Source: Clostridiales bacterium
GTDB taxonomy: Bacteria; Bacillota; Clostridia; Oscillospirales; Oscillospiraceae
Assembly (NCBI GenBank): GCA_012838345.1
Contig: DUPK01000063.1
Span: 8,738 to 72,737 of the forward strand
Direction: 5' to 3'
Length of the DNA: 64,000 nt
Part shown: positions 1-64,000 of the stretch, in pieces
How the letters are laid out: the number at the start of each line of letters is the position of its first letter
Numbering within the stretch: position 1 is the stretch's first letter
Position numbers and translations under genes: made by a program
The notes under the pieces: model-generated
Databases searched by the model: none
Told to the model about the DNA's origin: nothing
The model's input: the letters and a program-made list of their open reading frames with translations, nothing else

Positions 1-1160
1 AGATACTCGACGAGTGGACGGCTTGGCGAATCGACTGTGTAAGGCGCCGCGTGTATTTCGAGCTGACGAAAAAGAAGGAAAAGCTCCATCTTTTAAAGGG
101 CCTTAAGAGAATTCTGCTCGACATAGACAAGGCAATCAGCATTATACGCAACACCGAAGTGGAGGCCGAAGTCGTCCCGAACCTCATGATTGGCTTCGGC
201 ATAGACGAGCTTCAGGCCGAGTTTGTCGCTGATATTAAGCTGCGCAATATAAATAAGGAATACATCCTGAAGCGTGTAGAAGAGACTGAAACGCTTGAAA
301 AGGACATAGCGGACCTTGAGGATTTACTGCAGAGCCGTCGCCGCATAAAGGCGGTGATTATCGAGGAGCTCAAAAACGTCATGAAGAAGTACGGCGCCCC
401 CCGCAGGACGGGTATAGTTTACGCCGACGAGGTTGAGCATTACAGCGAGGAAGAGCATATAGAGGACTACGAGGTAAACATCTTCCTCTCGCGCGAGGGC
501 TACTTTAAGAAGATAACCCCGCTCTCGCTGCGGATGGGCGGTGAGCAGAAGTATAAGGAAAACGACAGCCTGCTTCTCAGCTTTGAAGCGACAAACCGCG
601 ACGAGCTGCTTATATTTACGGACAGGCAGCAGTGCTACAAGGCAAAGGTTTCGGATTTCGAGGACACAAAGGCCTCGGCGCTCGGAACCTACCTGCCCTC
701 GCATCTCGGCATGGATGCGGGCGAGAACGTGGTCTATATGGCGAACGCGAGGGACTACAAAGGCAGCCTTCTTTTCTTCTTTGAAAACGGCAAGGCTGCG
801 CGCGTGCCCGTATCGGCATATGAGACAAAAGCAAACCGCCGCAAGCTCACCGGAGCTTATTCGGACAAGAGCCCGCTCAAGGCGGTAATTGAGCTTACCG
901 AGGACATGGAAGTAGCCGTATATTCGACGGACGGCAGGGCTATCATATTCAATACGGCGCTGATAGCGCCCAAAACAACGCGCACCACGCAGGGCGTGTC
1001 GATTATGGCGCTTAAGGCAAGGCGCAAGCTGAAAAGCGCCCGACCGCTCTCGGCGACGGGAATACAGAATGTCTCGCGCTACCGTGTCCGCAATCTCCCC
1101 GCCGCGGGAGCGCTCCTTCGGGAAGAGGATTTGGAAGAAAAGCAGATGAGCCTTCTGTAG
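1..1160 (+). CDS. DNA gyrase/topoisomerase IV subunit A family protein, C-terminal part (5' end outside window)
   Basis: The frame is open from base 3 with no stop upstream of the track start at 51. The translation has a GyrA/ParC-like coiled-coil exit (RRVYFELTKKKEKLHLLKGL) followed by beta-pinwheel-like repeats (GYFKKITP..., ELLIFTDRQQCYK, SLLFFFENGKAARV, VAVYSTDGRAIIF). I cannot tell GyrA from ParC by eye. Confidence 0.8.
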   Translation, partial: ILDEWTAWRIDCVRRRVYFELTKKKEKLHLLKGLKRILLDIDKAISIIRNTEVEAEVVPNLMIGFGIDELQAEFVADIKLRNINKEYILKRVEETETLEKDIADLEDLLQSRRRIKAVIIEELKNVMKKYGAPRRTGIVYADEVEHYSEEEHIEDYEVNIFLSREGYFKKITPLSLRMGGEQKYKENDSLLLSFEATNRDELLIFTDRQQCYKAKVSDFEDTKASALGTYLPSHLGMDAGENVVYMANARDYKGSLLFFFENGKAARVPVSAYETKANRRKLTGAYSDKSPLKAVIELTEDMEVAVYSTDGRAIIFNTALIAPKTTRTTQGVSIMALKARRKLKSARPLSATGIQNVSRYRVRNLPAAGALLREEDLEEKQMSLL

Positions 1161-1313
1161 CGGCCTACTGCATTAGGTTAAGCTGAATGTGGGTTATTCC
1201 CCAAAAAGGGCTTAGCATACCTTATAATTCTTTACATTGTTTTTTCTATTCTCAGGCTGGCGGCATACCATGCTCGGCAGATGGTGACTGTGTATTAATG
1301 ACTTGAAAGGAAA

Positions 1314-2186
1314 TTGATTTTGAACGGCGGGACTAAGCGATATACACTGATGTTCCTGAAGATACTGATAGGCTCAATACTTGATGCCGCGGGCATCAGC
1401 TTTCTGCTCTATCAAAACGGGATAATTATGGGCGGCGTCATGGGCATTTCAATGATACTCAACCGGCTGCTTACGACACCGGTGGGCCTTGTTACCATTG
1501 CCCTGAACGTACCGCTTTTCATCCTCGCCTGGAAGAGGATAGGATCGAGCTTCTTCATCGGCTCGCTTATGGGGCTTGTTTTGAGCTCGGTCATACTAGA
1601 CCTGTTTGGGCTTATTCCCCCCATAGTGCTCACGGAAAACCCCATTCTCGCCGGGATTTTCGGCGGCGTCGTAAGCGGGTTTGGGCAGGGCTTGATTTAC
1701 GCTGCGGGCGGAAGCACCGGAGGGGTGGATATTGTGGCGAAGATTCTGCGCCATTACTTCCCCTATATAGACTACGGGAAGATAGTCATGGGGCTTAGCG
1801 CCGTTATTTTCATCGCCTATGCGGTGGTGTTTGAAGCGTACGAAAACTCGCTGTACTCGGTTTTTACGGCCTTTATAATTTCCAGGATGGTGGATACTGT
1901 ACTGTATGGCCTAAACTATTCGAAGGTCTGCTACATCATCACCGAAAAGAGCGAAGAAGTAAGCAAGGCTATCACACAGGAACTCAGCAGGGGAGTCACA
2001 ATGCTCTACGGGCGCGGGGCCTTTTCCGGCAGGGAAAAGATGATGCTGCTTTGCGCCATAAAGAAGCAGCAGATAATGGATTTAAAAAGAGTGGTCAAGC
2101 GCATAGACCCGGATGCATTTATGATAATTTCGGAGGCGCGCGAAGTGCTCGGCTACGGCTTCCAGTACCTGGAGGACAAGGCCTAG
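1314..2186 (+). CDS. YitT family membrane protein (DUF2179 C-terminal domain)
   Basis: Multi-pass hydrophobic N-terminal part with GG(V/S)TGG-type motifs (AAGGSTGGVDIV). The C-terminal soluble domain (VTMLYGRGAFSGREKMMLLCAIKKQQIMDLKRVVKRIDPDAFMIISEAREVLG) is typical of YitT/DUF2179. The start codon is uncertain (TTG at 1314 taken from the track). Confidence 0.8.
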   Translation: MILNGGTKRYTLMFLKILIGSILDAAGISFLLYQNGIIMGGVMGISMILNRLLTTPVGLVTIALNVPLFILAWKRIGSSFFIGSLMGLVLSSVILDLFGLIPPIVLTENPILAGIFGGVVSGFGQGLIYAAGGSTGGVDIVAKILRHYFPYIDYGKIVMGLSAVIFIAYAVVFEAYENSLYSVFTAFIISRMVDTVLYGLNYSKVCYIITEKSEEVSKAITQELSRGVTMLYGRGAFSGREKMMLLCAIKKQQIMDLKRVVKRIDPDAFMIISEAREVLGYGFQYLEDKA

Positions 2187-2258
2187 GGCGGGCGCGGCTT
2201 GCTTCGGACTGAAAACTTGTTGCATATTAACCTTAAACGGGTCAAGGAGGGTGCTGCT

Positions 2259-3386
2259 GTGAGGAGAATACTGTGCCTGCTTATACTTGCGGCTCTTTTG
2301 TCAGCGGCATCGGGCTGTTCCTCGATAATAGACGGCGAATACTATGCGGTCACGGACCACAAGGACGAAACCGGCATCGGCAGCGCCGACTCCGACGTAA
2401 TAGAAGTAAAGACATATCAGGGCATTAAAACGGCCATCCTGACCTTTATCAAGGAAGGCAGGGAGCAGGGCGTCATCAAGGTCAGCGGCTACGACGGTGA
2501 CGTTTCGGACGCCATATCGAAGGCAAGCCTTGAAATAATAACGGAGACCGCCATTGGCGCCTATGCCGTTGAATACATTACTCACAGCTATTCCCGAATC
2601 GTCTCCTACTATGAGGCTAACGTCTATATAAACTACAGGCGCACTCAGGAGCAGGTTAAGAATGTCATGTACTTAAACTATGTTTCGGCGGTGCAGAGCG
2701 CTCTCGGCACGGCGCTCGATGTGCAGAAGGACTACCTTGTTATCTCCATATCCTCCGAGCTTGTGACGCCTGAATATATCGAAAACTATATACGCGAATA
2801 CTACAGGGAAAACCCCCATTCGGTAATTGCCCCGCCCGAAGCAGCGATTACCGTGTATGAAGGCGAGTTGCTTCCTAAAATACTGGAAATAGAGCTTGAT
2901 TACCCTTATACGGCGGAGCAGAACGCGGAGATGAGAAGGGCTCTCAGCTTAAGGGCGCAAAGGCTCCTGCAGGGAGTGCAGGCACCCTCGGACGAATACA
3001 CTGCCCTGAACATCTGCTCTGCGCTTATTTCGGCTGTCGGGTACTCGCAGGAGGGCTCGGACACCGCATACGGAACTATAGTGGACGGAACCGGGAACAG
3101 CGAGGGCTTTGCAATGGCCTATAAAGTGCTCTGCTCAATGCTTGGCGTAAAGTGCACGGTCGTGGAGGGTGAACTAGACGGCGAGAGGCATTTCTGGAAC
3201 ATCATTGGCCTTGACGGGTACTACTATCACGTGGACCCATCCATGTGCAAGCAAAACGGCATAAACACCGCGTTCTTGAGGTCTGATTACTACATGGAGC
3301 GTAATTACAGCTGGGATACCTCCGCGTATAAGGTCTGCGACGGCCCGCTGACCTATGATAAGCTCGTTTCCGAAAACCCAAGGTAA
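2259..3386 (+). CDS. Transglutaminase-like domain lipoprotein (putative; catalytic Cys position reads Ser)
   Basis: An in-frame GTG at 2259 is preceded by AAGGAGG and gives MRRILCLLILAALLSAASGCSS, a signal peptide with a lipobox. The C-terminal segment GNSEGFAMAYKVLCSMLGVKCTVVEGELDGERHFWNIIGLDGYYYHVDPS resembles the transglutaminase-like core (C..FA ... H.W ... D), but with S in place of C. Confidence 0.65.
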   Translation: MRRILCLLILAALLSAASGCSSIIDGEYYAVTDHKDETGIGSADSDVIEVKTYQGIKTAILTFIKEGREQGVIKVSGYDGDVSDAISKASLEIITETAIGAYAVEYITHSYSRIVSYYEANVYINYRRTQEQVKNVMYLNYVSAVQSALGTALDVQKDYLVISISSELVTPEYIENYIREYYRENPHSVIAPPEAAITVYEGELLPKILEIELDYPYTAEQNAEMRRALSLRAQRLLQGVQAPSDEYTALNICSALISAVGYSQEGSDTAYGTIVDGTGNSEGFAMAYKVLCSMLGVKCTVVEGELDGERHFWNIIGLDGYYYHVDPSMCKQNGINTAFLRSDYYMERNYSWDTSAYKVCDGPLTYDKLVSENPR

Positions 3387-3573
3387 CGGCTAACAATAAT
3401 TGCAAAATCTTTACAAATTGTTAAATTTATGTACATAATTTGTACATATTTTCTCATTTATTTTAGGTAAAATATTAATGCGACGAAGTCCGGGAAGAAG
3501 ATGAGTCTAGCGGAACGGGCTGCTAACAGGGGCGTGGCGCCCACCGGGAGGGTGCCACGCCCCCCGACTATAA

Positions 3574-3609
3574 AAACCGCATCTCTTATTGAGGGCGGTT
3601 TATTTTTTG
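3574..3609 (+). terminator. Rho-independent terminator-like hairpin plus T-run
   Basis: aaaccgc(a)tctc-ttatt-gagg-gcggttt is followed by tattttttg. That gives about 11 bp of stem with one bulge, then a T-run. It lies about 190 nt downstream of the preceding plus-strand gene. Confidence 0.55.
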
Positions 3610-3756
3610 TGTTTTTGTAAAGCTTTACTGAGACCGATAATGACTCAATATCATTAATTTACCAGGAAGATAATTTAACCCAATCGGCGAAAGGGGTAAT
3701 AACGCACATTGAAGGGTTAAAATGCGGATAAAGGTCTAGGCATGCTGCAAAGCAAT

Positions 3757-3783
3757 AACACCCGGGCCTTCGGCTCGGGTGTT
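3757..3783 (-). terminator. Terminator-like hairpin downstream of the minus-strand 5706-3812 operon
   Basis: aacacccgggc-cttcg-gctcgggtgtt forms about 11 bp including one G-U. On the minus strand it is followed by attgctttg. It sits 29 nt past the stop of the 3812-4561 gene. Confidence 0.5.
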
Positions 3784-3811
3784 ACTTAGTTATACATTAT
3801 TATATATAGTA

Positions 3812-4561
3812 TCAGTTTGCTTCTTCTTTCAGCAGCTGCTCGACGCGATTGAGCTGTTCGGGTGTGTTTACGCCCAGGAGCTCTGAGCCTAGATGGCGGC
3901 GGCATACTCCAACTTTTTTCCCCTCGGACTTTAAAATCTCCGGCACGTCGGTGAGGTAGTACTCGCCCTGTGCGTTGTTGCGTCTTAGCTTTGAGAGGGC
4001 GCCAAGCAGGCTGGGAGCATCAAATATGTAAACCCCGCTGTTTAGCTCCCTGATTTTACGCTCCTCCTCGCTGCAGTCCCTGTGCTCGACCATTCTTAGG
4101 AAGCTGCCGCTTTCGTCCCTTACTATCCTGCCGTAATCTAGCGGCTCGTCTGATGTGCCGCTTAGTATGGTGCAGACGTTGCTTTCGCTAAAATGGGCTT
4201 CAACCAGCGCAAGCAGGCTCTCCCTCTTTATTAAGGGCATGTCGCCGCAGCAGACGAGAATGGAGCCGTCAAAGCCGCTGAGAGCCCCCGCCGCCGCCAT
4301 CACCGCGTGCCCCGTGCCAAGCTGCTCGCTTTGCTCGGCGAAGGTGTAGCCAGGGAAGGCGGATATGACGGCCTCTTTTTTATAGCCGACGACTATGACT
4401 GTATTCCCCGCTCCGATAAAGTCTATGGCGGAGAGGACATAGGCGAGAAGCGGGCGGCCGGCAGCGACGCGCATGACCTTTGGAAGGTCGTGGGACTCGG
4501 AGTTAAGGCGCGTTCCCTTGCCCGCTGCGAGCACCACCGCCTTTAATTTTCTTTCCATCAA
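3812..4561 (-). CDS. Sugar-phosphate nucleotidyltransferase (GlmU N-terminal-domain-like, stand-alone)
   Basis: N-terminal KAVVLAAGKGTRL pyrophosphorylase signature, followed by PKVMRVAAGRPLLAYVL, GTGHAV, CCGDMPLI, YYLTDV and GVNTPEQL. The length (249 aa) covers the nucleotidyltransferase domain only, with no left-handed beta-helix acetyltransferase part. Confidence 0.8.
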   Translation of the reverse strand: MMERKLKAVVLAAGKGTRLNSESHDLPKVMRVAAGRPLLAYVLSAIDFIGAGNTVIVVGYKKEAVISAFPGYTFAEQSEQLGTGHAVMAAAGALSGFDGSILVCCGDMPLIKRESLLALVEAHFSESNVCTILSGTSDEPLDYGRIVRDESGSFLRMVEHRDCSEEERKIRELNSGVYIFDAPSLLGALSKLRRNNAQGEYYLTDVPEILKSEGKKVGVCRRHLGSELLGVNTPEQLNRVEQLLKEEAN

Positions 4562-5706
4562 TACACCCCGTTTGCGGTTAGATAGGTTTCAGTCAGTTCG
4601 TTAATCGGTTTAACCGAGAAGTCGTTTCTGTACATAAATGAGAACACTTCGCTCAGCGCGGGGAAGGCGCCAGAGCAGTGGATTGCAAGGTCCGCACGCT
4701 TATCCTCGAGGCCGAGCGGATAGGTTATTTCCCAGGGATAAAGCGTAGAATACTTTCCGTGGATTCTCAGGCTTGAGTCGCACCAGATGATAAGTCCCAT
4801 ATCCTCGGCCGCTTCTCCAAGCGCCTTTGTGTACTCGCCCTCAAGAGCTATGAGGACGCTTTTTATCCTCGCTGCCTCGAACAGGAGCTTTGAAGCCTCC
4901 TTGTAATCCTCGATTAGATTTTCGGAACAAATTAGGCCTATGCTGTGGCCATACGCCGCAATACGCCTTACAAGGTCGGCGTTTTCGCGTATTTCGTCGG
5001 CGGTAAAGAAAAAGCAGGCGGAATCCCCGTACAAAGTCAGTAGGTTCAGTACTCTTAAGGCCTCATCCCCCGCGCCGAAAAAGCTGAGGTAAACGCTTAC
5101 TTCCGGGCGCGCCGGGCTGGTGGGCGTGGGGGTGGGAGTGGGAGTCGGGAACGGAGTCGGGGTCGGAGTCGGGGTGGGGGCGAAGGAGTCGAGAAACTCG
5201 GTGAAAAGCGCCTGCATCCTAGAAGCCGCGGCCCTTGCAAAGGCGCTGTCAGAAAGAACGGCGTCGGAGTTTGTTATCCTTATGAAGGGATATGTGGCAG
5301 GGTCGTTCACAACGGAATAGCCAAAGCCGAAAAACTCGCAAACCTCTTTGGCGGGCACATAAAAAGAGGTGTTTACCAATATGGCGCTATAAGAATAGGA
5401 GTTGTTTTCATCGTCGCGGGTCTCGCTGCCTATATTAAATCTGAGGAACTGCGACGTAGAATAAATTGTGGCTATCCTGTTTTTGCTGTCCGTAATATAA
5501 TATGTCTTCAGTGCCGTGCTGTTAAAAATCGAAAGCGGCACATACATAACACCCTCATACTCGATTGGGACGGTGTCCTTTTTCAGGGGTTCCACCTTGT
5601 CGTTGATTACAATAAAATGATATGAACTTGTGGCGTCCGCCGTGGGCAGGGGCAGTATAATTGCAAGGCAAATTGCGCAAACTATAATGAATGCTATTTT
5701 CTTCAC
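4558..5706 (-). CDS. Secreted two-domain protein: N-terminal stalk-like domain, (PT)n linker, C-terminal NodB/polysaccharide-deacetylase-like domain (tentative)
   Basis: Signal peptide MKKIAFIIVCAICLAIILPLPTADA and a PTPTPTPTPFPTPTPTPTPT linker. The C-terminal part (VYLSFFGAGDE...TLYGDSACFFFTADEI...YGHSIGLIC) resembles a deacetylase fold, but the usual TFDDG motif is not visible. There is a 4-nt ATGA overlap with the downstream nucleotidyltransferase gene. Confidence 0.5.
   Translation of the reverse strand: MKKIAFIIVCAICLAIILPLPTADATSSYHFIVINDKVEPLKKDTVPIEYEGVMYVPLSIFNSTALKTYYITDSKNRIATIYSTSQFLRFNIGSETRDDENNSYSYSAILVNTSFYVPAKEVCEFFGFGYSVVNDPATYPFIRITNSDAVLSDSAFARAAASRMQALFTEFLDSFAPTPTPTPTPFPTPTPTPTPTSPARPEVSVYLSFFGAGDEALRVLNLLTLYGDSACFFFTADEIRENADLVRRIAAYGHSIGLICSENLIEDYKEASKLLFEAARIKSVLIALEGEYTKALGEAAEDMGLIIWCDSSLRIHGKYSTLYPWEITYPLGLEDKRADLAIHCSGAFPALSEVFSFMYRNDFSVKPINELTETYLTANGVY
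5115..5182 (-). repeat. Coding low-complexity repeat encoding the Pro-Thr linker
   Basis: Tandem gg(a/t)gt(c/g)gg-type units on the plus strand translate as PTPTPT on the minus strand, inside the 4558-5706 CDS. Confidence 0.8.
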
Positions 5707-5878
5707 ACCGTCTCACCCCTTTACTGGAGCAAATGTTATATAGATAGATATAAGTATATAATATCAAAAATCAAAAAACAAGCGCGGCTTTTGTGAAAGC
5801 CCCGCAAGTAAAATCGAGGCAATCGGCGGAGCTTGCCCATCTGCCTTCAAAAAAATTGAAAAACATTAGAATTTTGTA

Positions 5879-5907
5879 TTGACAACAACTAATTCTTTTG
5901 ATATTCT
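5879..5907 (+). promoter_or_regulatory. Candidate sigma-A promoter of the S10 ribosomal protein operon
   Basis: TTGACA at 5879-5884, a 17-nt spacer, then TATTCT at 5902-5907. It lies about 330 nt upstream of rpsJ, with no other gene in between. Confidence 0.45.
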
Positions 5908-6179
5908 ACTTGAGCGCCTTATGAAGGAACATGCCATAGGTGCGCAAAAATGCGATGAAGCGGGAGATTGCTCGAGTTTTCGAGGTAACTTTCGCAGAGT
6001 ATGTCCGTGGGTTCCGGAGCTTAGGAGCCCAAGTAATCGGGCGGCTGAAAAATATCTGTACCAAAGCGTTTTCGCTGTATTGGCGTATATCGCTGTAACA
6101 GAGACATGCCGGCTCACCATGCCGGTAAGATTTTTGAGGCAGAATGATACGCACGGTTTAGTGTACAGAATTTTTCATC

Positions 6180-6219
6180 CGTACGCAGCACGACCAAAGG
6201 GTCGCATTACGTACGTTTT
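6180..6219 (+). promoter_or_regulatory. Leader hairpin plus short T-run abutting the rpsJ ribosome-binding site (attenuator-like)
   Basis: cgtacg-cag-cacgacc-aaag-ggtcg-cat-ta-cgtacg followed by tttt. GAGGAGG (6220-6226) and the rpsJ ATG at 6234 come next. Confidence 0.35.
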
Positions 6220-6233
6220 GAGGAGGAAAACCA

Positions 6234-6548
6234 ATGGCAAAAGCGACAAAGAAAATCAGAATCAGACTTAAGGCCTACGACCACCAGCTCATCGACCAGT
6301 CGGCTGAGCGAATCGTTGAAACGGCCAAGCGCACGGACGCAAAGGTGTCAGGCCCCATCCCCCTGCCTACCAAGAAGGAGGTTATCACAATCCTTCGCGC
6401 GGTTCACAAGTATAAGGACAGCCGCGAGCAGTTCGAGCGCAGGACGCACAAGCGCCTTATCGACATCTTAAACCCCTCGCAGAAGACCATCGAGGCCCTT
6501 ATGTCTCTTGAGCTTCCGGCCGGCGTTGAGATTGAGATAAAGCTTTAA
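6234..6548 (+). CDS. rpsJ: 30S ribosomal protein S10
   Basis: Translation [14 protein letters not shown]...IV..A...[11 protein letters not shown] is canonical S10. It is the first gene of the S10 cluster. Confidence 0.97.
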
Positions 6549-6756
6549 TTCCGGTGTTTGCCACGCCTTTGACCTGTCGGCCCGGTCACGATAGAAAACG
6601 TAGGCCGGCGCGTCCTCGGCTGACAAAAGCCCGCTAAGCAAGCTCAATACATTATTTTATTATGTCAGCACCAAGCCCGCCGGATTTGGGGCGGGCGGGT
6701 CATGTTGGCGGCGCAAAGGCGTCGTCAACCAATAACCTTAAAGGAGGAAATATTGC

Positions 6757-7452
6757 ATGAACAAAGCAATAATCGGAAAAAAAGTCGGCATGACTCAGAT
6801 TTTTGACGAGGCCGGCAAGGTCATTCCGGTTACAGTAATTGAAGCAGGCCCTTGTGTGGTCGTTCAGAAGAAGACTGTCGATAAAGAGGGTTATTCCGCG
6901 GTTCAGCTCGGTTTTCAGGACGTTGAGGAGAGGAAGCTGACCAGGCCCGAGATTGGACACCTGAAGAAAGCCGGTGTTCCGATGAAGAGGGTCCTTAAAG
7001 AGTTTAAGCTGGAGAACGCGGATTCTCTGAATGTAGGCGACGAAGTCAAAGTCGACATTTTCGCCGAGGGCGAGAAGGTGGACGTGACGGGAATAAGCCG
7101 CGGTAAGGGCTATGCCGGCGTTATTAAGCGCTGGAACGCGCGCAGGACCCCCGAAAGCCACGGCGGCGGCCCCGTCCACAGGCACGCCGGCTCCATGGGC
7201 GCAAACTCCAATCCGTCCCGTATTTTCAAGGGTAAAATCGGAGCAGGCCACATGGGCGCCGAGCAGGTCACGGTACTCAACCTCGATGTTGTCAAGGTTG
7301 ACCCCGAACTGAACATGATTGCTGTGAGAGGTGCGATACCCGGCGCGAAGGGTAGCATCGTCTACATTAGAAATACGGTTAAGAAAAACAGGGTCAAGAA
7401 CACTGTGCAGACTGTAAGCACGAACCCGCAGAAGAAGTCGGCCAGAGGCTGA
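6757..7452 (+). CDS. rplC: 50S ribosomal protein L3
   Basis: [23 protein letters not shown] and [12 protein letters not shown] motifs, with AAAGGAGG upstream. It carries a Lys-rich C-terminal tail. Confidence 0.97.
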
Positions 7453-7468
7453 GAGAGGAGAGATTTAG

Positions 7469-8092
7469 ATGCCTACAACAAAGATGTATAATATGGCCGG
7501 CGAGCAGGTCGGAGAGATCGAGCTCAGCGAGGCTGTATTCGGAGTAGAGCCGAACGAGGCCGTTTTGCACGAGGCGGTCAAAAATTATCTCGCCAATCAG
7601 CGCCAAGGCACCCAGAGCGCGCTGACCAGAGGAGAAGTTTCCGGAGGCGGCAGGAAGCCTTGGCGTCAGAAGGGCACGGGACGTGCCCGCACGGGCTCTA
7701 TCAGAGCTCCCCACTGGACGCACGGCGGCGTGGTATTCGCCCCCAAGCCCAGAGATTACAGCTACACAATAAATAAGAAGGCTAGGAGACTCGCCCTTAA
7801 GAGCGCTCTTTCCCTCAAGGCGCGGTCCAGCGACATAATTGTTATCGACGATTTGAAGATGGACGCCATAAAGACCAAGGAATTTAAACAGTTCCTGGAC
7901 GCGGTTGAGGTCAGCGGCAAGGCTATGGTGGTCACCGCCGAGCCGAAGGAAAACGTAATAAAGAGTGCCCGCAATATCCCCGGCATAAAGACCACAATCG
8001 CGACTATCTTAAGCCCCTATGACATTATAAACTGCGACAAGTTTATAGTCGACGAGGCTGCACTCCGCCGGATTGAGGAGGTTTACGCATAA
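7469..8092 (+). CDS. rplD: 50S ribosomal protein L4
   Basis: Motif GGGRKPWRQKGTGRAR, and its position after rplC. Confidence 0.97.
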   Translation: MPTTKMYNMAGEQVGEIELSEAVFGVEPNEAVLHEAVKNYLANQRQGTQSALTRGEVSGGGRKPWRQKGTGRARTGSIRAPHWTHGGVVFAPKPRDYSYTINKKARRLALKSALSLKARSSDIIVIDDLKMDAIKTKEFKQFLDAVEVSGKAMVVTAEPKENVIKSARNIPGIKTTIATILSPYDIINCDKFIVDEAALRRIEEVYA

Positions 8093-8388
8093 TGAAATCG
8101 GCTTATGATGTCATTATTCGTCCTGTAATCACAGAGCAATCGATGGAACATGCCGATATTAAGAAGTATGTTTTCGAGGTTGCCAAGGACGCCAACAAAA
8201 TAGAAATCGCCAAGGCTGTAGAAGAAATCTTTGGCGTTGAAGTCGAGAAGGTCACGACACTGCTCGTAAAGGGAAAGGAAAAGCGCGTCGGCGCAAATCC
8301 CAAGGGACGTACGGCCTCCTGGAAAAAGGCGGTTGTCAGGCTCACTCCCAAGTCGAAGACCATCGAGTTCTTTGAAGGGATGGTGTAA
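8092..8388 (+). CDS. rplW: 50S ribosomal protein L23
   Basis: Motif DVIIRPVITEQS...KYVFEV. There is an ATAATG overlap with the rplD stop. Confidence 0.96.
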   Translation: MKSAYDVIIRPVITEQSMEHADIKKYVFEVAKDANKIEIAKAVEEIFGVEVEKVTTLLVKGKEKRVGANPKGRTASWKKAVVRLTPKSKTIEFFEGMV

Positions 8389-8392
8389 TTAG

Positions 8393-9229
8393 ATGTCTGT
8401 AAAAACCTATAAGCCCACAACTCCCTCGAGAAGACACATGACGGTGTCCGGCTTTGACGGAGTGGATAAGAAGGCAAAACCCGAGAGAAGCCTTGTTGAG
8501 ATTCTCAAGAAGAGCGCAGGACGCAACAGCTACGGCAGAATAACCGTTCGCCACAGAGGCGGCGGCAACAAGCGCAAGTACAGAATCATTGATTTCAAGA
8601 GGAATAAGACCGACATGTTCGCAAACGTGCTGCGCATAGAGTACGACCCGAACCGCAGCGCAAACATAGCCCTGCTTGAGTATGAGGACGGCGAGCGCCG
8701 CTATATCATCGCCCCCATCGGCCTTAATACAGGCGACAAGGTTATTTCCTCCGTCCACGCCGACATTAAGCCCGGCAACACTCTGCCCCTTTCCGAAATA
8801 CCCGTAGGTACCTTTATCCACAACATTGAGCTTTATCCCGGCAAGGGCGCTCAGCTCGTCCGCGCAGCCGGCGTAGCCGCTCAGCTCATGGCTAAGGAAA
8901 ACGGAATGGCGCAGGTAAGGCTGCCCTCCGGCGAGTACCGCTATATCCGCCTTGAATGCAAGGCGTCAATAGGGCAGGTCGGCAACATTGACCACGCAAA
9001 CGTCTCAATCGGTAAAGCGGGACGCAAACGCCACATGGGCATCAGGCCCACCGTTCGCGGCAGCGCCATGAACCCTGTTGACCACCCGCACGGCGGCGGC
9101 GAGGGCAAGTCCCCGATCGGACGTCCCGGCCCCTTAACCCCGTGGGGCAAGCCCGCACTCGGTTACAAGACGCGTAAGGCGAAGAACCGCTCCGACAGGT
9201 TTATCGTCAAGCGCCGCAACCAGAAGTAA
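8393..9229 (+). CDS. rplB: 50S ribosomal protein L2
   Basis: Motifs [22 protein letters not shown] and [13 protein letters not shown]. Confidence 0.98.
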
Positions 9230-9247
9230 GGAGGCTTAAAACTAAGT

Positions 9248-9520
9248 ATGAGCAGAAGTATAAAAAAAGGCCCCTTCGCTGCACCTGAGCTGCTGAAGAG
9301 GATAGAGGAAATGAATAAAACCGGCGAAAAGAAGGTTCTCAAGACATGGTCGAGAGCCAGCACCATATTCCCCGCCTTCGTCGGTCATACGATAGCGGTC
9401 CACGACGGACGCAGGCATGTACCCGTATATATTACGGAAGATATGGTAGGACATAAGCTCGGAGAGTTTGCGCCGACAAGAACCTACAGAGGCCATGCCG
9501 GCAGCAAAACGGGCAGGTAA
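9248..9520 (+). CDS. rpsS: 30S ribosomal protein S19
   Basis: Motifs SRSIKKGPF and [29 protein letters not shown]. Confidence 0.98.
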
Positions 9521-9534
9521 GGAGGTAGGCAGAC

Positions 9535-9870
9535 ATGGAAGCAAGAGCACAACTTAATTACGCTCGTATCTCCCCTCGGAAGGTCAAGATTGTCTGCGAC
9601 CTCATTCGCGGTAAGGATACGAAGACAGCGACGGCAATTCTCATGCAGACGCCCAAGGCCGCCTCGGAGCTGTTGCTGAAGCTCCTTAAGAGCGCAGTGG
9701 CCAACGCCGAAAACAATCACCAGATGGATCCCGATAAACTCTATGTTGCGGAGACTTATGCTAATCCCGGTCCCATCCTCAAAAGGGGCAGGCCGAGAGC
9801 CCAGGGCAGATATTTCCGTATCAACAAGAGGACATCGCATATAACCATCGTCGTGAAGGAAAAGGAGTAA
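9535..9870 (+). CDS. rplV: 50S ribosomal protein L22
   Basis: [18 protein letters not shown]... is canonical L22. Confidence 0.97.
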
Positions 9871-9873
9871 GTT

Positions 9874-10680
9874 ATGGGACAGAAAGTTAACCCCCACGGC
9901 TTGCGTGTCGGCGTCATAAAGGATTGGGATTCCCGCTGGTATGCAAGGAACGAAAAAGTAGGCGACCTCATTGTCGAGGATTACAACATAAGGAAGTACC
10001 TGAAGAAAAAGCTTTATTCCGCAGGCGTTCCTAAAATTGAAATAGAGAGAGACAGCGCAAGGGTTAGAATTTTCCTCCACTGCGCCCGCCCCGGTATTGT
10101 CATCGGCAGAGGCGGAGCCGAGATAGAGAAGCTCCGCGAGGACATGGAGAAGTTCGTAGGAAAGCCCGTCTCTCTTAGCATAGTCGAGGTCAAAAACCCC
10201 GATACTAACGCTCAGCTCGTCGCGGAGAGCATAGCCTCTCAGCTTGAAAAGCGCATAAGTTTCCGCCGTGCCATGAAGAGCTCCATGTCCCGTGCCATGC
10301 GCCAGGGCGTAAAGGGCATTAAGGTCATGGTAAGCGGCCGTCTTGGCGGCGCCGAAATTGCGCGCAGCGAAAGCTATCACGAGGGCACCATACCCCTCCA
10401 GACACTCCGCGCGGACATCGAGTACGGCTTTGCCGAGGCTGACACAACCTACGGCAAGATTGGCGTAAAGGTATGGATTTACAAGGGCGAGATACTCAGC
10501 CAGACGCTCAGAACGACACCCCGCACCATGGACACAAGCAAGCCTCCCAGGGATCGCAGGAGAGACCGCCGCGGCGGCGGGAGAGCCTCTCAGGGAGCAG
10601 CGCGCCAGGGCGGAGCCAATACCAGTCGCGGCGCAGCGAGCAGAGGCGGAGCTGCCCCCAGAGAAGGAGGTAAAGCATAA
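9874..10680 (+). CDS. rpsC: 30S ribosomal protein S3 with an Arg/Gly-rich C-terminal extension
   Basis: [24 protein letters not shown] plus KH and S3-C domains. The last 55 aa or so are low complexity ([23 protein letters not shown]...). Confidence 0.97.
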
Positions 10681-11120
10681 TGCTTCTCCCAAAGAGAGTA
10701 AAATACCGTAAAGTTCAAAGAGGACGCATGAAGGGCGTTGCCACCCGCGGCAATAGCTTGACATATGGCGATTACGGCCTGAAGGCGATGGAGCCCGGCT
10801 GGGTAACCAGCAATCAGATTGAGGCGGCCCGTATTGCCATGACGCGTTACACAAGGCGTGGCGGTAAGGTCTGGATAAAGATATTCCCCGACAAGCCCGT
10901 CACGAAGAAGCCTGCCGAAACCCGAATGGGCTCTGGTAAAGGTTCTCCCGAGTTCTGGGTAGCGGTAGTCAAGCCCGGCAGAGTTATGTTTGAGATGAAC
11001 GGCGTCAGCGAGGAAGTCGCTAGGGAAGCACTGCGTCTCGCCGCCCATAAACTGCCGATAAAGGCTAAGTTCATTAAGCGTGATTCTGAGACAGGTGGTG
11101 AACAAGATGAAGGCAACTGA
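10680..11120 (+). CDS. rplP: 50S ribosomal protein L16
   Basis: Motifs [19 protein letters not shown] and [13 protein letters not shown]. Confidence 0.98.
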
Positions 11121-11313
11121 AGTACGTCAGATGAGCGTACAGGAGCTCAACGCTAAGTTGGTAGAGCTAAAGCGCGACCTGTTTTATCTCCGTATGCAGC
11201 ACGCTACAAACCAGCTTGACAACCCCAGCAAGATTAAGGAAGTTAAGAGAGACATTGCCCGAGTCCAGACCATTATGCGAGAAAAGCAGCTCGAGGGTAA
11301 GGAGGTAAGCTAA
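11107..11313 (+). CDS. rpmC: 50S ribosomal protein L29
   Basis: An in-frame ATG at 11107 gives [37 protein letters not shown], canonical L29. The track ORF start at 11080 is an upstream extension. The gene overlaps the rplP 3' end. Confidence 0.93.
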
Positions 11314-11574
11314 ATGACGCAGAGAACAACTTCCAGAAAGACCAGAGTCGGCAGGGTCGTTTCCGACAAAATGGATAAGACCATCGTAGTAGCGGTCGTG
11401 GACAGCGTGGCTCATCCTCTTTATAAGAAAATCATGAAGAGAACCTACAAGCTGAAGGCACACGACGAAAACAACGAGTGCCGCGTCGGCGATATAGTCG
11501 AGGTAATGGAAACCCGTCCCCTTTCCAAAGAAAAGAGATGGAGACTCGTTCAAATTATAGAGAAGGCAAAGTAA
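11314..11574 (+). CDS. rpsQ: 30S ribosomal protein S17
   Basis: Motifs [14 protein letters not shown] and [29 protein letters not shown]. Confidence 0.97.
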
Positions 11575-11586
11575 GGAGGCCGACCA

Positions 11587-11955
11587 ATGATACAACAGGA
11601 ATCATATCTTAAGGTCGCCGACAATACAGGCGCCAAAGAGATAAAGTGCATTAGAGTTCTGGGCGGCTCCAAGAGGAAATACGGAAACATCGGCGATGTA
11701 ATCGTTGCCTCTGTACGCAAAGCAGCCCCAGGTGGCACCGTCAAGAAGGGCGATGTCGTTAGAGCCGTCATAGTCCGCAGCGCAAGAGGCGTCCGTCGTC
11801 CCGACGGCACCTATGTCCGCTTTGACGAGAATGCGGCCGTTCTTATAAGAGAAGACAACAATCCGAGAGGTACACGTATATTTGGACCGGTAGCTAGAGA
11901 GCTCAGAGACAAGGACTTTATGAAGATTCTCTCTCTTGCTCCTGAAGTCATATAG
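11587..11955 (+). CDS. rplN: 50S ribosomal protein L14
   Basis: [28 protein letters not shown] is canonical L14. Confidence 0.98.
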
Positions 11956-11967
11956 GAGGGTATTGCA

Positions 11968-12276
11968 ATGCATGTAAAAAAAGATGATCTCGTTGTCGTA
12001 CTTTCCGGCAAAGACAAGGGCAAGAAAGGCAAGGTCCTGGCCGCTTTCCCCAATGACGGCAAGCTGATTGTCGAGGGTGTCAATGTCGCATCCAGGCACC
12101 AGAAGCCCCGCAAGCAGGGCGAAGAGGGCGGAATCATCAAGAAGGAAACCCCCATCTACGCCAGCAAGGTAATGCGCGTTTGCCCGAAGTGCTCTCAGCC
12201 CACCCGCGTTGCGCACAAGATACTTGAAGACGGTACCAAGACACGCGTCTGCAAAAAATGCGGCGCATCAATATAA
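11968..12276 (+). CDS. rplX: 50S ribosomal protein L24
   Basis: KOW motif VVVLSGKDKGKKGKVL, and its position after rplN. Confidence 0.96.
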   Translation: MHVKKDDLVVVLSGKDKGKKGKVLAAFPNDGKLIVEGVNVASRHQKPRKQGEEGGIIKKETPIYASKVMRVCPKCSQPTRVAHKILEDGTKTRVCKKCGASI

Positions 12277-12294
12277 GGAAGGAGTGACGTAATT

Positions 12295-12837
12295 ATGAAC
12301 AGAATGAAGAAGAAATACGTTGAAGAAGTCGCTCCCGCTCTTATGAAGAAGTTCGAGTACAAGAGCCCGATGCAGATTCCCCGGATTGAGAAGATCGTAA
12401 TCAACGTAGGTTGCGGCGACGCAAGGGACAACGCAAAGGCGCTTGACGCGGTGGTAAAAGACATAACCACCATAGCCGGTCAGAAAGCCGTAGTCACCCG
12501 GGCTAAGAAGTCCGTTGCAAACTTCAAGGTCAGAGAGGGAATGCCTGTCGGTGTGAAGGTAACTCTGCGCCAGGACAGAATGTGGGATTTCCTCGATAAG
12601 CTGTTCAACGTGGCGCTTCCCCGCGTCCGCGACTTCCGCGGCATCAGCCCCAAGTCCTTCGACGGCAGAGGCAACTATGCCCTGGGCGTCAAGGAGCAGC
12701 TTATATTCCCCGAAATCGACTACGACAAGATTGACAAGATACGCGGCATGGACATAGTTATCTGCACCACCGCGGAGACCGACGAAGAGGCAAGAGAGCT
12801 TTTGACCCTTATGGGCGCTCCCTTCGCACAGGCATAG
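12295..12837 (+). CDS. rplE: 50S ribosomal protein L5
   Basis: Motifs [33 protein letters not shown] and [12 protein letters not shown]. Confidence 0.98.
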
Positions 12838-12848
12838 GAGGAGAGACA

Positions 12849-13034
12849 ATGGCTAAAAAGTCAATGATTATAAAGCAGAAAAGAGAGCCGAAGTTCTCTA
12901 CCCGCAGATACAACCGCTGCAAAATCTGTGGCCGTCCGCACGCTTACCTCAGAGATTTCGGCGTCTGCCGTATCTGCTTCCGTGAGCTTGCATACAAGGG
13001 ACAGATCCCAGGCGTCAGAAAGGCAAGCTGGTAA
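12849..13034 (+). CDS. rpsN: 30S ribosomal protein S14 type Z (zinc-ribbon form, 61 aa)
   Basis: [59 protein letters not shown] carries the CxxC...CxxC motif. Confidence 0.97.
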
Positions 13035-13276
13035 ATCGCAGTTGATTTTATTGTCCAAGCGGTGCCGGGAAGTTAAAGCCCCGCCGCCCGGACACTGGTT
13101 TTCGCCTTAATGACTGCGATTCGGCCTAGTATTACATTTTTTCAATGCCGTCTGCTATACTGCGGCACGCGGCAGTAACGAAACAGACAACCGATGGCGA
13201 AAGGTCATTGCAGATGCTTTGAAACCGCGCCACGAAAACAGCCTTCGGCTGTAACTCTATTAAGGAGGACTAATTA

Positions 13277-13675
13277 ATGCAGATTACGGATCCAATCGCG
13301 GATTTCCTGACCAGAATCAGGAACGCCAATTCCGCAAAGCACGATACCGTTGATATCCCCGCCTCCAACGTAAAAAAGGCGATGGCCGAGATTCTTCTTG
13401 AGGAAGGCTATATTAAGAACTTCCAGATAATCAACGACGGCGCTCAGGGTATCATCCGCATCACACTCAAGTACAATAACGGCAAGGAAAAGGTCATTTC
13501 CGGCCTTCGCAGAGTATCAAAGCCCGGCCTTCGAGTCTATGCAGGAGCCGACGAGCTCCCGAGCGTACTCAAGGGGCTTGGCATTGCTATCATTTCAACT
13601 TCCAAGGGCATCATGACCGACAAAAAGGCTCGCCAGGAGCATGTCGGCGGAGAAGTCCTTGCGTTTGTGTGGTAA
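13277..13675 (+). CDS. rpsH: 30S ribosomal protein S8
   Basis: Motif [13 protein letters not shown], ending GGEVLAFVW. Confidence 0.98.
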
Positions 13676-13690
13676 GGGGGAGTAGCTAAA

Positions 13691-14233
13691 ATGTCGAGAA
13701 TAGGAAGAGCTCCCATAACCATTCCCGCCGGAGTTGATGTGAAGCTTGATGACTCTGTAATTACCGTAAAAGGGCCCAAGGGCACACTGACCAAAGCAAT
13801 TAACCCGGAGATAAAGGTAGATATTCAGGATGGCGTGATTCACGTCACACGTCCGTCCGACGACAGGACCCACCGCTCGCTGCACGGCCTGACCCGCACG
13901 CTCATTAGCAACATGGTTACGGGTGTTACGCAGGGTTTCAGCAAGGAGCTTGAAATCAACGGCGTCGGCTACAGGGCCCAGAAGCAGGGCAAGCAGCTTG
14001 TGATGAACCTTGGTTATTCGCATCAGGTTTTTGTCGATGAAATCGACGGGATACAGATTGACGTCCCCAATCCGAACAGGGTTGTGATCAGCGGAATTGA
14101 CAAGCAGCTTGTCGGTCAGTTCGCCGCGGACGTAAGAAGCAAGAGACCGCCCGAGCCGTATAAGGGCAAGGGCATCAAATACGCTACCGAGGTCATCCGC
14201 CGCAAGGAAGGAAAGACCGGAGCTAAGAAGTAA
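13691..14233 (+). CDS. rplF: 50S ribosomal protein L6
   Basis: Motifs [16 protein letters not shown] and GVGYRA. Confidence 0.97.
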
Positions 14234-14249
14234 AGGAAGGTGTGCCTAA

Positions 14250-14609
14250 ATGATTAAAAGACCGGATACAAACGCAAAGCGCCTAGCGCGCCATAAAAGG
14301 GTCCGTGCGAAAATCTCAGGTACGCCTGAGAGACCCAGACTCAATGTTTTCAGAAGCAATGCCAACATCTATGCCCAGATAATCGACGATGTAAACGGAG
14401 TAACTCTCTGCTCAGCCTCCTCCAACGAAAAAGGTTTCGAGGGCGACGGCAGCAACTGTGAAGCCGCGAAGAAGGTCGGCCTGATGATAGCCGAGCGCGC
14501 CAAGGAAAAGGGCGTAACAGCTGTGGTGTTCGACCGCGGCGGCTACATTTACCACGGCCGCGTAAAGAGCCTGGCAGAGGGCGCCCGCGAGGGCGGACTC
14601 GAGTTTTAA
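14250..14609 (+). CDS. rplR: 50S ribosomal protein L18
   Basis: Motifs [30 protein letters not shown] and [24 protein letters not shown]. Confidence 0.97.
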
Positions 14610-14625
14610 GGGGAGGAGATAGACT

Positions 14626-15138
14626 ATGGCTTACAATAGAGACAGACGTGAGGAAGCACAGCCAGAGTTCACCGAAAAGGTAGTTTCTCTGAACCGTGTA
14701 TCCAAGACCGTTAAAGGCGGCCGTATTTTCAAGTTCTCTGCGCTCTGCGTCGTAGGCGACGGAAAGGGCAGGGTAGGTTACGGCCTCGGCAAGGCCTCCG
14801 AAATTTCCGAGGCAATACGCAAGGGCATAGAGGACGCTAAAAAGAATATAGTAACCGTGACACTTTCGGGCACGACAATTCCGCACGAGGTTATCGGCAG
14901 ATTCGGAGCCGGCAGAGTCCTGCTCAAGCCTGCTGCCCCCGGTACGGGAGTTATAGCCGGAGGTCCCGTGCGCGCAGTCGTCGAGGCCGCCGGTATTAAG
15001 GACATTCGCACCAAGTGCCTGCGTTCCAACAATCCCCAGAACGTTGTAGCCGCTACAATGGAGGGACTCAAGAACCTGAGAGACGCCGAGCAGGTAGCAA
15101 AAATTAGAGGAAAGACCCCCAGCGAAATCCTGGGTTAG
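14626..15138 (+). CDS. rpsE: 30S ribosomal protein S5
   Basis: Motifs [39 protein letters not shown] and [14 protein letters not shown]. Confidence 0.98.
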
Positions 15139-15149
15139 GAGGGCTAGAC

Positions 15150-15329
15150 ATGGCAAACCTTAAAATCACGCTTGTAAAAAGCCTAAATGGCAGGCTCGAT
15201 AAGCATATCGCAACCGCCAACTCGCTCGGGCTTAGGAAAATAGGCGACGAAACCGTGCAGCCCGACAACGAGCAGACCAGAGGTAAGATAGCAAAGATAG
15301 GCTATCTGCTCAAAGTTACCGAAGAATAG
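15150..15329 (+). CDS. rpmD: 50S ribosomal protein L30 (not in ORF track, 59 aa)
   Basis: My own translation: the ATG at 15150 (after GGAGGG) gives [59 protein letters not shown] with a stop at 15327-15329. The L30 pattern (KITL.KS.IG........LGL.K) and the canonical slot between rpsE and rplO both fit. Confidence 0.92.
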
Positions 15330-15340
15330 GAGGTGCAGGC

Positions 15341-15781
15341 ATGAAATTACATGAACTTGCCCCGGCCAAAGGCTCAACTCATGAAGCCAAGAGAAAGGGA
15401 AGAGGCACAGCTTCCGGACACGGTAAAACCGCAGGCCGCGGCCATAAGGGGCAGAAGGCCCGCAGCGGCGGCGGCGTCAGGGTCGGCTTTGAAGGCGGAC
15501 AGATGCCTCTCGCCAGGCGCGTTCCCAAAAGGGGCTTCAACAACATTTTTGCAAAGCCTCTTGAGACAGTAAACATTTCACAGCTCAATCGCTTTGAAAA
15601 CAACGCGGTCGTAGGAGTCGAGGAACTTCTTGCTGCAGGCATCCTCTCGAAATGCCGGTACGGTGTCAAGATTCTTGGCAACGGAAACCTCGAAAAGCAG
15701 TTGACGGTCAAGGCTTCCGCCTTCTCCGAGACGGCTAAGCAGAAGATAGAGGCCGCAGGCGGGAAGGCGGAGGTGGTATAA
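15341..15781 (+). CDS. rplO: 50S ribosomal protein L15
   Basis: [12 protein letters not shown]....[28 protein letters not shown] is canonical L15. Confidence 0.97.
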
Positions 15782-15782
15782 G

Positions 15783-17066
15783 GTGTTTCAGACCTTTCGC
15801 AATGCATGGAAAATAGAAGAGCAGAGAAAAAAGATAGTCTTTACGCTTTTCATTATCCTGCTTTACCGTATAGGCAACGCCGTACCTGTTCCCTTCATCA
15901 ACACCGCGCTGCTTGCGCAGTATTTTGACAGCCTCTCTAATACGGTTCTCGGACTTTACAATGTCATGTCAGGTAACGCATTTTCGCAGGCGACCATTTT
16001 TGCGCTCTCGATACAGCCGTATATTAACGCCTCGATTATTATGAACCTGCTGACCATTGCCATCCCCGCTCTGGAAAGACTCCAGAAGGAGGGCGGCGAA
16101 GAGGGCAGAAAGAAAATCGCCAGCATCACGCGTTATGCCACGGTAGGCATCTCCCTGCTGCAGGGTCTGGCTTATTACTATCTGATAGCGAACAACGGCT
16201 TTCTCGTCTCCAGCGGCGTTTGGGAAGCCTGCGTAATAATCATCAGCTTTACGGCGGGCTCCGCCCTGCTCATGTGGATGGGCGAACAGATTACGGAGTT
16301 TGGCATAGGAAACGGCATCTCGATTATCCTCTTTGTAGGTATCGTTTCCCGCTTCCCCGCCAACGCCATCAGCCTGGTAACAAACCTTGCCAAGGGACAG
16401 TTAAGCTGGCTGGCCTTCATCGGAATCATAATCGGCATCATAGCAATCATCGCACTCATCGTGTTTGTGACAAATTCCGAGAGAAGGATTCCGGTACAGT
16501 ATTCAAAGCGCGTTGTCGGGCGTAAAATGTATGGAGGACAGAGCACTCACCTGCCTATAAAGGTGAATATGTCGGGCGTTATCCCGATTATCTTCGCTCA
16601 GTCCATCGCCATGCTGCCCGCCACAATAGCGAACTTTTTCCCGGCTCCCGCTGAGGGCAGCTTCTGGCACAGCGTCTTAAAAGCGATAGATTCAACTTCA
16701 GTTTTCTATATTATAATTTACTTCCTGCTGATAATTGGCTTTAGCTACTTCTACGCAACAGTTCAGTTTAATCCGATAGAGGTATCCAACAACCTGAAGA
16801 AGAACGGCGGCTTTATCCCCGGCTTCCGCGCGGGTAAGCCGACCTCCGAGTTCATTGCAAAAGTCCTAAACAAGATAACGCTTTTCGGTGCAATTTACCT
16901 GGGCATAATCGCGATTTTGCCTCTTGTCTTCAGTAACGTGACACAGCTCACCGGCATTGCGCTCGGCGGCACGTCCATCGTCATAGTTGTAGGTGTTGCA
17001 CTTGAAACCGTTCAGGCCATGGAAGCGCAGATGCTCATGCGTCACTACAAGGGCTTCCTGGAATAA
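15783..17066 (+). CDS. secY: Preprotein translocase subunit SecY
   Basis: A 427-aa protein with about 10 TM segments. Motifs [54 protein letters not shown]-like and RHYKGFL, in the canonical position after rplO. Confidence 0.97.
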   Translation: [427 protein letters not shown]

Positions 17067-17084
17067 GATGAGGGAAGTGTGTTC

Positions 17085-17723
17085 ATGAACCTGATTCTAC
17101 TCGGAGCACCCGGTGCCGGAAAGGGCACGCAGGTTGAGTTTCTTACAAAAGAGAGGGGCCTGCCCTCGATTTCTACGGGAAATATCCTCAGGGCAGCCAT
17201 CAAGGAAGGCACGCCCATCGGACTTAAGGCCCAGGAATATATTTCGTCGGGCAGGCTTGTCCCCGATGAGGTCATAATAGGCATCGTCAAGGAGCGCCTA
17301 TCGCAGAAGGACTGTGAAAACGGCTTCATCCTTGACGGGGTGCCGAGGACCATCGGGCAGGCCGAGGCATTGGAGAAGGCGGGCATTGAGATTACCGCCG
17401 CCATACTGCTTGACGTGCCCGATAATATGATTGAACAACGTATGGCTGGCCGCCGTACCTGCATAGGCTGCGGCGCCACCTATCACGTCGTTACTAAGCC
17501 GCCCAAAAAGGAGAACGTATGTGACGAATGCGGCGGCGAACTCACAAGGCGCAAGGACGATGACCCCGAGACGGTCAGAACAAGGTTAAAAGTCTATCAC
17601 GAGGAGACCGAGCCCCTTGTTGACTTCTACAGAGAGAGGGGAAAACTCTTTGTGGTGGACGGCTCCCGCAGCCCTGAGGAGACAAACGCCCAGGTGCTGG
17701 AAGCTTTGGAGAAATTAAAGTGA
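17085..17723 (+). CDS. adk: Adenylate kinase (zinc-binding lid type)
   Basis: MNLILLGAPGAGKGTQ P-loop and lid cysteines CIGCGATYH...CDECGG. The ATG at 17085 has better spacing from GAGGGAAG than the track GTG at 17079. Confidence 0.96.
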   Translation: MNLILLGAPGAGKGTQVEFLTKERGLPSISTGNILRAAIKEGTPIGLKAQEYISSGRLVPDEVIIGIVKERLSQKDCENGFILDGVPRTIGQAEALEKAGIEITAAILLDVPDNMIEQRMAGRRTCIGCGATYHVVTKPPKKENVCDECGGELTRRKDDDPETVRTRLKVYHEETEPLVDFYRERGKLFVVDGSRSPEETNAQVLEALEKLK

Positions 17724-18478
17724 TTCAGATCAAATCCGCAAAGGAAATTGAGATGATGCGCCGTGCCTGCGCTATCACAGCGGCTGCCCGCGCTTTAGCA
17801 GGGAAATTGATAGCGCCCGGCGTAAGCACTTCTGAGATTGACAAAGCTGTGCATGACTACATAGTCATGCAGGGGGCGGTACCTTCCTTTCTGAACTACA
17901 ACGGTTACCCGAAGAGCATCTGCATCTCAATAAACGACGAGGTGATACACGGAATACCGGGTAGCCGTGTGGTTGAAGAAGGCGACATTGTCAGCGTTGA
18001 TGTGGGAGCCTTTATAGGCGGTTTTCATGGAGACTGCGCCGCAACCTTCATAGCGGGCGAGGCGGACGAGAGCGTGAAAAGGCTCGTCGAGGTCACTCGG
18101 CAGTGCTTTTTCGAGGGGCTCCGGTTCGCGCGCCCCGGCTATCGGGTGTCGGACATCTCCCACGCTATCCAGATTTATGCGGAATCCTTTGGGTATTCCG
18201 TGGTCAGAGATTACGTCGGACACGGCGTGGGTGCAAAGCTCCACGAGGACCCTCAGGTCCCGAACTTCGGAAAACCGGGCCACGGCCCGCGGCTCATTCC
18301 GGGAATGACTTTGGCCATCGAGCCTATGATAAACATGGGAGAGCCTAACATACGGCTTTTGAGTGACGGATGGACTGTGGTAACAGCAGACGGTAAGCCG
18401 TCGGCGCACTATGAGAACACTGTTCTTATTACAAACGGTGAACCGGAAATATTGACGGTGGTCGACGGGAAATGCTGA
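17720..18478 (+). CDS. map: Type I methionine aminopeptidase
   Basis: Motifs IKSAKEIEMMRRA, NGYPKSICISINDEVIHGIP, DVGA...G.HGD and AIEPMIN. It has a 4-nt overlap with adk. Confidence 0.96.
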   Translation: MIQIKSAKEIEMMRRACAITAAARALAGKLIAPGVSTSEIDKAVHDYIVMQGAVPSFLNYNGYPKSICISINDEVIHGIPGSRVVEEGDIVSVDVGAFIGGFHGDCAATFIAGEADESVKRLVEVTRQCFFEGLRFARPGYRVSDISHAIQIYAESFGYSVVRDYVGHGVGAKLHEDPQVPNFGKPGHGPRLIPGMTLAIEPMINMGEPNIRLLSDGWTVVTADGKPSAHYENTVLITNGEPEILTVVDGKC

Positions 18479-18786
18479 TGGAAATCGAAAAATCCCATAT
18501 TGTGATTTCCCTTGCCGGAAGAGATAAAGGAGAGCTGTTTTTTGTTTTGGACAGGGACGCAAGGAGCGTACTGTTGGCGGACGGAAAAATAAGAAAGGTG
18601 GAAAAGCCGAAGCACAAGAACATAATGCACGTCCGCTTCGTGGCTGAAAGCGATTCCGAAACCGCCAGAAAAATAAAAAACGGAGGCAAGGTTTCAAACA
18701 AGGAGTTAAGAAATACGCTGGCTGCCTTCAGAGCCGGCGCAGGAAATGATAAGGGAGGAACATACGTTTGGCAAAAGACGATGTAA
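18472..18786 (+). CDS. KOW-domain RNA-binding protein (conserved small gene between map and infA in Clostridia)
   Basis: [14 protein letters not shown]-like motif and a basic C-terminal half. It overlaps map by 7 nt and infA by 19 nt. Confidence 0.7.
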
Positions 18787-18986
18787 TCGAGCTTGAGGGC
18801 AGGGTTATTGAATCGTTGCCCAACACGATGTTCACGGTTGATATCGGCAACGGACATACTATACTGGCACATATTTCCGGGAAACTCAGGATGAACTTCA
18901 TCCGCATACTCCCAGGCGATAAGGTGACGGTACAGATGTCGCCGTACGACCTGACTCGTGGCCGTATAACGTGGAGAAGCAAGTAA
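18768..18986 (+). CDS. infA: Translation initiation factor IF-1
   Basis: [69 protein letters not shown] is canonical IF-1. It has a TTG start preceded by AAGGGAGG. Confidence 0.97.
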
Positions 18987-19043
18987 GTCTGAAAGCGGGT
19001 ACGCGCCCGTTTTGCGACGGACTAAACATGGAGGTTATAAAAG

Positions 19044-19157
19044 ATGAAAGTCAGACCATCAGTCAAGCCCATGTGCGAAAAATGCAAGATTATAAGGCGC
19101 AAGGGCAAGGTCAGGGTAATCTGCGACAATCCTAAGCACAAGCAGAGACAGGGTTAA
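19044..19157 (+). CDS. rpmJ: 50S ribosomal protein L36 (not in ORF track, 37 aa)
   Basis: My own translation gives [37 protein letters not shown] with a stop at 19155-19157. This is canonical zinc-type L36, preceded by GGAGG. Confidence 0.95.
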
Positions 19158-19303
19158 AATAAAGTTCATATTCCGTTAGATGCTGGTCTAAACAGAGAGA
19201 TTTTGTCTGGTCCGCCGATATTCTGGATAAAATTCAGAGTAAAAGCGCTGCGCCGACGAAACTCGATCTGAAGTCCGGACATTTCGGTGTGAACACGCCA
19301 AAC

Positions 19304-19427
19304 GGCCGCGTAGCTAACCACAGCGTACACATTTGAACCCGTGTTGAACGGGCCGGTTTCGGCGCACACGTACCGCGCCCTGAAGGGCAAGCGCGGATTT
19401 AAGTGTGTATGCTGTGGTTACGCGGCC
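19304..19427 (+). ncRNA. Structured RNA element in the rpmJ-rpsM spacer (27-bp closing helix plus internal hairpins); function unknown
   Basis: 19304-19311 pairs with 19420-19427 (8 bp). After a 4-nt bulge (19312-19315), 19316-19334 pairs with 19401-19419 (19 bp, including G19325-U19410 and U19332-G19403). Internal hairpins are cccgt-gttga-acggg (19338-19352) and ccgcgc...gcgcgg (19373-19396). The G-U pairs would be C-A mismatches on the minus strand. Confidence 0.6.
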
Positions 19428-19510
19428 GAACCGGAACCAGGAGCCCGCGGGAAAAGCGGTCTCTAACGAACAATCGTTTTAACTTAAACGAAAGGAATGA
19501 TTAAAAAAGT

Positions 19511-19879
19511 ATGGCGAGAATTTCCGGCGTTGATTTGCCTAAGGACAAAAGGATTGAGGTAGCCCTCACCTATGTCTACGGCATTGGCCAGAAAAGAGCG
19601 AAAGATATACTCGCGGCTACGGGAATCAATCCCGATACCAGAGTAAAAGACCTGACCGGAGAGCAGGAGGCTCAGCTGCGCGAGTTTATCGATAAGAACT
19701 ATATTGTCGAAGGCGACCTGAGAAGATCCGTTGCACTGGATATAAAGAGGCTTATCGAGATAGGCTGCTACAGAGGCTTCCGTCACAGGAAGGGGCTTCC
19801 CGTCAGAGGTCAGCGTACAAAGACTAACGCGCGCACGCGCAAGGGTCCGAAGAGAACAATTGCCAATAAGAAGAAGTAA
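19511..19879 (+). CDS. rpsM: 30S ribosomal protein S13
   Basis: Motifs [26 protein letters not shown] and [25 protein letters not shown]. Confidence 0.98.
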
Positions 19880-19894
19880 GGGAGGGATATGTAA

Positions 19895-20293
19895 ATGGCA
19901 AAGAATGTAAAGCAACGTGTCAGAACAAAGCGCCGTGAAAGAAAGAACATCGAAAAGGGCGCGGTGCATATCCGCTCCTCGTTTAACAACACTATGGTAA
20001 CCATAACCGATACAAACGGCAACGCCATAGCCTGGGCATCCTCCGGCGGAATGGGATTCCGCGGCAGCAGAAAGTCCACACCCTTTGCGGCTCAGACTGC
20101 CGCCGAGGCAGCGGCGAGGGCCGCCATGGAGCATGGACTCAAGACCGTCGAGGTCTTTGTCAAGGGCCCCGGATCCGGCCGCGAAGCTGCGATTCGCGCT
20201 CTCCAGTCCGTAGGCCTTGAGGTAACCATGATTAAAGACGTAACACCTATCCCGCACAATGGCTGCCGTCCGCCTAAGAGACGCCGCGTTTAA
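19895..20293 (+). CDS. rpsK: 30S ribosomal protein S11
   Basis: Motifs [30 protein letters not shown] and [18 protein letters not shown]. Confidence 0.98.
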
Positions 20294-20307
20294 GGAGGAA
20301 ATGTAGT

Positions 20308-20934
20308 ATGGCAAGATATACAGATGCAGTATGCCGCCTTTGCCGCAGAGAGGGCCAAAAGCTCTTTTTGAAGGGTGACAGATGCTATACAGATAAGTGC
20401 GCAGTCGTTAGACGCTCCTATGCGCCTGGTCAGCATGGCCAGAGGAGGGCAAAGGTTTCCGAATACGGCAACCAGCTTAGAGAGAAGCAGAAGGCAAAGA
20501 GATATTACGGTGTTCTGGAGAGACAGTTTGAGGGTTACTTCGAACTTGCTTCCAAGAGGAAGGGGCAGACCGGCGAGAACCTCCTGTCCATCCTTGAGAG
20601 CCGACTTGACAACGTGGTTTACAGACTTGGCTTTGCCATGTCCCGCGCCGAGGCAAGGCAGCTTGTCCGACACGGACACTTCACCGTAAACGGAAGGAAG
20701 GTCAACATCCCTTCCTATCTCGTGAAGCCCGGCGAAGTTATTACGCTCAAGGAATCTTCCAAGAGCCTTGAGAAGATTAAGTCGGTCGTAGAGGCCAACT
20801 CCTTCCGCCAGCCGCCGAAGTGGCTTGATTATGACAGGGACAACTTGGTGGCAAAGGTTGTAGCACTTCCCACCAAGGAGGACATCGATCTGCCTATTCA
20901 AGAGCATCTCATCGTTGAGCTTTATTCTAAGTAA
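20308..20934 (+). CDS. rpsD: 30S ribosomal protein S4
   Basis: Motifs [26 protein letters not shown] and S4 domain [27 protein letters not shown]. It remains in the alpha operon after rpsK. Confidence 0.98.
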
Positions 20935-21012
20935 TATACAGCCCTCGTTATTGGTAAGCTGGAATAATATGCGTGTCTTTATAAGAGCGCACAGGAGGAG
21001 GGTATCAGATTT

Positions 21013-21963
21013 ATGGTAGAAATAGAAAAGCCGCGTATTGAATGTTTTGAAGACCCCGGCGACGAATCCTATGGCAAGTATGTGGTTGAGCCGCTCGAGC
21101 GTGGATATGGCACCACTTTGGGGAACTCGCTCAGAAGGATACTCCTATCCTCACTGCCCGGCACCGCTGTAACATCAATTAAAGTGGCGGGCGTGCCGCA
21201 CGAGTTTTCGACAATTCCCGGTGTCAAAGAAGATGTCACGGAGATAGTGCTGAACGTAAAAAGCATAATCGCAAGACTTCATTGCGATGGACCGAAGACA
21301 GTATATATTGAAGCCACTGGAGAGTGTGAAGTCAAAGCCGGCGACATCAAGACGGACAGCGAGGTTGAAATACTAAACCCCGATCTCCATATAGCTACGC
21401 TTGGCCCGGACGCGACGCTCAACATGGAGCTTACAATCGGGAAAGGACGCGGGTATGTCCCTGCCGAGCGCAACAAGCCTCAGCAGGCGGTCATCGGCGT
21501 AATCCCGGTGGACTCCGTCTACACTCCGGTTTTGAAGGTCAACTACAATGTTGAGAACACGCGCGTCGGGAATATGACTGACTTTGATAAGCTCACAATT
21601 GAAGTCTGGACGAATAAGACCATTTCGGCAAGGGATGCAATATCGCTTGGCGCGAAGATTCTCTGCGACCATATAGCCCTGTTCACCAACCTGAGCGAAA
21701 ATGTTGGTAAGAGCTCCACGGTCGTTGAGAAGGCTGAAACGCAGCGCGATAAGATACTGGAAATGACCATTGAGGAAATGGACCTCTCGGTGCGCAGCTT
21801 CAACTGCTTAAAGCGTGCCAATATCAACACAGTAGAGGATCTCATAAGCAAGACCGAAAGCGAAATGATGAAGGTCAGAAACCTGGGCCGCAAGTCGCTG
21901 GAAGAGGTCGTAAACAAGCTGGCAATGATGGGGCTTAGCCTTGCCAAAGAAGATAACAATTAA
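21013..21963 (+). CDS. rpoA: DNA-directed RNA polymerase subunit alpha
   Basis: N-terminal domain motif [20 protein letters not shown], and C-terminal domain [24 protein letters not shown]. Confidence 0.98.
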
Positions 21964-21987
21964 CTCTTTACGAGGAGGAGAAATATA

Positions 21988-22329
21988 ATGCCCGGAAGAC
22001 GGAAACTCGGAAAGCCAACCGACCAGCGCATGGCCATGCTCAGGCAGCAGGTTACTGCGCTTCTCGAGAACGGCCGTATGGAGACAACCGTGACGAGAGC
22101 TAAGGAGGTTGCGCCTCTAACCGAGAAGATGATAACCCTTGGAAAGACGAACACGCTCGCCTCCCGCCGTCAGGCACTGGCATTCATCACGAAAGAGGAC
22201 GTCGTCACCAAGGTTTTCAACGAGATTGCGCCCAGATATAAGGAGCGCAACGGCGGCTACACACGCATTACACGCATCGGACCCCGCAGGGGCGATGCAG
22301 CCGAGATGGCTATAGTCGAATTGGTTTAA
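21988..22329 (+). CDS. rplQ: 50S ribosomal protein L17
   Basis: Motifs [15 protein letters not shown] and GGYTRI. Confidence 0.97.
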
Positions 22330-22350
22330 CGGCAAAACTTTTAATAGAGA

Positions 22351-22380
22351 GAGCCGCACATGCCTGTGCGGCTCTTTTTG
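22351..22380 (+). terminator. Rho-independent terminator of the ribosomal protein/rpoA/rplQ transcription unit
   Basis: gagccgcac-atgcct-gtgcggctc (9 bp, perfect) followed by ttttt, 22 nt after the rplQ stop. Confidence 0.85.
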
Positions 22381-22597
22381 TGCTAAGTAATAGAGTCCTT
22401 GGGGAACGAAATTACCAATTAAGTAATATCCGGACAGCGCATTATAAAAGCAAATCCGCCTTGTCGGCGCAGGTTTAAGGGGCTTTAAAGCCCGGATGCG
22501 CTCATAAACCGCTTGACCCCTGCTCAAAAACTGCCTTGCCTTAAGCTGAATAATTTTTCCGCTTCCCTCAAAAAATAGCCACAAGGAGGCGGAAGAA

Positions 22598-23035
22598 ATG
22601 AAAATGACGAAAAAGGAGTACGGGGAATATGTGAAAAAGAAATCCCCGAACTCCAATTTGTTTGCAAACGTTCTGAAGGCGTTTGTAAGCGGCGGGATAA
22701 TCTGCGCAATCGGCGAGGGGATTTTGCACCTGTACACGGGCTGTGGCCTCGGTACGGACGAAGCAGCCTCCGCCACCTCAATCTCGCTTGTCTTTCTCGG
22801 CGCGCTGTTGACGGGGCTCGGAGTATATGACAAGATGGCAAAGTTCTCCGGGGCGGGCACGCTGGTGCCGATAACCGGCTTTGCAAACTCCATAGTCTCG
22901 CCGGCGCTTGAGTTTAAAAGTGAGGGCTTTGTCACCGGCACGAGCGCGAAGATGTTCGTAATAGCAGGTCCGGTTCTCGTTTTCGGAATATCGGCCTCTA
23001 TAATCTATGGAATACTTCTTGCGATAATAAAATAA
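22598..23035 (+). CDS. spoVAC: Stage V sporulation protein AC
   Basis: A 145-aa membrane protein: KKSPNSNLF.N.LKAF..GG.ICAIGEG, GAGTLVPITGFANSIVSPALEFKSEGFV.G and KMF.IAGPVLVFG. AGGAGG lies upstream of the ATG. Confidence 0.88.
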   Translation: MKMTKKEYGEYVKKKSPNSNLFANVLKAFVSGGIICAIGEGILHLYTGCGLGTDEAASATSISLVFLGALLTGLGVYDKMAKFSGAGTLVPITGFANSIVSPALEFKSEGFVTGTSAKMFVIAGPVLVFGISASIIYGILLAIIK

Positions 23036-23037
23036 AA

Positions 23038-23075
23038 ACAGTGAGGGGGCGGGCTGACGCTCCCTCACTGTTTTG
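23038..23075. terminator. Hairpin terminator shared by convergent spoVAC and gdhA
   Basis: acagtgaggg-(14 nt)-ccctcactgt (10 bp) followed by tttt on the plus strand. It lies between the two convergent stop codons (23035 and 23093). Confidence 0.7.
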
Positions 23076-23092
23076 TATGCAATAGACCTGAC

Positions 23093-25253
<2,161 letters not shown>

Positions 25254-25551
25254 AACGAGCCCTCCTCACTATAGGATATGTTTAGGTTCCAATGACTCCT
25301 TATATAATTATTATATCGCATACCCTTGAAAAATTCTACATAAAATTTAATTAATAAGTTGAATATAAGGCATATACAAGTTCAAATTTGACTTGTATTT
25401 TTTTCCCCGATAATATATGATGTAACCGTTCGTGTTCCAGCGGCAAAAGCTGCGCCTACTTGCTGCGGGCGCTATAAAAATCAGCCGCGTCGTCAACACA
25501 TGCCGGCTTGAAAAGGCCGCCTGAGTAAGGAAATATAAAGGAGGGGAAGGC

Positions 25552-26367
25552 TTGGATAACCGTCCCATCGGTGTCTTTGATTCGGGCCTTGGCGGGCTTA
25601 CGGCCGTCCAGAAGCTCATCGAGCTGCTTCCCAACGAGGACATAATTTATCTGGGCGATACGGGGCGCGTACCTTACGGCGGACGCTCCAGGGAGACCAT
25701 TATAAAATACGCAAGACAGGACATCGCCTTCCTGACGAGCTTTGACATAAAGGCAATAGTCATAGCCTGCGGAACCGTCAGCACGACGGCCATGGGCGAG
25801 ATAGAAAACGACTATGACCTGCCGATAGCGGGCGTTGTGCTCCCCGCGGTGGAGAAGGCCGTAAAGGTCACGAAGAACAAGAGGATAGGGCTTATTGGGA
25901 CCGTAGCGTCGATAAACAGCAGGGCCTATGACAGGCTAATCCTTGAGAGGCTGCCGGATGCCGAGATATTCTCCGCCGCCTGTCCGCTGCTTGTTCCCCT
26001 TGTCGAAAACGGGAGGATAAACAGGGGAGACATAATGATAGAAACGGCCGTAAGAGAGTATTTAACACCGATAAAGGAGCAGGGGGTGGATACGCTTATC
26101 CTGGGCTGCACTCACTACCCGCTAATAGGAGATGTAATAGGGGACTTTATGGGCGGGGAAGTCAGCCTCATAAGCCCGGGAGCGGAAACCGCAGCCTTTG
26201 TGGCCGAGCTCCTTGAGAAAAACGGAATATCGGCTGAAAAAGGGCGCATAGCCACCCACCGCTATTTTGTCACTGACAGCATAGAGGGCTTTTCGAGCGC
26301 GGCCTCGCTGTTTTTAAGGCAGGACGTCCGCGGAGAGGTCTCAAAGGTTGATTTGCACAATTTTTGA
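25552..26367 (+). CDS. murI: Glutamate racemase
   Basis: Motifs PIGVFDSGLGGLT, YLGDTGRVPYG, VIACGTVS and LGCTHYP. It has a TTG start after AAGGAGGGG. Confidence 0.95.
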   Translation: MDNRPIGVFDSGLGGLTAVQKLIELLPNEDIIYLGDTGRVPYGGRSRETIIKYARQDIAFLTSFDIKAIVIACGTVSTTAMGEIENDYDLPIAGVVLPAVEKAVKVTKNKRIGLIGTVASINSRAYDRLILERLPDAEIFSAACPLLVPLVENGRINRGDIMIETAVREYLTPIKEQGVDTLILGCTHYPLIGDVIGDFMGGEVSLISPGAETAAFVAELLEKNGISAEKGRIATHRYFVTDSIEGFSSAASLFLRQDVRGEVSKVDLHNF

Positions 26368-26422
26368 CAATACGGCAAAAATGAGGTATAATTAAAAGCT
26401 ACTATTTATAAGGGAAAGGGCT

Positions 26423-26845
26423 ATGAAGGAGAAAAACGTTATAATCTCAATAAAGGGAATTCAATCCAACGACGGTGACAAGGACATATATGAGCTTGTC
26501 ACGGACGGTACCTATACATTTTCTGATTCCGCCTGCGAATTTACTTATATGGAGAGCGAGCTCACGGGGCTTGAAGGAACCAAGACCACATTCAAAGTCG
26601 ACAACGAGAAGGTGCTCCTGACGCGCGAAGGCAGTCTCAATTCCCAGATGATGTTTGAAAAGGGTAAGAAGCATTTCTTCCTCTATGAAACGCCTTACGG
26701 CTCGGCGACCATGGGCGTCAAGACCCACAAGTTAAAGACGGGGCTTGGCGAGAGCGGCGGCGATATTGAGCTTGCGTACGCCGTCGATGTCGACAGCGTA
26801 CCGCTTGGGAAAAACGAGTTTAAGATAAGTATTCGGGAAGCGTAG
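26423..26845 (+). CDS. DUF1934 domain protein (YwiB-like beta-barrel)
   Basis: Size (140 aa), an alternating beta-strand pattern, and the conserved position immediately upstream of argS, as in many Firmicutes. Confidence 0.7.
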   Translation: MKEKNVIISIKGIQSNDGDKDIYELVTDGTYTFSDSACEFTYMESELTGLEGTKTTFKVDNEKVLLTREGSLNSQMMFEKGKKHFFLYETPYGSATMGVKTHKLKTGLGESGGDIELAYAVDVDSVPLGKNEFKISIREA

Positions 26846-26855
26846 GGTACAAAAG

Positions 26856-28553
26856 ATGGCAAATCTCATTGAAAAGGCAAAGGCACAAATTGACTCTCTG
26901 GTAAAGGAAGCGTATGAGAGGGCATCGCAGAAAGGCGCTCTACCCTCAGGCGTTGAGCTTGGCGGCTCCGTCGAGATTCCGAAGGACCCGTCGCTCGGAG
27001 ATTATGCCTGCTCCTACGCTCTGGCAGCGGCAAAGGGCATGAAAATGCCGCCGCGAAAAATTGCTGACGAGCTTGTAAATGAGCTTCGGCTCGACGGCAG
27101 CTACTTTAATAGCGCCGTGGTGGCAGGAGCCGGCTTTATCAATTTCCGCCTCTCCGACAAATGGTATGCCGAGGTGCTGGCCGCCGTCGAGGCGGAGGGG
27201 GCCGACTACGGACGCGCCGACAAGAGGACCGGCGAGCGCGTGATGGTCGAATTTGTCTCCGCAAATCCCACCGGACCCATGACTATAGGGAACGCGAGGG
27301 GCGGAGTTTTGGGCGATACGCTCGCCGAGATTCTGGACCGTGCCGGATGCGACGTCTGGCGCGAATTTTATGTGAATGACGCGGGCAATCAGGTGGAGCT
27401 CTTCGGGCGCTCGATTGAGGCAAGGTACCTGCAGCTTGTATTGGGCGAGGATAAGGTGCCCTTCCCCGAGGACGGCTACCACGGCGACGACATCAGGGAG
27501 CTTGCCCGAATGCTCTATGACAGGTACGGCGACAAGTACGTAAACATGGACGAAGAAAAGCGCCGTGAGGCCTTTGTCGCCTTCGCGCTTCCCCATAACA
27601 TAGAGCTGATGAAAGAGCACCTGGAGCGCTACAGGATTCATTTTGACCGCTTTTTCCTCGAGAGCGACCTGCACAAGAGCGGCTATGTCGAGGAGACCGT
27701 AAAGCTCCTGACAGACAACGGCTACACCTATGAAAAGGACGGCGCCCTATGGCTAAAAAACACCGCCTTTGGAGCCGACAAGGACGAGGTTTTGCGCAGG
27801 GCCAACGGATTCTACACATATTATACTGTTGACATTGCCTACCACAGGCATAAATTCATTGAGCGTGGCTTTGACCGCGTCATAGACGTCTGGGGAGCGG
27901 ATCACCACGGCCACGCGGTACGCTTCAAGGCCACAATGACCGCGCCCGCGCTCGGCATCGACAGCAATAAGCTCGACTTTCTCATAATGCAGATGGTGCG
28001 CTTAACGCGCGACGGCGAGACGATAAAGGTGTCCAAGAGAACCGGCAAGGCAATCACTCTTAACGATCTCCTCGACGAAATATCAGTGGACGCCTGCCGC
28101 TTTTTCTTCAACGCAAGGCCCGACACTCACCTCGAGTTTGATTTGGGCCTCGCAATACGCCAGGACAGCGAAAACCCCGTCTACTACGTCCAGTACGCAC
28201 ACGCGAGAATATCGAGCCTTATCGCGACGCTGGCCGGCGAGGGCGTTGAGGTCCCGAAGGTCTGTGAGATAGACGTTTCAAAGCTCGGCACCGATTGCGA
28301 GCGCGAACTGATAAAGCAGATTTCCCTGCTGCCGGAGGAGATTAGACTAGCCGCGCGCGACTACGACCCGTCCAGGATTAACCGCTATGTGATTGAGCTG
28401 GCGGCGAGGTTCCACCGTTTCTACAATGCCAACCGCATCAGGGGCGAGGAGCCGGAGCTGATGCTGGCAAGGCTAAAGCTCGCGGACGCCACCAGGAGGG
28501 TGATAGCAAACAGCCTGGATATTCTGGGAGTGACAGCGCCGGAGAAAATGTGA
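26856..28553 (+). CDS. argS: Arginine--tRNA ligase
   Basis: The SANPTGPMTIGNARGG region is HIGH-like, alongside DHHGH and an MSTR-like KVSKRTGKAITL, plus a DALR anticodon-binding C-terminus. Length is 565 aa. Confidence 0.96.
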   Translation: MANLIEKAKAQIDSLVKEAYERASQKGALPSGVELGGSVEIPKDPSLGDYACSYALAAAKGMKMPPRKIADELVNELRLDGSYFNSAVVAGAGFINFRLSDKWYAEVLAAVEAEGADYGRADKRTGERVMVEFVSANPTGPMTIGNARGGVLGDTLAEILDRAGCDVWREFYVNDAGNQVELFGRSIEARYLQLVLGEDKVPFPEDGYHGDDIRELARMLYDRYGDKYVNMDEEKRREAFVAFALPHNIELMKEHLERYRIHFDRFFLESDLHKSGYVEETVKLLTDNGYTYEKDGALWLKNTAFGADKDEVLRRANGFYTYYTVDIAYHRHKFIERGFDRVIDVWGADHHGHAVRFKATMTAPALGIDSNKLDFLIMQMVRLTRDGETIKVSKRTGKAITLNDLLDEISVDACRFFFNARPDTHLEFDLGLAIRQDSENPVYYVQYAHARISSLIATLAGEGVEVPKVCEIDVSKLGTDCERELIKQISLLPEEIRLAARDYDPSRINRYVIELAARFHRFYNANRIRGEEPELMLARLKLADATRRVIANSLDILGVTAPEKM

Positions 28554-28577
28554 ATAAAATGAGGGGCGGGACTAATA

Positions 28578-29432
28578 ATGGAGCTTTTTGACAGACTTCC
28601 GCTGATACTTGACGGGGCGACCGGGACCGAGCTGCAGAAAAAGGGCTACACCCCGGGCTGCAGCATGGAGCAGTGGATACTTGAAAACCCGGACAGGCTC
28701 ATAGAGCTTCATAAGGGCTATGTACAGGTGGGCTCTGATGTGGTGTACGCGGCGACCTTCGGAACAAACCGGATTGCCCTTGAGAAGCACGGGCTTGGAG
28801 ATAAGGTGCGGGAGTTTAACCTGCGCCTTGCGGAACTAACGCAAAAGGCGGTCGAGGGAAAGGCCTTGGTGGGCGGGGACATCGCGCCCACTGGTAAAAC
28901 GCTTGAGCCCTATGGCGATATGCCGGAGGATAGGCTCTTTGAAGTATACGTTGAGCAGGCCGGCGCTCTTGAAGAGGCGGGGGTAGACCTCTTCGCCGTT
29001 GAGACGCAGATGTCGGGCAGAGAGGCTGAGATTGCCGTTTCAGCGATAAAGTCCCTGTCAAAAAAACCGATATTTTTAAGCTTCACCTGCAACGCGGTGG
29101 GGCGCACCCTATACGGCGAGAAAGCCACCGACCTGCTTGAATCTGCTCAGGAATGGGGCGTCAGCGCTTTCGGAATAAACTGCTGCGGCGATTTCGCGCT
29201 TTTGGAAAGGCTTGTCTGCGAGATGAGCGCCATATCCAAAATTCCCCTGCTTGTCAAGCCCAATGCGGGGATACCGAAATTTGTTGACGGCAAGCCTCTT
29301 TTCTCTCTGGCACCGGCGGAGTTCGGTTTAAGGATGGCGGAGCTCAATTCCCTGGGCGCGTCGGTTCTGGGGGGCTGCTGCGGCACAGGCCAGCAGCATA
29401 TTTCTGCCCTGGTGGAGAGCCTAAAAGCCTAA
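28578..29432 (+). CDS. Homocysteine S-methyltransferase domain protein (stand-alone)
   Basis: Motifs LILDGATGTEL, GSDVVYAATFGTN, GINCC and GGCCGT (zinc-binding Cys). At 284 aa it has no pterin-binding or B12-binding domains. Confidence 0.85.
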   Translation: MELFDRLPLILDGATGTELQKKGYTPGCSMEQWILENPDRLIELHKGYVQVGSDVVYAATFGTNRIALEKHGLGDKVREFNLRLAELTQKAVEGKALVGGDIAPTGKTLEPYGDMPEDRLFEVYVEQAGALEEAGVDLFAVETQMSGREAEIAVSAIKSLSKKPIFLSFTCNAVGRTLYGEKATDLLESAQEWGVSAFGINCCGDFALLERLVCEMSAISKIPLLVKPNAGIPKFVDGKPLFSLAPAEFGLRMAELNSLGASVLGGCCGTGQQHISALVESLKA

Positions 29433-29516
29433 ATCAAAAGAGATTACCAAAAATGCGCCAGTTCTAGTAATATTTTCTTAATTTTGAGAAAATCAGGCAG
29501 AAAATTACATTTCTAC

Positions 29517-29544
29517 TTGACAAAAACTTGAAAGATGATATAAT
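29517..29544 (+). promoter_or_regulatory. Near-consensus sigma-A promoter of abrB
   Basis: TTGACA (29517-29522), a 16-nt spacer containing a TG at -15/-14, then TATAAT (29539-29544). Confidence 0.75.
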
Positions 29545-29602
29545 TTAACCAGATTTCATAAAGAAGGATATCGAAATTGCTTGAAAAATGGAGGATATGA
29601 GT

Positions 29603-29842
29603 ATGAAATCGACAGGAATTGTCAGGAAAGTCGACGAGCTCGGGCGAATCGTTTTGCCAATCGAGCTGCGCCGCACACTGGACATTGCAGAAAAGGACGC
29701 GTTGGAGATTTATGTGGAAGAATCTTCAATCATATTGAGGAAATATGAGCCTGCCTGTATATTCTGTGACAGCGCAAAGAACGTCACTTCCTACAAAGGC
29801 AAGAATATCTGTGCGGAATGCTTGAAAGAACTCAAGGCATAA
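29603..29842 (+). CDS. abrB: AbrB family transition-state regulator
   Basis: MKSTGIVRKVDELGRIVLPIELRRTLDI.EKD.LEIYV is the canonical SpoVT/AbrB swapped-hairpin domain. The ATG at 29603 follows GGAGGA. The C-terminal part carries CxxC...CxxC. Confidence 0.92.
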   Translation: MKSTGIVRKVDELGRIVLPIELRRTLDIAEKDALEIYVEESSIILRKYEPACIFCDSAKNVTSYKGKNICAECLKELKA

Positions 29843-29860
29843 GTACAAATTGATTGCGAA

Positions 29861-29897
29861 AAGCCACGGTGGAATTTCACTTCCGCCGTGGCTTTTT
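29861..29897. terminator. Hairpin terminator between convergent abrB and ygiQ (overlaps the ygiQ 3' end)
   Basis: aagccacgg-(16 nt)-ccgtggctt followed by tttt on the plus strand. The 3' arm lies inside the last codons of ygiQ on the other strand. Confidence 0.7.
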
Positions 29898-31769
29898 ATT
29901 TGCCTTATTTTTAGTTGTTTTGCGTTTCCCCGCCTGGGAGGAGAATTTGCTGGCCTTTGCTTTTTCCGCGCGCAAGGGGCGGATGAGACAGCCCTTGCCG
30001 TAGCCTATCAAGTCCTGCCTGCCCGTTTTTATAAGGGCCTCCAAAACCAGCTTTCGATTCTGGGGGAGGAACCACTGGAGCATCGCGCGTTGCAGCGCCT
30101 TTTCGCGGGCGGTTTTCGCCGAATATACGGGCTTCATTGTGCGCGGGTCAAGCCCTGTGTAATACATGCAGGTGGAAAGCGTGCCCGGAGTGGGGTAGAA
30201 GTCCTGAACCTGCTCGGGGCGTATTCCGGCTTTGTTTAAGTACTCGGCAAGTCTCACCGCGTCCATTAGCGTGCTGCCGGGGTGCGAGGACATGAGGTAG
30301 GGGACGATATACTGCTTCTTGCCGTGCCTTTCGTTAAGTCTCCGGTACTTCTCCGCAAAGCGCTCAAAAACCTCGATGCGCGGCTTTCCCATATAGTCGA
30401 GCACGCCGTTTACGCAGTGCTCCGGCGCAACCTTTAGCTGCCCGCTTATGTGGTGCTGAATGAGCTCCGAGAAAAATTCGCCGCTTTTGTCCTCAAGCAG
30501 GTAGTCAAAGCGGATTCCCGAGCGGATAAAGACCTTTTTTACGCCCTTGACCTGCCTGAGCTTGCGGAGCAGCGTCAGGTAGTCGCTGTGGTCGGCGATT
30601 AGGTTTTTGCAGGGCTCGGGTGCAAGACAGTTTTTGCCTTTGCACATCCCGCTTTTTAGCTGAATCTTGCAGGAGGGGCGCCGGAAGTTTGCCGTCGGTC
30701 CTCCCACGTCGTGCACATAGCCCTTGAACTCGGGGTGGCCAACAAAGCTCTCAACCTCGGCAAGCACTGATTTGTGGCTCCGGGAGGTTACCATTCTGCC
30801 CTGATGGAAGGCGAGTGAGCAGAAGTTACAGGCCCCGAAGCAGCCTCGGTTGTGTATAACCGAAAAGCGCACTTCCTCGATTGCGGGCACGCCGCCCAAA
30901 TCGTCATACATGGGGTGTACTTCGCGCGTAAAGGGGAGAGCCGCAACGGCGTCGAGCTGCTCGGTGCTTAGCGGCGCCGCGGGCGGGTTAACTATCAGAA
31001 ACTTATCTCTGTGGCGCTGTATAACCGCCCTGCCCCGAACAGGGTCGTGCTCCTCGTACTGGATTTTCGTCGCGACTGCGTAGTCCCTCTTGCTCTCCCG
31101 CACGTCCTCGCAGGAAGGGCATTCCACATAAGGAAAGCGGCAGGCGCTGATGTCGGAAGCGAGAAAAGCGGTCCCGCGAATATCTGTTATCTCGGATATG
31201 TCGGCGCCGCCGCTTAATCTTGCGGCAATCTCCTTTGACGCCTCTTCTCCCATGCCGTAAACAAGGAGGTCGGCTTTGGAGTCGACAAGCGCGCTGCGGC
31301 GCACCTTGTCGTCCCAGTAGTCGTAATGTGCAAAGCGCCTGAGCGAGGCTTCAAGCCCTCCGATAATCACTGGAAGCCCGGTAAATGCCTCTTTTACGCG
31401 GTTTGCGTAGACTATAGAGGCCCTGTCGGGGCGAAGGCCCGCCTTTTTGCCGGGGCTGTAGAAATCCTCGCTCCTTTTCTTCTTCGCCGCGGTGTAGTGG
31501 GCGACCATGGAGTCGAGATTCCCGGCGCTTACTATCGCCGCGAGCCTCGGTCTGCCGAGCACCTTGAAGGCCTTCGTGCTTCTCCAGTCGGGCTGGGGGA
31601 GTATCGCGACGCGGTAGCCCTCCGCCTCCAAAACCCTGCCGATAAGAGGTGTTCCGAAGGAAGGGTGGTCAACGTAGGCATCGCCCGTTATCAGCAGAAA
31701 ATCGTAGTAGTCCCAGCCGCGGGCCTTCATGTCCTCGCGGCTTACGGGCAGGAATTTATCCCTTTCCAT
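29877..31769 (-). CDS. ygiQ: YgiQ family radical SAM protein (UPF0313)
   Basis: The N-terminus FLPVSREDMKARGWDYYDFLLITGDAYVDHPSFG is diagnostic. Cys cluster CFGACNFC. Length is 630 aa with a Lys-rich tail. Confidence 0.9.
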   Translation of the reverse strand: MERDKFLPVSREDMKARGWDYYDFLLITGDAYVDHPSFGTPLIGRVLEAEGYRVAILPQPDWRSTKAFKVLGRPRLAAIVSAGNLDSMVAHYTAAKKKRSEDFYSPGKKAGLRPDRASIVYANRVKEAFTGLPVIIGGLEASLRRFAHYDYWDDKVRRSALVDSKADLLVYGMGEEASKEIAARLSGGADISEITDIRGTAFLASDISACRFPYVECPSCEDVRESKRDYAVATKIQYEEHDPVRGRAVIQRHRDKFLIVNPPAAPLSTEQLDAVAALPFTREVHPMYDDLGGVPAIEEVRFSVIHNRGCFGACNFCSLAFHQGRMVTSRSHKSVLAEVESFVGHPEFKGYVHDVGGPTANFRRPSCKIQLKSGMCKGKNCLAPEPCKNLIADHSDYLTLLRKLRQVKGVKKVFIRSGIRFDYLLEDKSGEFFSELIQHHISGQLKVAPEHCVNGVLDYMGKPRIEVFERFAEKYRRLNERHGKKQYIVPYLMSSHPGSTLMDAVRLAEYLNKAGIRPEQVQDFYPTPGTLSTCMYYTGLDPRTMKPVYSAKTAREKALQRAMLQWFLPQNRKLVLEALIKTGRQDLIGYGKGCLIRPLRAEKAKASKFSSQAGKRKTTKNKANKKPRRK

Positions 31770-31802
31770 CGTTCACCTCCATATTAAGTCTGGATAAAAC
31801 GA

Positions 31803-33503
31803 CTATTTTGATTTCGCCGCCTCCTCGGCTTCAAGCTGGGTATAGGCTATTTTGCCCACGCCGGTTTTCGGGAGACTGTCGCGAAACTCAAACTCCTTTG
31901 GCATAGCGTAGCGCGCTATATTTTTACGGCAGTGCTCGATAAGGGCTTTTTTAAATTCTTCTGTCGGCGTGACACCCTCTTCAAGGACGACGAAGGCCTT
32001 TGGACGCTGTATCTTGTACGGGTCGGGCACACCGATTACACAGCTCATTTTGACGCCCTTGAATGAGTCTATGACGTTTTCAAGCTGCGAGGGGTAGATG
32101 GAATAACCCGAGGACACTATTACGCGCTTTATACGCTGCTTGAAGTAGACAAAACCGTCCTCGTCCATAGTGCCGAGGTCCCCGGTGTGCAGCCAGACGC
32201 GCCCGTCCGGGTGGACCTTGAGGGTGTCGGCTGTCTCCTCGGGCATATCGTCATAGCCGAGCATGACGGTCGGGCCTGATATGCAAATCTCGCCTATCTC
32301 GCCGGGGGGCAGGCTCTCGGTCCCGCCGACGGAGACAATTTTATAGTATGTGTCGGGGAAGGGGAGGCCTATGCTGCCCTCCTTTTCAAGATGGTATGGC
32401 GTAAGGCAGCTTGCGGTTACGCACTCTGTAAGCCCGTAGCCCTCGCGGATTCTGACTTTGGCCCCGTGTTCCTTCAGGAAGGTGTCGAACTTCCTTTTTA
32501 GCTCAACGGAGAGGCTGTCCCCGCCGGAGAAAACGCCCTTTAAGCAGCTTAAGTCCGCGCCCTTTAAATCCTCGCCCTTGAGCAGGGCCTCAAAAAGCGT
32601 CGGAACGCCTGCTATGCAGTTCGGGCGCTCGCTTTTAATGAGGCCAGCGTAGCTTTTTACGTTGAAGCGCGGAACAAGTATGCAGTGGCAGCCGGCTACA
32701 AGCGCGGTGTGGGCGCATACGCCGAGCCCGAAGCCGTGGAATACGGGCATGACGGTCAGCATCTTGTCCCCGGCGGAAACGCAGTTGCCCATCGCAAGCG
32801 TCTGGAGCGCCAGCGCATTGAAATTGAGGTTTGAGAGCAAAATACCCTTCATAGTGCCGGTGGTGCCGCCGCTGTAAAGAATAATGGCGCAGTCGTGAGG
32901 CGCCCTATCCTCGCGTGGGTCAGTCGCGGCATTCCCGCCCCTGAGGAAGTCCTTCCAGAAGATTACCGGCGCGCTTTGAGGCGCTTTTTCGACTTTTCTC
33001 CCCTCTGTGAGCGCATAGCCTATTCGCTTAACGGGGCTTAACGCGTCCTTTACGCTTGTCAGGATGAGAAACTCAGGCCTTACCTCCGAGCTTATCGCGG
33101 CAAATTTGCCGTAAAACTGGTCGAGCGCCACGACCGCGCGGCACTTGGAGCTTTTTATGAAAAACGCGGTCTCGCCCTCGCTTGAAAGGGGGTGTACCAT
33201 TACGGCTATAGCGCCAATGAGGTTAACTGCATAAATGCACTCAAGCGCCTGGGGTATGTTTGGGAGATATATCATCACGCGCTCCCCCGGCTTTATCCCT
33301 AACGCCTTGAACGCGCGGGCTGCCCTCTCTATATCGGAGGCAAAGTCGCGGTAGGACCTTTTTCTTCCGAAAAAGGAATAGGCCGTGAGCTCGGGGTGTA
33401 TCTTCGCGGTTTTCAGCACAGCTTCCACCATGCTGCAGTCGGGGTATTCTATGCTTTTCGGCACGTCGCCGTAGTGCTTCAGCCAGGGAGCGTCCTTGGA
33501 CAT
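31803..33503 (-). CDS. AMP-dependent synthetase/ligase (long-chain acyl-CoA synthetase-like)
   Basis: AMP-binding motifs YSGGTTGTMKG, GYGLTE and TGDLG..DEDGF....R.K. The ATG at 33503 is preceded by AAGGAG. The 34 upstream codons of the track ORF are dropped. Confidence 0.88.
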   Translation of the reverse strand: MSKDAPWLKHYGDVPKSIEYPDCSMVEAVLKTAKIHPELTAYSFFGRKRSYRDFASDIERAARAFKALGIKPGERVMIYLPNIPQALECIYAVNLIGAIAVMVHPLSSEGETAFFIKSSKCRAVVALDQFYGKFAAISSEVRPEFLILTSVKDALSPVKRIGYALTEGRKVEKAPQSAPVIFWKDFLRGGNAATDPREDRAPHDCAIILYSGGTTGTMKGILLSNLNFNALALQTLAMGNCVSAGDKMLTVMPVFHGFGLGVCAHTALVAGCHCILVPRFNVKSYAGLIKSERPNCIAGVPTLFEALLKGEDLKGADLSCLKGVFSGGDSLSVELKRKFDTFLKEHGAKVRIREGYGLTECVTASCLTPYHLEKEGSIGLPFPDTYYKIVSVGGTESLPPGEIGEICISGPTVMLGYDDMPEETADTLKVHPDGRVWLHTGDLGTMDEDGFVYFKQRIKRVIVSSGYSIYPSQLENVIDSFKGVKMSCVIGVPDPYKIQRPKAFVVLEEGVTPTEEFKKALIEHCRKNIARYAMPKEFEFRDSLPKTGVGKIAYTQLEAEEAAKSK

Positions 33504-33586
33504 AAAAGTCTCCTTTACATGTTCATGTTTGTAAGTAATACTTAATTCTAACCCAGAAGGAGCATAATGTAAAGAAAAACAGCCGG

Positions 33587-33615
33587 TTGAACTTGCCCCA
33601 TGCATGCAGTATAAT
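33587..33615 (+). promoter_or_regulatory. Candidate sigma-A promoter upstream of the DUF3810 gene
   Basis: TTGAAC (33587-33592), a 17-nt spacer, then TATAAT (33610-33615). Confidence 0.5.
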
Positions 33616-33734
33616 ACGATAAAACGGTTGAAGATAAGCTTTATAAGCGCTTTAGCGCTCTACCCCCGCACTTTTGACAAAAGCGCCGCTGTGCACATAC
33701 CATGAAAGCCCGGTCTCTATGGTAATAGTATGAG

Positions 33735-34811
33735 GTGACCCAATTGAAGATTTACAAGCGATATTTTATATACCTGGCCGTCTTTGCCTTTTTGACGCTG
33801 CTTTTTCATATATTTAAGCACCTGCGTCCCGTGATGAACGCGGTCACGAATGCCCTTGTCCCAGTAAAGCGCGCTCTGTCCTGGATTTGCGACATAACCG
33901 CGCTCTCGGTTGCGGAGTTCTTAATAGCCGCGGCAATAATATTCGCGCTTTATTACATCGTAAAATCGGTCGTGCTCATCATAAAAAGTGAAAACAGGCT
34001 CCCCGTTTTTCTGAAGAGGTTGCTCGGCGCGCTATGCGGGATAATAACTGTGTATTTCGGCATGGCGCTCATGCTCGGCACGACGTACTATTCCGATTCC
34101 TTCCAGGAGAAAAGCGGCCTCTACGCGAGGGGAGGTACGGTGGACGAGCTTTACTCGGTCGCTGGGCTCTTTGCCGAAAAGGCGACGGAAACCGGCGCCC
34201 TTGTAAGCCGTGACGAAAACGGTGTCTTCAACGTCCCTCTCGACACTATTTTTGAAAACAGCAAAGGGATATATAAGGGCGCCGAGCAGGAGTTTCCCAC
34301 CCTCTCGGGCCCGGACAGAAGGCCGAAAAAGGTTATTCTCTCCCGCCTTATGAGCTATTTTAACAACACCGGCTTTTATTTCCCCTTTACCGCGGAGGCA
34401 AATATAAATATCGACTGCCCTCTCGCCTTTATCCCCGCGACTATAGCGCATGAATTTGCCCACCAGCGCGGAGTGGCAGCAGAGCAGGAGGCAAACTTTG
34501 CGGCGATAATCGCCTGCATAACGAGCGGAAAGCCCGAATACGAGTACTCAGGCTGGCTTTTGGGTTATATTTACCTTGTAAACGCGCTCTATTCGAGGGA
34601 TTACGATAAATTTGTCGAGGTCTATGGCATACTGTCCGACGAGGTAATGGCCGACATCATAGCCAACAACGAATACTGGGCACAGTTTGAGACTCCGGTT
34701 TCGGAGATTTCCGACAAGGTGTACGACGAATTTTTAAAGGGCTACGGTCAGGAGCTGGGCGTGCAGAGCTACGGGGCAGTCGTGGACCTGCTGCTCGCCT
34801 ATTTCAGATAG
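33735..34811 (+). CDS. DUF3810 domain membrane protein (putative zinc metallopeptidase, HExxH)
   Basis: N-terminal TM segments and the motif ATIAHEFAHQRG, with overall DUF3810-like organisation. The start is ambiguous (GTG at 33735 or TTG at 33744). Confidence 0.75.
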   Translation: MTQLKIYKRYFIYLAVFAFLTLLFHIFKHLRPVMNAVTNALVPVKRALSWICDITALSVAEFLIAAAIIFALYYIVKSVVLIIKSENRLPVFLKRLLGALCGIITVYFGMALMLGTTYYSDSFQEKSGLYARGGTVDELYSVAGLFAEKATETGALVSRDENGVFNVPLDTIFENSKGIYKGAEQEFPTLSGPDRRPKKVILSRLMSYFNNTGFYFPFTAEANINIDCPLAFIPATIAHEFAHQRGVAAEQEANFAAIIACITSGKPEYEYSGWLLGYIYLVNALYSRDYDKFVEVYGILSDEVMADIIANNEYWAQFETPVSEISDKVYDEFLKGYGQELGVQSYGAVVDLLLAYFR

Positions 34812-35087
34812 CAAGAGAGAGCGGCACCCTGTATTATTAATCATTTTTTCAAAGGGTTTTATGAGGATATGGGCCGGCAGCAGCAAAGGCAATTTTCAAC
34901 TGAAGCCCCTTGTTGCCGACAAAAAGCCATATCCCCGGCGCGGAATGCCGCCGGGGAAAACGGTTTTTGTATTTATGCTGTTTGCGCTGCAAAGCAATAT
35001 CCCCATGCAGAGCTAAAAGGGGCCCTTTAGCTTTTTCGTGCAGCCTTAAAGAGAGGGAAAGCTTTAGCCCCCCTCTCTTTTATCGTA

Positions 35088-35297
35088 TTATATTTCGTCT
35101 GCGTGCTCACGTTCGCGGAACAGAAGCGAGATGCACCATATTCCCGCAAGCCCTACCAGAGTATAAATCACACGGCTTACCGTCGAGTCCTGGCCACCGA
35201 ATATATATGCGACTGTGTCAAAACCGAAGATGCCGATGCCGCCCCAGTTTAAGGCGCCGATTATAGCCAGTATAAGAGAGATTCTGTCCATTATCAT
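35088..35297 (-). CDS. DUF378 domain small membrane protein
   Basis: LILAIIGALNWGGIGIFGFD.V is the diagnostic DUF378 motif. The protein is 69 aa, with GGAGGA upstream. Confidence 0.85.
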   Translation of the reverse strand: MIMDRISLILAIIGALNWGGIGIFGFDTVAYIFGGQDSTVSRVIYTLVGLAGIWCISLLFREREHADEI

Positions 35298-35405
35298 TCT
35301 AAATTCCTCCAGTGAAATATGTTTAAAATGCTCGCTCTAGCTCGATTAATATGCCCCTTGGAAATAAATATATTCATTTTAGGCCGTAGACTAATAATTT
35401 TGTGT

Positions 35406-35433
35406 TTGAATTATGCAGAAATTGTGATAAAAT
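35406..35433 (+). promoter_or_regulatory. Candidate extended -10 promoter of the Lrp-aminotransferase operon
   Basis: TTGAAT (35406-35411), a 16-nt spacer ending in TGa, then TAAAAT (35428-35433). Confidence 0.5.
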
Positions 35434-35489
35434 TACCGTTAAATTATATCGGCGAAAAACAGCCGGAAATACCGCAAGGAGGAACAAAA

Positions 35490-35969
35490 ATGAACGAGAT
35501 ACTGAAACTCTTGGAACAAAACTCCAGATACACGGCGGCCGAGATAGCGGCAATGCTGGACATGGAGGAGAAAGCGGTAGAAGCGGCGATAGCAAAATAT
35601 GAGGAAGACAAGGTCATACTGGGCTATCAGGCGCTGGTGGACTGGGACCGGGCAGGGGAAGAATTCGTGACCGCCCTTATAGAAGTGAAGGTCACGCCCC
35701 AGCTTGGCGACGGTTTCGACCGCATCGCGGAGCGCATATATCAATACGAGGAGGTTGAAAGCGTCTATCTCATGTCCGGTGCCTTTGACCTCACCGTTAT
35801 AATTACCGGCAAGACGCTGAAGGAAGTGGCACAGTTTGTCGCAAGCAAGCTTTCGACGATAGAGGGCGTCACCGGAACGGCCACTCATTTCATACTCAAA
35901 AAGTATAAGGAAAAACATTGCCTGTTCCAGAAGCGTGAGGAGCAGACGGAGAGGATGTTGTTTGTCTGA
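35490..35969 (+). CDS. Lrp/AsnC family transcriptional regulator
   Basis: The ATG at 35490 follows AAGGAGG. A helix-turn-helix (ILKLLEQNSRYTAAEIAAML) is followed by a RAM/AsnC_trans_reg domain (ALIEVKV....FD.I..RI....EVESVYLMSGAFDL). The upstream part of the track ORF is dropped. Confidence 0.85.
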   Translation: MNEILKLLEQNSRYTAAEIAAMLDMEEKAVEAAIAKYEEDKVILGYQALVDWDRAGEEFVTALIEVKVTPQLGDGFDRIAERIYQYEEVESVYLMSGAFDLTVIITGKTLKEVAQFVASKLSTIEGVTGTATHFILKKYKEKHCLFQKREEQTERMLFV

Positions 35970-37132
35970 TGGATTACAATTCGATAATGTCTACTAAGAT
36001 ACAGGGTATCGCTCCGTCTGGAATCAGAAAGTTCTTCGACATCCTGAATGAGATGGAGGACGCCATATCGCTGGGCGTCGGCGAGCCCGATTTCGTAACG
36101 CCCTGGCACATACGGAACGCCGGCATACACTCGCTTGAAAAGGGGCACACGAAATATACCTCTAACGCCGGCATGCTCTCTCTGAGGACGGAGATTTCCG
36201 GATATCTCCGCCGCAGGTTTGATTTAAGTTACGACCCCATGGGACAAATCCTCGTCACCGTCGGTGGCAGCGAGGCCATAGACATCGCCATTCGGGTTCT
36301 CGTAAACCCGGGGGACGAGGTCATCGTACCCGTGCCCTCCTTCGTCTGCTACGGCCCGCTTGTCACGATGGCGGGCGGCGTGCCGGTATATGTACAGACA
36401 AAGAGGGAAAACGAGTTTAGGCTTATGCCCGACGAGCTGCGCGCCGCAATCAGCCCGAAGACGAAGCTTGTGGTGCTCCCCTATCCCTGCAATCCGACAG
36501 GCGGGATAATGGAGAGGCGCGACCTTGAGGCCCTGGTCCCTGTTTTAGAGGGCAGTAATATAATGATACTGTCCGACGAGATTTACGCCGAGCTTACGTA
36601 CGGCGTAAAGCACACCTCGCCTGCGAACATAGAAGCCCTGCACGAGCGCACGATTGTCGTCAATGGCTTTTCAAAATGCTATGCCATGACCGGCTGGAGG
36701 CTCGGATACGTCTGCGGGCCGAGGCCCGTTATAGCTCAGCTTACAAAGCTCCACCAGTTCGGCATCATGTGCGCGCCGACGATGAGTCAGTACGCCGCTA
36801 TAGCTGCGATGAAGGACGGCGACGGCGACATCGAAAGGATGCATAGGGAGTATGACCGCCGGCGCAAGTACCTGGTTGCGGAGCTTCGTAAGATGGGGCT
36901 TGACTGCTTTGAGCCGAGGGGCGCCTTCTATGTTTTCCCCTGCATAAAGAGCACGGGGCTTTCTTCCGACGAGTTCTGCGAAAGTCTGCTGCTTTCCGAG
37001 AAGGTCGCCGTGATACCCGGAAACGCCTTCGGACTGGGAGGGGAGGGCTTTGTCAGAATGTGCTACGCCTCCTCGTTTGAGAATATCAAGGAAGCGCTAA
37101 AGCGCATGGATAGGTTTATAAAAAGTTTGTAA
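35969..37132 (+). CDS. Class I/II pyridoxal-phosphate-dependent aminotransferase
   Basis: Motifs GEPDF.TP, Y....G, PCNPTGG and SFSKCYAMTGWRLGY (PLP lysine motif). It overlaps the Lrp stop by 1 nt (TGATG). Confidence 0.9.
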   Translation: MDYNSIMSTKIQGIAPSGIRKFFDILNEMEDAISLGVGEPDFVTPWHIRNAGIHSLEKGHTKYTSNAGMLSLRTEISGYLRRRFDLSYDPMGQILVTVGGSEAIDIAIRVLVNPGDEVIVPVPSFVCYGPLVTMAGGVPVYVQTKRENEFRLMPDELRAAISPKTKLVVLPYPCNPTGGIMERRDLEALVPVLEGSNIMILSDEIYAELTYGVKHTSPANIEALHERTIVVNGFSKCYAMTGWRLGYVCGPRPVIAQLTKLHQFGIMCAPTMSQYAAIAAMKDGDGDIERMHREYDRRRKYLVAELRKMGLDCFEPRGAFYVFPCIKSTGLSSDEFCESLLLSEKVAVIPGNAFGLGGEGFVRMCYASSFENIKEALKRMDRFIKSL

Positions 37133-37145
37133 AGGATAAGGCAAA

Positions 37146-38384
37146 GTGAAATACATACTAGTGATAGGCGACGGCATGGCGGACGACCCCGTACCCGAGC
37201 TTGGGGGAAAGACGCCGACCGAATACGCTAAAACTCCGGCTATGGACTATCTTGCTGCCCACGGCGAGCTTGGCAGCGCATATAACATACCCGAGGGGCT
37301 TCCCCCGGGAAGCGACACGGCGATGCTCTCGATATTCGGCTGCGACCCGAGATATTGCTATACCGGCAGGGCTCCTCTGGAGGCCGCGGCCAAGGGCATT
37401 GATCTAAGTCCCGGGGATGTTGCCTACCGCTGCAACATGGTCTCGTACGAGGACGGCGGGATGCCCTTTGAGGAAAAGCGCATACTTTCCCACAACGCCG
37501 GCTCCATTGAGGGGGATATTTCGGACCGGCTTATAACCGAGCTTTTCAATGAGCCTGAGTTTAGGGCAGCGGCTCAAAGCGCAGGGCTGAGCGTAAGTCC
37601 CGGGAGCTCCTTCCGCCACATTGCGGTGCAAAAGCAGGCTGACGTAGAGGGCATAGTTCTTGCGCCCCCGCACGACCATCTGGGGGAGAGGATAGGGCCG
37701 CTCCTGCCGCGCGGCTGCGAAAACGCCGAGGTATTAAAGCGGCTGATGGTGCTTGCTCACAGGATTCTCGACAGGCACCCGATTAACGTAAGGCGCAGGG
37801 CCGAGGGGAAGCTCCCCGCCAACGGCATCTGGTTCTGGGCCGAGGGAACGGCGGTGAAGCTGCCGAACTTTTTTGAAAACTACGGCAAGAGGGGCGGCGT
37901 CATAAGCGCCGTTCCCCTGTGTCATGGAATAGCCGCGCTCACCGGCCTTGAGGTCGTAACCGTCGAGGGCGCGACGGGCGAACTTGACACCAATTACGAG
38001 GGCAAGGTCGAGGCTACAATAGACCTGCTCAGAAAGGGCGCGGATTTTGCGGCTTTGCACGTTGAGGCCCCGGACGAATGCACCCATAACGGCGACACAG
38101 AGGGCAAGGTACTCGCAATAGAATATATAGACGAAAGAGTGCTCGGGCCCCTTTTTAAGAAGCTTAAAAAAGAGGGCTTTGAGTTCCGCCTGCTGTTTTT
38201 AAGCGACCATAAGACCCTGACATCCACGAGGGGGCACGACGGCGGCCCGGTGCCGTACATACTTTACGACAGCCGCATAAAAAAAGGCTCGGGTCTTCCC
38301 TATAGCGAGGCAAACGGCCTCAAGGGGCCTACCGTGAGGGCAGGGACCGAGCTTATGGCGAAACTTTTTGAACAAACAAAATAG
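37146..38384 (+). CDS. Cofactor-independent phosphoglycerate mutase family (ApgM-like metalloenzyme); specific activity uncertain
   Basis: The MKYILVIGDGMADDPVPELGGKTP N-terminus and the DxH and HV(E)APDE..H.GD motifs are typical of the archaeal-type iPGM / proposed homoserine kinase family. It has a GTG start. Confidence 0.8.
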   Translation: MKYILVIGDGMADDPVPELGGKTPTEYAKTPAMDYLAAHGELGSAYNIPEGLPPGSDTAMLSIFGCDPRYCYTGRAPLEAAAKGIDLSPGDVAYRCNMVSYEDGGMPFEEKRILSHNAGSIEGDISDRLITELFNEPEFRAAAQSAGLSVSPGSSFRHIAVQKQADVEGIVLAPPHDHLGERIGPLLPRGCENAEVLKRLMVLAHRILDRHPINVRRRAEGKLPANGIWFWAEGTAVKLPNFFENYGKRGGVISAVPLCHGIAALTGLEVVTVEGATGELDTNYEGKVEATIDLLRKGADFAALHVEAPDECTHNGDTEGKVLAIEYIDERVLGPLFKKLKKEGFEFRLLFLSDHKTLTSTRGHDGGPVPYILYDSRIKKGSGLPYSEANGLKGPTVRAGTELMAKLFEQTK

Positions 38385-38403
38385 GATAGGAAAAGATACA
38401 GTA

Positions 38404-39684
38404 ATGGAGAAAAGCGATTTCAGGGAACTATTCATACCGGCGGACATACTGCTGCCGACGGGCTGCGATATGAAGAAATGGAGCGTCGTCGCCTGCGACC
38501 AGCACACCTCCGAGCCGGAATATTGGGAGCGTGTGGACAATTTTGTCGGCGGCGCGCCCAGCACCTTGAGGATGATGCTGCCGGAGCACACCTACAAATA
38601 TCCGAATATTGGAGAGCTGATTTCGAATGCCAAGGCCTCGATGGCACGGTACGAAGCGGACGGGATATTCAAGGTATACGAGAGTTCGTATATTTATGTC
38701 GAGCGCGAGCTTTATAACGGCAAGCTGCGCCGCGGTATAGTGGGCGCCATCGACCTTGAGTGCTACGACTATACCGATGGAACAAAGGCCGCTGTCCGCG
38801 CGACCGAGGGCACGGTTGTGGAGAAGCTGCCCATACGCATAAAGCTGCGCGAGGACGCACCGATTGAGCTTACGCACGTTCTCGTCCTGGTGGATGACCC
38901 GGACATGACCCTGATTGAGCCGCTCTCCGATGAAAAAAACAGTATGCAAAAGCTCTATGACTTCGAGCTGATGGAAAAAGGCGGGCATATAGCGGGTTAC
39001 CGTATCACGGGCGAGCTTATCGAAAGAGTAAAGGACGCCGTTGCAGCCCTTGCCGACAGCAAAAGGTTTAACGGGCACTACGGCCTTGAAGACGAGCCTA
39101 TTATGGTCTTCGCCACCGGCGACGGCAACCACTCGCTTGCGACAGCCAAACACTGCTGGGAAAAACTAAAGCCCACTCTCAGCGAGGAGGAGAGAAAAAC
39201 TCATCCGGCGCGCTACGCCCTCGTTGAAATCGTCAACATACGCGACTCATCATTGGAGTTCCAGCCCATAAACAGGGTGGTCTTCGATGTGGACCCCGAG
39301 GCGATGGTTGGCGCCATGCTTGACTACTTTCCCGATTCCCACCTCGGGCACGGCGGCGACCACGAGATATGCTTCGTACACGGCGACCATACCGGGATAA
39401 TAAGCCTACCGAAGGACAGCGGCGCCCTCGCAATCGGCGCCCTTTCGAAGTTCCTCGACGAATACGTCCCGAGCGTGGGGGGCAGGATAGACTTCGTGCA
39501 CGGCGACGACGTTGTCGTCAAACTCTCGCAAAAGCCGGGGCGGCTCGGCTTTGTACTCCCGGCGATAGACAAGAGCAGTCTCTTTCTTTCGATAATACAG
39601 GACGGCGCGCTGCCCAGAAAGACCTTCTCTATGGGCAGCTCAAACGACAAGAGGTTTTATCTGGAGTGCAGAAGGATAAGATAG
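38404..39684 (+). CDS. DUF1015 domain protein
   Basis: The N-terminus F.PADILLP......KWSVVACDQ.TS...YW is typical of DUF1015. The in-frame ATG at 38404 lies just after the upstream gene's stop. Length is 426 aa. Confidence 0.75.
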   Translation: MEKSDFRELFIPADILLPTGCDMKKWSVVACDQHTSEPEYWERVDNFVGGAPSTLRMMLPEHTYKYPNIGELISNAKASMARYEADGIFKVYESSYIYVERELYNGKLRRGIVGAIDLECYDYTDGTKAAVRATEGTVVEKLPIRIKLREDAPIELTHVLVLVDDPDMTLIEPLSDEKNSMQKLYDFELMEKGGHIAGYRITGELIERVKDAVAALADSKRFNGHYGLEDEPIMVFATGDGNHSLATAKHCWEKLKPTLSEEERKTHPARYALVEIVNIRDSSLEFQPINRVVFDVDPEAMVGAMLDYFPDSHLGHGGDHEICFVHGDHTGIISLPKDSGALAIGALSKFLDEYVPSVGGRIDFVHGDDVVVKLSQKPGRLGFVLPAIDKSSLFLSIIQDGALPRKTFSMGSSNDKRFYLECRRIR

Positions 39685-39691
39685 GAGAGCC

Positions 39692-40564
39692 ATGGAGCTG
39701 CGCGAAAAGGCCTATGCAAAACTGAATCTCGGACTTGACGTACTTCGCAGGATGGATGACGGATACCACGAAGTGCTCACCGTCATGCAGAGCGTAAGCC
39801 TCTGCGACGAAATCCGGCTTAAGCTCGCAGGCGGGGAGACAATTACCGCGAGCACCAACCTCAAATATCTCCCTAAAGGCGAGAAGAACATGGCGGTCAG
39901 AGCGGCGCTCCTCTTTTTCGAGAGGACGGGCTTGCCCGTCCGCGGCGGAGAGATTGAGATTGACAAGAGCATCCCGGTCGGCGCGGGAATGGCGGGCGGC
40001 AGCTCCGACGCCGCCGCCGTCCTTCGGGCGCTGAACAGGGCTTTTCAGGCGGGGCTTTCTAGGCCCGAGCTTGAGGCGTTGGCGCTTGAGCTCGGCTCGG
40101 ACGTGCCCTTCTGCGTGACAGGCGGCACGGTGCTCTGCCGCGGCAGGGGAGAGATAATGACCGATTTGCCGCCTATGCCGAAGTGCTGGGCCGTCATATG
40201 CAAGCCGCCCTTTTCTATCTCGACTCCCGAACTTTTTTCAATCATCAACTGCGGGAAAATTAAAATCCGCCCGGATATGGACGGGATTATAAAGGGCATA
40301 GAGCGCGGCGATTTGGCGCAGATAGCAAGGCGCATATACAATGTGCTTGAGGACTTTTTGCCTCCGCAGTACTCCGAGGTGAAGGTGATAAAGTCAAAGC
40401 TCATCGATTTGGGCGCGCTCGGCGCCTCGATGACGGGTACGGGCTCCGCCGTTTACGGGCTGTTCGACAGTCAGGATGCCGCCCGAAGCGCCTATGATGC
40501 GCTTAAAACACAGTACCGCGAGTGCCTTCTGGCGGTTACAACTGAAAAGCTTGGGCTCAATTGA
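39692..40564 (+). CDS. ispE: 4-(cytidine 5'-diphospho)-2-C-methyl-D-erythritol kinase
   Basis: AYAKLNLGLDVL.RR.DGYHE and the GHMP kinase motif IPVGAGMAGGSSDAAA. Confidence 0.95.
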   Translation: MELREKAYAKLNLGLDVLRRMDDGYHEVLTVMQSVSLCDEIRLKLAGGETITASTNLKYLPKGEKNMAVRAALLFFERTGLPVRGGEIEIDKSIPVGAGMAGGSSDAAAVLRALNRAFQAGLSRPELEALALELGSDVPFCVTGGTVLCRGRGEIMTDLPPMPKCWAVICKPPFSISTPELFSIINCGKIKIRPDMDGIIKGIERGDLAQIARRIYNVLEDFLPPQYSEVKVIKSKLIDLGALGASMTGTGSAVYGLFDSQDAARSAYDALKTQYRECLLAVTTEKLGLN

Positions 40565-40662
40565 ACAATAGCCCGTTGCAACAATCTTATATCCCTCATG
40601 TATAAAACCGATAAAAACCGTCGATACTTATGTAGGACATACATAGTATCGGCGGTGTTTTT

Positions 40663-41268
40663 ATGAAAATTAAAAAATGGGAAATTGCGCTTTTTGCCGC
40701 AATTCTGATTTCCGTATTCGTCGGCTCCCTGTCGCTTAGGCAGACGGAGCTCTCGGAGAACCTAATCAGGCTGCATGTGGTTGCAAACTCAAACAGCGAG
40801 GAGGACCAGAGCCTCAAGCTCTCCGTTCGCGATGCCGTGCTTGAAAAGCTCGATGAAATCCTTGAGGGCTGCAAGGATAAAGAGCAGGCCGAGGCCCTCA
40901 TTTTGAGCAACATCGATACGCTCACGCAGGCGGCGAGTGAGGTTATCTCCGAAAAGGGTGGGGAGTTCTCGGTTAATACCAGCCTGACCCGGGAGGTTTT
41001 CCCCAGGGTAAGCTACGAAAACTATACGCTTCCCGCGGGGAAGTACAGCTCGCTCCGGGTCGTCATCGGCGAGGGGGAGGGCGACAACTGGTGGTGCGTT
41101 ATCTTCCCGCCGCTCTGCTTTACAATTGCCGAGGACACCATTTCATACGAGGAGCTGGGGCTCAGCGACGAGACCCTCAGGATAATCTCCGAGGACTCGG
41201 AGGGCTATGTGGTAAAACTAAAGCTCCTTGAGTGGATTTCGGATATTAAGCTCTGGCTCGGCGGATAA
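40663..41268 (+). CDS. spoIIR: Stage II sporulation protein R
   Basis: N-terminal TM segment. LIRLHVVANSNSEEDQ.LKL.VRD and NWWCV.FPPLCF are diagnostic of SpoIIR. Confidence 0.93.
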   Translation: MKIKKWEIALFAAILISVFVGSLSLRQTELSENLIRLHVVANSNSEEDQSLKLSVRDAVLEKLDEILEGCKDKEQAEALILSNIDTLTQAASEVISEKGGEFSVNTSLTREVFPRVSYENYTLPAGKYSSLRVVIGEGEGDNWWCVIFPPLCFTIAEDTISYEELGLSDETLRIISEDSEGYVVKLKLLEWISDIKLWLGG

Positions 41269-41332
41269 ACTGGAGCTCCCCGCCGAAGCCCAAAACCTGC
41301 CTTTCACCGACAACATCTTATCCTCCCTTTAC

Positions 41333-41362
41333 GGTCCGCGCTTAAAAAGCGCGGGCCTTTTT
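41333..41362 (+). terminator. Rho-independent terminator after spoIIR
   Basis: ggtccgcgc-ttaaaaa-gcgcgggcc (9 bp, one G-U) followed by ttttt. Confidence 0.75.
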
Positions 41363-41454
41363 GTTGTTGGTAATGTAAAATCGCCTTAAAACCTGTGATT
41401 GGGATTTAATTTTTGATATAATAAAGGCAATTTAGATGTTTAGGCGGTGAGGCA

Positions 41455-44400
41455 ATGCTGACGCTTGTCACGGGCAGGGCGCGGAGCGGAAAAACGAGCT
41501 ACGTAATGAAGGAAATCAAAAAGAGAGTGGACTTAAAGCACGGGGGCAATATACTCCTCGTGCCCGAGCAGTATTCGCACCAGAGCGCGAGGGCGCTCTC
41601 CGAGTACTGCGGCGACAGCCTGAGCCTCTACGGCGAGGAGCTGACCTTCTCGCTGCTCTCCGACCGTGTGCTCGCCGAAACAGGCGGAATGGCGGAGACG
41701 CTGCTTGACGAGGGCGGGCGAATATTGGTTATGGCCCTCGCATTTGCAAGTGTGCAGCCGAGCCTTAAGCTCTACGGCGGGGTATCGGCAAGGTCGGAGT
41801 TCCTCTCGGGGCTTTTGAAAACCCTGGACGAGCTTCGCAGCTGCCGCATTTCACCCACGGAACTTGCGGAAAAGGGCGCTTCTGAGGGTGCGCTTGCCGA
41901 CAAGCTCCACGACCTTGCTCTCATCTGCGAGGCATACAATGCGATATTGGAAAGCAGCCTGCGCGACCCGGCGGAGCGCCTTGACAGGCTCGCGGAGAAG
42001 ATAGGAGAGAGCAGCATCGGCGGCGGACATATATACATAGACGGCTTTTCGGACTTCACCGCGCAGGAGCTTGAGGTCATAAGGGAGCTTATGAAAAAGG
42101 GCGCGGAGCTCACCATTACTCTCCCCGCCGGAGAGGAGGAGGTCTTTCAGCTGTCCGAGAGCACGCGCCGTCGCCTTGTTCGGATGGCAGACAGCCTTGG
42201 GGTGCCCTGCAGGACGGTTAGGCTTTCGCCCATCAAGGGCGTGGCGGCACCGGAGCTTGAGTATCTTGAGCGGAAGCTCTTTACCACCGATAAAGCCCCG
42301 TTTGAGGGCGAAAAGGGCGCCGTTTCCCTCATATCCGCCGAAACCCCGGGCTCCGAGTGCGAAATCGCGGCGGCGGAGCTTATCCGCCTTGTGCGCGACG
42401 AGGGCTACAGGTGGCGCGAGCTTGCAGTCACCGCAAGAGGCTTTGAAAACTACGAGGCCCTGCTTGAAAACACCTTTGCAAAATACGGCATACCGCTGTT
42501 TTTAAACAGGAAAACCGACATACTGCAAAAGCCGGTCCTCTGCCTTATAAGCTCGGCTATGGACGCCGTGACAAGGGGCTGGGACTACCTGAGCATGTTC
42601 CGTTATCTTAAAACGGGGCTGGCGGGAATATCTCCCGAAGAGTGCGACTTGCTCGAAAACTACGTGCTCAAGTGGAACATAAAGGGCGTCAAGACCTGGA
42701 GTAGCGAGGAACCGTGGAGCTACAACCCGCGCGGCTACGTCTCGGAGTACTTGGACAGCGACAGGGAGCTGCTTTCCGAGATTGACAGGATAAGAAAAAT
42801 CGCGGCGCAGCCCTTAAAACGCTACCACGAGGCCGCGAAATCAGCCGGAACCGCGACGGGACAGATAAAGGCGCTCTATTCCTTCATGGAAGAGATAGCC
42901 CTGGCCGAGCGCCTTGAGGAGAAGACGAGCCGCTTTAGGGAGATTGGGCGCGAGGCGACCGCCGAGGAGTACTCGCAGCTCTGGGACATCCTCGTGGAGG
43001 TCTTGGAGCAGTGCATGGCAATCCTCGGAGAGCTCCCGATGGACGTCGAGGAGTTTTCTAGGCTCCTTAAGCTCGTACTCTCAAAATACGACGTGTCGAC
43101 CATACCCGTGTCGCTCGACGCGGTGCAGGCCGGCGACATGACGCGCATGCGCGTCGGCAGGGTAAAATGCCTTATCGTGCTCGGCGCGACTGACGATTCA
43201 CTGCCGATGGTCGGGGAGGGCGCGGGAGTGCTCACCGACACCGAGCGGGAGAGGCTCCTTGAGCTCGGGTTTGAGCTGACTGGCGGCACCGGCGAGCGCA
43301 TCTCAAGGGAAATGCAGACAATCTACTCCTGCCTTGCCATGCCGACGGAGCGGCTAATGGTTTCCTACCCCAAAACGGCGGGCGGGGCCAAAAAGCGCCC
43401 CTCGTACATAGTGGGGCGAATCAAATCTTTGCTTAACATACCCCTTGCCGACGAAAGGGAGCTCGGCGACACTTTCCGCACAGCGGCGGAGGCGCCCTGC
43501 TTCGAGTTTGCCGTAACGGGCCGAAAAACTCCGCTTGCCCTAGCCGCGAGAGCAGTGTTCGAGCGCTCGCCCGAGAGAAGGGCGATGCTTGATAAAGCGC
43601 TTGCCGCAGCGGCGGCGGAGCGCGGCTCGCTCCAATCGGCGTCGGTCGAGAGCATCTACGGCAAAAGGCTCAGGCTCACGGCTTCGCGCGTGGACAGGTT
43701 CTACTCCTGCAAGTTTTCCTACTTCATGCAGTACGGCCTAAAGGCAAAGCCCCGGCTTAAAGCAGAGCTAGACGCGCCGGAGGTGGGCACCTTTTTGCAC
43801 TTTGTGCTTGAAAACGTCATAGGCGAGCTGCGGGAGAAAGGTGCGCTCAAGACGGCGGAGAGGGAGGAGTACCGGAGCCTTACCGAGAAGTTCGTCACCC
43901 TCTACGCCCAAAACCGCCTGGGTGGCCTGGATAATAAAAGCGGGCGGTTTAGATACCTCTTTAACCGCCTTGTGAGGGACGTTTACACAATTATCGACGA
44001 CATTGTAGAGGAGCTGAAAAGCTCCGACTTCATCCCGCTCAGCTTTGAGCTTGAATTCGGCGGGGAGGCGATGCCGGCCGCCGTGGTGAGGGACGGTGAC
44101 GTTGAAATCTCGGTCAGCGGCATCGTCGACCGTGTCGACGGCTGGCTGCACGACGGTAAGCTATATCTGCGCGTTGTCGATTACAAGACCGGAAAAAAGT
44201 CCTTCGACCTCTCGGACGTCTGGTACGGCTTGGGGATGCAGATGCTCATTTACCTCTTCACGCTTGAAAAGCACGGGAAAAGGTTTTACGGGCACGAGAT
44301 AGTGCCCGCCGGCGTCCTGTACGCGCCTGCGCGCGATGTTTACCTGAGCCTCCCGAGGAGCGCCACTGACGAGGAAATCAGGAAAGCGCGGGCAAAGACG

Positions 44401-44781
44401 CTCATGCGCAGCGGCCTTATCCTCAACGACGAGGAAGTCATAGAGGCGATGGAGCGGGGAGATAAGAAGTTCATTCCAATTAAGCTCACAAAGGACGGCA
44501 AACTGAAGCCAGAAAACCTCGCGACGCTGGAGCAGCTCGGGAAGCTCGGCGCGCATATAGAGGAGACGCTGCGCAACATCGGGCGCGAGCTGCAGTGCGG
44601 CAACATAGAGGCCGACCCCTTCTTTAAGGCTGGCATGAGCCCCTGTGATTACTGCGACTATATAGAGGCCTGCCTCTTTGACGAGGAGAGGGACAGGCGG
44701 CGCAGGCTGAGGCACAGGAAGGCTGAGGAGATATGGATAGAGCTTGAAAAGAAAGGGGGCGCTGTAGATGGGCAAAATTAG
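41455..44781 (+). CDS. addB: Helicase-exonuclease AddAB, subunit AddB
   Basis: 1108 aa with an N-terminal GRARSGKT Walker A. The C-terminal PD-(D/E)XK nuclease domain (VDYKTGK) has iron-sulfur cysteines (CDYCDY..AC). It is immediately upstream of addA and overlaps it. Confidence 0.92.
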   Translation: MLTLVTGRARSGKTSYVMKEIKKRVDLKHGGNILLVPEQYSHQSARALSEYCGDSLSLYGEELTFSLLSDRVLAETGGMAETLLDEGGRILVMALAFASVQPSLKLYGGVSARSEFLSGLLKTLDELRSCRISPTELAEKGASEGALADKLHDLALICEAYNAILESSLRDPAERLDRLAEKIGESSIGGGHIYIDGFSDFTAQELEVIRELMKKGAELTITLPAGEEEVFQLSESTRRRLVRMADSLGVPCRTVRLSPIKGVAAPELEYLERKLFTTDKAPFEGEKGAVSLISAETPGSECEIAAAELIRLVRDEGYRWRELAVTARGFENYEALLENTFAKYGIPLFLNRKTDILQKPVLCLISSAMDAVTRGWDYLSMFRYLKTGLAGISPEECDLLENYVLKWNIKGVKTWSSEEPWSYNPRGYVSEYLDSDRELLSEIDRIRKIAAQPLKRYHEAAKSAGTATGQIKALYSFMEEIALAERLEEKTSRFREIGREATAEEYSQLWDILVEVLEQCMAILGELPMDVEEFSRLLKLVLSKYDVSTIPVSLDAVQAGDMTRMRVGRVKCLIVLGATDDSLPMVGEGAGVLTDTERERLLELGFELTGGTGERISREMQTIYSCLAMPTERLMVSYPKTAGGAKKRPSYIVGRIKSLLNIPLADERELGDTFRTAAEAPCFEFAVTGRKTPLALAARAVFERSPERRAMLDKALAAAAAERGSLQSASVESIYGKRLRLTASRVDRFYSCKFSYFMQYGLKAKPRLKAELDAPEVGTFLHFVLENVIGELREKGALKTAEREEYRSLTEKFVTLYAQNRLGGLDNKSGRFRYLFNRLVRDVYTIIDDIVEELKSSDFIPLSFELEFGGEAMPAAVVRDGDVEISVSGIVDRVDGWLHDGKLYLRVVDYKTGKKSFDLSDVWYGLGMQMLIYLFTLEKHGKRFYGHEIVPAGVLYAPARDVYLSLPRSATDEEIRKARAKTLMRSGLILNDEEVIEAMERGDKKFIPIKLTKDGKLKPENLATLEQLGKLGAHIEETLRNIGRELQCGNIEADPFFKAGMSPCDYCDYIEACLFDEERDRRRRLRHRKAEEIWIELEKKGGAVDGQN

Positions 44782-47700
44782 TTTCACCGAGAGCCAGCGC
44801 GCCGCAATAGAAAACCGCGGCGGGGCGCTCCTTGTTGCGGCGGCGGCCGGCTCAGGCAAGACGAAGGTCCTGGTCGAGAGGCTGCTCTCGCGCGTGACGG
44901 ACAGGCAAAACCCGAAGGATATAGACAAGTTCCTCGTCATAACCTACACCAAGGCCGCTGCGGCGGAGCTTCGCTCGAGGATACTCGACGAGATAAACGA
45001 GCTTCTTGCAGAGGAACCGGAAAACAGGACCCTTGCGCGCCAGTCGGCGCTTGTCTACAAGGCCCCCATTTCAACGATACACTCCTTTTGCTCGAGCCTC
45101 CTTCGCGAAAACGCGCAGCTTCTCGGCATCTCGCCGGAGTTTCGCGTCATGGAGGACGAGGAGAGCGGCACCGTAAAGCACCGCGTTTTAAGCGGCGTTT
45201 TGGACGACTGGTACGAGCGCATGGAAGAAGACTTCATGCAGCTTGTCGATACGATGGCGGCGGGCAGGGACGACCAGAAGCTCCCGCTGCTCGTGCTGGA
45301 TTTGTACACGAAGCTAAAAAGCCACCCCAACCCCGAAAAATGGGCGGCGGGAAGGCTTGCCGAGCTTGAAAACTGCGGCGGCTGCCGTGATGCCGCCGAA
45401 ACCTCCTGGGGCAGGTCGATACTTGATTACGCCAAATCCTGCGCCGGGTACTGGCTTGAGACCTTTTCCCGCGCCGAGCGCATGGTATATGAGGACGAAA
45501 TAATCGCAAGGGCCTACGGAGAGAGCTTCAGCGGCACACGAGCTTCGCTCGAGAGCTTTAATAAAGCGCTCGAGGGCGGCTGGGACAAGGCGCGCGCGGC
45601 GCTGCCGATTGAGTTTCCGAGGCTTAAGCCCCTGCGCGGCTACTCGGGCCCCGAAGTGGATGAAGTTAAGCGCGTGCGCGAGCTCTGTAAGAAGGCGATG
45701 GAAAAGCTCGCGGAAATCTTCGACTGTTCGTCCGCGGAGCTCATGGAGGATATGGCGGCGGTGCTACCGCCGGTGAGAGCCCTGTTTTCGCTCACGCTTG
45801 ACTTCGACAGGGCCTACTCGGAGGAAAAAGCAAGGCTCCGCGCCCTTGATTTCAGCGACCTCGAGCACCTTGCGATAAAGCTCCTCACCGATGAAAGCTT
45901 TGCGCCGAGCGAAAAGGGCGTGGAGATTTCAGAGCGCTTTGAGGAGATTATGGTGGACGAATATCAGGACGCAAACGAGATACAGGACATCTTGTTCAGC
46001 GCCCTCTCCAGAGGCGGCAGAAACCTCTTCATGGTTGGGGACGTAAAGCAGTCGATTTACCGCTTCCGCCTTGCCGACCCGACGATATTCCTGCGGAAGT
46101 ACGCAGCATTCAAAGACTTGAAAGGGGCAAAAGAGGGCGAGCCGAGAAAGGTTGTCCTGCGGGAGAACTTCAGGTCGCGCCAAAACGTGCTCGACGCCGT
46201 CAACTTCGTCTTTGAAAACATAATGTCGAAGAGCTTCGGCGAGATGGACTATACCGAGCGCGAGAAGCTCAATTACGGGAAAAAGGACTACCCCGAGAGC
46301 GAAGTCATGGCCTTTGAGCTCGACCTGATTGAGGTGCCGAGCGGCGATGAGGAAGCAGATTACGACAAAACGGAAATTGAAGCCGCCCTCGTCGCAAGGC
46401 GAATCAGGGAGCTTGTTGACGGCGGTCTGCTCATATCTGGCGAAGAGGGTCAGAGGGGGGTGTCCTACGGCGATATTGCAATATTGCTTCGCAGCGTAAA
46501 GAACAAGGCGGAGGTCTACGCCAAGGCGCTGCGGGAGCTTAACATACCCTATGAAAGCGACAAGGCCTCCGAGTTCTGGAGCAAAAGCGAGGTAATAGTC
46601 ATGGTCTCGCTTCTCTCCGTCGTTGACAACCCGCGGCAGGACGTGCCTCTCATCTCCGTACTGCGCTCGCCGCTTTTCGGCTTTACTCCCGACGAGCTTG
46701 TTATGATACGCACCGCGGACAGGGAATCGGATTTCTACGCGGCGCTTACGAAGGCCGCCGGGACTTCGGAAAAATGCGCGCGATTTCTCGAGTTTCTCGG
46801 CGAGCTCAGGCTCACGGCCTCCGAGATGCCGAGCGACGAGTTTCTATGGCATGTTTACACGCGAACAAAAGCCCTTGCAATTTTCGGCGCGATGAGCGGC
46901 GGAGCGGAGCGCAAAACGAACCTCATGGTGCTACTGGACCTTGCGCGGCAGTTTGAAAGCGCGGGCTACAAGGGGCTTTTCGATTTCTTAAACCAGCTTA
47001 AAAGCCTGATGGAGCGCGGCGGGGAGCCCCCGGTTTCAAACGGTCAGGCCGCCGTAAACGCCGTCAGGATAACGAGCATACACAAGTCGAAGGGGCTTGA
47101 GTACCCTGTCGTCATACTTGCCGACACCTCGAAGCGCTTTAACATGGACGACACGAAAAAGCAGCTTTTAATCCACCCGGACCTCGGCGTCGGCCCGAAA
47201 AGGCTGGATTTAAGGCGCGGCATAGAGTACACCACGCTCCCGCGCATGGCGATTGCAAGGAAGATGAGGGACGAGCTGCTTGCCGAGGAGCTTCGGCTTC
47301 TCTATGTGGCAATGACAAGGGCGAGGGAAAAGCTCATAGTGACCTGCGCAGCTAAAAATACCGAAAAACTCATAGAGCGCCTGAGGCCTGCGGCCACGGC
47401 TCCCATAGCCCCGCAGTTTCTCTCCGAGTGCTCGTCCATGGCGGAGTGGCTGCTGCTTTGCGCTTTGCTCCGCAAGGAATCAAGCGCCCTTCCCGGCGCC
47501 GAGACCGCGCGCCTGCCGGAGCTGGCCGACAGCCCATGGGATATTCGCTACATAAGCCCCGAAACCTATGAAAAGGCGCAGGCTGGCGCCGGGACCGAAG
47601 CAAGCGAGGCGCCCGCGGAGGCCGATGAGGCGATGGTCGAAGAAATCGAGAGAAGGCTCGGTTTCAGCTATCCATACGAGCTTGCGACTAGGTTGCCCTC

Positions 47701-48343
47701 AAAGCTCACGGCCACGGAACTCAAAGGGCGTTTCCTCGACAGGGAGGCCGCCGAGGAAGCTGAGCAGCTTGAAAAGCCGGAGAAAAGGTATGTGTTCAGG
47801 CGCCCGAACTTCGAGGTGATGGAAACGCCGCTCACCGCCATAGAGCGCGGAATTGCCCTGCACCTCGTCATGCAGTACATAGACTACAAAAAATGCAGCA
47901 GCCTGAGTGATATAGAGGCCGAGATAGAAAGGCTCACCCGGGATAGGTTCATCACCGAAAAGCAGGCGAAGGTCGTGCCTCCGGCTAAGATTTTAAACTT
48001 TTTCACCTCGCCGCTCGGGCGGGAGGTGCTTGACGCCGATAATCTTCGCCGCGAATTTAAGTTCTCCCTGCTCGTCCCGGCTTCCGACTACTTCCCGGGC
48101 GTTAAGGGCGATGAAAAAATACTCCTTCAGGGTGTGGTCGACTGCTGCTTTGAAAAGCAGGGCGAGTTAACCGTAATAGACTTCAAAACGGATTATGTCA
48201 CCAAAGACAGCCAGAACGAGAGGGCGGAGAGCTACAGACCGCAGATAGAGGCCTATTCAAAAGCGATGGAGCGCATAATGGGGCTGCCCGTGACAAGAAA
48301 GATTTTGTACTTCTTCAATACCGATTCGGCGGTTGAGCTTTAA
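44768..48343 (+). CDS. addA: Helicase-exonuclease AddAB, subunit AddA (UvrD/Rep-type helicase plus nuclease)
   Basis: Motifs AAAGSGKT, VDEYQD, VGD.KQSIY.FR and LYVAMTRA. The C-terminal nuclease is GVVDCCF....LTVIDFKTD. Length is 1191 aa. Confidence 0.95.
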   Translation: MGKISFTESQRAAIENRGGALLVAAAAGSGKTKVLVERLLSRVTDRQNPKDIDKFLVITYTKAAAAELRSRILDEINELLAEEPENRTLARQSALVYKAPISTIHSFCSSLLRENAQLLGISPEFRVMEDEESGTVKHRVLSGVLDDWYERMEEDFMQLVDTMAAGRDDQKLPLLVLDLYTKLKSHPNPEKWAAGRLAELENCGGCRDAAETSWGRSILDYAKSCAGYWLETFSRAERMVYEDEIIARAYGESFSGTRASLESFNKALEGGWDKARAALPIEFPRLKPLRGYSGPEVDEVKRVRELCKKAMEKLAEIFDCSSAELMEDMAAVLPPVRALFSLTLDFDRAYSEEKARLRALDFSDLEHLAIKLLTDESFAPSEKGVEISERFEEIMVDEYQDANEIQDILFSALSRGGRNLFMVGDVKQSIYRFRLADPTIFLRKYAAFKDLKGAKEGEPRKVVLRENFRSRQNVLDAVNFVFENIMSKSFGEMDYTEREKLNYGKKDYPESEVMAFELDLIEVPSGDEEADYDKTEIEAALVARRIRELVDGGLLISGEEGQRGVSYGDIAILLRSVKNKAEVYAKALRELNIPYESDKASEFWSKSEVIVMVSLLSVVDNPRQDVPLISVLRSPLFGFTPDELVMIRTADRESDFYAALTKAAGTSEKCARFLEFLGELRLTASEMPSDEFLWHVYTRTKALAIFGAMSGGAERKTNLMVLLDLARQFESAGYKGLFDFLNQLKSLMERGGEPPVSNGQAAVNAVRITSIHKSKGLEYPVVILADTSKRFNMDDTKKQLLIHPDLGVGPKRLDLRRGIEYTTLPRMAIARKMRDELLAEELRLLYVAMTRAREKLIVTCAAKNTEKLIERLRPAATAPIAPQFLSECSSMAEWLLLCALLRKESSALPGAETARLPELADSPWDIRYISPETYEKAQAGAGTEASEAPAEADEAMVEEIERRLGFSYPYELATRLPSKLTATELKGRFLDREAAEEAEQLEKPEKRYVFRRPNFEVMETPLTAIERGIALHLVMQYIDYKKCSSLSDIEAEIERLTRDRFITEKQAKVVPPAKILNFFTSPLGREVLDADNLRREFKFSLLVPASDYFPGVKGDEKILLQGVVDCCFEKQGELTVIDFKTDYVTKDSQNERAESYRPQIEAYSKAMERIMGLPVTRKILYFFNTDSAVEL

Positions 48344-48377
48344 GTACCCCTAATTCGGCTTGACTTCAAAAAAATAG

Positions 48378-48406
48378 TTGCAATTTGAACTATTGTATGT
48401 TAAAAT
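48378..48406 (+). promoter_or_regulatory. Candidate extended -10 promoter of rpmE
   Basis: TTGCAA (48378-48383), a 17-nt spacer ending in TGt, then TAAAAT (48401-48406). Confidence 0.5.
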
Positions 48407-48456
48407 ACCCTTTGCTGCAAAAACAGCGGTTTTCGGATAAGAAAGAGGTGAACATA

Positions 48457-48654
48457 ATGAAGGAAGGGATTCATCCCAACTATATGCAGACCACAGTAAG
48501 GTGCGCCTGCGGCGAGGTCTTTGAAACAGGTTCTACAAAAAAGGATATAAGGGTTGAAATCTGCTCAAAGTGTCACCCCTTTTTTACGGGCAAGCAGAAG
48601 CTTGTTGACACAAGTGGCCGTGTAGACAAGTTCAACAAGAAGTTTGGCCTGTAA
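48457..48654 (+). CDS. rpmE: 50S ribosomal protein L31 (Cys-containing, type A-like)
   Basis: MKEGIHPNY....V.CACG..FETGST.....[26 protein letters not shown] is canonical L31. The ATG at 48457 follows AAGAGG. The upstream part of the track ORF is dropped. Confidence 0.95.
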
Positions 48655-48676
48655 TATACTTTGACTATTGAACCGG

Positions 48677-48707
48677 ATAACCTGCGCCAAAAGCGCGGGT
48701 TATTTTT
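48677..48707 (+). terminator. Rho-independent terminator after rpmE
   Basis: ataacctgcgc-caaaa-gcgcgggttat (11 bp, one G-U) running into tttttg. Confidence 0.8.
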
Positions 48708-48758
48708 GTATTAGCCGCCGCGCACCCAAGTTTAGGAGGTACGAGTACGGAAAAGATT

Positions 48759-50018
48759 GTGTATGAAAGAGCCGTGCTGGCGGGGCTTTCCGCTGACAGC
48801 ATGGCTGACCATGAGCGCTCGGATGAGACGAGCCTCGCAGAGCTCGAGGCCCTTTTGCAGACGGCGGGCGGCGAGTGCCGCGGTATTGTAATTCAGAGCA
48901 GGCCCGCCCCGGACCCACGCAGCTTCATCGGCGAGGGCAAGGTAAAGGAAATGAAAGCGCTCATAGAAGCTGAAAACTGCACCCTCGCGGTGTTTGACAA
49001 CGAGCTTTCGCCCTCCCAGATGCGCGCCCTTTCCGAGGATTTGGGCGTAAAGGTACTGGACAGGAGCGGGCTGATACTCGATATTTTCGCCCAGCGCGCG
49101 AGAACAAGGGAGGGTAAGCTCCAGGTTGAGCTTGCCCAGTATAAATACCTTCTCCCGCGTCTTGCCGGCATGTGGACCCACCTCGAGCGACAGGCGGCGA
49201 GCGGCACAAGCAGCCCGATTGGCACAAGGGGCCCGGGTGAGACGCAGCTTGAGACCGACAGGCGGCACATAAGGCGGAAGATTCAGAAGCTTGAGCAGGA
49301 GCTGGAAGCGGTGCGCAAGGTGAGGAGCACGCAGCGCCGATTGCGCGAGAAAAACAGCATGCCCGTCGTCGCGCTGGTCGGCTACACGAACGCGGGCAAA
49401 TCCACTCTCTTAAATAAGCTGACCGGCTCGAACATCTCGGCAAACGACAGGCTCTTCGATACGCTCGACACGACGACAAGAAGGCTGATGATAAGCGAAA
49501 CGCAGGAGGTCCTGCTCTCCGACACCGTCGGCTTTATTCGCAAGCTCCCGCACCATCTGATAGAGGCCTTCAAGGCGACCCTGGAGGAGCTTACCTATGC
49601 CGATTTGCTTTTGCATGTTATCGACGCTTCAAGCCCCGACTGGGAGCAGCAGTACAGGGTCGTGGAAGGGCTCATCAGGGAGCTGGGGGCTGAAAAGACG
49701 CCCCGTATAGACGTTTACAACAAGGTGGACAAATGCGCCGAAAGCATTCTTCCGCACGGTGAAAACAAGGTCGCGGTTTCCGCGCTGACCGGCGAGGGCA
49801 TAGAGGAGCTCATAAGGCGCATAAACGAGATTATCGGCAGAGAAAACCGCCGCGTGACGGTGCTTCTGCCCTATAAAAGCGCCGCCCTTCTGGAGATGCT
49901 CCACCGTGAGGCCTATGTGGAAAAGCTTCAGTACACGGACGAACACATAATCGTTGAGGCAATCTGCTCCCCGGAGACCTACGGAAAGCTGCGTGAATTT
50001 GTCTCGGAGGTGAAGTGA
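48759..50018 (+). CDS. hflX: GTPase HflX
   Basis: HflX N-terminal domain (IGEGKV.E......E......FD.ELSP.Q.R.L). GTPase motifs are VALVGYTNAGKSTLLN, SDTVGFI and NKVD. Confidence 0.95.
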   Translation: MYERAVLAGLSADSMADHERSDETSLAELEALLQTAGGECRGIVIQSRPAPDPRSFIGEGKVKEMKALIEAENCTLAVFDNELSPSQMRALSEDLGVKVLDRSGLILDIFAQRARTREGKLQVELAQYKYLLPRLAGMWTHLERQAASGTSSPIGTRGPGETQLETDRRHIRRKIQKLEQELEAVRKVRSTQRRLREKNSMPVVALVGYTNAGKSTLLNKLTGSNISANDRLFDTLDTTTRRLMISETQEVLLSDTVGFIRKLPHHLIEAFKATLEELTYADLLLHVIDASSPDWEQQYRVVEGLIRELGAEKTPRIDVYNKVDKCAESILPHGENKVAVSALTGEGIEELIRRINEIIGRENRRVTVLLPYKSAALLEMLHREAYVEKLQYTDEHIIVEAICSPETYGKLREFVSEVK

Positions 50019-50662
50019 GGATGGAGTACTTCGTCCCCACTGGCTATGGAGAGGCCGAATTTATTGAAAAGCGCTCCCGCTTTATCGGGAGGGTCTGGCG
50101 GACCGATACCGAGGAGGAGGCCCTTAAGCGAATTGCGGAAACAAGGGAGAAGCACTGGGACGCAACGCACAACGTCTACGCCTATATCATAAAAGACGGC
50201 GGCGTGATGCGCTATTCGGACGACGGCGAGCCGCAGGGTACTTCCGGCATGCCGGTACTCGGCGTTTTCCGCTCCGCGGGGGTATTTAACGTCTGCTGCG
50301 TCGTCACAAGGTACTTCGGCGGCACTCTGCTTGGCGCGGGCGGGCTTGTGCGCGCATACTCCCACACGGCGGCGCTTGCGCTTGAGAGCGCCGGAATCTC
50401 CGTTATGCGGCGCTGGAGAGAGGTAATAATTTACTGCCCTTACAGCCTTTTTGAGCGCGTAAAAAACGAAATTGCGGCATTTGAGGGCGCCGCTACGCAT
50501 ATAGATTACGGGGCCGAGGTTACACTTAATGCGCTGCTGCCGGCTTCAAGAGTCGAGGGTTTTAACGCAAGGCTCATTGATATGTCTGCCGGCACTCTTG
50601 CTCCTGAAATAGGGAAAGAGTGCTACAGGGCGGTCAGCGTGAAAGAGGGAAGCAATGAGTAA
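50015..50662 (+). CDS. yigZ: YigZ family protein (IMPACT/UPF0029 N-terminal domain)
   Basis: Motifs KRSRFIG, H..YAY and DDGEP.GT.G.P.L, plus a C-terminal DUF1949-like part. It overlaps hflX by 4 nt. Confidence 0.85.
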   Translation: MRMEYFVPTGYGEAEFIEKRSRFIGRVWRTDTEEEALKRIAETREKHWDATHNVYAYIIKDGGVMRYSDDGEPQGTSGMPVLGVFRSAGVFNVCCVVTRYFGGTLLGAGGLVRAYSHTAALALESAGISVMRRWREVIIYCPYSLFERVKNEIAAFEGAATHIDYGAEVTLNALLPASRVEGFNARLIDMSAGTLAPEIGKECYRAVSVKEGSNE

Positions 50663-51182
50663 TATTTTTGTAGGCATGCTGCTTGTATTTCTGGATTTCA
50701 GTATAAATCTTGGCAGAATAAGAATAGGGCTGATACCTGATTTCATAGGCTATATAATCATGGTAAAAGGGCTTTCTGAGCTCTCTGACGAAAGTTATTA
50801 CTTCGTAAAGATAAAAGGTTTTGCAAAGGGCATGGCCGTTTATACGGGCATTTTGTACCTTTTTGATTTGCTTGGAGCGTCAAAAGATTTCGGCATCGGC
50901 TCATATCTGTTGGGGCTTGCCTCGACCGTCATTTCCCTTTATATATCCAACGGAGTTGTAAAGGGAGTTGAGGATATGGAGATTGTCCGCAATATTGAGC
51001 TGAACGCCGAGTCACTGTATTCGGCATGGAAGGTCAACGCCGGTTTTACTCTGGCTGCCTACGTGCTGATTATCATACCTTTTTTAAGCGTTATCTGCAT
51101 GCTTGTGTCTTTCGTTGCCGCCATAGTTTTTCTGGTGGCCTTCAACAGGTCGAAAAAGCTCTATTACGGAGCATGGTATTAG
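50655..51182 (+). CDS. Hypothetical integral membrane protein (about 5 TM)
   Basis: Hydrophobic segments throughout, with an 8-nt overlap with yigZ. It is visibly AT-richer than its neighbours. I recognise no family. Confidence 0.55.
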   Translation: MSNIFVGMLLVFLDFSINLGRIRIGLIPDFIGYIIMVKGLSELSDESYYFVKIKGFAKGMAVYTGILYLFDLLGASKDFGIGSYLLGLASTVISLYISNGVVKGVEDMEIVRNIELNAESLYSAWKVNAGFTLAAYVLIIIPFLSVICMLVSFVAAIVFLVAFNRSKKLYYGAWY

Positions 51183-51187
51183 ACAGA

Positions 51188-51217
51188 CAGGGCGTCCGGT
51201 ATGTTACGGACGCCCTG
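51188..51217. terminator. Hairpin terminator between convergent genes (50655-51182 and malic enzyme)
   Basis: cagggcgtccg-(8 nt)-cggacgccctg (11 bp, perfect) followed by attatttatt on the plus strand. Confidence 0.7.
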
Positions 51218-51242
51218 ATTATTTATTGTCAACAAATCAATT

Positions 51243-52415
51243 TTAACTAATCCTCGCAACTCCCGTGCGCCTTGCCGCCTCGGCGACCGCCTTTGCCACC
51301 GCGGGTGCGACCGCGGGGTCTAAAGCCGAGGGCAGGAGGTTCTGTGCGCTGAGCTCTTTCTCGACAAACGCTGCAAGTGCGCCCGCTGCCGCGAGCTTCA
51401 TCTCGTCGTTTATGTCCGAGGCCCGGACGTCCAGCGCGCCCCTGAAAATGCCGGGGAAGGCCAGGACGTTGTTAATCTGGTTCGGGAAGTCGCTGCGCCC
51501 CGTGCCGACGACCGCGGCTCCTGCTTTGCAGGCCTCGTCCGGCATTATCTCGGGAACCGGGTTTGCCATGGCAAAGACTATGGGCGAGGGGGCCATGGTG
51601 CGGACCATATCCTGCGTCACGGTCCCTGCCGAGGAGACTCCGATAAACACATCGGCTCCTTTTAAGGCGTCGGCAAGGGTGCCTTTCAGCTTTTCCCGGT
51701 TTGTGATTTTCGCAATCTCCGCCTTACCCGGGTTAAGGTCATGGCGGCCCTCGTATATTGCCCCTGTGCGGTCGCACATGATTGCGTTATTAAGGCCAGC
51801 CTTCTTCAGAAGCTTTACTATCGCGATACCGGCTGCTCCGGCGCCGCTGATTACAACCTTAATTTCCTCCATCTTTTTCCCGGTGAGCTTCAGCGCGTTT
51901 ATAAGCGCCGCGAGCACGACGACGGCGGTCCCGTGCTGGTCGTCGTGAAAGACGGGTATGTCGCAGCGCTCCTTAAGCCTTCGCTCTATTTCAAAGCATC
52001 GGGGTGCGCTTATGTCCTCGAGATTTATACCGCCGAAGCTCCCTGACAGGAGCGCCACGGTGTTTACTATCTCGTCGACATCCTTTGAGCGGAGGCAAAG
52101 CGGTATTGCGTCGACGCCGCCGAAGGTCTTAAAGAGCACGCACTTGCCCTCCATGACTGGCATGGCCGCCTCGGGGCCTATGTCGCCGAGACCGAGAACC
52201 GCGGTGCCGTCCGTAACTACGGCCACGAGATTGTGCCTGCCGGTGAGCTCGAAGCTCTTTGAGATGTCCTTTTGTATCTCAAGACAGGGGGCGGCGACGC
52301 CCGGGGTGTAGGCAAGCGACAGGTCCTCGCGGCTTAACAGGTTCATCTTGGGGAGGATTTCCTGCTTTCCCGCCCACTCATAGTGCATTTTAAGTGATTG
52401 AGCCATATAATCCAT
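51243..52415 (-). CDS. NAD(P)-dependent malic enzyme (short form, no PTA domain)
   Basis: Motifs YTPGVA, V.DGTAVLGLGDIG, GINLEDI..P.CF, FHDDQHGTA and ISGAGAAG. Length is 390 aa. Confidence 0.92.
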   Translation of the reverse strand: MDYMAQSLKMHYEWAGKQEILPKMNLLSREDLSLAYTPGVAAPCLEIQKDISKSFELTGRHNLVAVVTDGTAVLGLGDIGPEAAMPVMEGKCVLFKTFGGVDAIPLCLRSKDVDEIVNTVALLSGSFGGINLEDISAPRCFEIERRLKERCDIPVFHDDQHGTAVVVLAALINALKLTGKKMEEIKVVISGAGAAGIAIVKLLKKAGLNNAIMCDRTGAIYEGRHDLNPGKAEIAKITNREKLKGTLADALKGADVFIGVSSAGTVTQDMVRTMAPSPIVFAMANPVPEIMPDEACKAGAAVVGTGRSDFPNQINNVLAFPGIFRGALDVRASDINDEMKLAAAGALAAFVEKELSAQNLLPSALDPAVAPAVAKAVAEAARRTGVARIS

Positions 52416-52493
52416 TTTAATCGGTCCTTCCCGCAGGGGTTATCAATTACCCTACTGCCGTAGAGGACATTTTATAGTAAATTCCGGGATATT

Positions 52494-53627
52494 TCAAGAG
52501 GGAAAAGAGCCTGAAAAGCTCGTCAGCTCGGCCCCCGGATAATAATTTGCAAGGATTTCGTCGAATGTTGCCCCGTCCGCGGCCAGGATGTTGGCCCCGT
52601 ACTGGCTCATGCCCACGCCGTGCCCATAGCCCGCGACGGAGAACACAAAGCTTCCCCCGTCGTATTTAAAAGAAAAGGCGGTTGAGCGAAGCCCAAGCAA
52701 AAAGCGTAAATCGGAGCCTGATATATCCACGCCGCCGACCCTGAGGGATTTAACCCGCCCGCTCTCGGTGTAAAGCACACCCGAAATCCACAGATTGGGG
52801 TCGTCCACAAAATGCGCGTTCGGGAATCTCCCGAGTACGGTATTCTTAAAATCTTCCGCAGATATGCTAAGCGTCGATAATAGGTTTGAAACGCGCTCCG
52901 GAGTCTCCGGACTGTCGACGGGCACAAGATAGGGAAGGGGATTTTTCCAGACGTTTTCGCTCCCTTCGGTTTTGCCGGGGGATGAGGAATGAAATACTGC
53001 CAGTATCGGCTCTCCCGCCCAGGTCAAGTACAGTCCATCCGTAGCCTCGACGGCAGAGCGGATTTTCTCTATGTACTTGTCGTAATCCCCTCCCCATTTT
53101 GCCTTCAGCTCCGAAGGCCCCAGATAGGCGCTGCAGCAGGCATAATTGTCGCAGATGTCGTATCCCTGATGAAAGTGGGACTTCTTTGAAATCTTGTGAA
53201 GCGCGTAGGTGCGCGCCGCGACCGCCTGGGCCTTCAGCGCTTCGACATTGAAGGAGGCCGGCATTTCCGCTGCCACAACCCCTGTCAGGTAATCATTTAT
53301 GGAGATGTCCACCGCTTCTCCTCCGCGGCCCAGCCTGATAACGGCGCCGTCTCCGGTTTGCGGCGCTTCAGTTTCAGGTGCAGACGTGAGAACGGGGGCA
53401 GGCGGAGCAGCAGGGGTGTGGACAGGCGGAGCGGTAGCAGACGGGGTGGGAACAGACGGAGTAGAAGTAGACGGAGCGGGGGTAAACACGGGAGGAGCAG
53501 ACGTGGCGGGAGCGGAGGGCGTGGGGACAGAGGGAGCGGGAGCCTCCAAAGCCGGCGCTACAAATATTAAAGGGATGTAGAGGACCAGCGCAATCAATAT
53601 AATTGAAACTATCAAGACAGCTTTCAT
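52494..53627 (-). CDS. spoIID: Stage II sporulation protein D (SpoIID/LytB domain) with a Pro/Ser/Thr-rich linker
   Basis: Motifs YL.GVVAAEMP.......ALKAQAVAARTYAL, CD...CQ-like (CDNYACCSAY), GHGVGMSQYGA. The ATG at 53627 (MKAVLIV...) has a GGAG at good spacing. The track start at 53657 is a TTG with no RBS. Confidence 0.9.
   Translation of the reverse strand: MKAVLIVSIILIALVLYIPLIFVAPALEAPAPSVPTPSAPATSAPPVFTPAPSTSTPSVPTPSATAPPVHTPAAPPAPVLTSAPETEAPQTGDGAVIRLGRGGEAVDISINDYLTGVVAAEMPASFNVEALKAQAVAARTYALHKISKKSHFHQGYDICDNYACCSAYLGPSELKAKWGGDYDKYIEKIRSAVEATDGLYLTWAGEPILAVFHSSSPGKTEGSENVWKNPLPYLVPVDSPETPERVSNLLSTLSISAEDFKNTVLGRFPNAHFVDDPNLWISGVLYTESGRVKSLRVGGVDISGSDLRFLLGLRSTAFSFKYDGGSFVFSVAGYGHGVGMSQYGANILAADGATFDEILANYYPGAELTSFSGSFPS
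53385..53545 (-). repeat. Coding low-complexity (PS/PT/AP) region of spoIID
   Basis: Encodes APAPSVPTPSAPATSAPPVFTPAPSTSTPSVPTPSATAPPVHTPAAPPAPV. The DNA contains imperfect repeats of ggagc/gacgg units. Confidence 0.7.
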
Positions 53628-53753
53628 CAAATACTCCATTCTCTCCGTAAAAGTCAAGACAGTTGACGGAGCTTCGGTTCTGGTGTAAAATGGGTCGGAT
53701 ACCCCTATACAGCTTATGCATCTATATTATACTTATGCCTTGGTCTGAAAGGG

Positions 53754-54620
53754 ATGGTAAATATTAGCCGTCAGAGTAGAACATACGCGATTATTACCGC
53801 GGCTTTGGGCCTTATAGGCGCCTTGCTTAGGACGATTGAGCTTAACACGGTTTTTGAGCCGGAAACCGGGCTTGCCTTGAGATGGCAGCCGATTACTATT
53901 TCGCTTGCACTTCTTTCGGCGGCGGCCATCGTTTTTTTTGTTATTCTTTCGGGCAGGCTGAAAAACCTGGAGAGCCCTCCTACTTACTGCTCAGCTCTCG
54001 AGAACAAAAGCTCGCTTGCGCTTGTTGTATCGACTCTGGCCGCCCTGGGCTTTGCCATAGGCTCCGTATTATATTATAAAGACAGGGTGGGCGAAGTGAC
54101 TGCCCTTATACTTATGCTCTGCGGCTTTATTACGGCACTGTCGGCCTTTATGCTCGCCCGCAACGTGTATTTTGGAAAAGAACACCCGGGAAACGCCGTA
54201 TTCAGCACTATTATTGTAATCTTCGTCTGCCTTTGGATGGTGCTTGAGTATAGAATGCGCGCGGCGGACCCCGTCGTGCTCAGGTATGTCTATGACTTTC
54301 TGGCGCTCTGCGCGGCGTCCGTAGCCTTTTATTATAAGGCTGGCTTTGCCTTCGACAGGCCGAGGCCCTCGCGCACGGTCCTCTTTTCGATGATTGCCTG
54401 CTACTTCTGCCTTGTGGCCATGCCCGGGGCGAGCGGAAACGCCCAGCCAATCTTTTTCTACTGTCTTGCCCTGTTGCTTTTCGCGGACTTGCCCGCAGTA
54501 ATCGGGAATCTGAAAGAAAAAGGTGAAAATGAGGAGATAGAGGAGCAGGACGAGCAGGAGCAAGAAGAGCAAGAAGAACAAGAAGAACAAGAGGAGCCGG
54601 AGGACGAATCCTCGCTTTAG
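53754..54620 (+). CDS. Hypothetical polytopic membrane protein with an acidic (E/Q/D) C-terminal tail
   Basis: About 7 hydrophobic segments, then KEKGENEEIEEQDEQEQEEQEEQEEQEEPEDESSL. I recognise no family. It is divergent from spoIID. Confidence 0.55.
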   Translation: MVNISRQSRTYAIITAALGLIGALLRTIELNTVFEPETGLALRWQPITISLALLSAAAIVFFVILSGRLKNLESPPTYCSALENKSSLALVVSTLAALGFAIGSVLYYKDRVGEVTALILMLCGFITALSAFMLARNVYFGKEHPGNAVFSTIIVIFVCLWMVLEYRMRAADPVVLRYVYDFLALCAASVAFYYKAGFAFDRPRPSRTVLFSMIACYFCLVAMPGASGNAQPIFFYCLALLLFADLPAVIGNLKEKGENEEIEEQDEQEQEEQEEQEEQEEPEDESSL

Positions 54621-54662
54621 GTTCCAGACTTATTGAGCGGTTTAATAAATGAAATATTTAAA

Positions 54663-54696
54663 CACGAAGCCCCGTCCTTTCGGACGGGGCTTCGTG
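54663..54696. terminator. Perfect 15-bp hairpin, bidirectional terminator between convergent genes
   Basis: cacgaagccccgtcc-tttc-ggacggggcttcgtg. On the minus strand it is followed by tttaaatattt, which makes it the terminator for the TCS-htrA unit. Confidence 0.75.
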
Positions 54697-54756
54697 CAGT
54701 AAAAGAGAGGAGTTCTGTACATAGGTACTATGTGGAAGAGCTTCCGCTCCGGTTAG

Positions 54757-56169
54757 CTACTTAAGTTTTGCTTTGTCCTCCAGAACGACATCCACCGTGA
54801 AGTAATTGCCGTTTCTGTAAATCTTCAAGCTCACCGTATCGCCGGCGGTGAACGAGTTGATGATTTCGGTTAGCTCCGAGGAGGACTTAACCGTCAAATC
54901 GTTAACGGCGCAGATGATGTCTCCGCGCTGTATCCCCTTGTTATAGGCGTCGGAGTCGGTGTGGACCGCGCTGACGTAAACGCCCTTGGGAAGTCCGTAA
55001 TAGATTGCGGCCGATATGGTTATATCCGACTGTATGATGCCCAGCGCAGGCCTTCCCGCGACATAGCCGTTTTTGAGCAGCTCGTCGACTATCGCCTTGG
55101 CGACGTTTGTGGGGATTGCAAAGCCTATGCCCTCTATAGTCGAGTAGTGGGAGACCATCTTCATGTTGGTAATTCCTATTACCTGGCCGTACATATTGAT
55201 AAGGGGGCCGCCGGAGTTGCCTTCGTTTATCGCGGCGTTTGTCTGCAGAAGGGTCATCGTGTAGCCGTTATAGCTTATGTTGCGGTTAATTGCGGAGATT
55301 ATTCCGTTTGTCATCGTAAGGGACTGGTTGACGGGGTTTCCGATGGCGACCACCGTGTCGCCCACCTCGACGAGCTGCGAGTCGCCGAATTCCGCCGGGG
55401 TAAGGCCGCTTGCGTCTATTTTGAGCACGGCAAGGTCGCTCTGCTCGTCTCCGCCGACCATCACGGCAAAATACTGATCCCCGTTTTCGAGGGTAATGGT
55501 GATTGCAATGCTGTCTTTAATCACGTGGTGGTTTGTCACAATGTACCCGCTGCTTGAGATTATGATTCCGGTGCCCAGCGAGCTGCCGCCCTGAAGCTCG
55601 GAAGTAATAGAAACTATCGAAGGAGCGCATTTCTTGTATATTTCCTGGAAGCTGAGCATATCCCCGGTCTCGGGAGGCTTGTTCATTGAAAGTACGGTGC
55701 CGTCCCAGCTTACGCCGGAGGGCAGCCCGGGAACCGGTGCCGTCGGAGTAGGTGTCTGTGTCAGAGGGAGGGGCGCCGTGACGCTGGCGCTCTCCTCTGG
55801 CCGTGGGATAAGTGAGATTTTTATGTTACCGTCTCCGGATGAGAACTGGAAGTCGTAATGTGTGAAAAGGTAGGTTATGAAGGAAGAAACAACTATTAGG
55901 GCAAGTGAGGTAAGGGCCATCGCTATAAACTTAGCCAGGCCAAGCTTTTTTTTCTTGCGAGGCTCGTCATCACGGACATAGTTCTGGGGGAGAGCCGAAG
56001 GGACCTGGGGGGAAAACGGTTTATATTCGCGTTCGACCGGGGATGTATAGGCCGAATAGCCGAAGGAACCGACCCCTTCACGCTCCGGTGTGAAGTCGGA
56101 GGGTCTTTCGCTTCTATCTACGGTCCTTTTCAAACGGAATTTTCTTTTCTTGTTGCCGTCTTCCAACAT
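54757..56169 (-). CDS. htrA: HtrA/DegP-family serine protease (membrane-anchored, trypsin-like plus PDZ)
   Basis: TM anchor, catalytic motifs TNHHV, D.AVLK and GNSGGPL, and a C-terminal PDZ domain (GV.V......S.A...G...GD.I...N). The ATG at 56169 follows GGAGGAG. Confidence 0.9.
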   Translation of the reverse strand: MLEDGNKKRKFRLKRTVDRSERPSDFTPEREGVGSFGYSAYTSPVEREYKPFSPQVPSALPQNYVRDDEPRKKKKLGLAKFIAMALTSLALIVVSSFITYLFTHYDFQFSSGDGNIKISLIPRPEESASVTAPLPLTQTPTPTAPVPGLPSGVSWDGTVLSMNKPPETGDMLSFQEIYKKCAPSIVSITSELQGGSSLGTGIIISSSGYIVTNHHVIKDSIAITITLENGDQYFAVMVGGDEQSDLAVLKIDASGLTPAEFGDSQLVEVGDTVVAIGNPVNQSLTMTNGIISAINRNISYNGYTMTLLQTNAAINEGNSGGPLINMYGQVIGITNMKMVSHYSTIEGIGFAIPTNVAKAIVDELLKNGYVAGRPALGIIQSDITISAAIYYGLPKGVYVSAVHTDSDAYNKGIQRGDIICAVNDLTVKSSSELTEIINSFTAGDTVSLKIYRNGNYFTVDVVLEDKAKLK

Positions 56170-56268
56170 ATTTGTCTCCTCCAAAGACTGATTGCAGTAT
56201 AGAATGCTAATGTGGAGCAATTATGAATAGGCTGTAAAAATATTGTAAACGCACAGCCGCGCTAAAAT

Positions 56269-57690
56269 TCACGATTTTAGCGTCAGGGTAAAAACAAATT
56301 CCGTTACTCCCTCTGAGCTCGTCACATACACGTTTTCCTTGTGGTTGTCTATAATGGCTTTCACGATGTAAAGCCCAAGGCCGACCCCCTCCTTGTCCAG
56401 CCCGCGGCTGCGGTCTGTTTTGTGGAAGCGGTTGAATATGAGAGGAAGCTCGGACTGCGGTATAGTCTCTCCGGTGTTCTTAACGGAGATATATGCCTTG
56501 TCGTTTTGCTTCCAGACGCTGAGCGTCACCACCGCGCCCTCGGGCGAGAACTTAACGGCGTTGTCGAGCAGGTTATAGACAACCTGGGTGATGGAGTCCG
56601 GGTCTCCGACTACCATTATGCTCTCCTCTGGTATCTGAAGGTCGGGTGATAGGTTCTTTGCCTTCAGTTTCCCGTCAAGCCCCAGCACAACCCTGCGGAG
56701 CAGCTCGGTGATGTCGAAGGTGTTCGTGATATGGGAAGGGTCTATGGACTGGATTCGGGACAGCTCGAGCATCCTGCGCACAAGGCGTGAGAGCCTCTTT
56801 GTCTCCGAGGAGATGATTTCAAGGTAGGTGCTCTGCTTTTCGGGCGGGATGGTCCCGTCGATAATGCCGTCGGCAAAGCCGGCTATGCTCGTCATGGGAG
56901 TTTTAAGTTCGTGCGATATGTTGGCGATAAACTCGCTGCGTAGCTTTTCGGCTCTTTCGAGCGACTCGGCCATGGAGTTGAACGCGGCGGCAAGCTCGGC
57001 TATTTCGTCCCTGCGCCTTGTCTGCCTGACGCGGACGGAGAAATCGCCCCTTGCAAAGCGCTTTGCGGCGGCGGCCATCTCCTTGAGCGGGGCAACCTGC
57101 CTACCGGTCGTGATGAGCGAAAACACCAGCGAGAGGATGAGCACGAAGCAGGAGGCAAAGAAGAATATAACTGCGAAGGAGCGCCATATCTGTATCATCG
57201 TCGAAGACTCTACCGATATAAGTATATATCCCCCCTGGGCGTCGTAATAGGGGTCGTAGACGGTCGTGCAGTGGTAATAGCGCGGGGTGTTGAACAAGCC
57301 CTCAAGCAGCCCCGTGTCTGTCACCGCCCCGTCCCATTTTACGGTGTTAATTAGGTTCTCCGGGAGCTTTGCCCCTATGTGCTGGCAGGTGCCGTAGGTA
57401 TCAGAACAGGAGACGATGTTTCCGTAGTTGTCGCTGAGGATTATATGTATGTTCGACGCTGCCGCTATCGCGGAAATCGTCATGCGCAAATCCCAGTCGT
57501 CCAGCTCCACTTCGGTGAGCTTGGCAGAAACGGTGGCCTCTATGACGCCCGCTGTCATGCGCAGGGACTCCCGCTTGTCGGAGACTATAAAGCTATAGCT
57601 GACGGCCATAAAGGAGGTCCCGAGAATGAGGAAGCTCAGAAGGACCATGCCGACCGTCAGCATAAAGTTTTTCAGATAAATACTTTTCAT
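56269..57690 (-). CDS. Sensor histidine kinase (2 TM, HAMP, HisKA, HATPase_c)
   Basis: H-box FIANISHELKTPMTSI, N-box LLDNAVKFSP, and G-boxes GLGLYIVK. HAMP lies after TM2. Confidence 0.9.
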   Translation of the reverse strand: MKSIYLKNFMLTVGMVLLSFLILGTSFMAVSYSFIVSDKRESLRMTAGVIEATVSAKLTEVELDDWDLRMTISAIAAASNIHIILSDNYGNIVSCSDTYGTCQHIGAKLPENLINTVKWDGAVTDTGLLEGLFNTPRYYHCTTVYDPYYDAQGGYILISVESSTMIQIWRSFAVIFFFASCFVLILSLVFSLITTGRQVAPLKEMAAAAKRFARGDFSVRVRQTRRRDEIAELAAAFNSMAESLERAEKLRSEFIANISHELKTPMTSIAGFADGIIDGTIPPEKQSTYLEIISSETKRLSRLVRRMLELSRIQSIDPSHITNTFDITELLRRVVLGLDGKLKAKNLSPDLQIPEESIMVVGDPDSITQVVYNLLDNAVKFSPEGAVVTLSVWKQNDKAYISVKNTGETIPQSELPLIFNRFHKTDRSRGLDKEGVGLGLYIVKAIIDNHKENVYVTSSEGVTEFVFTLTLKS

Positions 57691-57714
57691 GCCGGGGAAG
57701 GGCCCCCTTATAAA

Positions 57715-58398
57715 TTACTCTTTAAGCTCAAACTTGTAGCCGACACCCCAGACTGTGGTCAGAGCCCAGCGGTCGCTGACGTTCTCAAGTTTTTCGCGAA
57801 GACGCTTTATATGCACGTCGACCGTGCGCGAATCGCCGAAGTAGTCGAAGCCCCACACCTCGTCGAGAAGCTGGTTTCGCGTATATACCCTGTTGGGCGA
57901 GGAGGCCAGATGGAACAAAAGCTCAAGCTCCTTGGGCGGAGTGTCCACCTTTTTGCCGTCCACGATTAGCTCGTATGACTCCATGTTGATAACGAGCTTG
58001 TCGAAATTGAGCTTTTTGCTCTTTGTCTCCTCGGGCTCGTAGCGGCGCAAAACCGCGTGGACGCGGGCCATGAGCTCTTTTATCTCAAAGGGTTTTGTTA
58101 TGTAGTCGTCGGCGCCCATCTCAAGGCCCGAAATCTTGTCGTTGGTCTCGCCTCTGGCGGTGAGCATGATAACCGGCACCTTCGAGGTCTTGCGGATTTC
58201 CCGGCAAACTGCCCAGCCGTCCATGACCGGCAGCATTATGTCCAGAAGTATGAGGTCCGGCTCGAAGCTCTGCGCCATCGACACGCCGGCCCCGCCGTCG
58301 GGTGCTATTGATATTGTAAAGCCGTCTTTTTCAAGATACAGGCGAAGAAGCTCCGCAATATTTGCGTCATCCTCGATTATAAGGACCTTTTTTGACAT
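57715..58398 (-). CDS. OmpR-family response regulator
   Basis: Receiver domain (KVLIIEDD, DLILLDIMLP, LTA), then a winged-helix domain (LT..E..LL..L......V.TR..L...VWG). Confidence 0.93.
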   Translation of the reverse strand: MSKKVLIIEDDANIAELLRLYLEKDGFTISIAPDGGAGVSMAQSFEPDLILLDIMLPVMDGWAVCREIRKTSKVPVIMLTARGETNDKISGLEMGADDYITKPFEIKELMARVHAVLRRYEPEETKSKKLNFDKLVINMESYELIVDGKKVDTPPKELELLFHLASSPNRVYTRNQLLDEVWGFDYFGDSRTVDVHIKRLREKLENVSDRWALTTVWGVGYKFELKE

Positions 58399-58443
58399 AA
58401 ATACACCTCATTGTGAGATTATGTGAAATTTCCCTCTCAACTC

Positions 58444-58471
58444 ATTATAATAAATAAGTAAGGGGAGTCAA
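58444..58471 (-). promoter_or_regulatory. Candidate sigma-A promoter of the response regulator-kinase-htrA unit
   Basis: On the minus strand: TTGACT (58471-58466), a 16-nt spacer, then TATAAT (58449-58444). It lies about 45 nt upstream of the response regulator ATG. Confidence 0.55.
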
Positions 58472-58649
58472 TAGTGAATAAATTGTTAATTGTACCCGAC
58501 AGGGGACTAATTTCCAAGCGCTTATTTGTGAATATTTGGGGTAAGAGCCCGGTGCTTGACTGATTATTTCGCCGGAGACCAGGCTGTGGGCAAAAGCGCG
58601 GGGCGGGTTTTCCCCTCGCCCGGAGAACGACGATTGCAAATATATGCGA

Positions 58650-58682
58650 AAGCCGAAGGGCGCATGTGCGGCCCTTCGGCTT
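58650..58682 (-). terminator. Terminator-like hairpin downstream of the GntR-ABC operon
   Basis: aagccgaaggg-(11 nt)-cccttcggctt (11 bp, perfect), 22 nt past the stop of the permease gene. The T-run on the minus strand is weak. Confidence 0.5.
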
Positions 58683-58703
58683 AAATAATATGCTTTTGTC
58701 TGC

Positions 58704-60530
58704 TTATGAAGCTAAATAATACTCAGTATAATAGCCCAGTTTATATTGGTGCTCGGAAACTCTGGGCTCAATGCCGATTTCCTTAAGATATGACATAGTC
58801 CTTTCCGAGCTGACGTTTGGAACAATGGTGAAGCTGATTTCATTTGCAAAGTTAAATACGATAAAGCAGTCATAATATGCGTTTTCAGAACCCGGGTCAT
58901 ACAAGATGGGGACTCTGCAGAGTTTGCCCTCGCGCAAATCAGCATGTATGAAATCGCGCAGGAACTCCCGTGCCTTTTCGCCCGTGAGGTACTCGGTAAT
59001 GTAGTCCATGTCACTGTTGCTGTTCCGGCCTACGTAGTTTATCTCTACTGTGGTAAGGAGAGCCGGGTCCCATTCAAGGAAGCGGCTCATGCGGTCGGCC
59101 ACCGCCGCGGGAGTATTAATCGTATCTTCCAGGAGCTCGAGCACTTCTCTGTCCACCCCGGGCACATCGTAAAGGTCATAGCGGCGTGAAATTTGCTTGA
59201 AGTCTCTGCGGTCATAGAGGATTGAGACGTGGAACGAGTCATAATAGGCGTCCCTGTTTTCTCTGGCGAAAGCTTCGTTTGCTTCCTTGTTTTCGACTAT
59301 GGCCTTATGCGCCTGCATAAGCTCGCTTATCACCTCGGGGTCGTTAAATGTCATGGGGGAGGAGAACCCTGAAATAGTGACATCGAATATCGAATCTAGT
59401 TTGGGGATATATCTCTCGACCTTAAAGACGTCAAATTCCATCGCCGTCACAAGCGCGCTTAGGACAAGGGCATATGCGATGAAGCCGGCTCCGGTTTTCT
59501 TAAACACCCGGAAGGATTTGTTGAGCAGCATTGAGGTGATGAAGTAGCCCAGGAATCCGCCCGCTGTCATGCATACGAGAATCGACCAGGCCGAGTTGTC
59601 AGGCGGGTTGTAGATTGATGAGGCGAATATGGCCAGATAGAAGATCATTCCGATTACAAGCGAACCGATGAAGGCGAAGAAGTACAGGAAGACCGGCCTT
59701 AAGGCGGGCACGGCTATGAACTCCGAGGCGCTTTCGCTGTGGCGCCTGCGGTAAAGCAGCAGAGCGATAATAGCATAGACTAAGCCTGCCACGGCGTATA
59801 ATATGAGCGCATACCAGCCTGTGTAGGCCGGCTCTGTTTGCAGGATGCCGACATAACGACCCGTAACATTGGTGTTTTTAAACAGCATAATAATTGGCGA
59901 TAGAATGTCAAAGGTTGTCGAGCCGCTGTCTGAAAGGCCGTAGCAGAACAGCGAAGTCCAAAAGCGGATTATAAGCTCGATTATGATTACGACAAAGTTT
60001 AATATGCCGTAAATCACCAAGTGCGCAAAGCCGTGGCCGGTCAGGAAGGCGCAAAAGACCGCAAAGCCATAGAAGAACAGTCCCTCAAGGCAGACCATAG
60101 CAAGCCACTGGAGCAGATATTTGATGGCAAGAGCGCCGTATATAAGCTCGACCACAGCCGACAGCGCGAAGATAAAGAGGTTCGATACGAAAAGCCAGCA
60201 AAGGCCGGAGAGGAAACAGGTCAGGAAAAGCCCCTCGCGGCGGATGGGCAATGTGTGAAAGGCGCCGACGCTTCTAGAGGTATAGAGGTACGAAAAGAGT
60301 GTCAGCGCAGACACGAAGCCGAAGATGGCGTTAGTTATGACGCCCATGTAAAGCGCGTTGCTCAATACGTACCCATTGACGATTTCCGGGTAGGAGCTCG
60401 ACAGCTGGCTTAGAAGCACCAGTGGCATGCCAATAAGCCAGGCGATGTTGTAGAGAACCCAGACGGGCCAGAAGCGCTTTATGTTCTTGAAGAACAGGGC
60501 CTTATTAAAGCAGGATTTCGCGGACTTCAT
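58704..60530 (-). CDS. ABC-2-type transporter permease-like membrane protein with a large C-terminal extracytoplasmic domain
   Basis: About 10 TM segments over the first 400 aa or so, then a soluble domain of about 200 aa. It overlaps the upstream ATPase gene by 26 nt, and GGGAGG precedes the ATG. Confidence 0.7.
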   Translation of the reverse strand: MKSAKSCFNKALFFKNIKRFWPVWVLYNIAWLIGMPLVLLSQLSSSYPEIVNGYVLSNALYMGVITNAIFGFVSALTLFSYLYTSRSVGAFHTLPIRREGLFLTCFLSGLCWLFVSNLFIFALSAVVELIYGALAIKYLLQWLAMVCLEGLFFYGFAVFCAFLTGHGFAHLVIYGILNFVVIIIELIIRFWTSLFCYGLSDSGSTTFDILSPIIMLFKNTNVTGRYVGILQTEPAYTGWYALILYAVAGLVYAIIALLLYRRRHSESASEFIAVPALRPVFLYFFAFIGSLVIGMIFYLAIFASSIYNPPDNSAWSILVCMTAGGFLGYFITSMLLNKSFRVFKKTGAGFIAYALVLSALVTAMEFDVFKVERYIPKLDSIFDVTISGFSSPMTFNDPEVISELMQAHKAIVENKEANEAFARENRDAYYDSFHVSILYDRRDFKQISRRYDLYDVPGVDREVLELLEDTINTPAAVADRMSRFLEWDPALLTTVEINYVGRNSNSDMDYITEYLTGEKAREFLRDFIHADLREGKLCRVPILYDPGSENAYYDCFIVFNFANEISFTIVPNVSSERTMSYLKEIGIEPRVSEHQYKLGYYTEYYLAS

Positions 60531-61398
60531 AGTCTACACCTCCCAGTTCGTAAATGAAAATCTCCTCAAGCGTGAGCGGCACAAGGTCGAAGAAAACAGG
60601 GTTAAGGGCTGCGACCTTCTCGCTTATATACTCGTTTGAGCCGCGCATGATGAGCGTCAGCACACGCCCGCTTGTCGACTGGTGGATTGCCCCGAAATCC
60701 TCAGGAAGTGTGTTGCCCTCGGGCAGGACGAGCTGGACCTTTGCTATGTTGTCCTGAAGCTCCGACAGAGAGCGCTGCAGTAGGAGCCTTCCGTTGTGCA
60801 TTATCCCGACGTGGTCGCAGACGTCCTCGAGCTCGCGCAGGTTGTGAGAGGAGACAAGAACGGTCGTGCCCCTGTCGGAAACATCGTTCATGATGATGCT
60901 CCATACCTGGCGGCGCATAACGGGGTCAAGCCCGTCTACCGGCTCGTCTAGGATTAGTATGTCGGGGCGCATGCACACGGCGAGCCTGAAAGCCGACTGC
61001 TTCTGCATGCCCTTCGAGAGCTGACGCATCGGGCGCTTGTCGTCGAATTCGAAGACTTTGCCGAGCTTTTCATAGAGCTTTGCGTCAAAGCGCGGGTATA
61101 TTCCTTTGTAAAAATGCATCATATCCCTTGTGGTGGCCTGGAGAAAGAAGAATATTTCATCCGGTATATAGGCCAGGCGCTGCTTTATCCCGGGGTTTTC
61201 ATAGACTGTTTGGCTGTCTATCAAAACCTCGCCCGAGTCCTGGCGGTATATCCCCGTAAGGTGGCGGATGACCGTCGATTTGCCCGCTCCGTTTGGCCCC
61301 ACAAGCCCGTAGACCGAACCCTTTTCCACGTTAAAGCTAAGGTTATCAAGGGCCGTAAAGCCGCCGAAGCGTTTTACGAGATTTTTTACCTCAATCAT
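60505..61398 (-). CDS. ABC transporter ATP-binding protein
   Basis: Walker A GPNGAGKST, signature LSKGMQ, Walker B ILILDEP, and an H-loop SSHNL. Confidence 0.93.
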   Translation of the reverse strand: MIEVKNLVKRFGGFTALDNLSFNVEKGSVYGLVGPNGAGKSTVIRHLTGIYRQDSGEVLIDSQTVYENPGIKQRLAYIPDEIFFFLQATTRDMMHFYKGIYPRFDAKLYEKLGKVFEFDDKRPMRQLSKGMQKQSAFRLAVCMRPDILILDEPVDGLDPVMRRQVWSIIMNDVSDRGTTVLVSSHNLRELEDVCDHVGIMHNGRLLLQRSLSELQDNIAKVQLVLPEGNTLPEDFGAIHQSTSGRVLTLIMRGSNEYISEKVAALNPVFFDLVPLTLEEIFIYELGGVDYEVREILL

Positions 61399-61505
61399 AT
61401 TGCGACATTCCTTTCGATGTACTTAAGGCAGAATAAAAGCATAAGGGGAAGCGGCTTTGCCGTTTAAGCCCCGCGCTTAAAGCAGGGCGTGAAACGCATT
61501 TTATT

Positions 61506-61907
61506 TCAATCGAAGTTGGTATCATGCTGCGCACGCCCTCCTTCCGAATCCTTAGCAAGCCTGTCTATGCGGCTTTTTAGCTCCCCGGCACCCATGCCCA
61601 GAAACATAAGCTCCACCGCCGCCTCCTCAAACTTCTTAAGCTGCCGCTCGCGGCGCCCCGCATCCACTTCCGATATGTCGGACACAAAGGAGCCCTTGCC
61701 CGCGGTCGTGTAAATATAGCCCTCTGCCTCGAGCTCCTTGTAGGCCCGCTGTATGGTGTTGGGGTTTATCGCGAGGGAGGAGGCAAGCTCACGAACCGAG
61801 GGCAGCCTTTCGTGGGGTGAAAAGGCGCCTGTCATCACGAGTTTTCTGATGCCGTCCTTTATCTGCTCATAAATCGGCCTTGAGTCTCTGTAGTTTAGGT
61901 TTATCAC
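61506..61907 (-). CDS. GntR family transcriptional regulator, YtrA subfamily
   Basis: The GTG at 61907 follows GGGTGG. PIYEQIKDGIRKLVMTGAFSPHERLPSVRELASSLAINPNTIQRAYKELEAEGYIYTTAGKGSFV is the winged helix-turn-helix. The short C-terminal part is typical of YtrA regulators that precede ABC transporters. Confidence 0.88.
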   Translation of the reverse strand: MINLNYRDSRPIYEQIKDGIRKLVMTGAFSPHERLPSVRELASSLAINPNTIQRAYKELEAEGYIYTTAGKGSFVSDISEVDAGRRERQLKKFEEAAVELMFLGMGAGELKSRIDRLAKDSEGGRAQHDTNFD

Positions 61908-61928
61908 GTCATCACCACCCTTGAAATC

Positions 61929-61949
61929 TGTATTAACAATGTTAATACA
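61929..61949. promoter_or_regulatory. Perfect 10-1-10 palindrome, candidate YtrA-type operator
   Basis: TGTATTAACA-a-TGTTAATACA lies 22 nt upstream of the proposed GntR start codon. Confidence 0.6.
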
Positions 61950-62082
61950 GATAATACACAGCGCGAAACCACTTGTCAAGTGATTTTTTGAAAATTTTGG
62001 TCAACAACGGAAAGTATTTCTATTAGGGTGCTCCGGACAGGCGGAATATATTTCTCTGTTTTTTAAATAGATTTCAGTTTAG

Positions 62083-62111
62083 TTGACAAAAGATTGATGC
62101 CTTGATATACT
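62083..62111 (+). promoter_or_regulatory. Near-consensus extended -10 promoter driving the cobalamin riboswitch
   Basis: TTGACA (62083-62088), a 17-nt spacer ending in TGa, then TATACT (62106-62111). Confidence 0.7.
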
Positions 62112-62134
62112 GGCACCGACAAAAGAATAAAGAT

Positions 62135-62290
62135 GCTTTCGGGTGGCCGCTGCCTTAATAAGGAAACAGGTGAAAAGCCTGTGCGAACCCGTCGCTGTAA
62201 GAGAAGAGTCCGTTTCACGTTTGGGTCACTGAGAAATCGGGAAGATCGAAGCGGGTGTTGACGCTCGAGCCAGAAGACTTGCCCGGAAGC
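62135..62290 (+). promoter_or_regulatory. Cobalamin (B12) riboswitch aptamer
   Basis: The P1 helix is gctttcggg / cccggaagc. The conserved core reads ttaataaggaaacaggtgaaaagcctgtgcgaacccgtcgctgtaagag, then gggtcactg...gggaag. The B12-box-like segment is gagccagaagacttgcc. All of this parallels the E. coli btuB leader and the Rfam RF00174 consensus as I remember them. Confidence 0.88.
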
Positions 62291-62365
62291 CGGTACGAAA
62301 AGCCACGGGGGATTGGCGAAAGTACATATATGGGGATAATATGGCTTTATCCTCTTGTGTGCGCT

Positions 62366-62397
62366 GTGGCTTTCGTTTTGAAAGCCGCTTTTATTTT
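62366..62397 (+). terminator. Intrinsic terminator (probable expression platform of the B12 riboswitch)
   Basis: gtggctttc-gtttt-gaaagccgc (9 bp, one G-U) followed by ttttatttt. Confidence 0.7.
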
Positions 62398-62479
62398 GCT
62401 TATTTCCGTGCCCTGTATGCGGTCGCGGCACCCCCGTTGATACTGATTGGAAACTCCTTATGTAGGTTATCTGCTCAAA

Positions 62480-62519
62480 GGTAAGAAGCCGGAGGCTTAA
62501 GCCCCCGGCTTTTTACCTT
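62480..62519. terminator. Bidirectional terminator hairpin between the riboswitch transcript and the convergent GNAT gene
   Basis: ggtaagaagccgg-a-ggc-ttaa-gcc-c-ccggctttttacc is a long imperfect hairpin. It has a T-run on the plus strand and cttaccttt on the minus strand. Confidence 0.65.
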
Positions 62520-62586
62520 GTCTGGAGAGGGGAAACGGTGCCTTGGAAATACGTACCGAGTCTGTAAAAGTGGACAAGGGACGGTA

Positions 62587-63096
62587 TTAAATATCTTTCT
62601 CATAGCAGCAGAAAGGATATTCCATGTGGGGATAACGAAGCTGTCCCGCTCTTTTGTATCCAAAATTCTCGTACAGCTTTAGTGCCGTTTCATTTCCGCC
62701 GTAGGCCACTAATCTAATACTGGAATAGTCGTTTTTTAAGGCGAAATCCTCAATGAAGCCTAACATCTTTTTTGCAATGCCCCTGCCCTGGTATTCGGGC
62801 AGAACGGCCAACCTGTGGATGAACAATACCTTTCTCCCGTCGGAAGACCATTTTAACTGACTGTGTTCAGGGGGCTCTTCTTCAATTTCTTCATTTATTG
62901 CAGCGTATGCTATGCATCTGCCCTTGTCCTTTATAACGTAACTGTGCCCGCTCTCAATATCTTCTTCAATAATATTGGCGTCCGGATAGGCTTCATCCCA
63001 CTGATATATCCTCTGGCTCTCCATATGTTTTGTGCACCTGGAGATTATATCCAATACATCCGGCACGTCCCCTTTTTGCCCCTTGACAATATCCAT
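62587..63096 (-). CDS. GNAT family N-acetyltransferase
   Basis: Acetyl-CoA binding motif L.VLPEYQGRGIAKKML. The ATG at 63096 (MDIVKGQKGDVPDVLDII...) has an AAGGGG upstream, whereas the track ATG at 63141 has no RBS. The gene is visibly AT-richer than the flanking DNA. Confidence 0.85.
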   Translation of the reverse strand: MDIVKGQKGDVPDVLDIISRCTKHMESQRIYQWDEAYPDANIIEEDIESGHSYVIKDKGRCIAYAAINEEIEEEPPEHSQLKWSSDGRKVLFIHRLAVLPEYQGRGIAKKMLGFIEDFALKNDYSSIRLVAYGGNETALKLYENFGYKRAGQLRYPHMEYPFCCYEKDI

Positions 63097-63210
63097 CCCT
63101 TTTTTCCCCTTAATAAGTCTGTTTTCATTTTTCCGTTTCATATTAACAAAAATTTGACCGATTTGAAATATAAAGATTTCTGAATTGTCAGGTCAAATCC
63201 CGAAAAAGAA

Positions 63211-63244
63211 AATGCCCTTAACAGCCGCAGCCGTTAAGGGCATT
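63211..63244 (-). terminator. Rho-independent terminator after the rubrerythrin gene
   Basis: aatgcccttaac-(10 nt)-gttaagggcatt (12 bp, perfect). On the minus strand it is followed by tttctttttcg. Confidence 0.8.
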
Positions 63245-63258
63245 GAATATTTATCAGA

Positions 63259-63810
63259 TTACTTTCCGAAATATCTCTTTAGCAGTCCCGCAAAGCCCGC
63301 GCCGTGTCTGGCTTCGTCCTTTGCCATCTCGTGTACTGTGTCATGGATGGCGTCATAGCCAAGCTCCTTGGCGCGCTTGGCAAGCTCGCACTTGCCCGTG
63401 CAGGCGCCGGACTCCGCACCGGCGCGCATTTCAAGGTTCTTCTTGGTGCTGTCCGTCACTACCTCGCCCAGAAGCTCAGCAAACTTCGCGGCGTGCTCGG
63501 CTTCCTCGAAGGCGTAGCGCTTGAAGGCTTCGGCAATCTCGGGATAGCCTTCGCGGTCGGCCACGCGGCTCATCGCTAGATACATGCCCACCTCGGCGCA
63601 TTCGCCGTTGAAGTTGTCAAGAAGACCCTGGTATACGTCCGGCTCCACCTTGTCCTTGGCTCCGATGCCGACTACGTGCTCGGCCGCATAGCCGGATTCC
63701 TGAGCCTGCTCTCTGAACTTGCTCGCAGGAGCCTTACAGACGGGGCAGGCCTCGGGGGGAGTGGAGCCCTCGTGAATATAACCGCATACTGTGCAAACCC
63801 ATTTTTTCAT
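63259..63810 (-). CDS. rbr: Reverse rubrerythrin (N-terminal rubredoxin-like CxxC/CxxC domain plus C-terminal diiron ferritin-like domain)
   Basis: [28 protein letters not shown] is followed by ExxH diiron motifs ([16 protein letters not shown]). Confidence 0.9.
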
Positions 63811-63870
63811 AATAAATTACCTCCATATATTGATATTTTATATTTTGATTATTTAAGGAGCGAAAAACGC

Positions 63871-64000
63871 TCATTGCTTGCAATCGTTGCATTTACCGTG
63901 AAACAGTATCTCACAGTATTCGACCTCCCCGCCGTCAAAACCAACCGTGCCCTGAGCGGGGCCGAAGTCCGGCAGCATATCCATATCCAAAACCTTGCCG
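63871..64000 (-). CDS. Fur family transcriptional regulator, PerR-like (3' end only; not in ORF track)
   Basis: My own minus-strand translation gives ...GKVLDMDMLPDFGPAQGTVGFDGGEVEYCEILFHGKCNDCKQ with a stop at 63871-63873. The C-terminal HG.C..C motif is typical of Fur/PerR, and adjacency to rubrerythrin is classic for PerR. Confidence 0.7.
   Translation of the reverse strand, partial: GKVLDMDMLPDFGPAQGTVGFDGGEVEYCEILFHGKCNDCKQ

What the first reader, a model, noticed from the sequence alone, without database searches (positions are those of the whole stretch)
19158..19510. 353-nt GC-rich spacer between rpmJ and rpsM with a 27-bp strand-specific helix closing a multi-hairpin junction
Seen in sequence:
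- The rpmJ-rpsM spacer, normally a few tens of nucleotides in Firmicutes, is 353 nt here and is not AT-rich.
- 19304-19334 pairs with 19401-19427: 8 bp, a 4-nt bulge, then 19 bp.
- Two of these pairs are G-U/U-G (19325-19410 and 19332-19403). They would be C-A mismatches in a minus-strand transcript, so the fold is specific to the operon mRNA.
- The helix encloses hairpins at 19338-19352 and 19373-19396. The latter has a nested ccc-tgaa-ggg.

Established knowledge: S4 autoregulates the alpha operon through a structured leader upstream of rpsM in E. coli. Long perfect dsRNA helices are RNase III substrates.

Inference: this could be an S4-responsive (or other r-protein) leader, an RNase III processing site that uncouples infA-rpmJ from rpsM-rpsK-rpsD-rpoA-rplQ, or a MITE-like insertion. 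The 74-codon minus-strand ORF here is unconvincing.
Basis: partly seen in the sequence, partly recalled or inferred. Interest (0 to 1): 0.6.

Follow-up and report, generated by a model that had tools for sequence, protein, structure and literature searches.

The report
Structured insert between rpmJ and rpsM
The long gap between two ribosomal-protein genes is a real, single-copy, transcribed RNA structure built around a 31-base-pair helix that one genus of uncultured biogas-reactor Clostridia has kept unchanged; it most likely marks a cutting or stability point in the operon's messenger RNA, but its function is not shown.

Summary
The rpmJ-rpsM spacer is 353 nt, against a family median of 45 nt. 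It folds far better than shuffles (z -8.3), and only on the plus strand.

The helix is slightly longer than reported:
- 10 bp at 19303-19312/19419-19428
- a 4-nt bulge
- 21 bp at 19317-19337/19398-19418, with three G.U pairs

It is not a MITE: there is one copy in the genome and none elsewhere in 301 genomes of the family. It matches no Rfam family, including the S4 Alpha_RBS operator.

It is confined to one genus of uncultured digester Clostridia. Six lineages keep the 15-17-nt helix cores letter for letter, although synonymous sites nearby are only about 50% identical. The helix base and top change with pairing kept, and the enclosed loop is free (30-81 nt). Sister lineages carry a different 24-bp helix at the same place.

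Metatranscriptome contigs show the spacer is transcribed with rpmJ and rpsM. In two species they break at the helix arms. That fits cleavage, but it also fits a reverse-transcription block.

Best reading (about 0.35): an intercistronic mRNA processing or stability element, an RNase III-type substrate. Rivals are a structurally insulated expansion segment and a protein operator. Interest is moderate.

The parts
19044..19157 (+). rpmJ (L36), the upstream cistron. RNA contigs run from it into the spacer.
   Evidence: [40 protein letters not shown]; PF00444 on identical contigs; RNA contigs X4 18717-19441, X2 18984-19391, X7 18700-19316
19164..19293 (+). 5' module: a stem-closed, multi-stem domain of about 130 nt. 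The closing stem is 19164-19175 with 19283-19293. It is present only in the G000/L088/L091/G002 clade.
   Evidence: Folds alone at -48.3 kcal/mol. The consensus structure is kept in 5 sequences, but without double compensatory changes. Absent from G003 and L093. It has the highest contig depth in RNA runs: X11 at 13.5x, X21 up to 37x in the G002 species.
19303..19312 (+). Basal stem, 5' strand (pairs with 19419-19428).
   Evidence: The pairs vary with pairing kept: C-G to U-A, C-G to U.G, G-C to G.U.
19313..19316 (+). 4-nt asymmetric bulge (GCUA here; ACUA, GCAA and longer in relatives).
19317..19337 (+). Main helix, 5' arm. The core ACCACAGCGUACACAUU is identical in all 7 sequences from 6 lineages.
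   Evidence: 17 of 21 pairs never vary. Four-fold degenerate sites of the flanking genes are only about 50% identical between the most distant carriers.
19338..19397 (+). Variable apex enclosed by the helix. Here it holds two hairpins, 19338-19352 and 19373-19396.
   Evidence: The sequence between the invariant cores is 30-81 nt in relatives. It carries indels that are not multiples of three and cannot be aligned between clades.
19398..19418 (+). Main helix, 3' arm. The core UGUGUAUGCUGUGGU is identical in all 7 sequences.
19419..19428 (+). Basal stem, 3' strand.
19440..19464 (+). Small hairpin P3, conserved by structure with compensatory changes.
   Evidence: A-U 4 / G-C 3; C-G 5 / A-U 1 / U.G 1; C-G 4 / U-A 2 / U.G 1. 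Folded.
19474..19491 (+). Hairpin next to the ribosome binding site (UCGUUU-UAACUU-AAACGA), conserved throughout the genus.
   Evidence: Invariant in 7 of 7 sequences. Present in all five genus genomes.
19491..19510 (+). Shine-Dalgarno region AAAGGAAUGAUUAAAAAAGU before the rpsM AUG. GAAAGGAAUGAUU is conserved across many genera of the family.
19511..19879 (+). rpsM (S13), first gene of the rpsM-rpsK-rpsD-rpoA-rplQ block.
   Evidence: RNA contigs join the 3' part of the spacer to rpsM: X1 19429-19880, X5 19409-19539, X8 19361-19511.

Best explanation
The spacer is a non-coding, single-copy, lineage-specific expansion of the rpmJ-rpsM intercistronic region. It is transcribed as part of the operon mRNA.

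It is built of independently closed RNA modules:
- a 5' domain at 19164-19293;
- a 31-bp bulged helix with a free apex at 19303-19428;
- a small hairpin at 19440-19464;
- an older hairpin next to the ribosome binding site.

The long helix is an RNA element of the plus strand under strong purifying selection. I think it most likely acts as an intercistronic processing or stability determinant. In this model it is a double-stranded substrate for the cell's RNase III. Cleavage separates the infA-rpmJ part of the transcript from the rpsM-rpsK-rpsD-rpoA-rplQ part. The structured 5' domain then shields the new 3' end of the upstream fragment, so the two halves can decay at different rates.

Shown: the structure, strand specificity, single copy, narrow distribution, sequence conservation, co-transcription, and discontinuity of RNA contigs at the helix arms.

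Inferred: that the discontinuity is cleavage, that RNase III is the enzyme, and that the outcome is differential stability.
For: - **Strong plus-strand fold:** z = -8.3 on plus against -3.8 on minus. The helix alone is -51 kcal/mol as a duplex.
- **RNA-level selection on the operon strand:** seven pair positions are G.U or U.G on the plus strand in at least one lineage, and the G.U at 19325-19410 is kept in all 7 sequences. The model scores 150.7 bits on plus and 53.2 on minus.
- **Purifying selection:** helix cores of 17 and 15 nt are identical in 6 lineages, while four-fold degenerate sites in infA, rpmJ and rpsM are 50-71% identical. The base and top of the helix change with pairing kept: C-G to U-A, U-A to C-G, several G.U to G-C or A-U. 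The apex is free to vary.
- **A long helix is the common denominator at this site in the genus:** the lineages that lack this helix carry a different conserved 24-bp helix in the same place.
- **No ORF:** frames are not conserved.
- **No internal promoter or terminator** predicted in the spacer.
- **The genome encodes RNase III:** PF14622, 154 bits, 226-aa open frame.
- **Metatranscriptome contigs, G000.** They run from infA/rpmJ into the spacer and from the spacer into rpsM. Six of eight upstream contigs that reach the helix end at 19297-19326; two cross the 5' arm. Downstream contigs start at 19361, 19409 and 19429.
- **The same pattern in a second species (G002):** ends at 2928 and 2929, which is 7-8 nt into the main 5' arm; starts at 2829, 2827 and 2816.
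- **The inverted repeat does not break assembly as such:** DNA-run contigs of several kb cross the helix.
- **Precedent:** RNase III cleavage in the long rplL-rpoB intercistronic region of E. coli, cited in PMC13001810.
Against: - **No read-level end mapping.** Only low-depth contigs (2-14x) were available.
- **The break positions are spread rather than a single site.** Some RNA contigs cross one arm or both: X4 all of it, X2 and X49 the 5' arm, X8 the 3' arm, X21 most of it.
- **A technical explanation fits as well.** Poor priming or reverse transcription through a -78 kcal/mol hairpin would give the same picture, and DNA carry-over cannot be excluded.
- **RNase III does not normally need a fixed 15-17-bp sequence.** Letter-for-letter invariance of both arms is more than this model predicts.
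- **Covariation is thin.** Two pairs have double changes, each from a single event between two clades. The shuffle control is not significant for counts of pairs.
- **Most genera of the family do without any such element**.
Confidence: 0.35

Rival explanations
1. Structurally insulated expansion segment. Foreign or newly arisen sequence was inserted into the loops of older spacer hairpins. It is tolerated because each insert folds into a stem-closed module that loops itself out. This keeps the rpmJ stop and the rpsM ribosome binding site effectively close. The helix is selected only as the clasp, and the element has no regulatory function of its own.
For: - Every module is closed on itself. 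The unpaired linkers add up to about 54 nt, close to the family median spacer of 45 nt.
- L093 carries both the outer stem of the sister lineages' hairpin and the long helix. The basal stem GGCCGCGUA/UACGCGGCC matches GGCCGCAU/AUGCGGCC of the shorter type. The long helix therefore looks like an insertion at the apex of an older hairpin.
- G005 has an independent, single-copy 277-nt insert in the loop of the hairpin next to the ribosome binding site, closed by AUUUAAGGC/GCCUUAAAU.
- Spacer length in the genus varies over 110-392 nt.
- The dip in RNA contigs can be an RT artefact.
Against: A clasp needs pairing, not sequence. At saturated synonymous divergence one would expect G.U to G-C drift and compensatory changes in the central 15 bp. 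None is seen, and a central G.U is kept in all lineages. This reading also does not explain why the 5' module is kept at about 75% identity across the clade.
Confidence: 0.25
2. Protein-binding operator. The invariant bulged helix is the binding site of a ribosomal protein of the operon (S4, S13, S11 or L17) or of another RNA-binding protein. It gives feedback control of the alpha-operon genes. This would be a Clostridial counterpart of the E. coli S4 operator.
For: - Sequence-level invariance of a helix with a conserved bulge and a conserved G.U is typical of protein recognition sites.
- rpsD lies in this operon.
- How the alpha operon is regulated in Clostridia is unknown (review PMC10931766).
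Against: - No Rfam match, including Alpha_RBS and the S4 leader families.
- The helix ends 82 nt upstream of the AUG and does not involve the ribosome binding site.
- No primary-sequence resemblance or complementarity to 16S or 23S rRNA of family members beyond shuffled controls.
- Sister lineages with near-identical r-proteins carry a helix of different sequence.
- Most genera have no room for an operator, with spacers of 12-45 nt.
Confidence: 0.15
3. The source of a hairpin-derived small RNA, or the target of one. One arm of the helix acts in trans by base pairing after excision, or is bound by a conserved RNA. That would fix its sequence and, through pairing, the sequence of the other arm.
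For: It would explain why both arms are invariant in sequence. The 5' module appears more abundant than its surroundings in two RNA data sets.
Against: - The helix domain itself is the least represented part in RNA runs. Of the RNA runs found only one holds all of it.
- The genome has no complementary site beyond chance 12-13-mers.
- There is no rRNA complementarity.
Confidence: 0.08
4. A DNA-level element. This could be a relic of a mobile element with terminal inverted repeats, an invertible segment flanked by inverted repeats, or a paired protein-binding site on DNA.
For: Two inverted near-identical 15-17-bp sequences flank a variable segment.
Against: - It is single copy in this genome and across the family, with no plasmid or phage relatives.
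- The mismatches between the arms are almost all G.U-type on the operon strand.
- The spacing between the invariant cores varies from 30 to 81 bp, so there is no fixed helical phasing.
- All seven same-species contigs that span the helix have one orientation.
- The apex of one clade is not the reverse complement of the other.
Confidence: 0.03

Closest known systems
RNase III processing hairpins in long intercistronic regions of r-protein/RNA polymerase operons (E. coli rplL-rpoB spacer; also rpsO-pnp and phage T7 early mRNA sites)
   Same: A long, nearly perfect RNA helix with a small bulge sits in an unusually long spacer inside a translation-gene operon. It is transcribed with both neighbours. 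The expected effect is separation of the two halves of a polycistronic mRNA. The genome has RNase III.
   Different: Cleavage is not demonstrated here. There is no sequence relation. The element is confined to one genus. Its arms are conserved in sequence far beyond what RNase III substrates are known to need (my knowledge of E. coli proximal and distal box rules).
Intervening sequences (IVS) and expansion segments of rRNA
   Same: A long closing stem encloses an apex of free sequence and length. The distribution among close relatives is sporadic. Growth is by insertion at the tip of an existing hairpin. IVSs are removed by RNase III cutting in the closing stem.
   Different: It sits in an mRNA spacer, not in rRNA. 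It carries no ORF. Excision is not shown. The 23S rRNA genes of the two family members looked at are of ordinary length.
E. coli alpha-operon S4 operator (Rfam RF00140 Alpha_RBS)
   Same: The genomic place is the same (directly upstream of rpsM in an operon that contains rpsD), and it is a structured RNA.
   Different: There is no model match at E<=10. It is a plain bulged helix rather than a nested pseudoknot. It does not include the ribosome binding site. Sub-threshold Alpha_RBS hits in other genera come from rpsM coding bases.
Intercistronic stabiliser hairpins such as REP elements (for example malE-malF) and MITEs
   Same: A stable hairpin between cistrons that can block exonucleases and produce unequal expression within an operon.
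   Different: REPs and MITEs are repeated families. This element is unique in the genome and absent from other loci in 301 related genomes.

Membership tests
Rfam RF00140 Alpha_RBS (S4 operator of the alpha operon) | Covariance-model score at or above the gathering score of 38 bits | tested here: not met
   No hit at E<=10 in 18500-20500 or in 19150-19570.
Rfam RF00140 Alpha_RBS (S4 operator of the alpha operon) | The structure includes the rpsM ribosome binding site and start codon | tested here: not met
   The helix ends at 19428 and the AUG is at 19511. The ribosome binding site lies outside the helix.
Rfam RF00140 Alpha_RBS (S4 operator of the alpha operon) | Binding of S4 and translational repression | not testable with these tools
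   Needs binding assays or toeprinting.
Other curated RNA families (r-protein leaders, 6S, SRP, riboswitches, ribozymes) | Any Rfam 15 model match | tested here: not met
   0 matches at E<=10. The same holds for the spacers of genus relatives at E<=1.
MITE / REP-type repeated palindromic element | Multiple copies in the genome or in related genomes | tested here: not met
   One copy in G000. Model hits occur only at this locus, in 3 of 301 family genomes.
MITE / REP-type repeated palindromic element | Terminal inverted repeats | tested here: met
   31-bp imperfect inverted repeat. However, the mismatches are G.U-type on one strand only.
RNase III substrate | About two turns (20 bp or more) of double-stranded RNA in a transcript | tested here: met
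   A 21-bp helix plus a 10-bp basal stem, present in RNA-run contigs.
RNase III substrate | RNase III encoded by the organism | tested here: met
   G000:C63:16251-16646, PF14622 154 bits.
RNase III substrate | Staggered cleavage of both arms in vivo or in vitro | tested here: inconclusive
   RNA contig ends cluster at the arms in two species. The positions are spread, some contigs cross the arms, and an RT block explains the pattern as well.
Intrinsic terminator | A GC-rich hairpin followed by a U tract | tested here: not met
   No terminator-like site on the plus strand in 18700-19700. The helix is followed by AACCGGAACC.
Invertible DNA segment (inverton) | Both orientations of the segment between the inverted repeats occur | tested here: not met
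   The seven same-species contigs that span the helix all have one orientation. Reverse-complement alignment of the apices between clades is not significant. The read-level test was not possible.
Protein-coding gene (small ORFs 19341-19466 plus strand, 19166-19390 minus strand) | A reading frame conserved between relatives | tested here: not met
   Indels of 5, 6 and other lengths lie in the apex, and frames differ between G000, G002, G003 and L088.

The most novel reading that the evidence does not exclude
The invariant, bulged 15-17-bp helix core with its fixed G.U pair is a sequence-specific recognition site for a protein or RNA not yet identified. It would form a new, genus-restricted cis-regulatory RNA controlling the alpha operon (S13-S11-S4-RpoA-L17) in Clostridia, where regulation of this operon is an open question. 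More broadly, mRNA spacers in this genus would grow like rRNA expansion segments, by apical insertion into regulatory hairpins.
Probability: 0.15. Interest if true: 0.6.

Novelty: new variant of a known kind. Interest (0 to 1): 0.35.

Why it matters
How Clostridia balance the products of the alpha operon is unknown. They keep rpsD next to rpsM, as E. coli does, but lack the E. coli operator.

A conserved, strand-specific helix sits exactly at the junction between the infA-rpmJ tail of the spc cluster and rpsM. It is a concrete, testable candidate for post-transcriptional uncoupling of the two halves.

The locus also shows a spacer that grew from about 40 nt to 350-390 nt by stem-closed insertions at hairpin tips, independently in sister lineages. 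That is a tidy natural example of how structured non-coding RNA is added inside essential operons.

The practical reach is limited. The element is confined to one genus of uncultured digester bacteria.

Tried and rejected
- **Rfam scans** of the region at permissive thresholds found nothing. Weak Alpha_RBS hits in other genera turned out to align the rpsM coding bases.
- **MITE or repeat:** the own-genome blast, short-arm blast and family-wide covariance-model search found no second copy.
- **Mobile origin:** no plasmid or phage similarity.
- **Coding potential:** ORFs on both strands lose their frame between species.
- **rRNA mimicry or complementarity of the arms:** the best ungapped matches to 16S and 23S of two family members are no better than shuffled arms. 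The genus MAGs themselves hold no 16S.
- **Inverton:** the apex of one clade is not the reverse complement of the other, and all same-species contigs share one orientation.
- **JGI metagenome scan** for the conserved pattern next to the ribosome binding site found nothing. More lineages came instead from exact-protein look-ups.
- **A search for an abundant excised hairpin RNA** showed the opposite: the helix domain is the least represented part in RNA runs.
I used the genome-collection locus L061 instead.

Full report
**What is there**

The window carries the usual end of the spc cluster and the alpha operon on the plus strand: adk, map, a 104-aa ORF, infA, rpmJ (19044-19157), then 353 nt without a credible gene, then rpsM (19511-19879), rpsK, rpsD, rpoA and rplQ.

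In the 16-kb S10-spc-alpha cluster, almost all gaps between genes are 1-18 nt. The exceptions are rpsJ|rplC (208 nt), rpsN|rpsH (242 nt), rpmJ|rpsM (353 nt) and rpsD|rpoA (78 nt).

The spacer folds at -145.2 kcal/mol on the plus strand (z = -8.3; none of 100 dinucleotide shuffles as good). It folds at -119 kcal/mol on the minus strand (z = -3.8).

- 19303-19312 pairs with 19419-19428 (10 bp).
- A 4-nt bulge lies at 19313-19316.
- 19317-19337 pairs with 19398-19418 (21 bp).
- G.U pairs lie at 19325-19410, 19332-19403 and 19335-19400.

The spacer as a whole is not GC-rich (49.9% against 51.6% for the genome). Only the helix domain is, at 61%.

**Architecture**

Folding the parts and the alignment gives four modules that each close on themselves:
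- a 5' domain at 19164-19293 (-48 kcal/mol);
- the helix domain at 19303-19428 (-78 kcal/mol);
- a small hairpin at 19440-19464;
- a hairpin at 19474-19491 that abuts the Shine-Dalgarno region.

The unpaired linkers between them add up to about 54 nt.

**Not a repeat, not a known family, not coding**

- The 353 nt occur once in the 2.02-Mb assembly, and the arms have no second copy.
- A covariance model of the helix domain, run over 301 genomes of the same family, hits only this locus in three genomes of the same genus. Plus-strand scores are about three times the minus-strand scores.
- Plasmid and phage collections give nothing.
- Rfam 15 gives no match at E<=10, either in 2 kb or in the spacer alone.
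- ORFs on both strands lose their frame between species because of indels in the apex.
- No promoter-like or terminator-like site is predicted on the plus strand inside the spacer.

**Distribution and history**

In 33 genomes of the family the rpmJ-rpsM spacer is 12-392 nt, with a median of 45. Only the window's own genus exceeds 200 nt.

The genus consists of uncultured "Clostridiales bacterium" MAGs from anaerobic digesters. Exact-protein look-ups added lineages from biogas, sludge and food metagenomes.

Two kinds of spacer exist in the genus.

*Type AB* has the ACCACAGCGUACACAUU / UGUGUAUGCUGUGGU helix:
- G000 (353 nt), L088 (368), L091 and L092 (360) and G002 (365) also have the 5' domain.
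- G003 (184 nt) and L093 (172 nt) have the helix without the 5' domain.

*Type C* has a different 24-bp helix, GUAGGGCCG..UGCGGCCGG / UCGGCCGUA..CGGCCCUAC, at the same place. It occurs in G004 (115 nt), L114, L116 and L117 (110-113 nt), and in G005 (392 nt).

Three observations bear on how the spacer grew:
- L093 has the outer stem of type C as well as the AB helix. The AB basal stem (GGCCGCGUA/UACGCGGCC) matches GGCCGCAU/AUGCGGCC of type C. The long helix therefore looks like an insertion at the tip of an older hairpin, although a deletion in type C is not excluded.
- G005 has a separate, single-copy 277-nt insert in the loop of the hairpin next to the ribosome binding site.
- Close outgroups, with RpsM 88-89% identical, have spacers of 32-41 nt.

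**Selection**

Across the seven AB sequences from six lineages, 95.8% of helix cells are standard pairs. Seventeen of the 21 main-helix pairs never vary.

The base and the top of the helix change with pairing kept: C-G to U-A, U-A to C-G, and several G.U to G-C or A-U. Only two pairs show double changes, each from a single event. Formal covariation support is therefore thin.

The small hairpin at 19440-19464 has clearer compensatory changes.

The striking point is sequence invariance. The 17-nt and 15-nt cores, including one G.U pair, are identical in all lineages. Yet four-fold degenerate sites of infA, rpmJ and rpsM are only 50% identical between G000 and G003 or L093, and 71% between G000 and G002. 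The apex between the arms cannot be aligned.

Nearly all non-Watson-Crick pairs are G.U on the operon strand, which points to selection on the RNA and not on the DNA.

**Transcription**

Sixteen metatranscriptome runs were laid on this stretch, available only as low-depth assembled contigs; fourteen of them gave contigs that enter the tally.
- Contigs run from infA/rpmJ into the spacer: X4 18717-19441, X2 18984-19391, X7 18700-19316.
- Contigs run from the spacer into rpsM: X1 19429-19880, X5 19409-19539, X8 19361-19511.
- The spacer is therefore part of the operon transcript.

Coverage drops at the helix. About 8 of 14 runs cover 19275-19299, but only about 2 cover 19325-19349. Six contigs end at 19297, 19306, 19316, 19321, 19323 and 19326.

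The second species (G002, locus L061) shows the same thing. Upstream contigs end 7-8 nt into the main 5' arm (2928 and 2929). Downstream contigs begin just past the main 3' arm (2829, 2827, 2816).

DNA-run contigs cross the helix without trouble, so the inverted repeat does not break assembly.

However, some RNA contigs cross one arm or both: X4, X2, X8, X49 and X21. The break points are spread. A very stable hairpin is expected to be under-represented in random-primed cDNA. The data therefore show that the helix exists in RNA, but they cannot separate cleavage from a technical block.

The 5' domain has the highest contig depths: X11 at 13.5x, and up to 37x in X21 for the G002 species. That hints that it accumulates, but contig depth is a poor measure.

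**Interpretation**

- The MITE reading is refuted.
- The S4-operator reading has nothing in its favour beyond location. There is no model match and no involvement of the ribosome binding site. There is no rRNA resemblance or complementarity. Sister lineages carry a helix of different sequence, and most genera with the same operon have no room for an operator.
- What all members of the genus share is a long (24-31 bp), conserved, plus-strand helix between rpmJ and rpsM, in a genome that encodes RNase III.

The best-supported mechanism is therefore an intercistronic processing or stability element. The RNase III site in the long rplL-rpoB spacer of E. coli is a precedent (PMC13001810). The closing stems of rRNA intervening sequences are a structural analogue. 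I put this at about 0.35.

The main rival, at 0.25, is that the inserts are expansion segments made harmless by their own closing stems. The modular, stem-closed build, the short effective linker length and the independent insert in G005 all speak for it. The letter-for-letter conservation of the core speaks against it, and that conservation equally exceeds what RNase III is known to require.

That unexplained invariance keeps open a sequence-specific partner, either protein (0.15) or RNA (0.08).

**Novelty and interest**

This is a new, narrowly distributed variant of a familiar kind of feature: a structured intercistronic hairpin in a translation operon. It has an unusually clear evolutionary history and an unexplained degree of sequence conservation.

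Regulation of the alpha operon in Clostridia is an open question (PMC10931766). Nothing here shows that this element answers it. Interest is moderate, at 0.35.

Noticed in passing
L011:1499-1613 (G004), L012:1811-1890 (G005), L114:917-990, L116:194-266, L117:129-202: Sister lineages of the genus carry a different, conserved 24-bp helix (GUAGGGCCG..UGCGGCCGG / UCGGCCGUA..CGGCCCUAC) at the same place between rpmJ and rpsM. Only G.U-type changes occur among the five sequences. L093 has its outer stem as well as the long ACCACAGCG helix.
   Followed up: partly
L012:1535-1812 (G005, minus strand): An independent 277-nt structured insert sits in the loop of the hairpin next to the ribosome binding site before rpsM. 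It is closed by AUUUAAGGC/GCCUUAAAU. It is single copy in G005 and absent from the other five genus genomes.
   Followed up: partly
L016 (G010), L017 (G033), L025 (G009), L029 (G034): rpmJ-rpsM spacers of 122-157 nt: Four other genera of the family share a conserved motif, CCGCAU..GGGGCUCCCCUCCGGCGGGAAUAAGCC..UGCGG, ending about 35 nt before the rpsM AUG. No Rfam family matches it. It is a candidate leader RNA in its own right. The sub-threshold Alpha_RBS hits there are due to rpsM coding bases.
   Followed up: partly
window 13035-13276 and 6549-6756: Two further long spacers lie inside the r-protein cluster: rpsN|rpsH at 242 nt (z -1.9) and rpsJ|rplC at 208 nt (z -2.7). In both, only the gene-proximal ~100 nt are conserved in genus relatives (75-92% identity) and the 5' parts are not. 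This is the same pattern as at rpmJ|rpsM.
   Followed up: partly
window 19490-19513 and alignment A2: GAAAGGAAUGAUU, followed by about 8-10 nt and the AUG, is conserved before rpsM across many genera. The spacing from Shine-Dalgarno to AUG is unusually long (about 13 nt), and an out-of-frame AUG lies inside the motif. If the family has a common translational operator for rpsM, it is more likely to be here than in the long helix.
   Followed up: no
window 19103-19297; L061:2956-3030: The 5' module of the spacer has the highest contig depths of the region in metatranscriptomes: X11 at 13.5x, X21 summed up to about 37x in the G002 species. It may accumulate as a stable fragment derived from the rpmJ 3' end.
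   Followed up: no
window 18472-18786: A conserved 104-aa ORF lies between map and infA. It overlaps both neighbours by a few bases, has no Pfam hit on record in the contig tables, and is present throughout the family.
   Followed up: no
G000-G005 (whole genomes): None of the six genus MAGs contains a 16S rRNA gene detectable with RF00177. rRNA-based tests therefore had to use other genera of the family.
   Followed up: yes

What the first reader, a model, noticed from the sequence alone, without database searches (positions are those of the whole stretch)
62083..62519. Orphan cobalamin riboswitch: promoter, aptamer and terminator but no gene to regulate, pointing at a convergent GNAT gene
Seen in sequence:
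- A near-consensus promoter (TTGACA-17-TGaTATACT) is followed by an aptamer with P1 and the conserved B12 core and box (62135-62290).
- An intrinsic terminator follows at 62366-62397.
- Downstream on the plus strand there is no credible ORF. The only one is a 36-codon hydrophobic ORF at 62330-62440 with no usable RBS, and it runs through the terminator hairpin.
- About 90 nt further there is a second, bidirectional terminator (62480-62519). The next gene (GNAT, 62587-63096) is on the opposite strand.

Established knowledge: B12 riboswitches normally sit in 5' leaders of btu, cob/cbi, metE or nrd genes. Rare exceptions gate non-coding RNAs, such as EutX/Rli55 in Enterococcus/Listeria and the AspocR antisense RNA in Listeria.

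Inference, three scenarios:
1. A B12-gated small RNA, about 280 nt when terminated and about 400 nt on read-through.
2. B12-gated antisense transcription into the GNAT gene if both terminators are read through.
3. A stranded relic whose cargo gene was replaced by the AT-richer GNAT insertion.
Basis: partly seen in the sequence, partly recalled or inferred. Interest (0 to 1): 0.7.

Follow-up and report, generated by a model that had tools for sequence, protein, structure and literature searches.

The report
B12-gated standalone small RNA gene
A vitamin-B12-sensing RNA switch with its own promoter and two terminators but no gene behind it is conserved in at least nine related uncultured gut/digester Clostridia, so it most likely makes a B12-controlled regulatory RNA rather than being a broken leftover.

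Summary
These are a near-consensus promoter (62083-62111), a full-length cobalamin aptamer (62124-300, 96 bits against a 31.5-bit threshold), terminator 1 (62366-397), a second hairpin terminator (62478-519), no credible ORF, and a convergent GNAT gene.

Seventeen independent assemblies of the same species are identical here, so this is not an assembly gap. Eight other species carry the same unit: promoter, aptamer, terminator 1, a tail of about 100-150 nt, then terminator 2. It always lies divergent from a YtrA/PmtR-like GntR and ABC-exporter operon. The gene downstream differs between species (GNAT, rubrerythrin, ACT-domain protein, MCP, prs, class II RNR).

Species without the GNAT gene still have no cargo gene. 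The aptamer stays 77-91% identical where four-fold sites are only 32-66% identical. Terminator 2 shows 11 compensatory pairs. The small ORFs are not conserved.

This supports scenario 1 (a B12-gated ncRNA, about 280 nt with B12 and about 400 nt without). It does not support GNAT antisense control or the stranded-relic idea. What the tail does is unknown: it has no ANTAR site and matches no Rfam family. Its only invariant features are a UCUGYUC motif and a CCGGAGG hairpin core.

The parts
62023..62053 (+). Conserved bipartite motif (TTAGGGTGCTC ... GGAATATATTT) 30-60 nt upstream of the riboswitch -35. It may be a regulator-binding site or an UP element.
   Evidence: The motif recurs in window, L024, L018, L027, L028, L032 and L037 in otherwise poorly conserved intergenic DNA (sequences; alignment A1). 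Its function was not tested.
62083..62111 (+). Sigma-70-type promoter: TTGACA, 17 nt, TG-n-TATACT. The transcription start is inferred at about 62118.
   Evidence: One search gives 11 of 12 matches with an extended -10 TG. The -35 TTGACA, the TG and the -10 are conserved in all 9 species.
62124..62300 (+). Cobalamin (B12) riboswitch aptamer, a full-length RF00174 match.
   Evidence: 96 bits, E = 1.2e-22, model positions 1-189. Orthologues score 99-108 bits. Mean pairwise identity is 0.82, against 0.32-0.66 at four-fold sites of the neighbouring ABC ATPase gene.
62293..62325 (+). P13-like hairpin of the expression platform (GUAC...GCCA-loop-UGGC...GUAC). Its 5' half holds the antiterminator strand AAAGCCAC (62299-62306). 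Its loop (ACGGG) could kiss the aptamer loop CCCGU.
   Evidence: Seen in the consensus fold of the 9-species alignment and as helices 1-2 (83-88% of cells paired, little variation). The kissing-loop pairing is my reading of the sequence and was not tested.
62325..62361 (+). Variable spacer hairpin between P13 and terminator 1.
   Evidence: Helix 3 has compensatory changes at 4 of its 5 pairs. It also appears in the MFE fold.
62366..62397 (+). Terminator 1, the switchable terminator: stem 62366-62388 plus a U-run. Its 5' arm GUGGCUUU (62366-62373) can instead pair with AAAGCCAC (62299-62306) to form an antiterminator.
   Evidence: Found. Helix 4 is 97.8% paired. The terminator fold (-36.7 kcal/mol) and the enforced antiterminator fold (-36.4 kcal/mol) are nearly equal in energy. 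The antiterminator is the MFE structure before the 3' arm of the terminator is transcribed.
62398..62477 (+). Read-through tail. It would be made only when terminator 1 is skipped. It ends in the motif UCUGCUCA (62470-62477); UCUGYUC is invariant across species.
   Evidence: Alignment A2. Overall the tail evolves at about the neutral rate between clades. Within the five-species L018 clade it is 80% identical and folds into a hairpin that presents a CUGUUC hexaloop. It matches no Rfam family, has no ANTAR motif and has no conserved ORF.
62478..62519 (+). Terminator 2: a 19-bp hairpin with an invariant CCGGAGG 5' core, followed by a U-rich tail. It defines the 3' end of the long RNA (about 400 nt) and has a bidirectional shape.
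   Evidence: One search finds it on both strands; 19 pairs, 11 with compensatory changes, 94.7% of cells paired. The pattern CCGGAGG-N3-9-CCYCCGG occurs once in the window against 0.02 expected, and it marks the unit in every related locus.

Best explanation
This is a self-contained gene for a B12-gated non-coding RNA.

A strong, probably constitutive, promoter starts transcription at about 62118. The nascent RNA folds into a cobalamin aptamer.

- With the corrinoid bound, the P13-like hairpin (probably locked by a loop-loop contact with the aptamer) holds the AAAGCCAC strand. Terminator 1 then forms and transcription stops at about 62397, giving an RNA of about 280 nt.
- Without the ligand, AAAGCCAC pairs with GUGGCUUU as an antiterminator. 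The polymerase continues to terminator 2 at about 62519 and makes an RNA of about 400 nt.

The extra ~120-nt tail exposes the invariant UCUGYUC motif just 5' of the invariant CCGGAGG hairpin. I infer that this tail is the effector, acting in trans on mRNA(s) or on a protein when B12 is scarce. The logic is that of EutX/Rli55, but the output domain is different and its target is unknown.

Shown here: aptamer membership, the terminator/antiterminator alternative, absence of a conserved ORF, conservation of the module across 9 species with changing downstream neighbours, and purifying selection.

Inferred: ligand-dependent termination, that the long form is the active one, and trans action.
For: - Aptamer: 96 bits in the window and 99-108 bits in 8 orthologues.
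- Promoter, terminator 1 and terminator 2 are found in the window and in relatives.
- The terminator and antiterminator folds are nearly isoenergetic. The antiterminator is the default during transcription.
- The unit lies next to the GntR-ABC operon in 9 species-level lineages, with at least 6 different downstream neighbours.
- Where a co-directional gene follows, it has its own promoter after the terminators. These are L029 RNR, with a promoter at 4315-4287, and L037 prs, which lies behind a third terminator.
- Aptamer identity is 0.77-0.91 where four-fold sites are 0.32-0.66.
- Terminator 2 has 11 of 19 pairs with compensatory changes, and the structure as a whole exceeds all 500 shuffles and all slid controls.
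- The small ORFs are not conserved.
- The architecture parallels EutX/Rli55, as described in PMC5821096.
Against: - There are no expression data. The organism is known only from metagenomes, so the promoter, both 3' ends and the B12 response are predictions.
- Between the window clade and the other clades the tail is about as diverged as neutral sites, apart from a 7-nt motif and terminator 2. The case for an effector domain is therefore thin for the window species itself.
- No convincing target was found. The 11-nt match to the GntR mRNA is not conserved and is not significant.
- Two relatives, L031 and L036, keep the GntR operon without the unit.
Confidence: 0.62

Rival explanations
1. Neighbour-directed regulator. 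The long RNA acts on the divergently transcribed YtrA/PmtR-like GntR-ABC exporter operon. For example, its UUAUCUGCUCA segment could pair with codons 12-15 of the GntR mRNA, linking B12 status to exporter expression. This is a special case of the best explanation with a named target.
For: The unit is always adjacent and divergent to this operon while its other flank changes. In the window, 62467-62477 is perfectly complementary over 11 nt to the GntR mRNA at 61859-61869, and that is the only 11-mer or longer hit falling on a transcribed strand in the 64 kb. The same site pairs over 8 bp in L024 and 7 bp in L032. A precedent exists for a riboswitch RNA that targets a regulator mRNA: DseA and sahR (bioRxiv 10.1101/803072).
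Against: Pairing shrinks to 7 bp with a G.U in the L018 clade and to 5 bp in L029 and L030. Duplex energies are no better than for shuffled tails. About one to three 11-mers are expected by chance in the window. The site is about 40 nt inside the coding region, outside the usual ribosome-binding window. L031 and L036 run the operon without the unit.
Confidence: 0.15
2. The short RNA, or the act of switching itself, is the point and the tail is only spacer. The unit could be a B12-binding RNA that buffers or reports corrinoid, or a transcription unit whose strong promoter matters for the neighbouring divergent promoter. Terminator 2 would then be a backstop that protects whatever lies downstream.
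For: The aptamer and platform are the strongly conserved parts. Outside one clade the tail is near neutral. Terminator 2 is U-tailed and bidirectional in shape, like an insulator between convergent units.
Against: A regulated terminator with a conserved antiterminator makes little sense if nothing downstream matters. UCUGYUC and the CCGGAGG core are invariant even where four-fold sites are saturated. The tail is 80% identical in the five-species clade, whose four-fold sites are about 50% identical.
Confidence: 0.1
3. B12-gated antisense or convergent-transcription control of the downstream gene (GNAT in this window), in the manner of AspocR.
For: The GNAT gene is convergent and starts 68 nt beyond terminator 2. 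Some read-through of terminators is always possible.
Against: GNAT is present only in the window species and L024. Other species have rubrerythrin, an ACT-domain gene, an MCP or an 84-aa ORF in that position, or co-directional prs or RNR. Terminator 2 is a 19-bp GC-rich hairpin with a U-tail, kept by compensatory changes in all 9 species.
Confidence: 0.06
4. A stranded relic: a riboswitch that lost its cargo gene and is decaying.
For: No ORF follows it. The GNAT region is AT-richer (0.44-0.46 GC against 0.55-0.62 in the flanks) and is an indel relative to L018, L026 and L028.
Against: Relatives without GNAT have no cargo gene either. The promoter, aptamer, antiterminator and both terminators are all intact in 9 lineages whose four-fold sites have diverged to 32-66% identity. 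All aptamers score 96-108 bits.
Confidence: 0.04
5. A small protein is encoded downstream or on the opposite strand: the 36-aa hydrophobic ORF, the 47-aa ORF, or the 122-aa antisense ORF.
For: ORFs exist at 62330-62440, 62341-62484 and 62063-62431(-). One automatic gene caller placed a gene on the antisense strand in L001.
Against: In L024 and L018 the 36-codon ORF has no ATG and meets early stops, and the 47-aa frame stops inside terminator 1. The similarity between these ORFs only tracks conserved RNA stems. There is no Shine-Dalgarno sequence. The antisense ORF overlaps a 96-bit RNA match whose stems co-vary.
Confidence: 0.03

Closest known systems
EutX (Enterococcus faecalis) / Rli55 (Listeria monocytogenes): AdoCbl-riboswitch-gated sRNA
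   Same: Both have their own promoter, a cobalamin aptamer at the 5' end and no ORF. Ligand binding gives a short terminated RNA, and absence of ligand gives a longer RNA carrying an effector domain. Both can sit in either orientation relative to neighbouring genes (PMC5821096).
   Different: The EutX effector is a dual-hexaloop ANTAR (EutV) binding site with A1 and G4 (PMC8934654). No such site is present in any of the 9 tails. EutX lies in the eut locus, whereas this unit lies next to a YtrA/PmtR-like GntR and ABC exporter operon. The host clade also differs (uncultured Oscillospiraceae/Clostridiales MAGs).
AspocR (Listeria): B12-riboswitch-controlled antisense RNA to pocR
   Same: A B12 riboswitch without a coding sequence, pointing at a convergent gene.
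   Different: Here a conserved intrinsic terminator (terminator 2) stops the RNA before the convergent gene, and the convergent gene is not conserved between species.
Riboswitch RNAs that also act in trans: SreA/SreB (Listeria SAM riboswitches) and DseA (Desulfovibrio SAM-I, targets sahR)
   Same: A riboswitch-derived RNA acts as a trans regulator of a transcription-factor mRNA (DseA: bioRxiv 10.1101/803072). This resembles the weak GntR-mRNA lead found here.
   Different: Those riboswitches still control a downstream gene in cis. This one has none, and its candidate pairing is unconfirmed.
Orphan c-di-GMP-I riboswitch between CD2517 and CD2517.1 in Clostridioides difficile
   Same: A recognised riboswitch aptamer with no downstream CDS, listed as 'no known function' (PMC11477304).
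   Different: It senses a different ligand, and the source I read gives no comparative evidence for a conserved tail or second terminator.
Ordinary cobalamin riboswitch leaders (btuF, cbi, nrd, metE), for example the one in L020
   Same: The same aptamer family and a terminator-type platform. L020 12472-12662 scores 72.8 bits and is followed after about 145 nt by a gene for a lipoprotein-like substrate-binding protein.
   Different: No coding sequence follows here in any of the 9 species. Instead there is a second, dedicated terminator.

Membership tests
Cobalamin riboswitch aptamer (Rfam RF00174) | Covariance-model score at or above the curated gathering score, over the full model | tested here: met
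   96.0 bits against 31.5, E = 1.2e-22, model positions 1-189 of 189. Orthologues score 98.9-107.7 bits.
Cobalamin riboswitch aptamer (Rfam RF00174) | Conserved core and B12-box sequence kept under selection in orthologues | tested here: met
   GCCACUG-type core, and GAGCCAGAAGACUU[GA]CC invariant except one substitution (L037), in 9 species. Aptamer identity is 0.82 against four-fold sites at 0.32-0.66.
Cobalamin riboswitch aptamer (Rfam RF00174) | Binds a corrinoid ligand | not testable with these tools
   Needs in-line probing, ITC or a transcription assay.
Canonical cis-acting cobalamin riboswitch (5' leader of a B12-related mRNA) | A coding sequence in the same transcription unit downstream of the expression platform | tested here: not met
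   No conserved ORF. Terminator 2 closes the unit in all 9 species. Co-directional genes in L029 and L037 have their own promoters.
Transcriptional OFF-switch expression platform | An intrinsic terminator with a mutually exclusive antiterminator that involves sequence next to the aptamer | tested here: met
   Terminator found. AAAGCCAC pairs with GUGGCUUU. Energies are -36.7 against -36.4 kcal/mol, and the antiterminator is the MFE fold before the terminator 3' arm exists. The GCCAC/GUGGC core is invariant.
Transcriptional OFF-switch expression platform | Ligand-dependent termination | not testable with these tools
   Needs single-round in vitro transcription with and without AdoCbl.
EutX/Rli55-type riboswitch sRNA | Own promoter, cobalamin aptamer, no ORF, and short and long RNA forms set by a switchable terminator | tested here: met
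   This is architecture only; the transcripts are not verified.
EutX/Rli55-type riboswitch sRNA | An ANTAR (EutV) binding site, meaning hexaloop hairpins with A at position 1 and G at position 4, in the read-through extension | tested here: not met
   No dual motif in any of the 9 tails. The only single A1/G4 hexaloop is a 4-bp stem in L028. The conserved hexaloop is CUGUUC.
EutX/Rli55-type riboswitch sRNA | Association with a eut/pdu locus or a EutV/EutW system | tested here: inconclusive
   None of the genes called within about 5-10 kb of the unit in any locus is eut, pdu or ANTAR. The rest of the genome is not available.
AspocR-type riboswitch-gated antisense RNA | The read-through transcript overlaps a specific, conserved convergent target gene | tested here: not met
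   The convergent partner differs among species, and terminator 2 lies before it.
Type I toxin or other small membrane protein gene | A small ORF conserved in frame among relatives | tested here: not met
   The 36-aa and 47-aa ORFs are interrupted or have no start codon in L024 and L018.

The most novel reading that the evidence does not exclude
This is a previously undescribed family of B12-gated trans-acting RNAs in uncultured Oscillospiraceae-like Clostridia. Its output domain is not an ANTAR decoy. It consists of a loop-presented UCUGYUC motif stacked on an invariant CCGGAGG hairpin. The family is genetically tied to a YtrA/PmtR-type repressor and ABC exporter operon. It would couple corrinoid scarcity to a regulon, possibly that exporter, outside the classic btu/cob/eut/pdu set.
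Probability: 0.4. Interest if true: 0.72.

Novelty: new variant of a known kind. Interest (0 to 1): 0.6.

Why it matters
Only a few riboswitches are known to gate non-coding RNAs rather than mRNAs. For B12 these are EutX/Rli55 and AspocR, and both are tied to ethanolamine or propanediol use.

A conserved B12-gated RNA with a different output domain would show that this design has arisen more than once. Its setting also differs: it is found in anaerobic-digester and gut-type Clostridia and is fixed beside an exporter operon. It would point to B12-dependent regulation outside the known B12 regulon, in communities where corrinoid cross-feeding shapes metabolism.

The case is also directly testable. 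The unit is about 440 bp with clear predictions: two 3' ends, an AdoCbl-dependent ratio between them, and a 7-nt invariant motif to mutate.

Tried and rejected
- **Same-species contigs.** The 17 contigs fetched through the rubrerythrin and GNAT proteins are more than 99.9% identical to the window. They exclude an assembly gap but say nothing about conservation.
- **Metagenome DNA scan.** Pattern GAGCCAGAAGACTTGCC-N6-14-GTACGAA returned only two contigs, and both belong to species already in hand.
- **Rfam at permissive thresholds.** Searches of the tail in the window and in L018 gave only sub-threshold hits driven by the terminator hairpin, such as ar35 at 27 bits against 45.
- **ANTAR motif search.** Negative.
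- **Target search.** Of the exact complements of 11 nt or longer in the 64 kb, the two longest (13 and 12 nt) fall in rpmD and rpmE on the same strand as the sRNA, so they cannot pair with those mRNAs. A third 11-mer (53215-53225) involves a non-conserved part of the tail and was not followed up. That leaves only the GntR site.
- **Duplex folding.** RNAduplex of each tail against its own GntR 5' region was no better than shuffled tails (one search timed out).
- **Seed search in the operon.** A search along the GntR-ABC operon in 9 species found no conserved site other than the weak GntR one.
- **Consensus fold of the tail.** A fold across all 9 species gave nothing beyond terminator 2, because the window/L024 clade and the others differ. 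A hairpin is supported only within the five-species clade.
- **RNR in L029 as ancestral cargo.** Rejected. The RNR lies behind both terminators and has its own promoter flanked by two CAATATAT-type palindromes 32 bp apart. These look like NrdR boxes, but that identification is from memory.
- **Antisense 122-aa ORF (62063-62431).** Treated as a by-product of the conserved RNA sequence.
Full report
**1. Observation**

- The promoter scan finds TTGACA-17-TATACT with an extended-10 TG at 62083-62111, 11 of 12 matches.
- Rfam places a full-length cobalamin aptamer at 62124-62300 on the + strand: 96.0 bits against a gathering score of 31.5, E = 1.2e-22, model positions 1-189. It is the only Rfam hit in the 64-kb window.
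- An intrinsic terminator follows at 62366-62388 with TTTTATTTT after it.
- A second GC-rich hairpin at 62486-62511 is flagged on both strands.
- The + strand ORFs downstream are the 36-codon ATG ORF (inside a 61-aa GTG ORF, 62255-62440) and a 47-aa ORF at 62341-62484. Both run through terminator 1.
- The next real gene is a GNAT acetyltransferase on the - strand at 62587-63096, followed by rubrerythrin at 63259-63810(-).
- Upstream and divergent is a short GntR regulator at 61506-61907(-). It has its own promoter (61979-61951) and heads an operon with an ABC ATPase, a 608-aa membrane protein and a two-component system.

**2. Not an assembly artefact**

Seventeen contigs from independent JGI, ENA and Logan assemblies carry the same rubrerythrin and GNAT proteins. 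They are 100% identical to the window over 61901-62620 and have the same gene order.

**3. Relatives**

I fetched relatives in two ways: a genome-collection scan with the 608-aa membrane protein, and contig look-ups for GntR homologues of 69-89% identity. Together they produced eight further species-level versions of the locus. Rfam finds a cobalamin aptamer of 99-108 bits divergent from the GntR gene in L018/L026, L024, L027, L028, L029, L030 and L032/L033. L037/L038 carries the same unit by sequence.

In every case the same module is present:

- a TTGACA-17-TG-extended promoter;
- the aptamer;
- a P13-like hairpin;
- a variable hairpin;
- terminator 1;
- a tail of about 100-150 nt;
- a long hairpin with a CCGGAGG core and a U-rich 3' side.

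What lies beyond the module differs between species:

| Locus | Downstream gene | Orientation |
|---|---|---|
| window, L024 | GNAT | convergent |
| L018/L026, L028 | rubrerythrin directly, no GNAT | convergent |
| L027 | ACT-domain protein | convergent |
| L030 | methyl-accepting chemotaxis protein (MCP) | convergent |
| L032 | 84-aa ORF | convergent |
| L037 | prs, behind a third terminator and with the promoter region it also has in L031/L036 | co-directional |
| L029 | class-II-type ribonucleotide reductase plus a B12-binding radical SAM gene, behind both terminators and with its own TTGACT-17-TACAAT promoter | co-directional |

Two relatives, L031 and L036, have the GntR operon next to prs and lack the unit.

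The unit is therefore inherited with the GntR-operon flank and is indifferent to its downstream neighbour.

**4. Selection**

The yardstick is the set of four-fold degenerate sites in the adjacent ABC ATPase gene. Identity to the window at those sites, compared with identity in the RNA unit, is as follows:

| Segment | L024 | L018 | L029 |
|---|---|---|---|
| Four-fold sites (neutral yardstick) | 0.66 | 0.50 | 0.32 (essentially saturated) |
| Aptamer | 0.91 | 0.83 | 0.77 |
| Expression platform | 0.80 | 0.75 | 0.57 |
| Terminator 2 | 0.76 | 0.69 | 0.56 |
| Tail | 0.63 | 0.38 | 0.33 (about neutral) |

The exception in the tail is the motif UCUG(C/U)UC, which is invariant in all nine species.

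Within the five-species L018 clade, four-fold sites are about 0.50-0.76 identical. The tail there is 80% identical and folds into a hairpin that presents a CUGUUC hexaloop directly 5' of terminator 2.

For a structure made of P13, the variable hairpin, terminator 1 and terminator 2:

- 92.4% of cells are paired.
- 16 pairs carry double-sided changes.
- No shuffle out of 500 and no slid control reaches those values.
- Terminator 2 alone has 11 of 19 pairs with compensatory changes and is 94.7% paired.

The upper stem CCGGAGG/CCUCCGG does not vary, apart from one A.C mismatch in the window itself. The pattern is unique in the window (1 found against 0.02 expected) and marks the unit in every locus. 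I cannot explain why the core is invariant.

**5. Expression-platform logic**

AAAGCCAC (62299-62306) lies in the 5' half of the P13-like hairpin and can pair with GUGGCUUU (62366-62373), the 5' arm of terminator 1. Folding 62291-62397 gives -36.7 kcal/mol for the terminator form and -36.4 kcal/mol when the antiterminator is enforced. When the sequence is cut just before the terminator 3' arm, the antiterminator is the MFE structure.

This is the usual layout of a transcriptional OFF switch. Read-through is the default, and ligand-stabilised P13 releases the terminator. The P13 loop (ACGGG, or ACG-N-GG in relatives) is complementary to the invariant aptamer loop CCCGU. That would fit an L5-L13-type kissing contact, but this is my reading of the sequences and was not tested.

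**6. Coding potential**

- In L024, the closest other species, the 36-codon frame has no ATG and stops inside terminator 1. The 47-aa frame also stops there.
- In L018 both frames are broken.
- The residual peptide similarity (for example FESRF) coincides with the terminator stem.
- The 122-aa antisense ORF (62063-62431) overlaps the aptamer, whose stems co-vary. I treat it as an artefact, although one pipeline called a gene there.

**7. What the tail might do**

- It matches no Rfam family, even at E up to 10.
- It has no ANTAR-type dual hexaloop (A1, G4) as defined in PMC8934654. It is therefore not a EutX/Rli55-type EutV decoy, although the overall logic is the same as described for EutX in PMC5821096.
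- In the window, the segment 62467-62477 (UUAUCUGCUCA) is perfectly complementary to the neighbouring GntR mRNA at 61859-61869 (codons 12-15).
- The two longer matches in the window lie in rpmD and rpmE on the non-pairing strand.
- The GntR pairing is 8 bp in L024 and 7 bp in L032. It is 7 bp with a G.U in L018 and only 5 bp in L029 and L030.
- Duplex energies do not beat shuffled controls.

I keep the GntR pairing as a weak lead only.

The neighbouring operon looks like a YtrA/PmtR-type repressor with a DrrA/ABC-2-type ATPase and an unclassified 608-aa membrane protein. Nothing in it is obviously related to B12.

**8.

- Scenario 1 (B12-gated sRNA) is the best-supported reading.
- Scenario 2 (antisense into GNAT) cannot be the conserved function. 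It is further disfavoured by a strong, conserved terminator 2.
- Scenario 3 (relic after GNAT insertion) is contradicted. The GNAT cassette, with its own promoter at 63196-63167, is an indel located between terminator 2 and the rubrerythrin terminator. It is present only in the window and L024 lineage. It is AT-richer than its flanks. It left the RNA unit untouched, and lineages without it have no cargo gene.

**9. Comparison with known systems and novelty**

The aptamer is a clear member of RF00174. The architecture belongs to the small known group of riboswitch-gated non-coding RNAs (EutX/Rli55, AspocR). It also resembles 'orphan' riboswitches such as the c-di-GMP-I element in C. difficile, listed with no known function (PMC11477304).

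It differs from EutX/Rli55 in its effector domain, genomic setting and host clade. It differs from AspocR in ending before the convergent gene.

Literature searches of the held library found no description of this family. I therefore rate it a new variant of a known kind. All functional steps beyond sequence and structure conservation remain inference, because there are no expression data for these uncultured organisms.

Noticed in passing
window 62520-63250: The GNAT gene, with its own promoter (63196-63167, - strand), is an indel. It is present only in the window species and L024. In L018/L026 and L028, rubrerythrin with its own terminator directly follows terminator 2. The region is AT-richer (GC 0.39-0.46) than its flanks (0.55-0.62).
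   Followed up: partly
window 61928-61950: A perfect palindrome, CTGTATTAA-N5-TTAATACAG, lies between the GntR promoter -10 and the GntR start codon. It is conserved in all relatives and is probably the autoregulatory operator of the YtrA/PmtR-like GntR.
   Followed up: no
window 62467-62477 and 61859-61869: There is an 11-nt perfect complementarity between the sRNA tail (UUAUCUGCUCA) and the neighbouring GntR mRNA (codons 12-15, YEQI). It shrinks to 5-8 bp in the other species and is not statistically significant.
   Followed up: yes
window 62489-62508 (terminator 2 core); every related locus: The 5' arm core CCGGAGG is invariant in 9 species, and its partner is CCUCCGG in 8 of them (CCCCCGG in the window), while the rest of the stem co-varies freely. 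The sequence contains a Shine-Dalgarno-like GGAGG and an anti-SD-like CCUCC. The reason for this sequence constraint is unexplained.
   Followed up: partly
L018 5627-5647 versus L026 4322-4342: These two otherwise identical sequences differ by an exact inversion of the terminator 2 loop plus its closing pair (GCGTGTTGC versus GCAACACGC). L032 has the second form. This is a hairpin-loop flip between the inverted repeats.
   Followed up: no
window 58704-60530 (- strand): The 608-aa multi-pass membrane protein of the GntR-ABC operon has no Pfam or NCBIfam match at all. It is nevertheless conserved (27-66% identity) in Oscillospiraceae and Lachnospiraceae MAGs, always downstream of the ABC ATPase.
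   Followed up: partly
L029 4246-4330 and 118-4246: In GCA_029267755.1 the unit is followed, after both terminators, by a class-II-type RNR (TSCPD domain) and a B12-binding radical SAM gene. The RNR promoter is flanked by two CAATATAT(T/A)G palindromes 32 bp apart that look like NrdR boxes; that identification is from memory. It is notable, and possibly coincidental, that B12-dependent enzymes sit beside a B12-gated RNA.
   Followed up: partly
L020 12472-12662: An unrelated, conventional cobalamin riboswitch (72.8 bits) with a terminator lies about 145 nt upstream of a gene for a lipoprotein-like substrate-binding protein (btuF-like by position). It serves as an ordinary comparator.
   Followed up: partly
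window 62023-62053: A conserved bipartite motif, TTAkGrTGCTC-N9-10-AATrTATTT, lies upstream of the riboswitch -35 in 7 of 9 species. L029 and L030 have AAATATTCGGCG instead. It is a candidate binding site for a regulator of the sRNA promoter.
   Followed up: no
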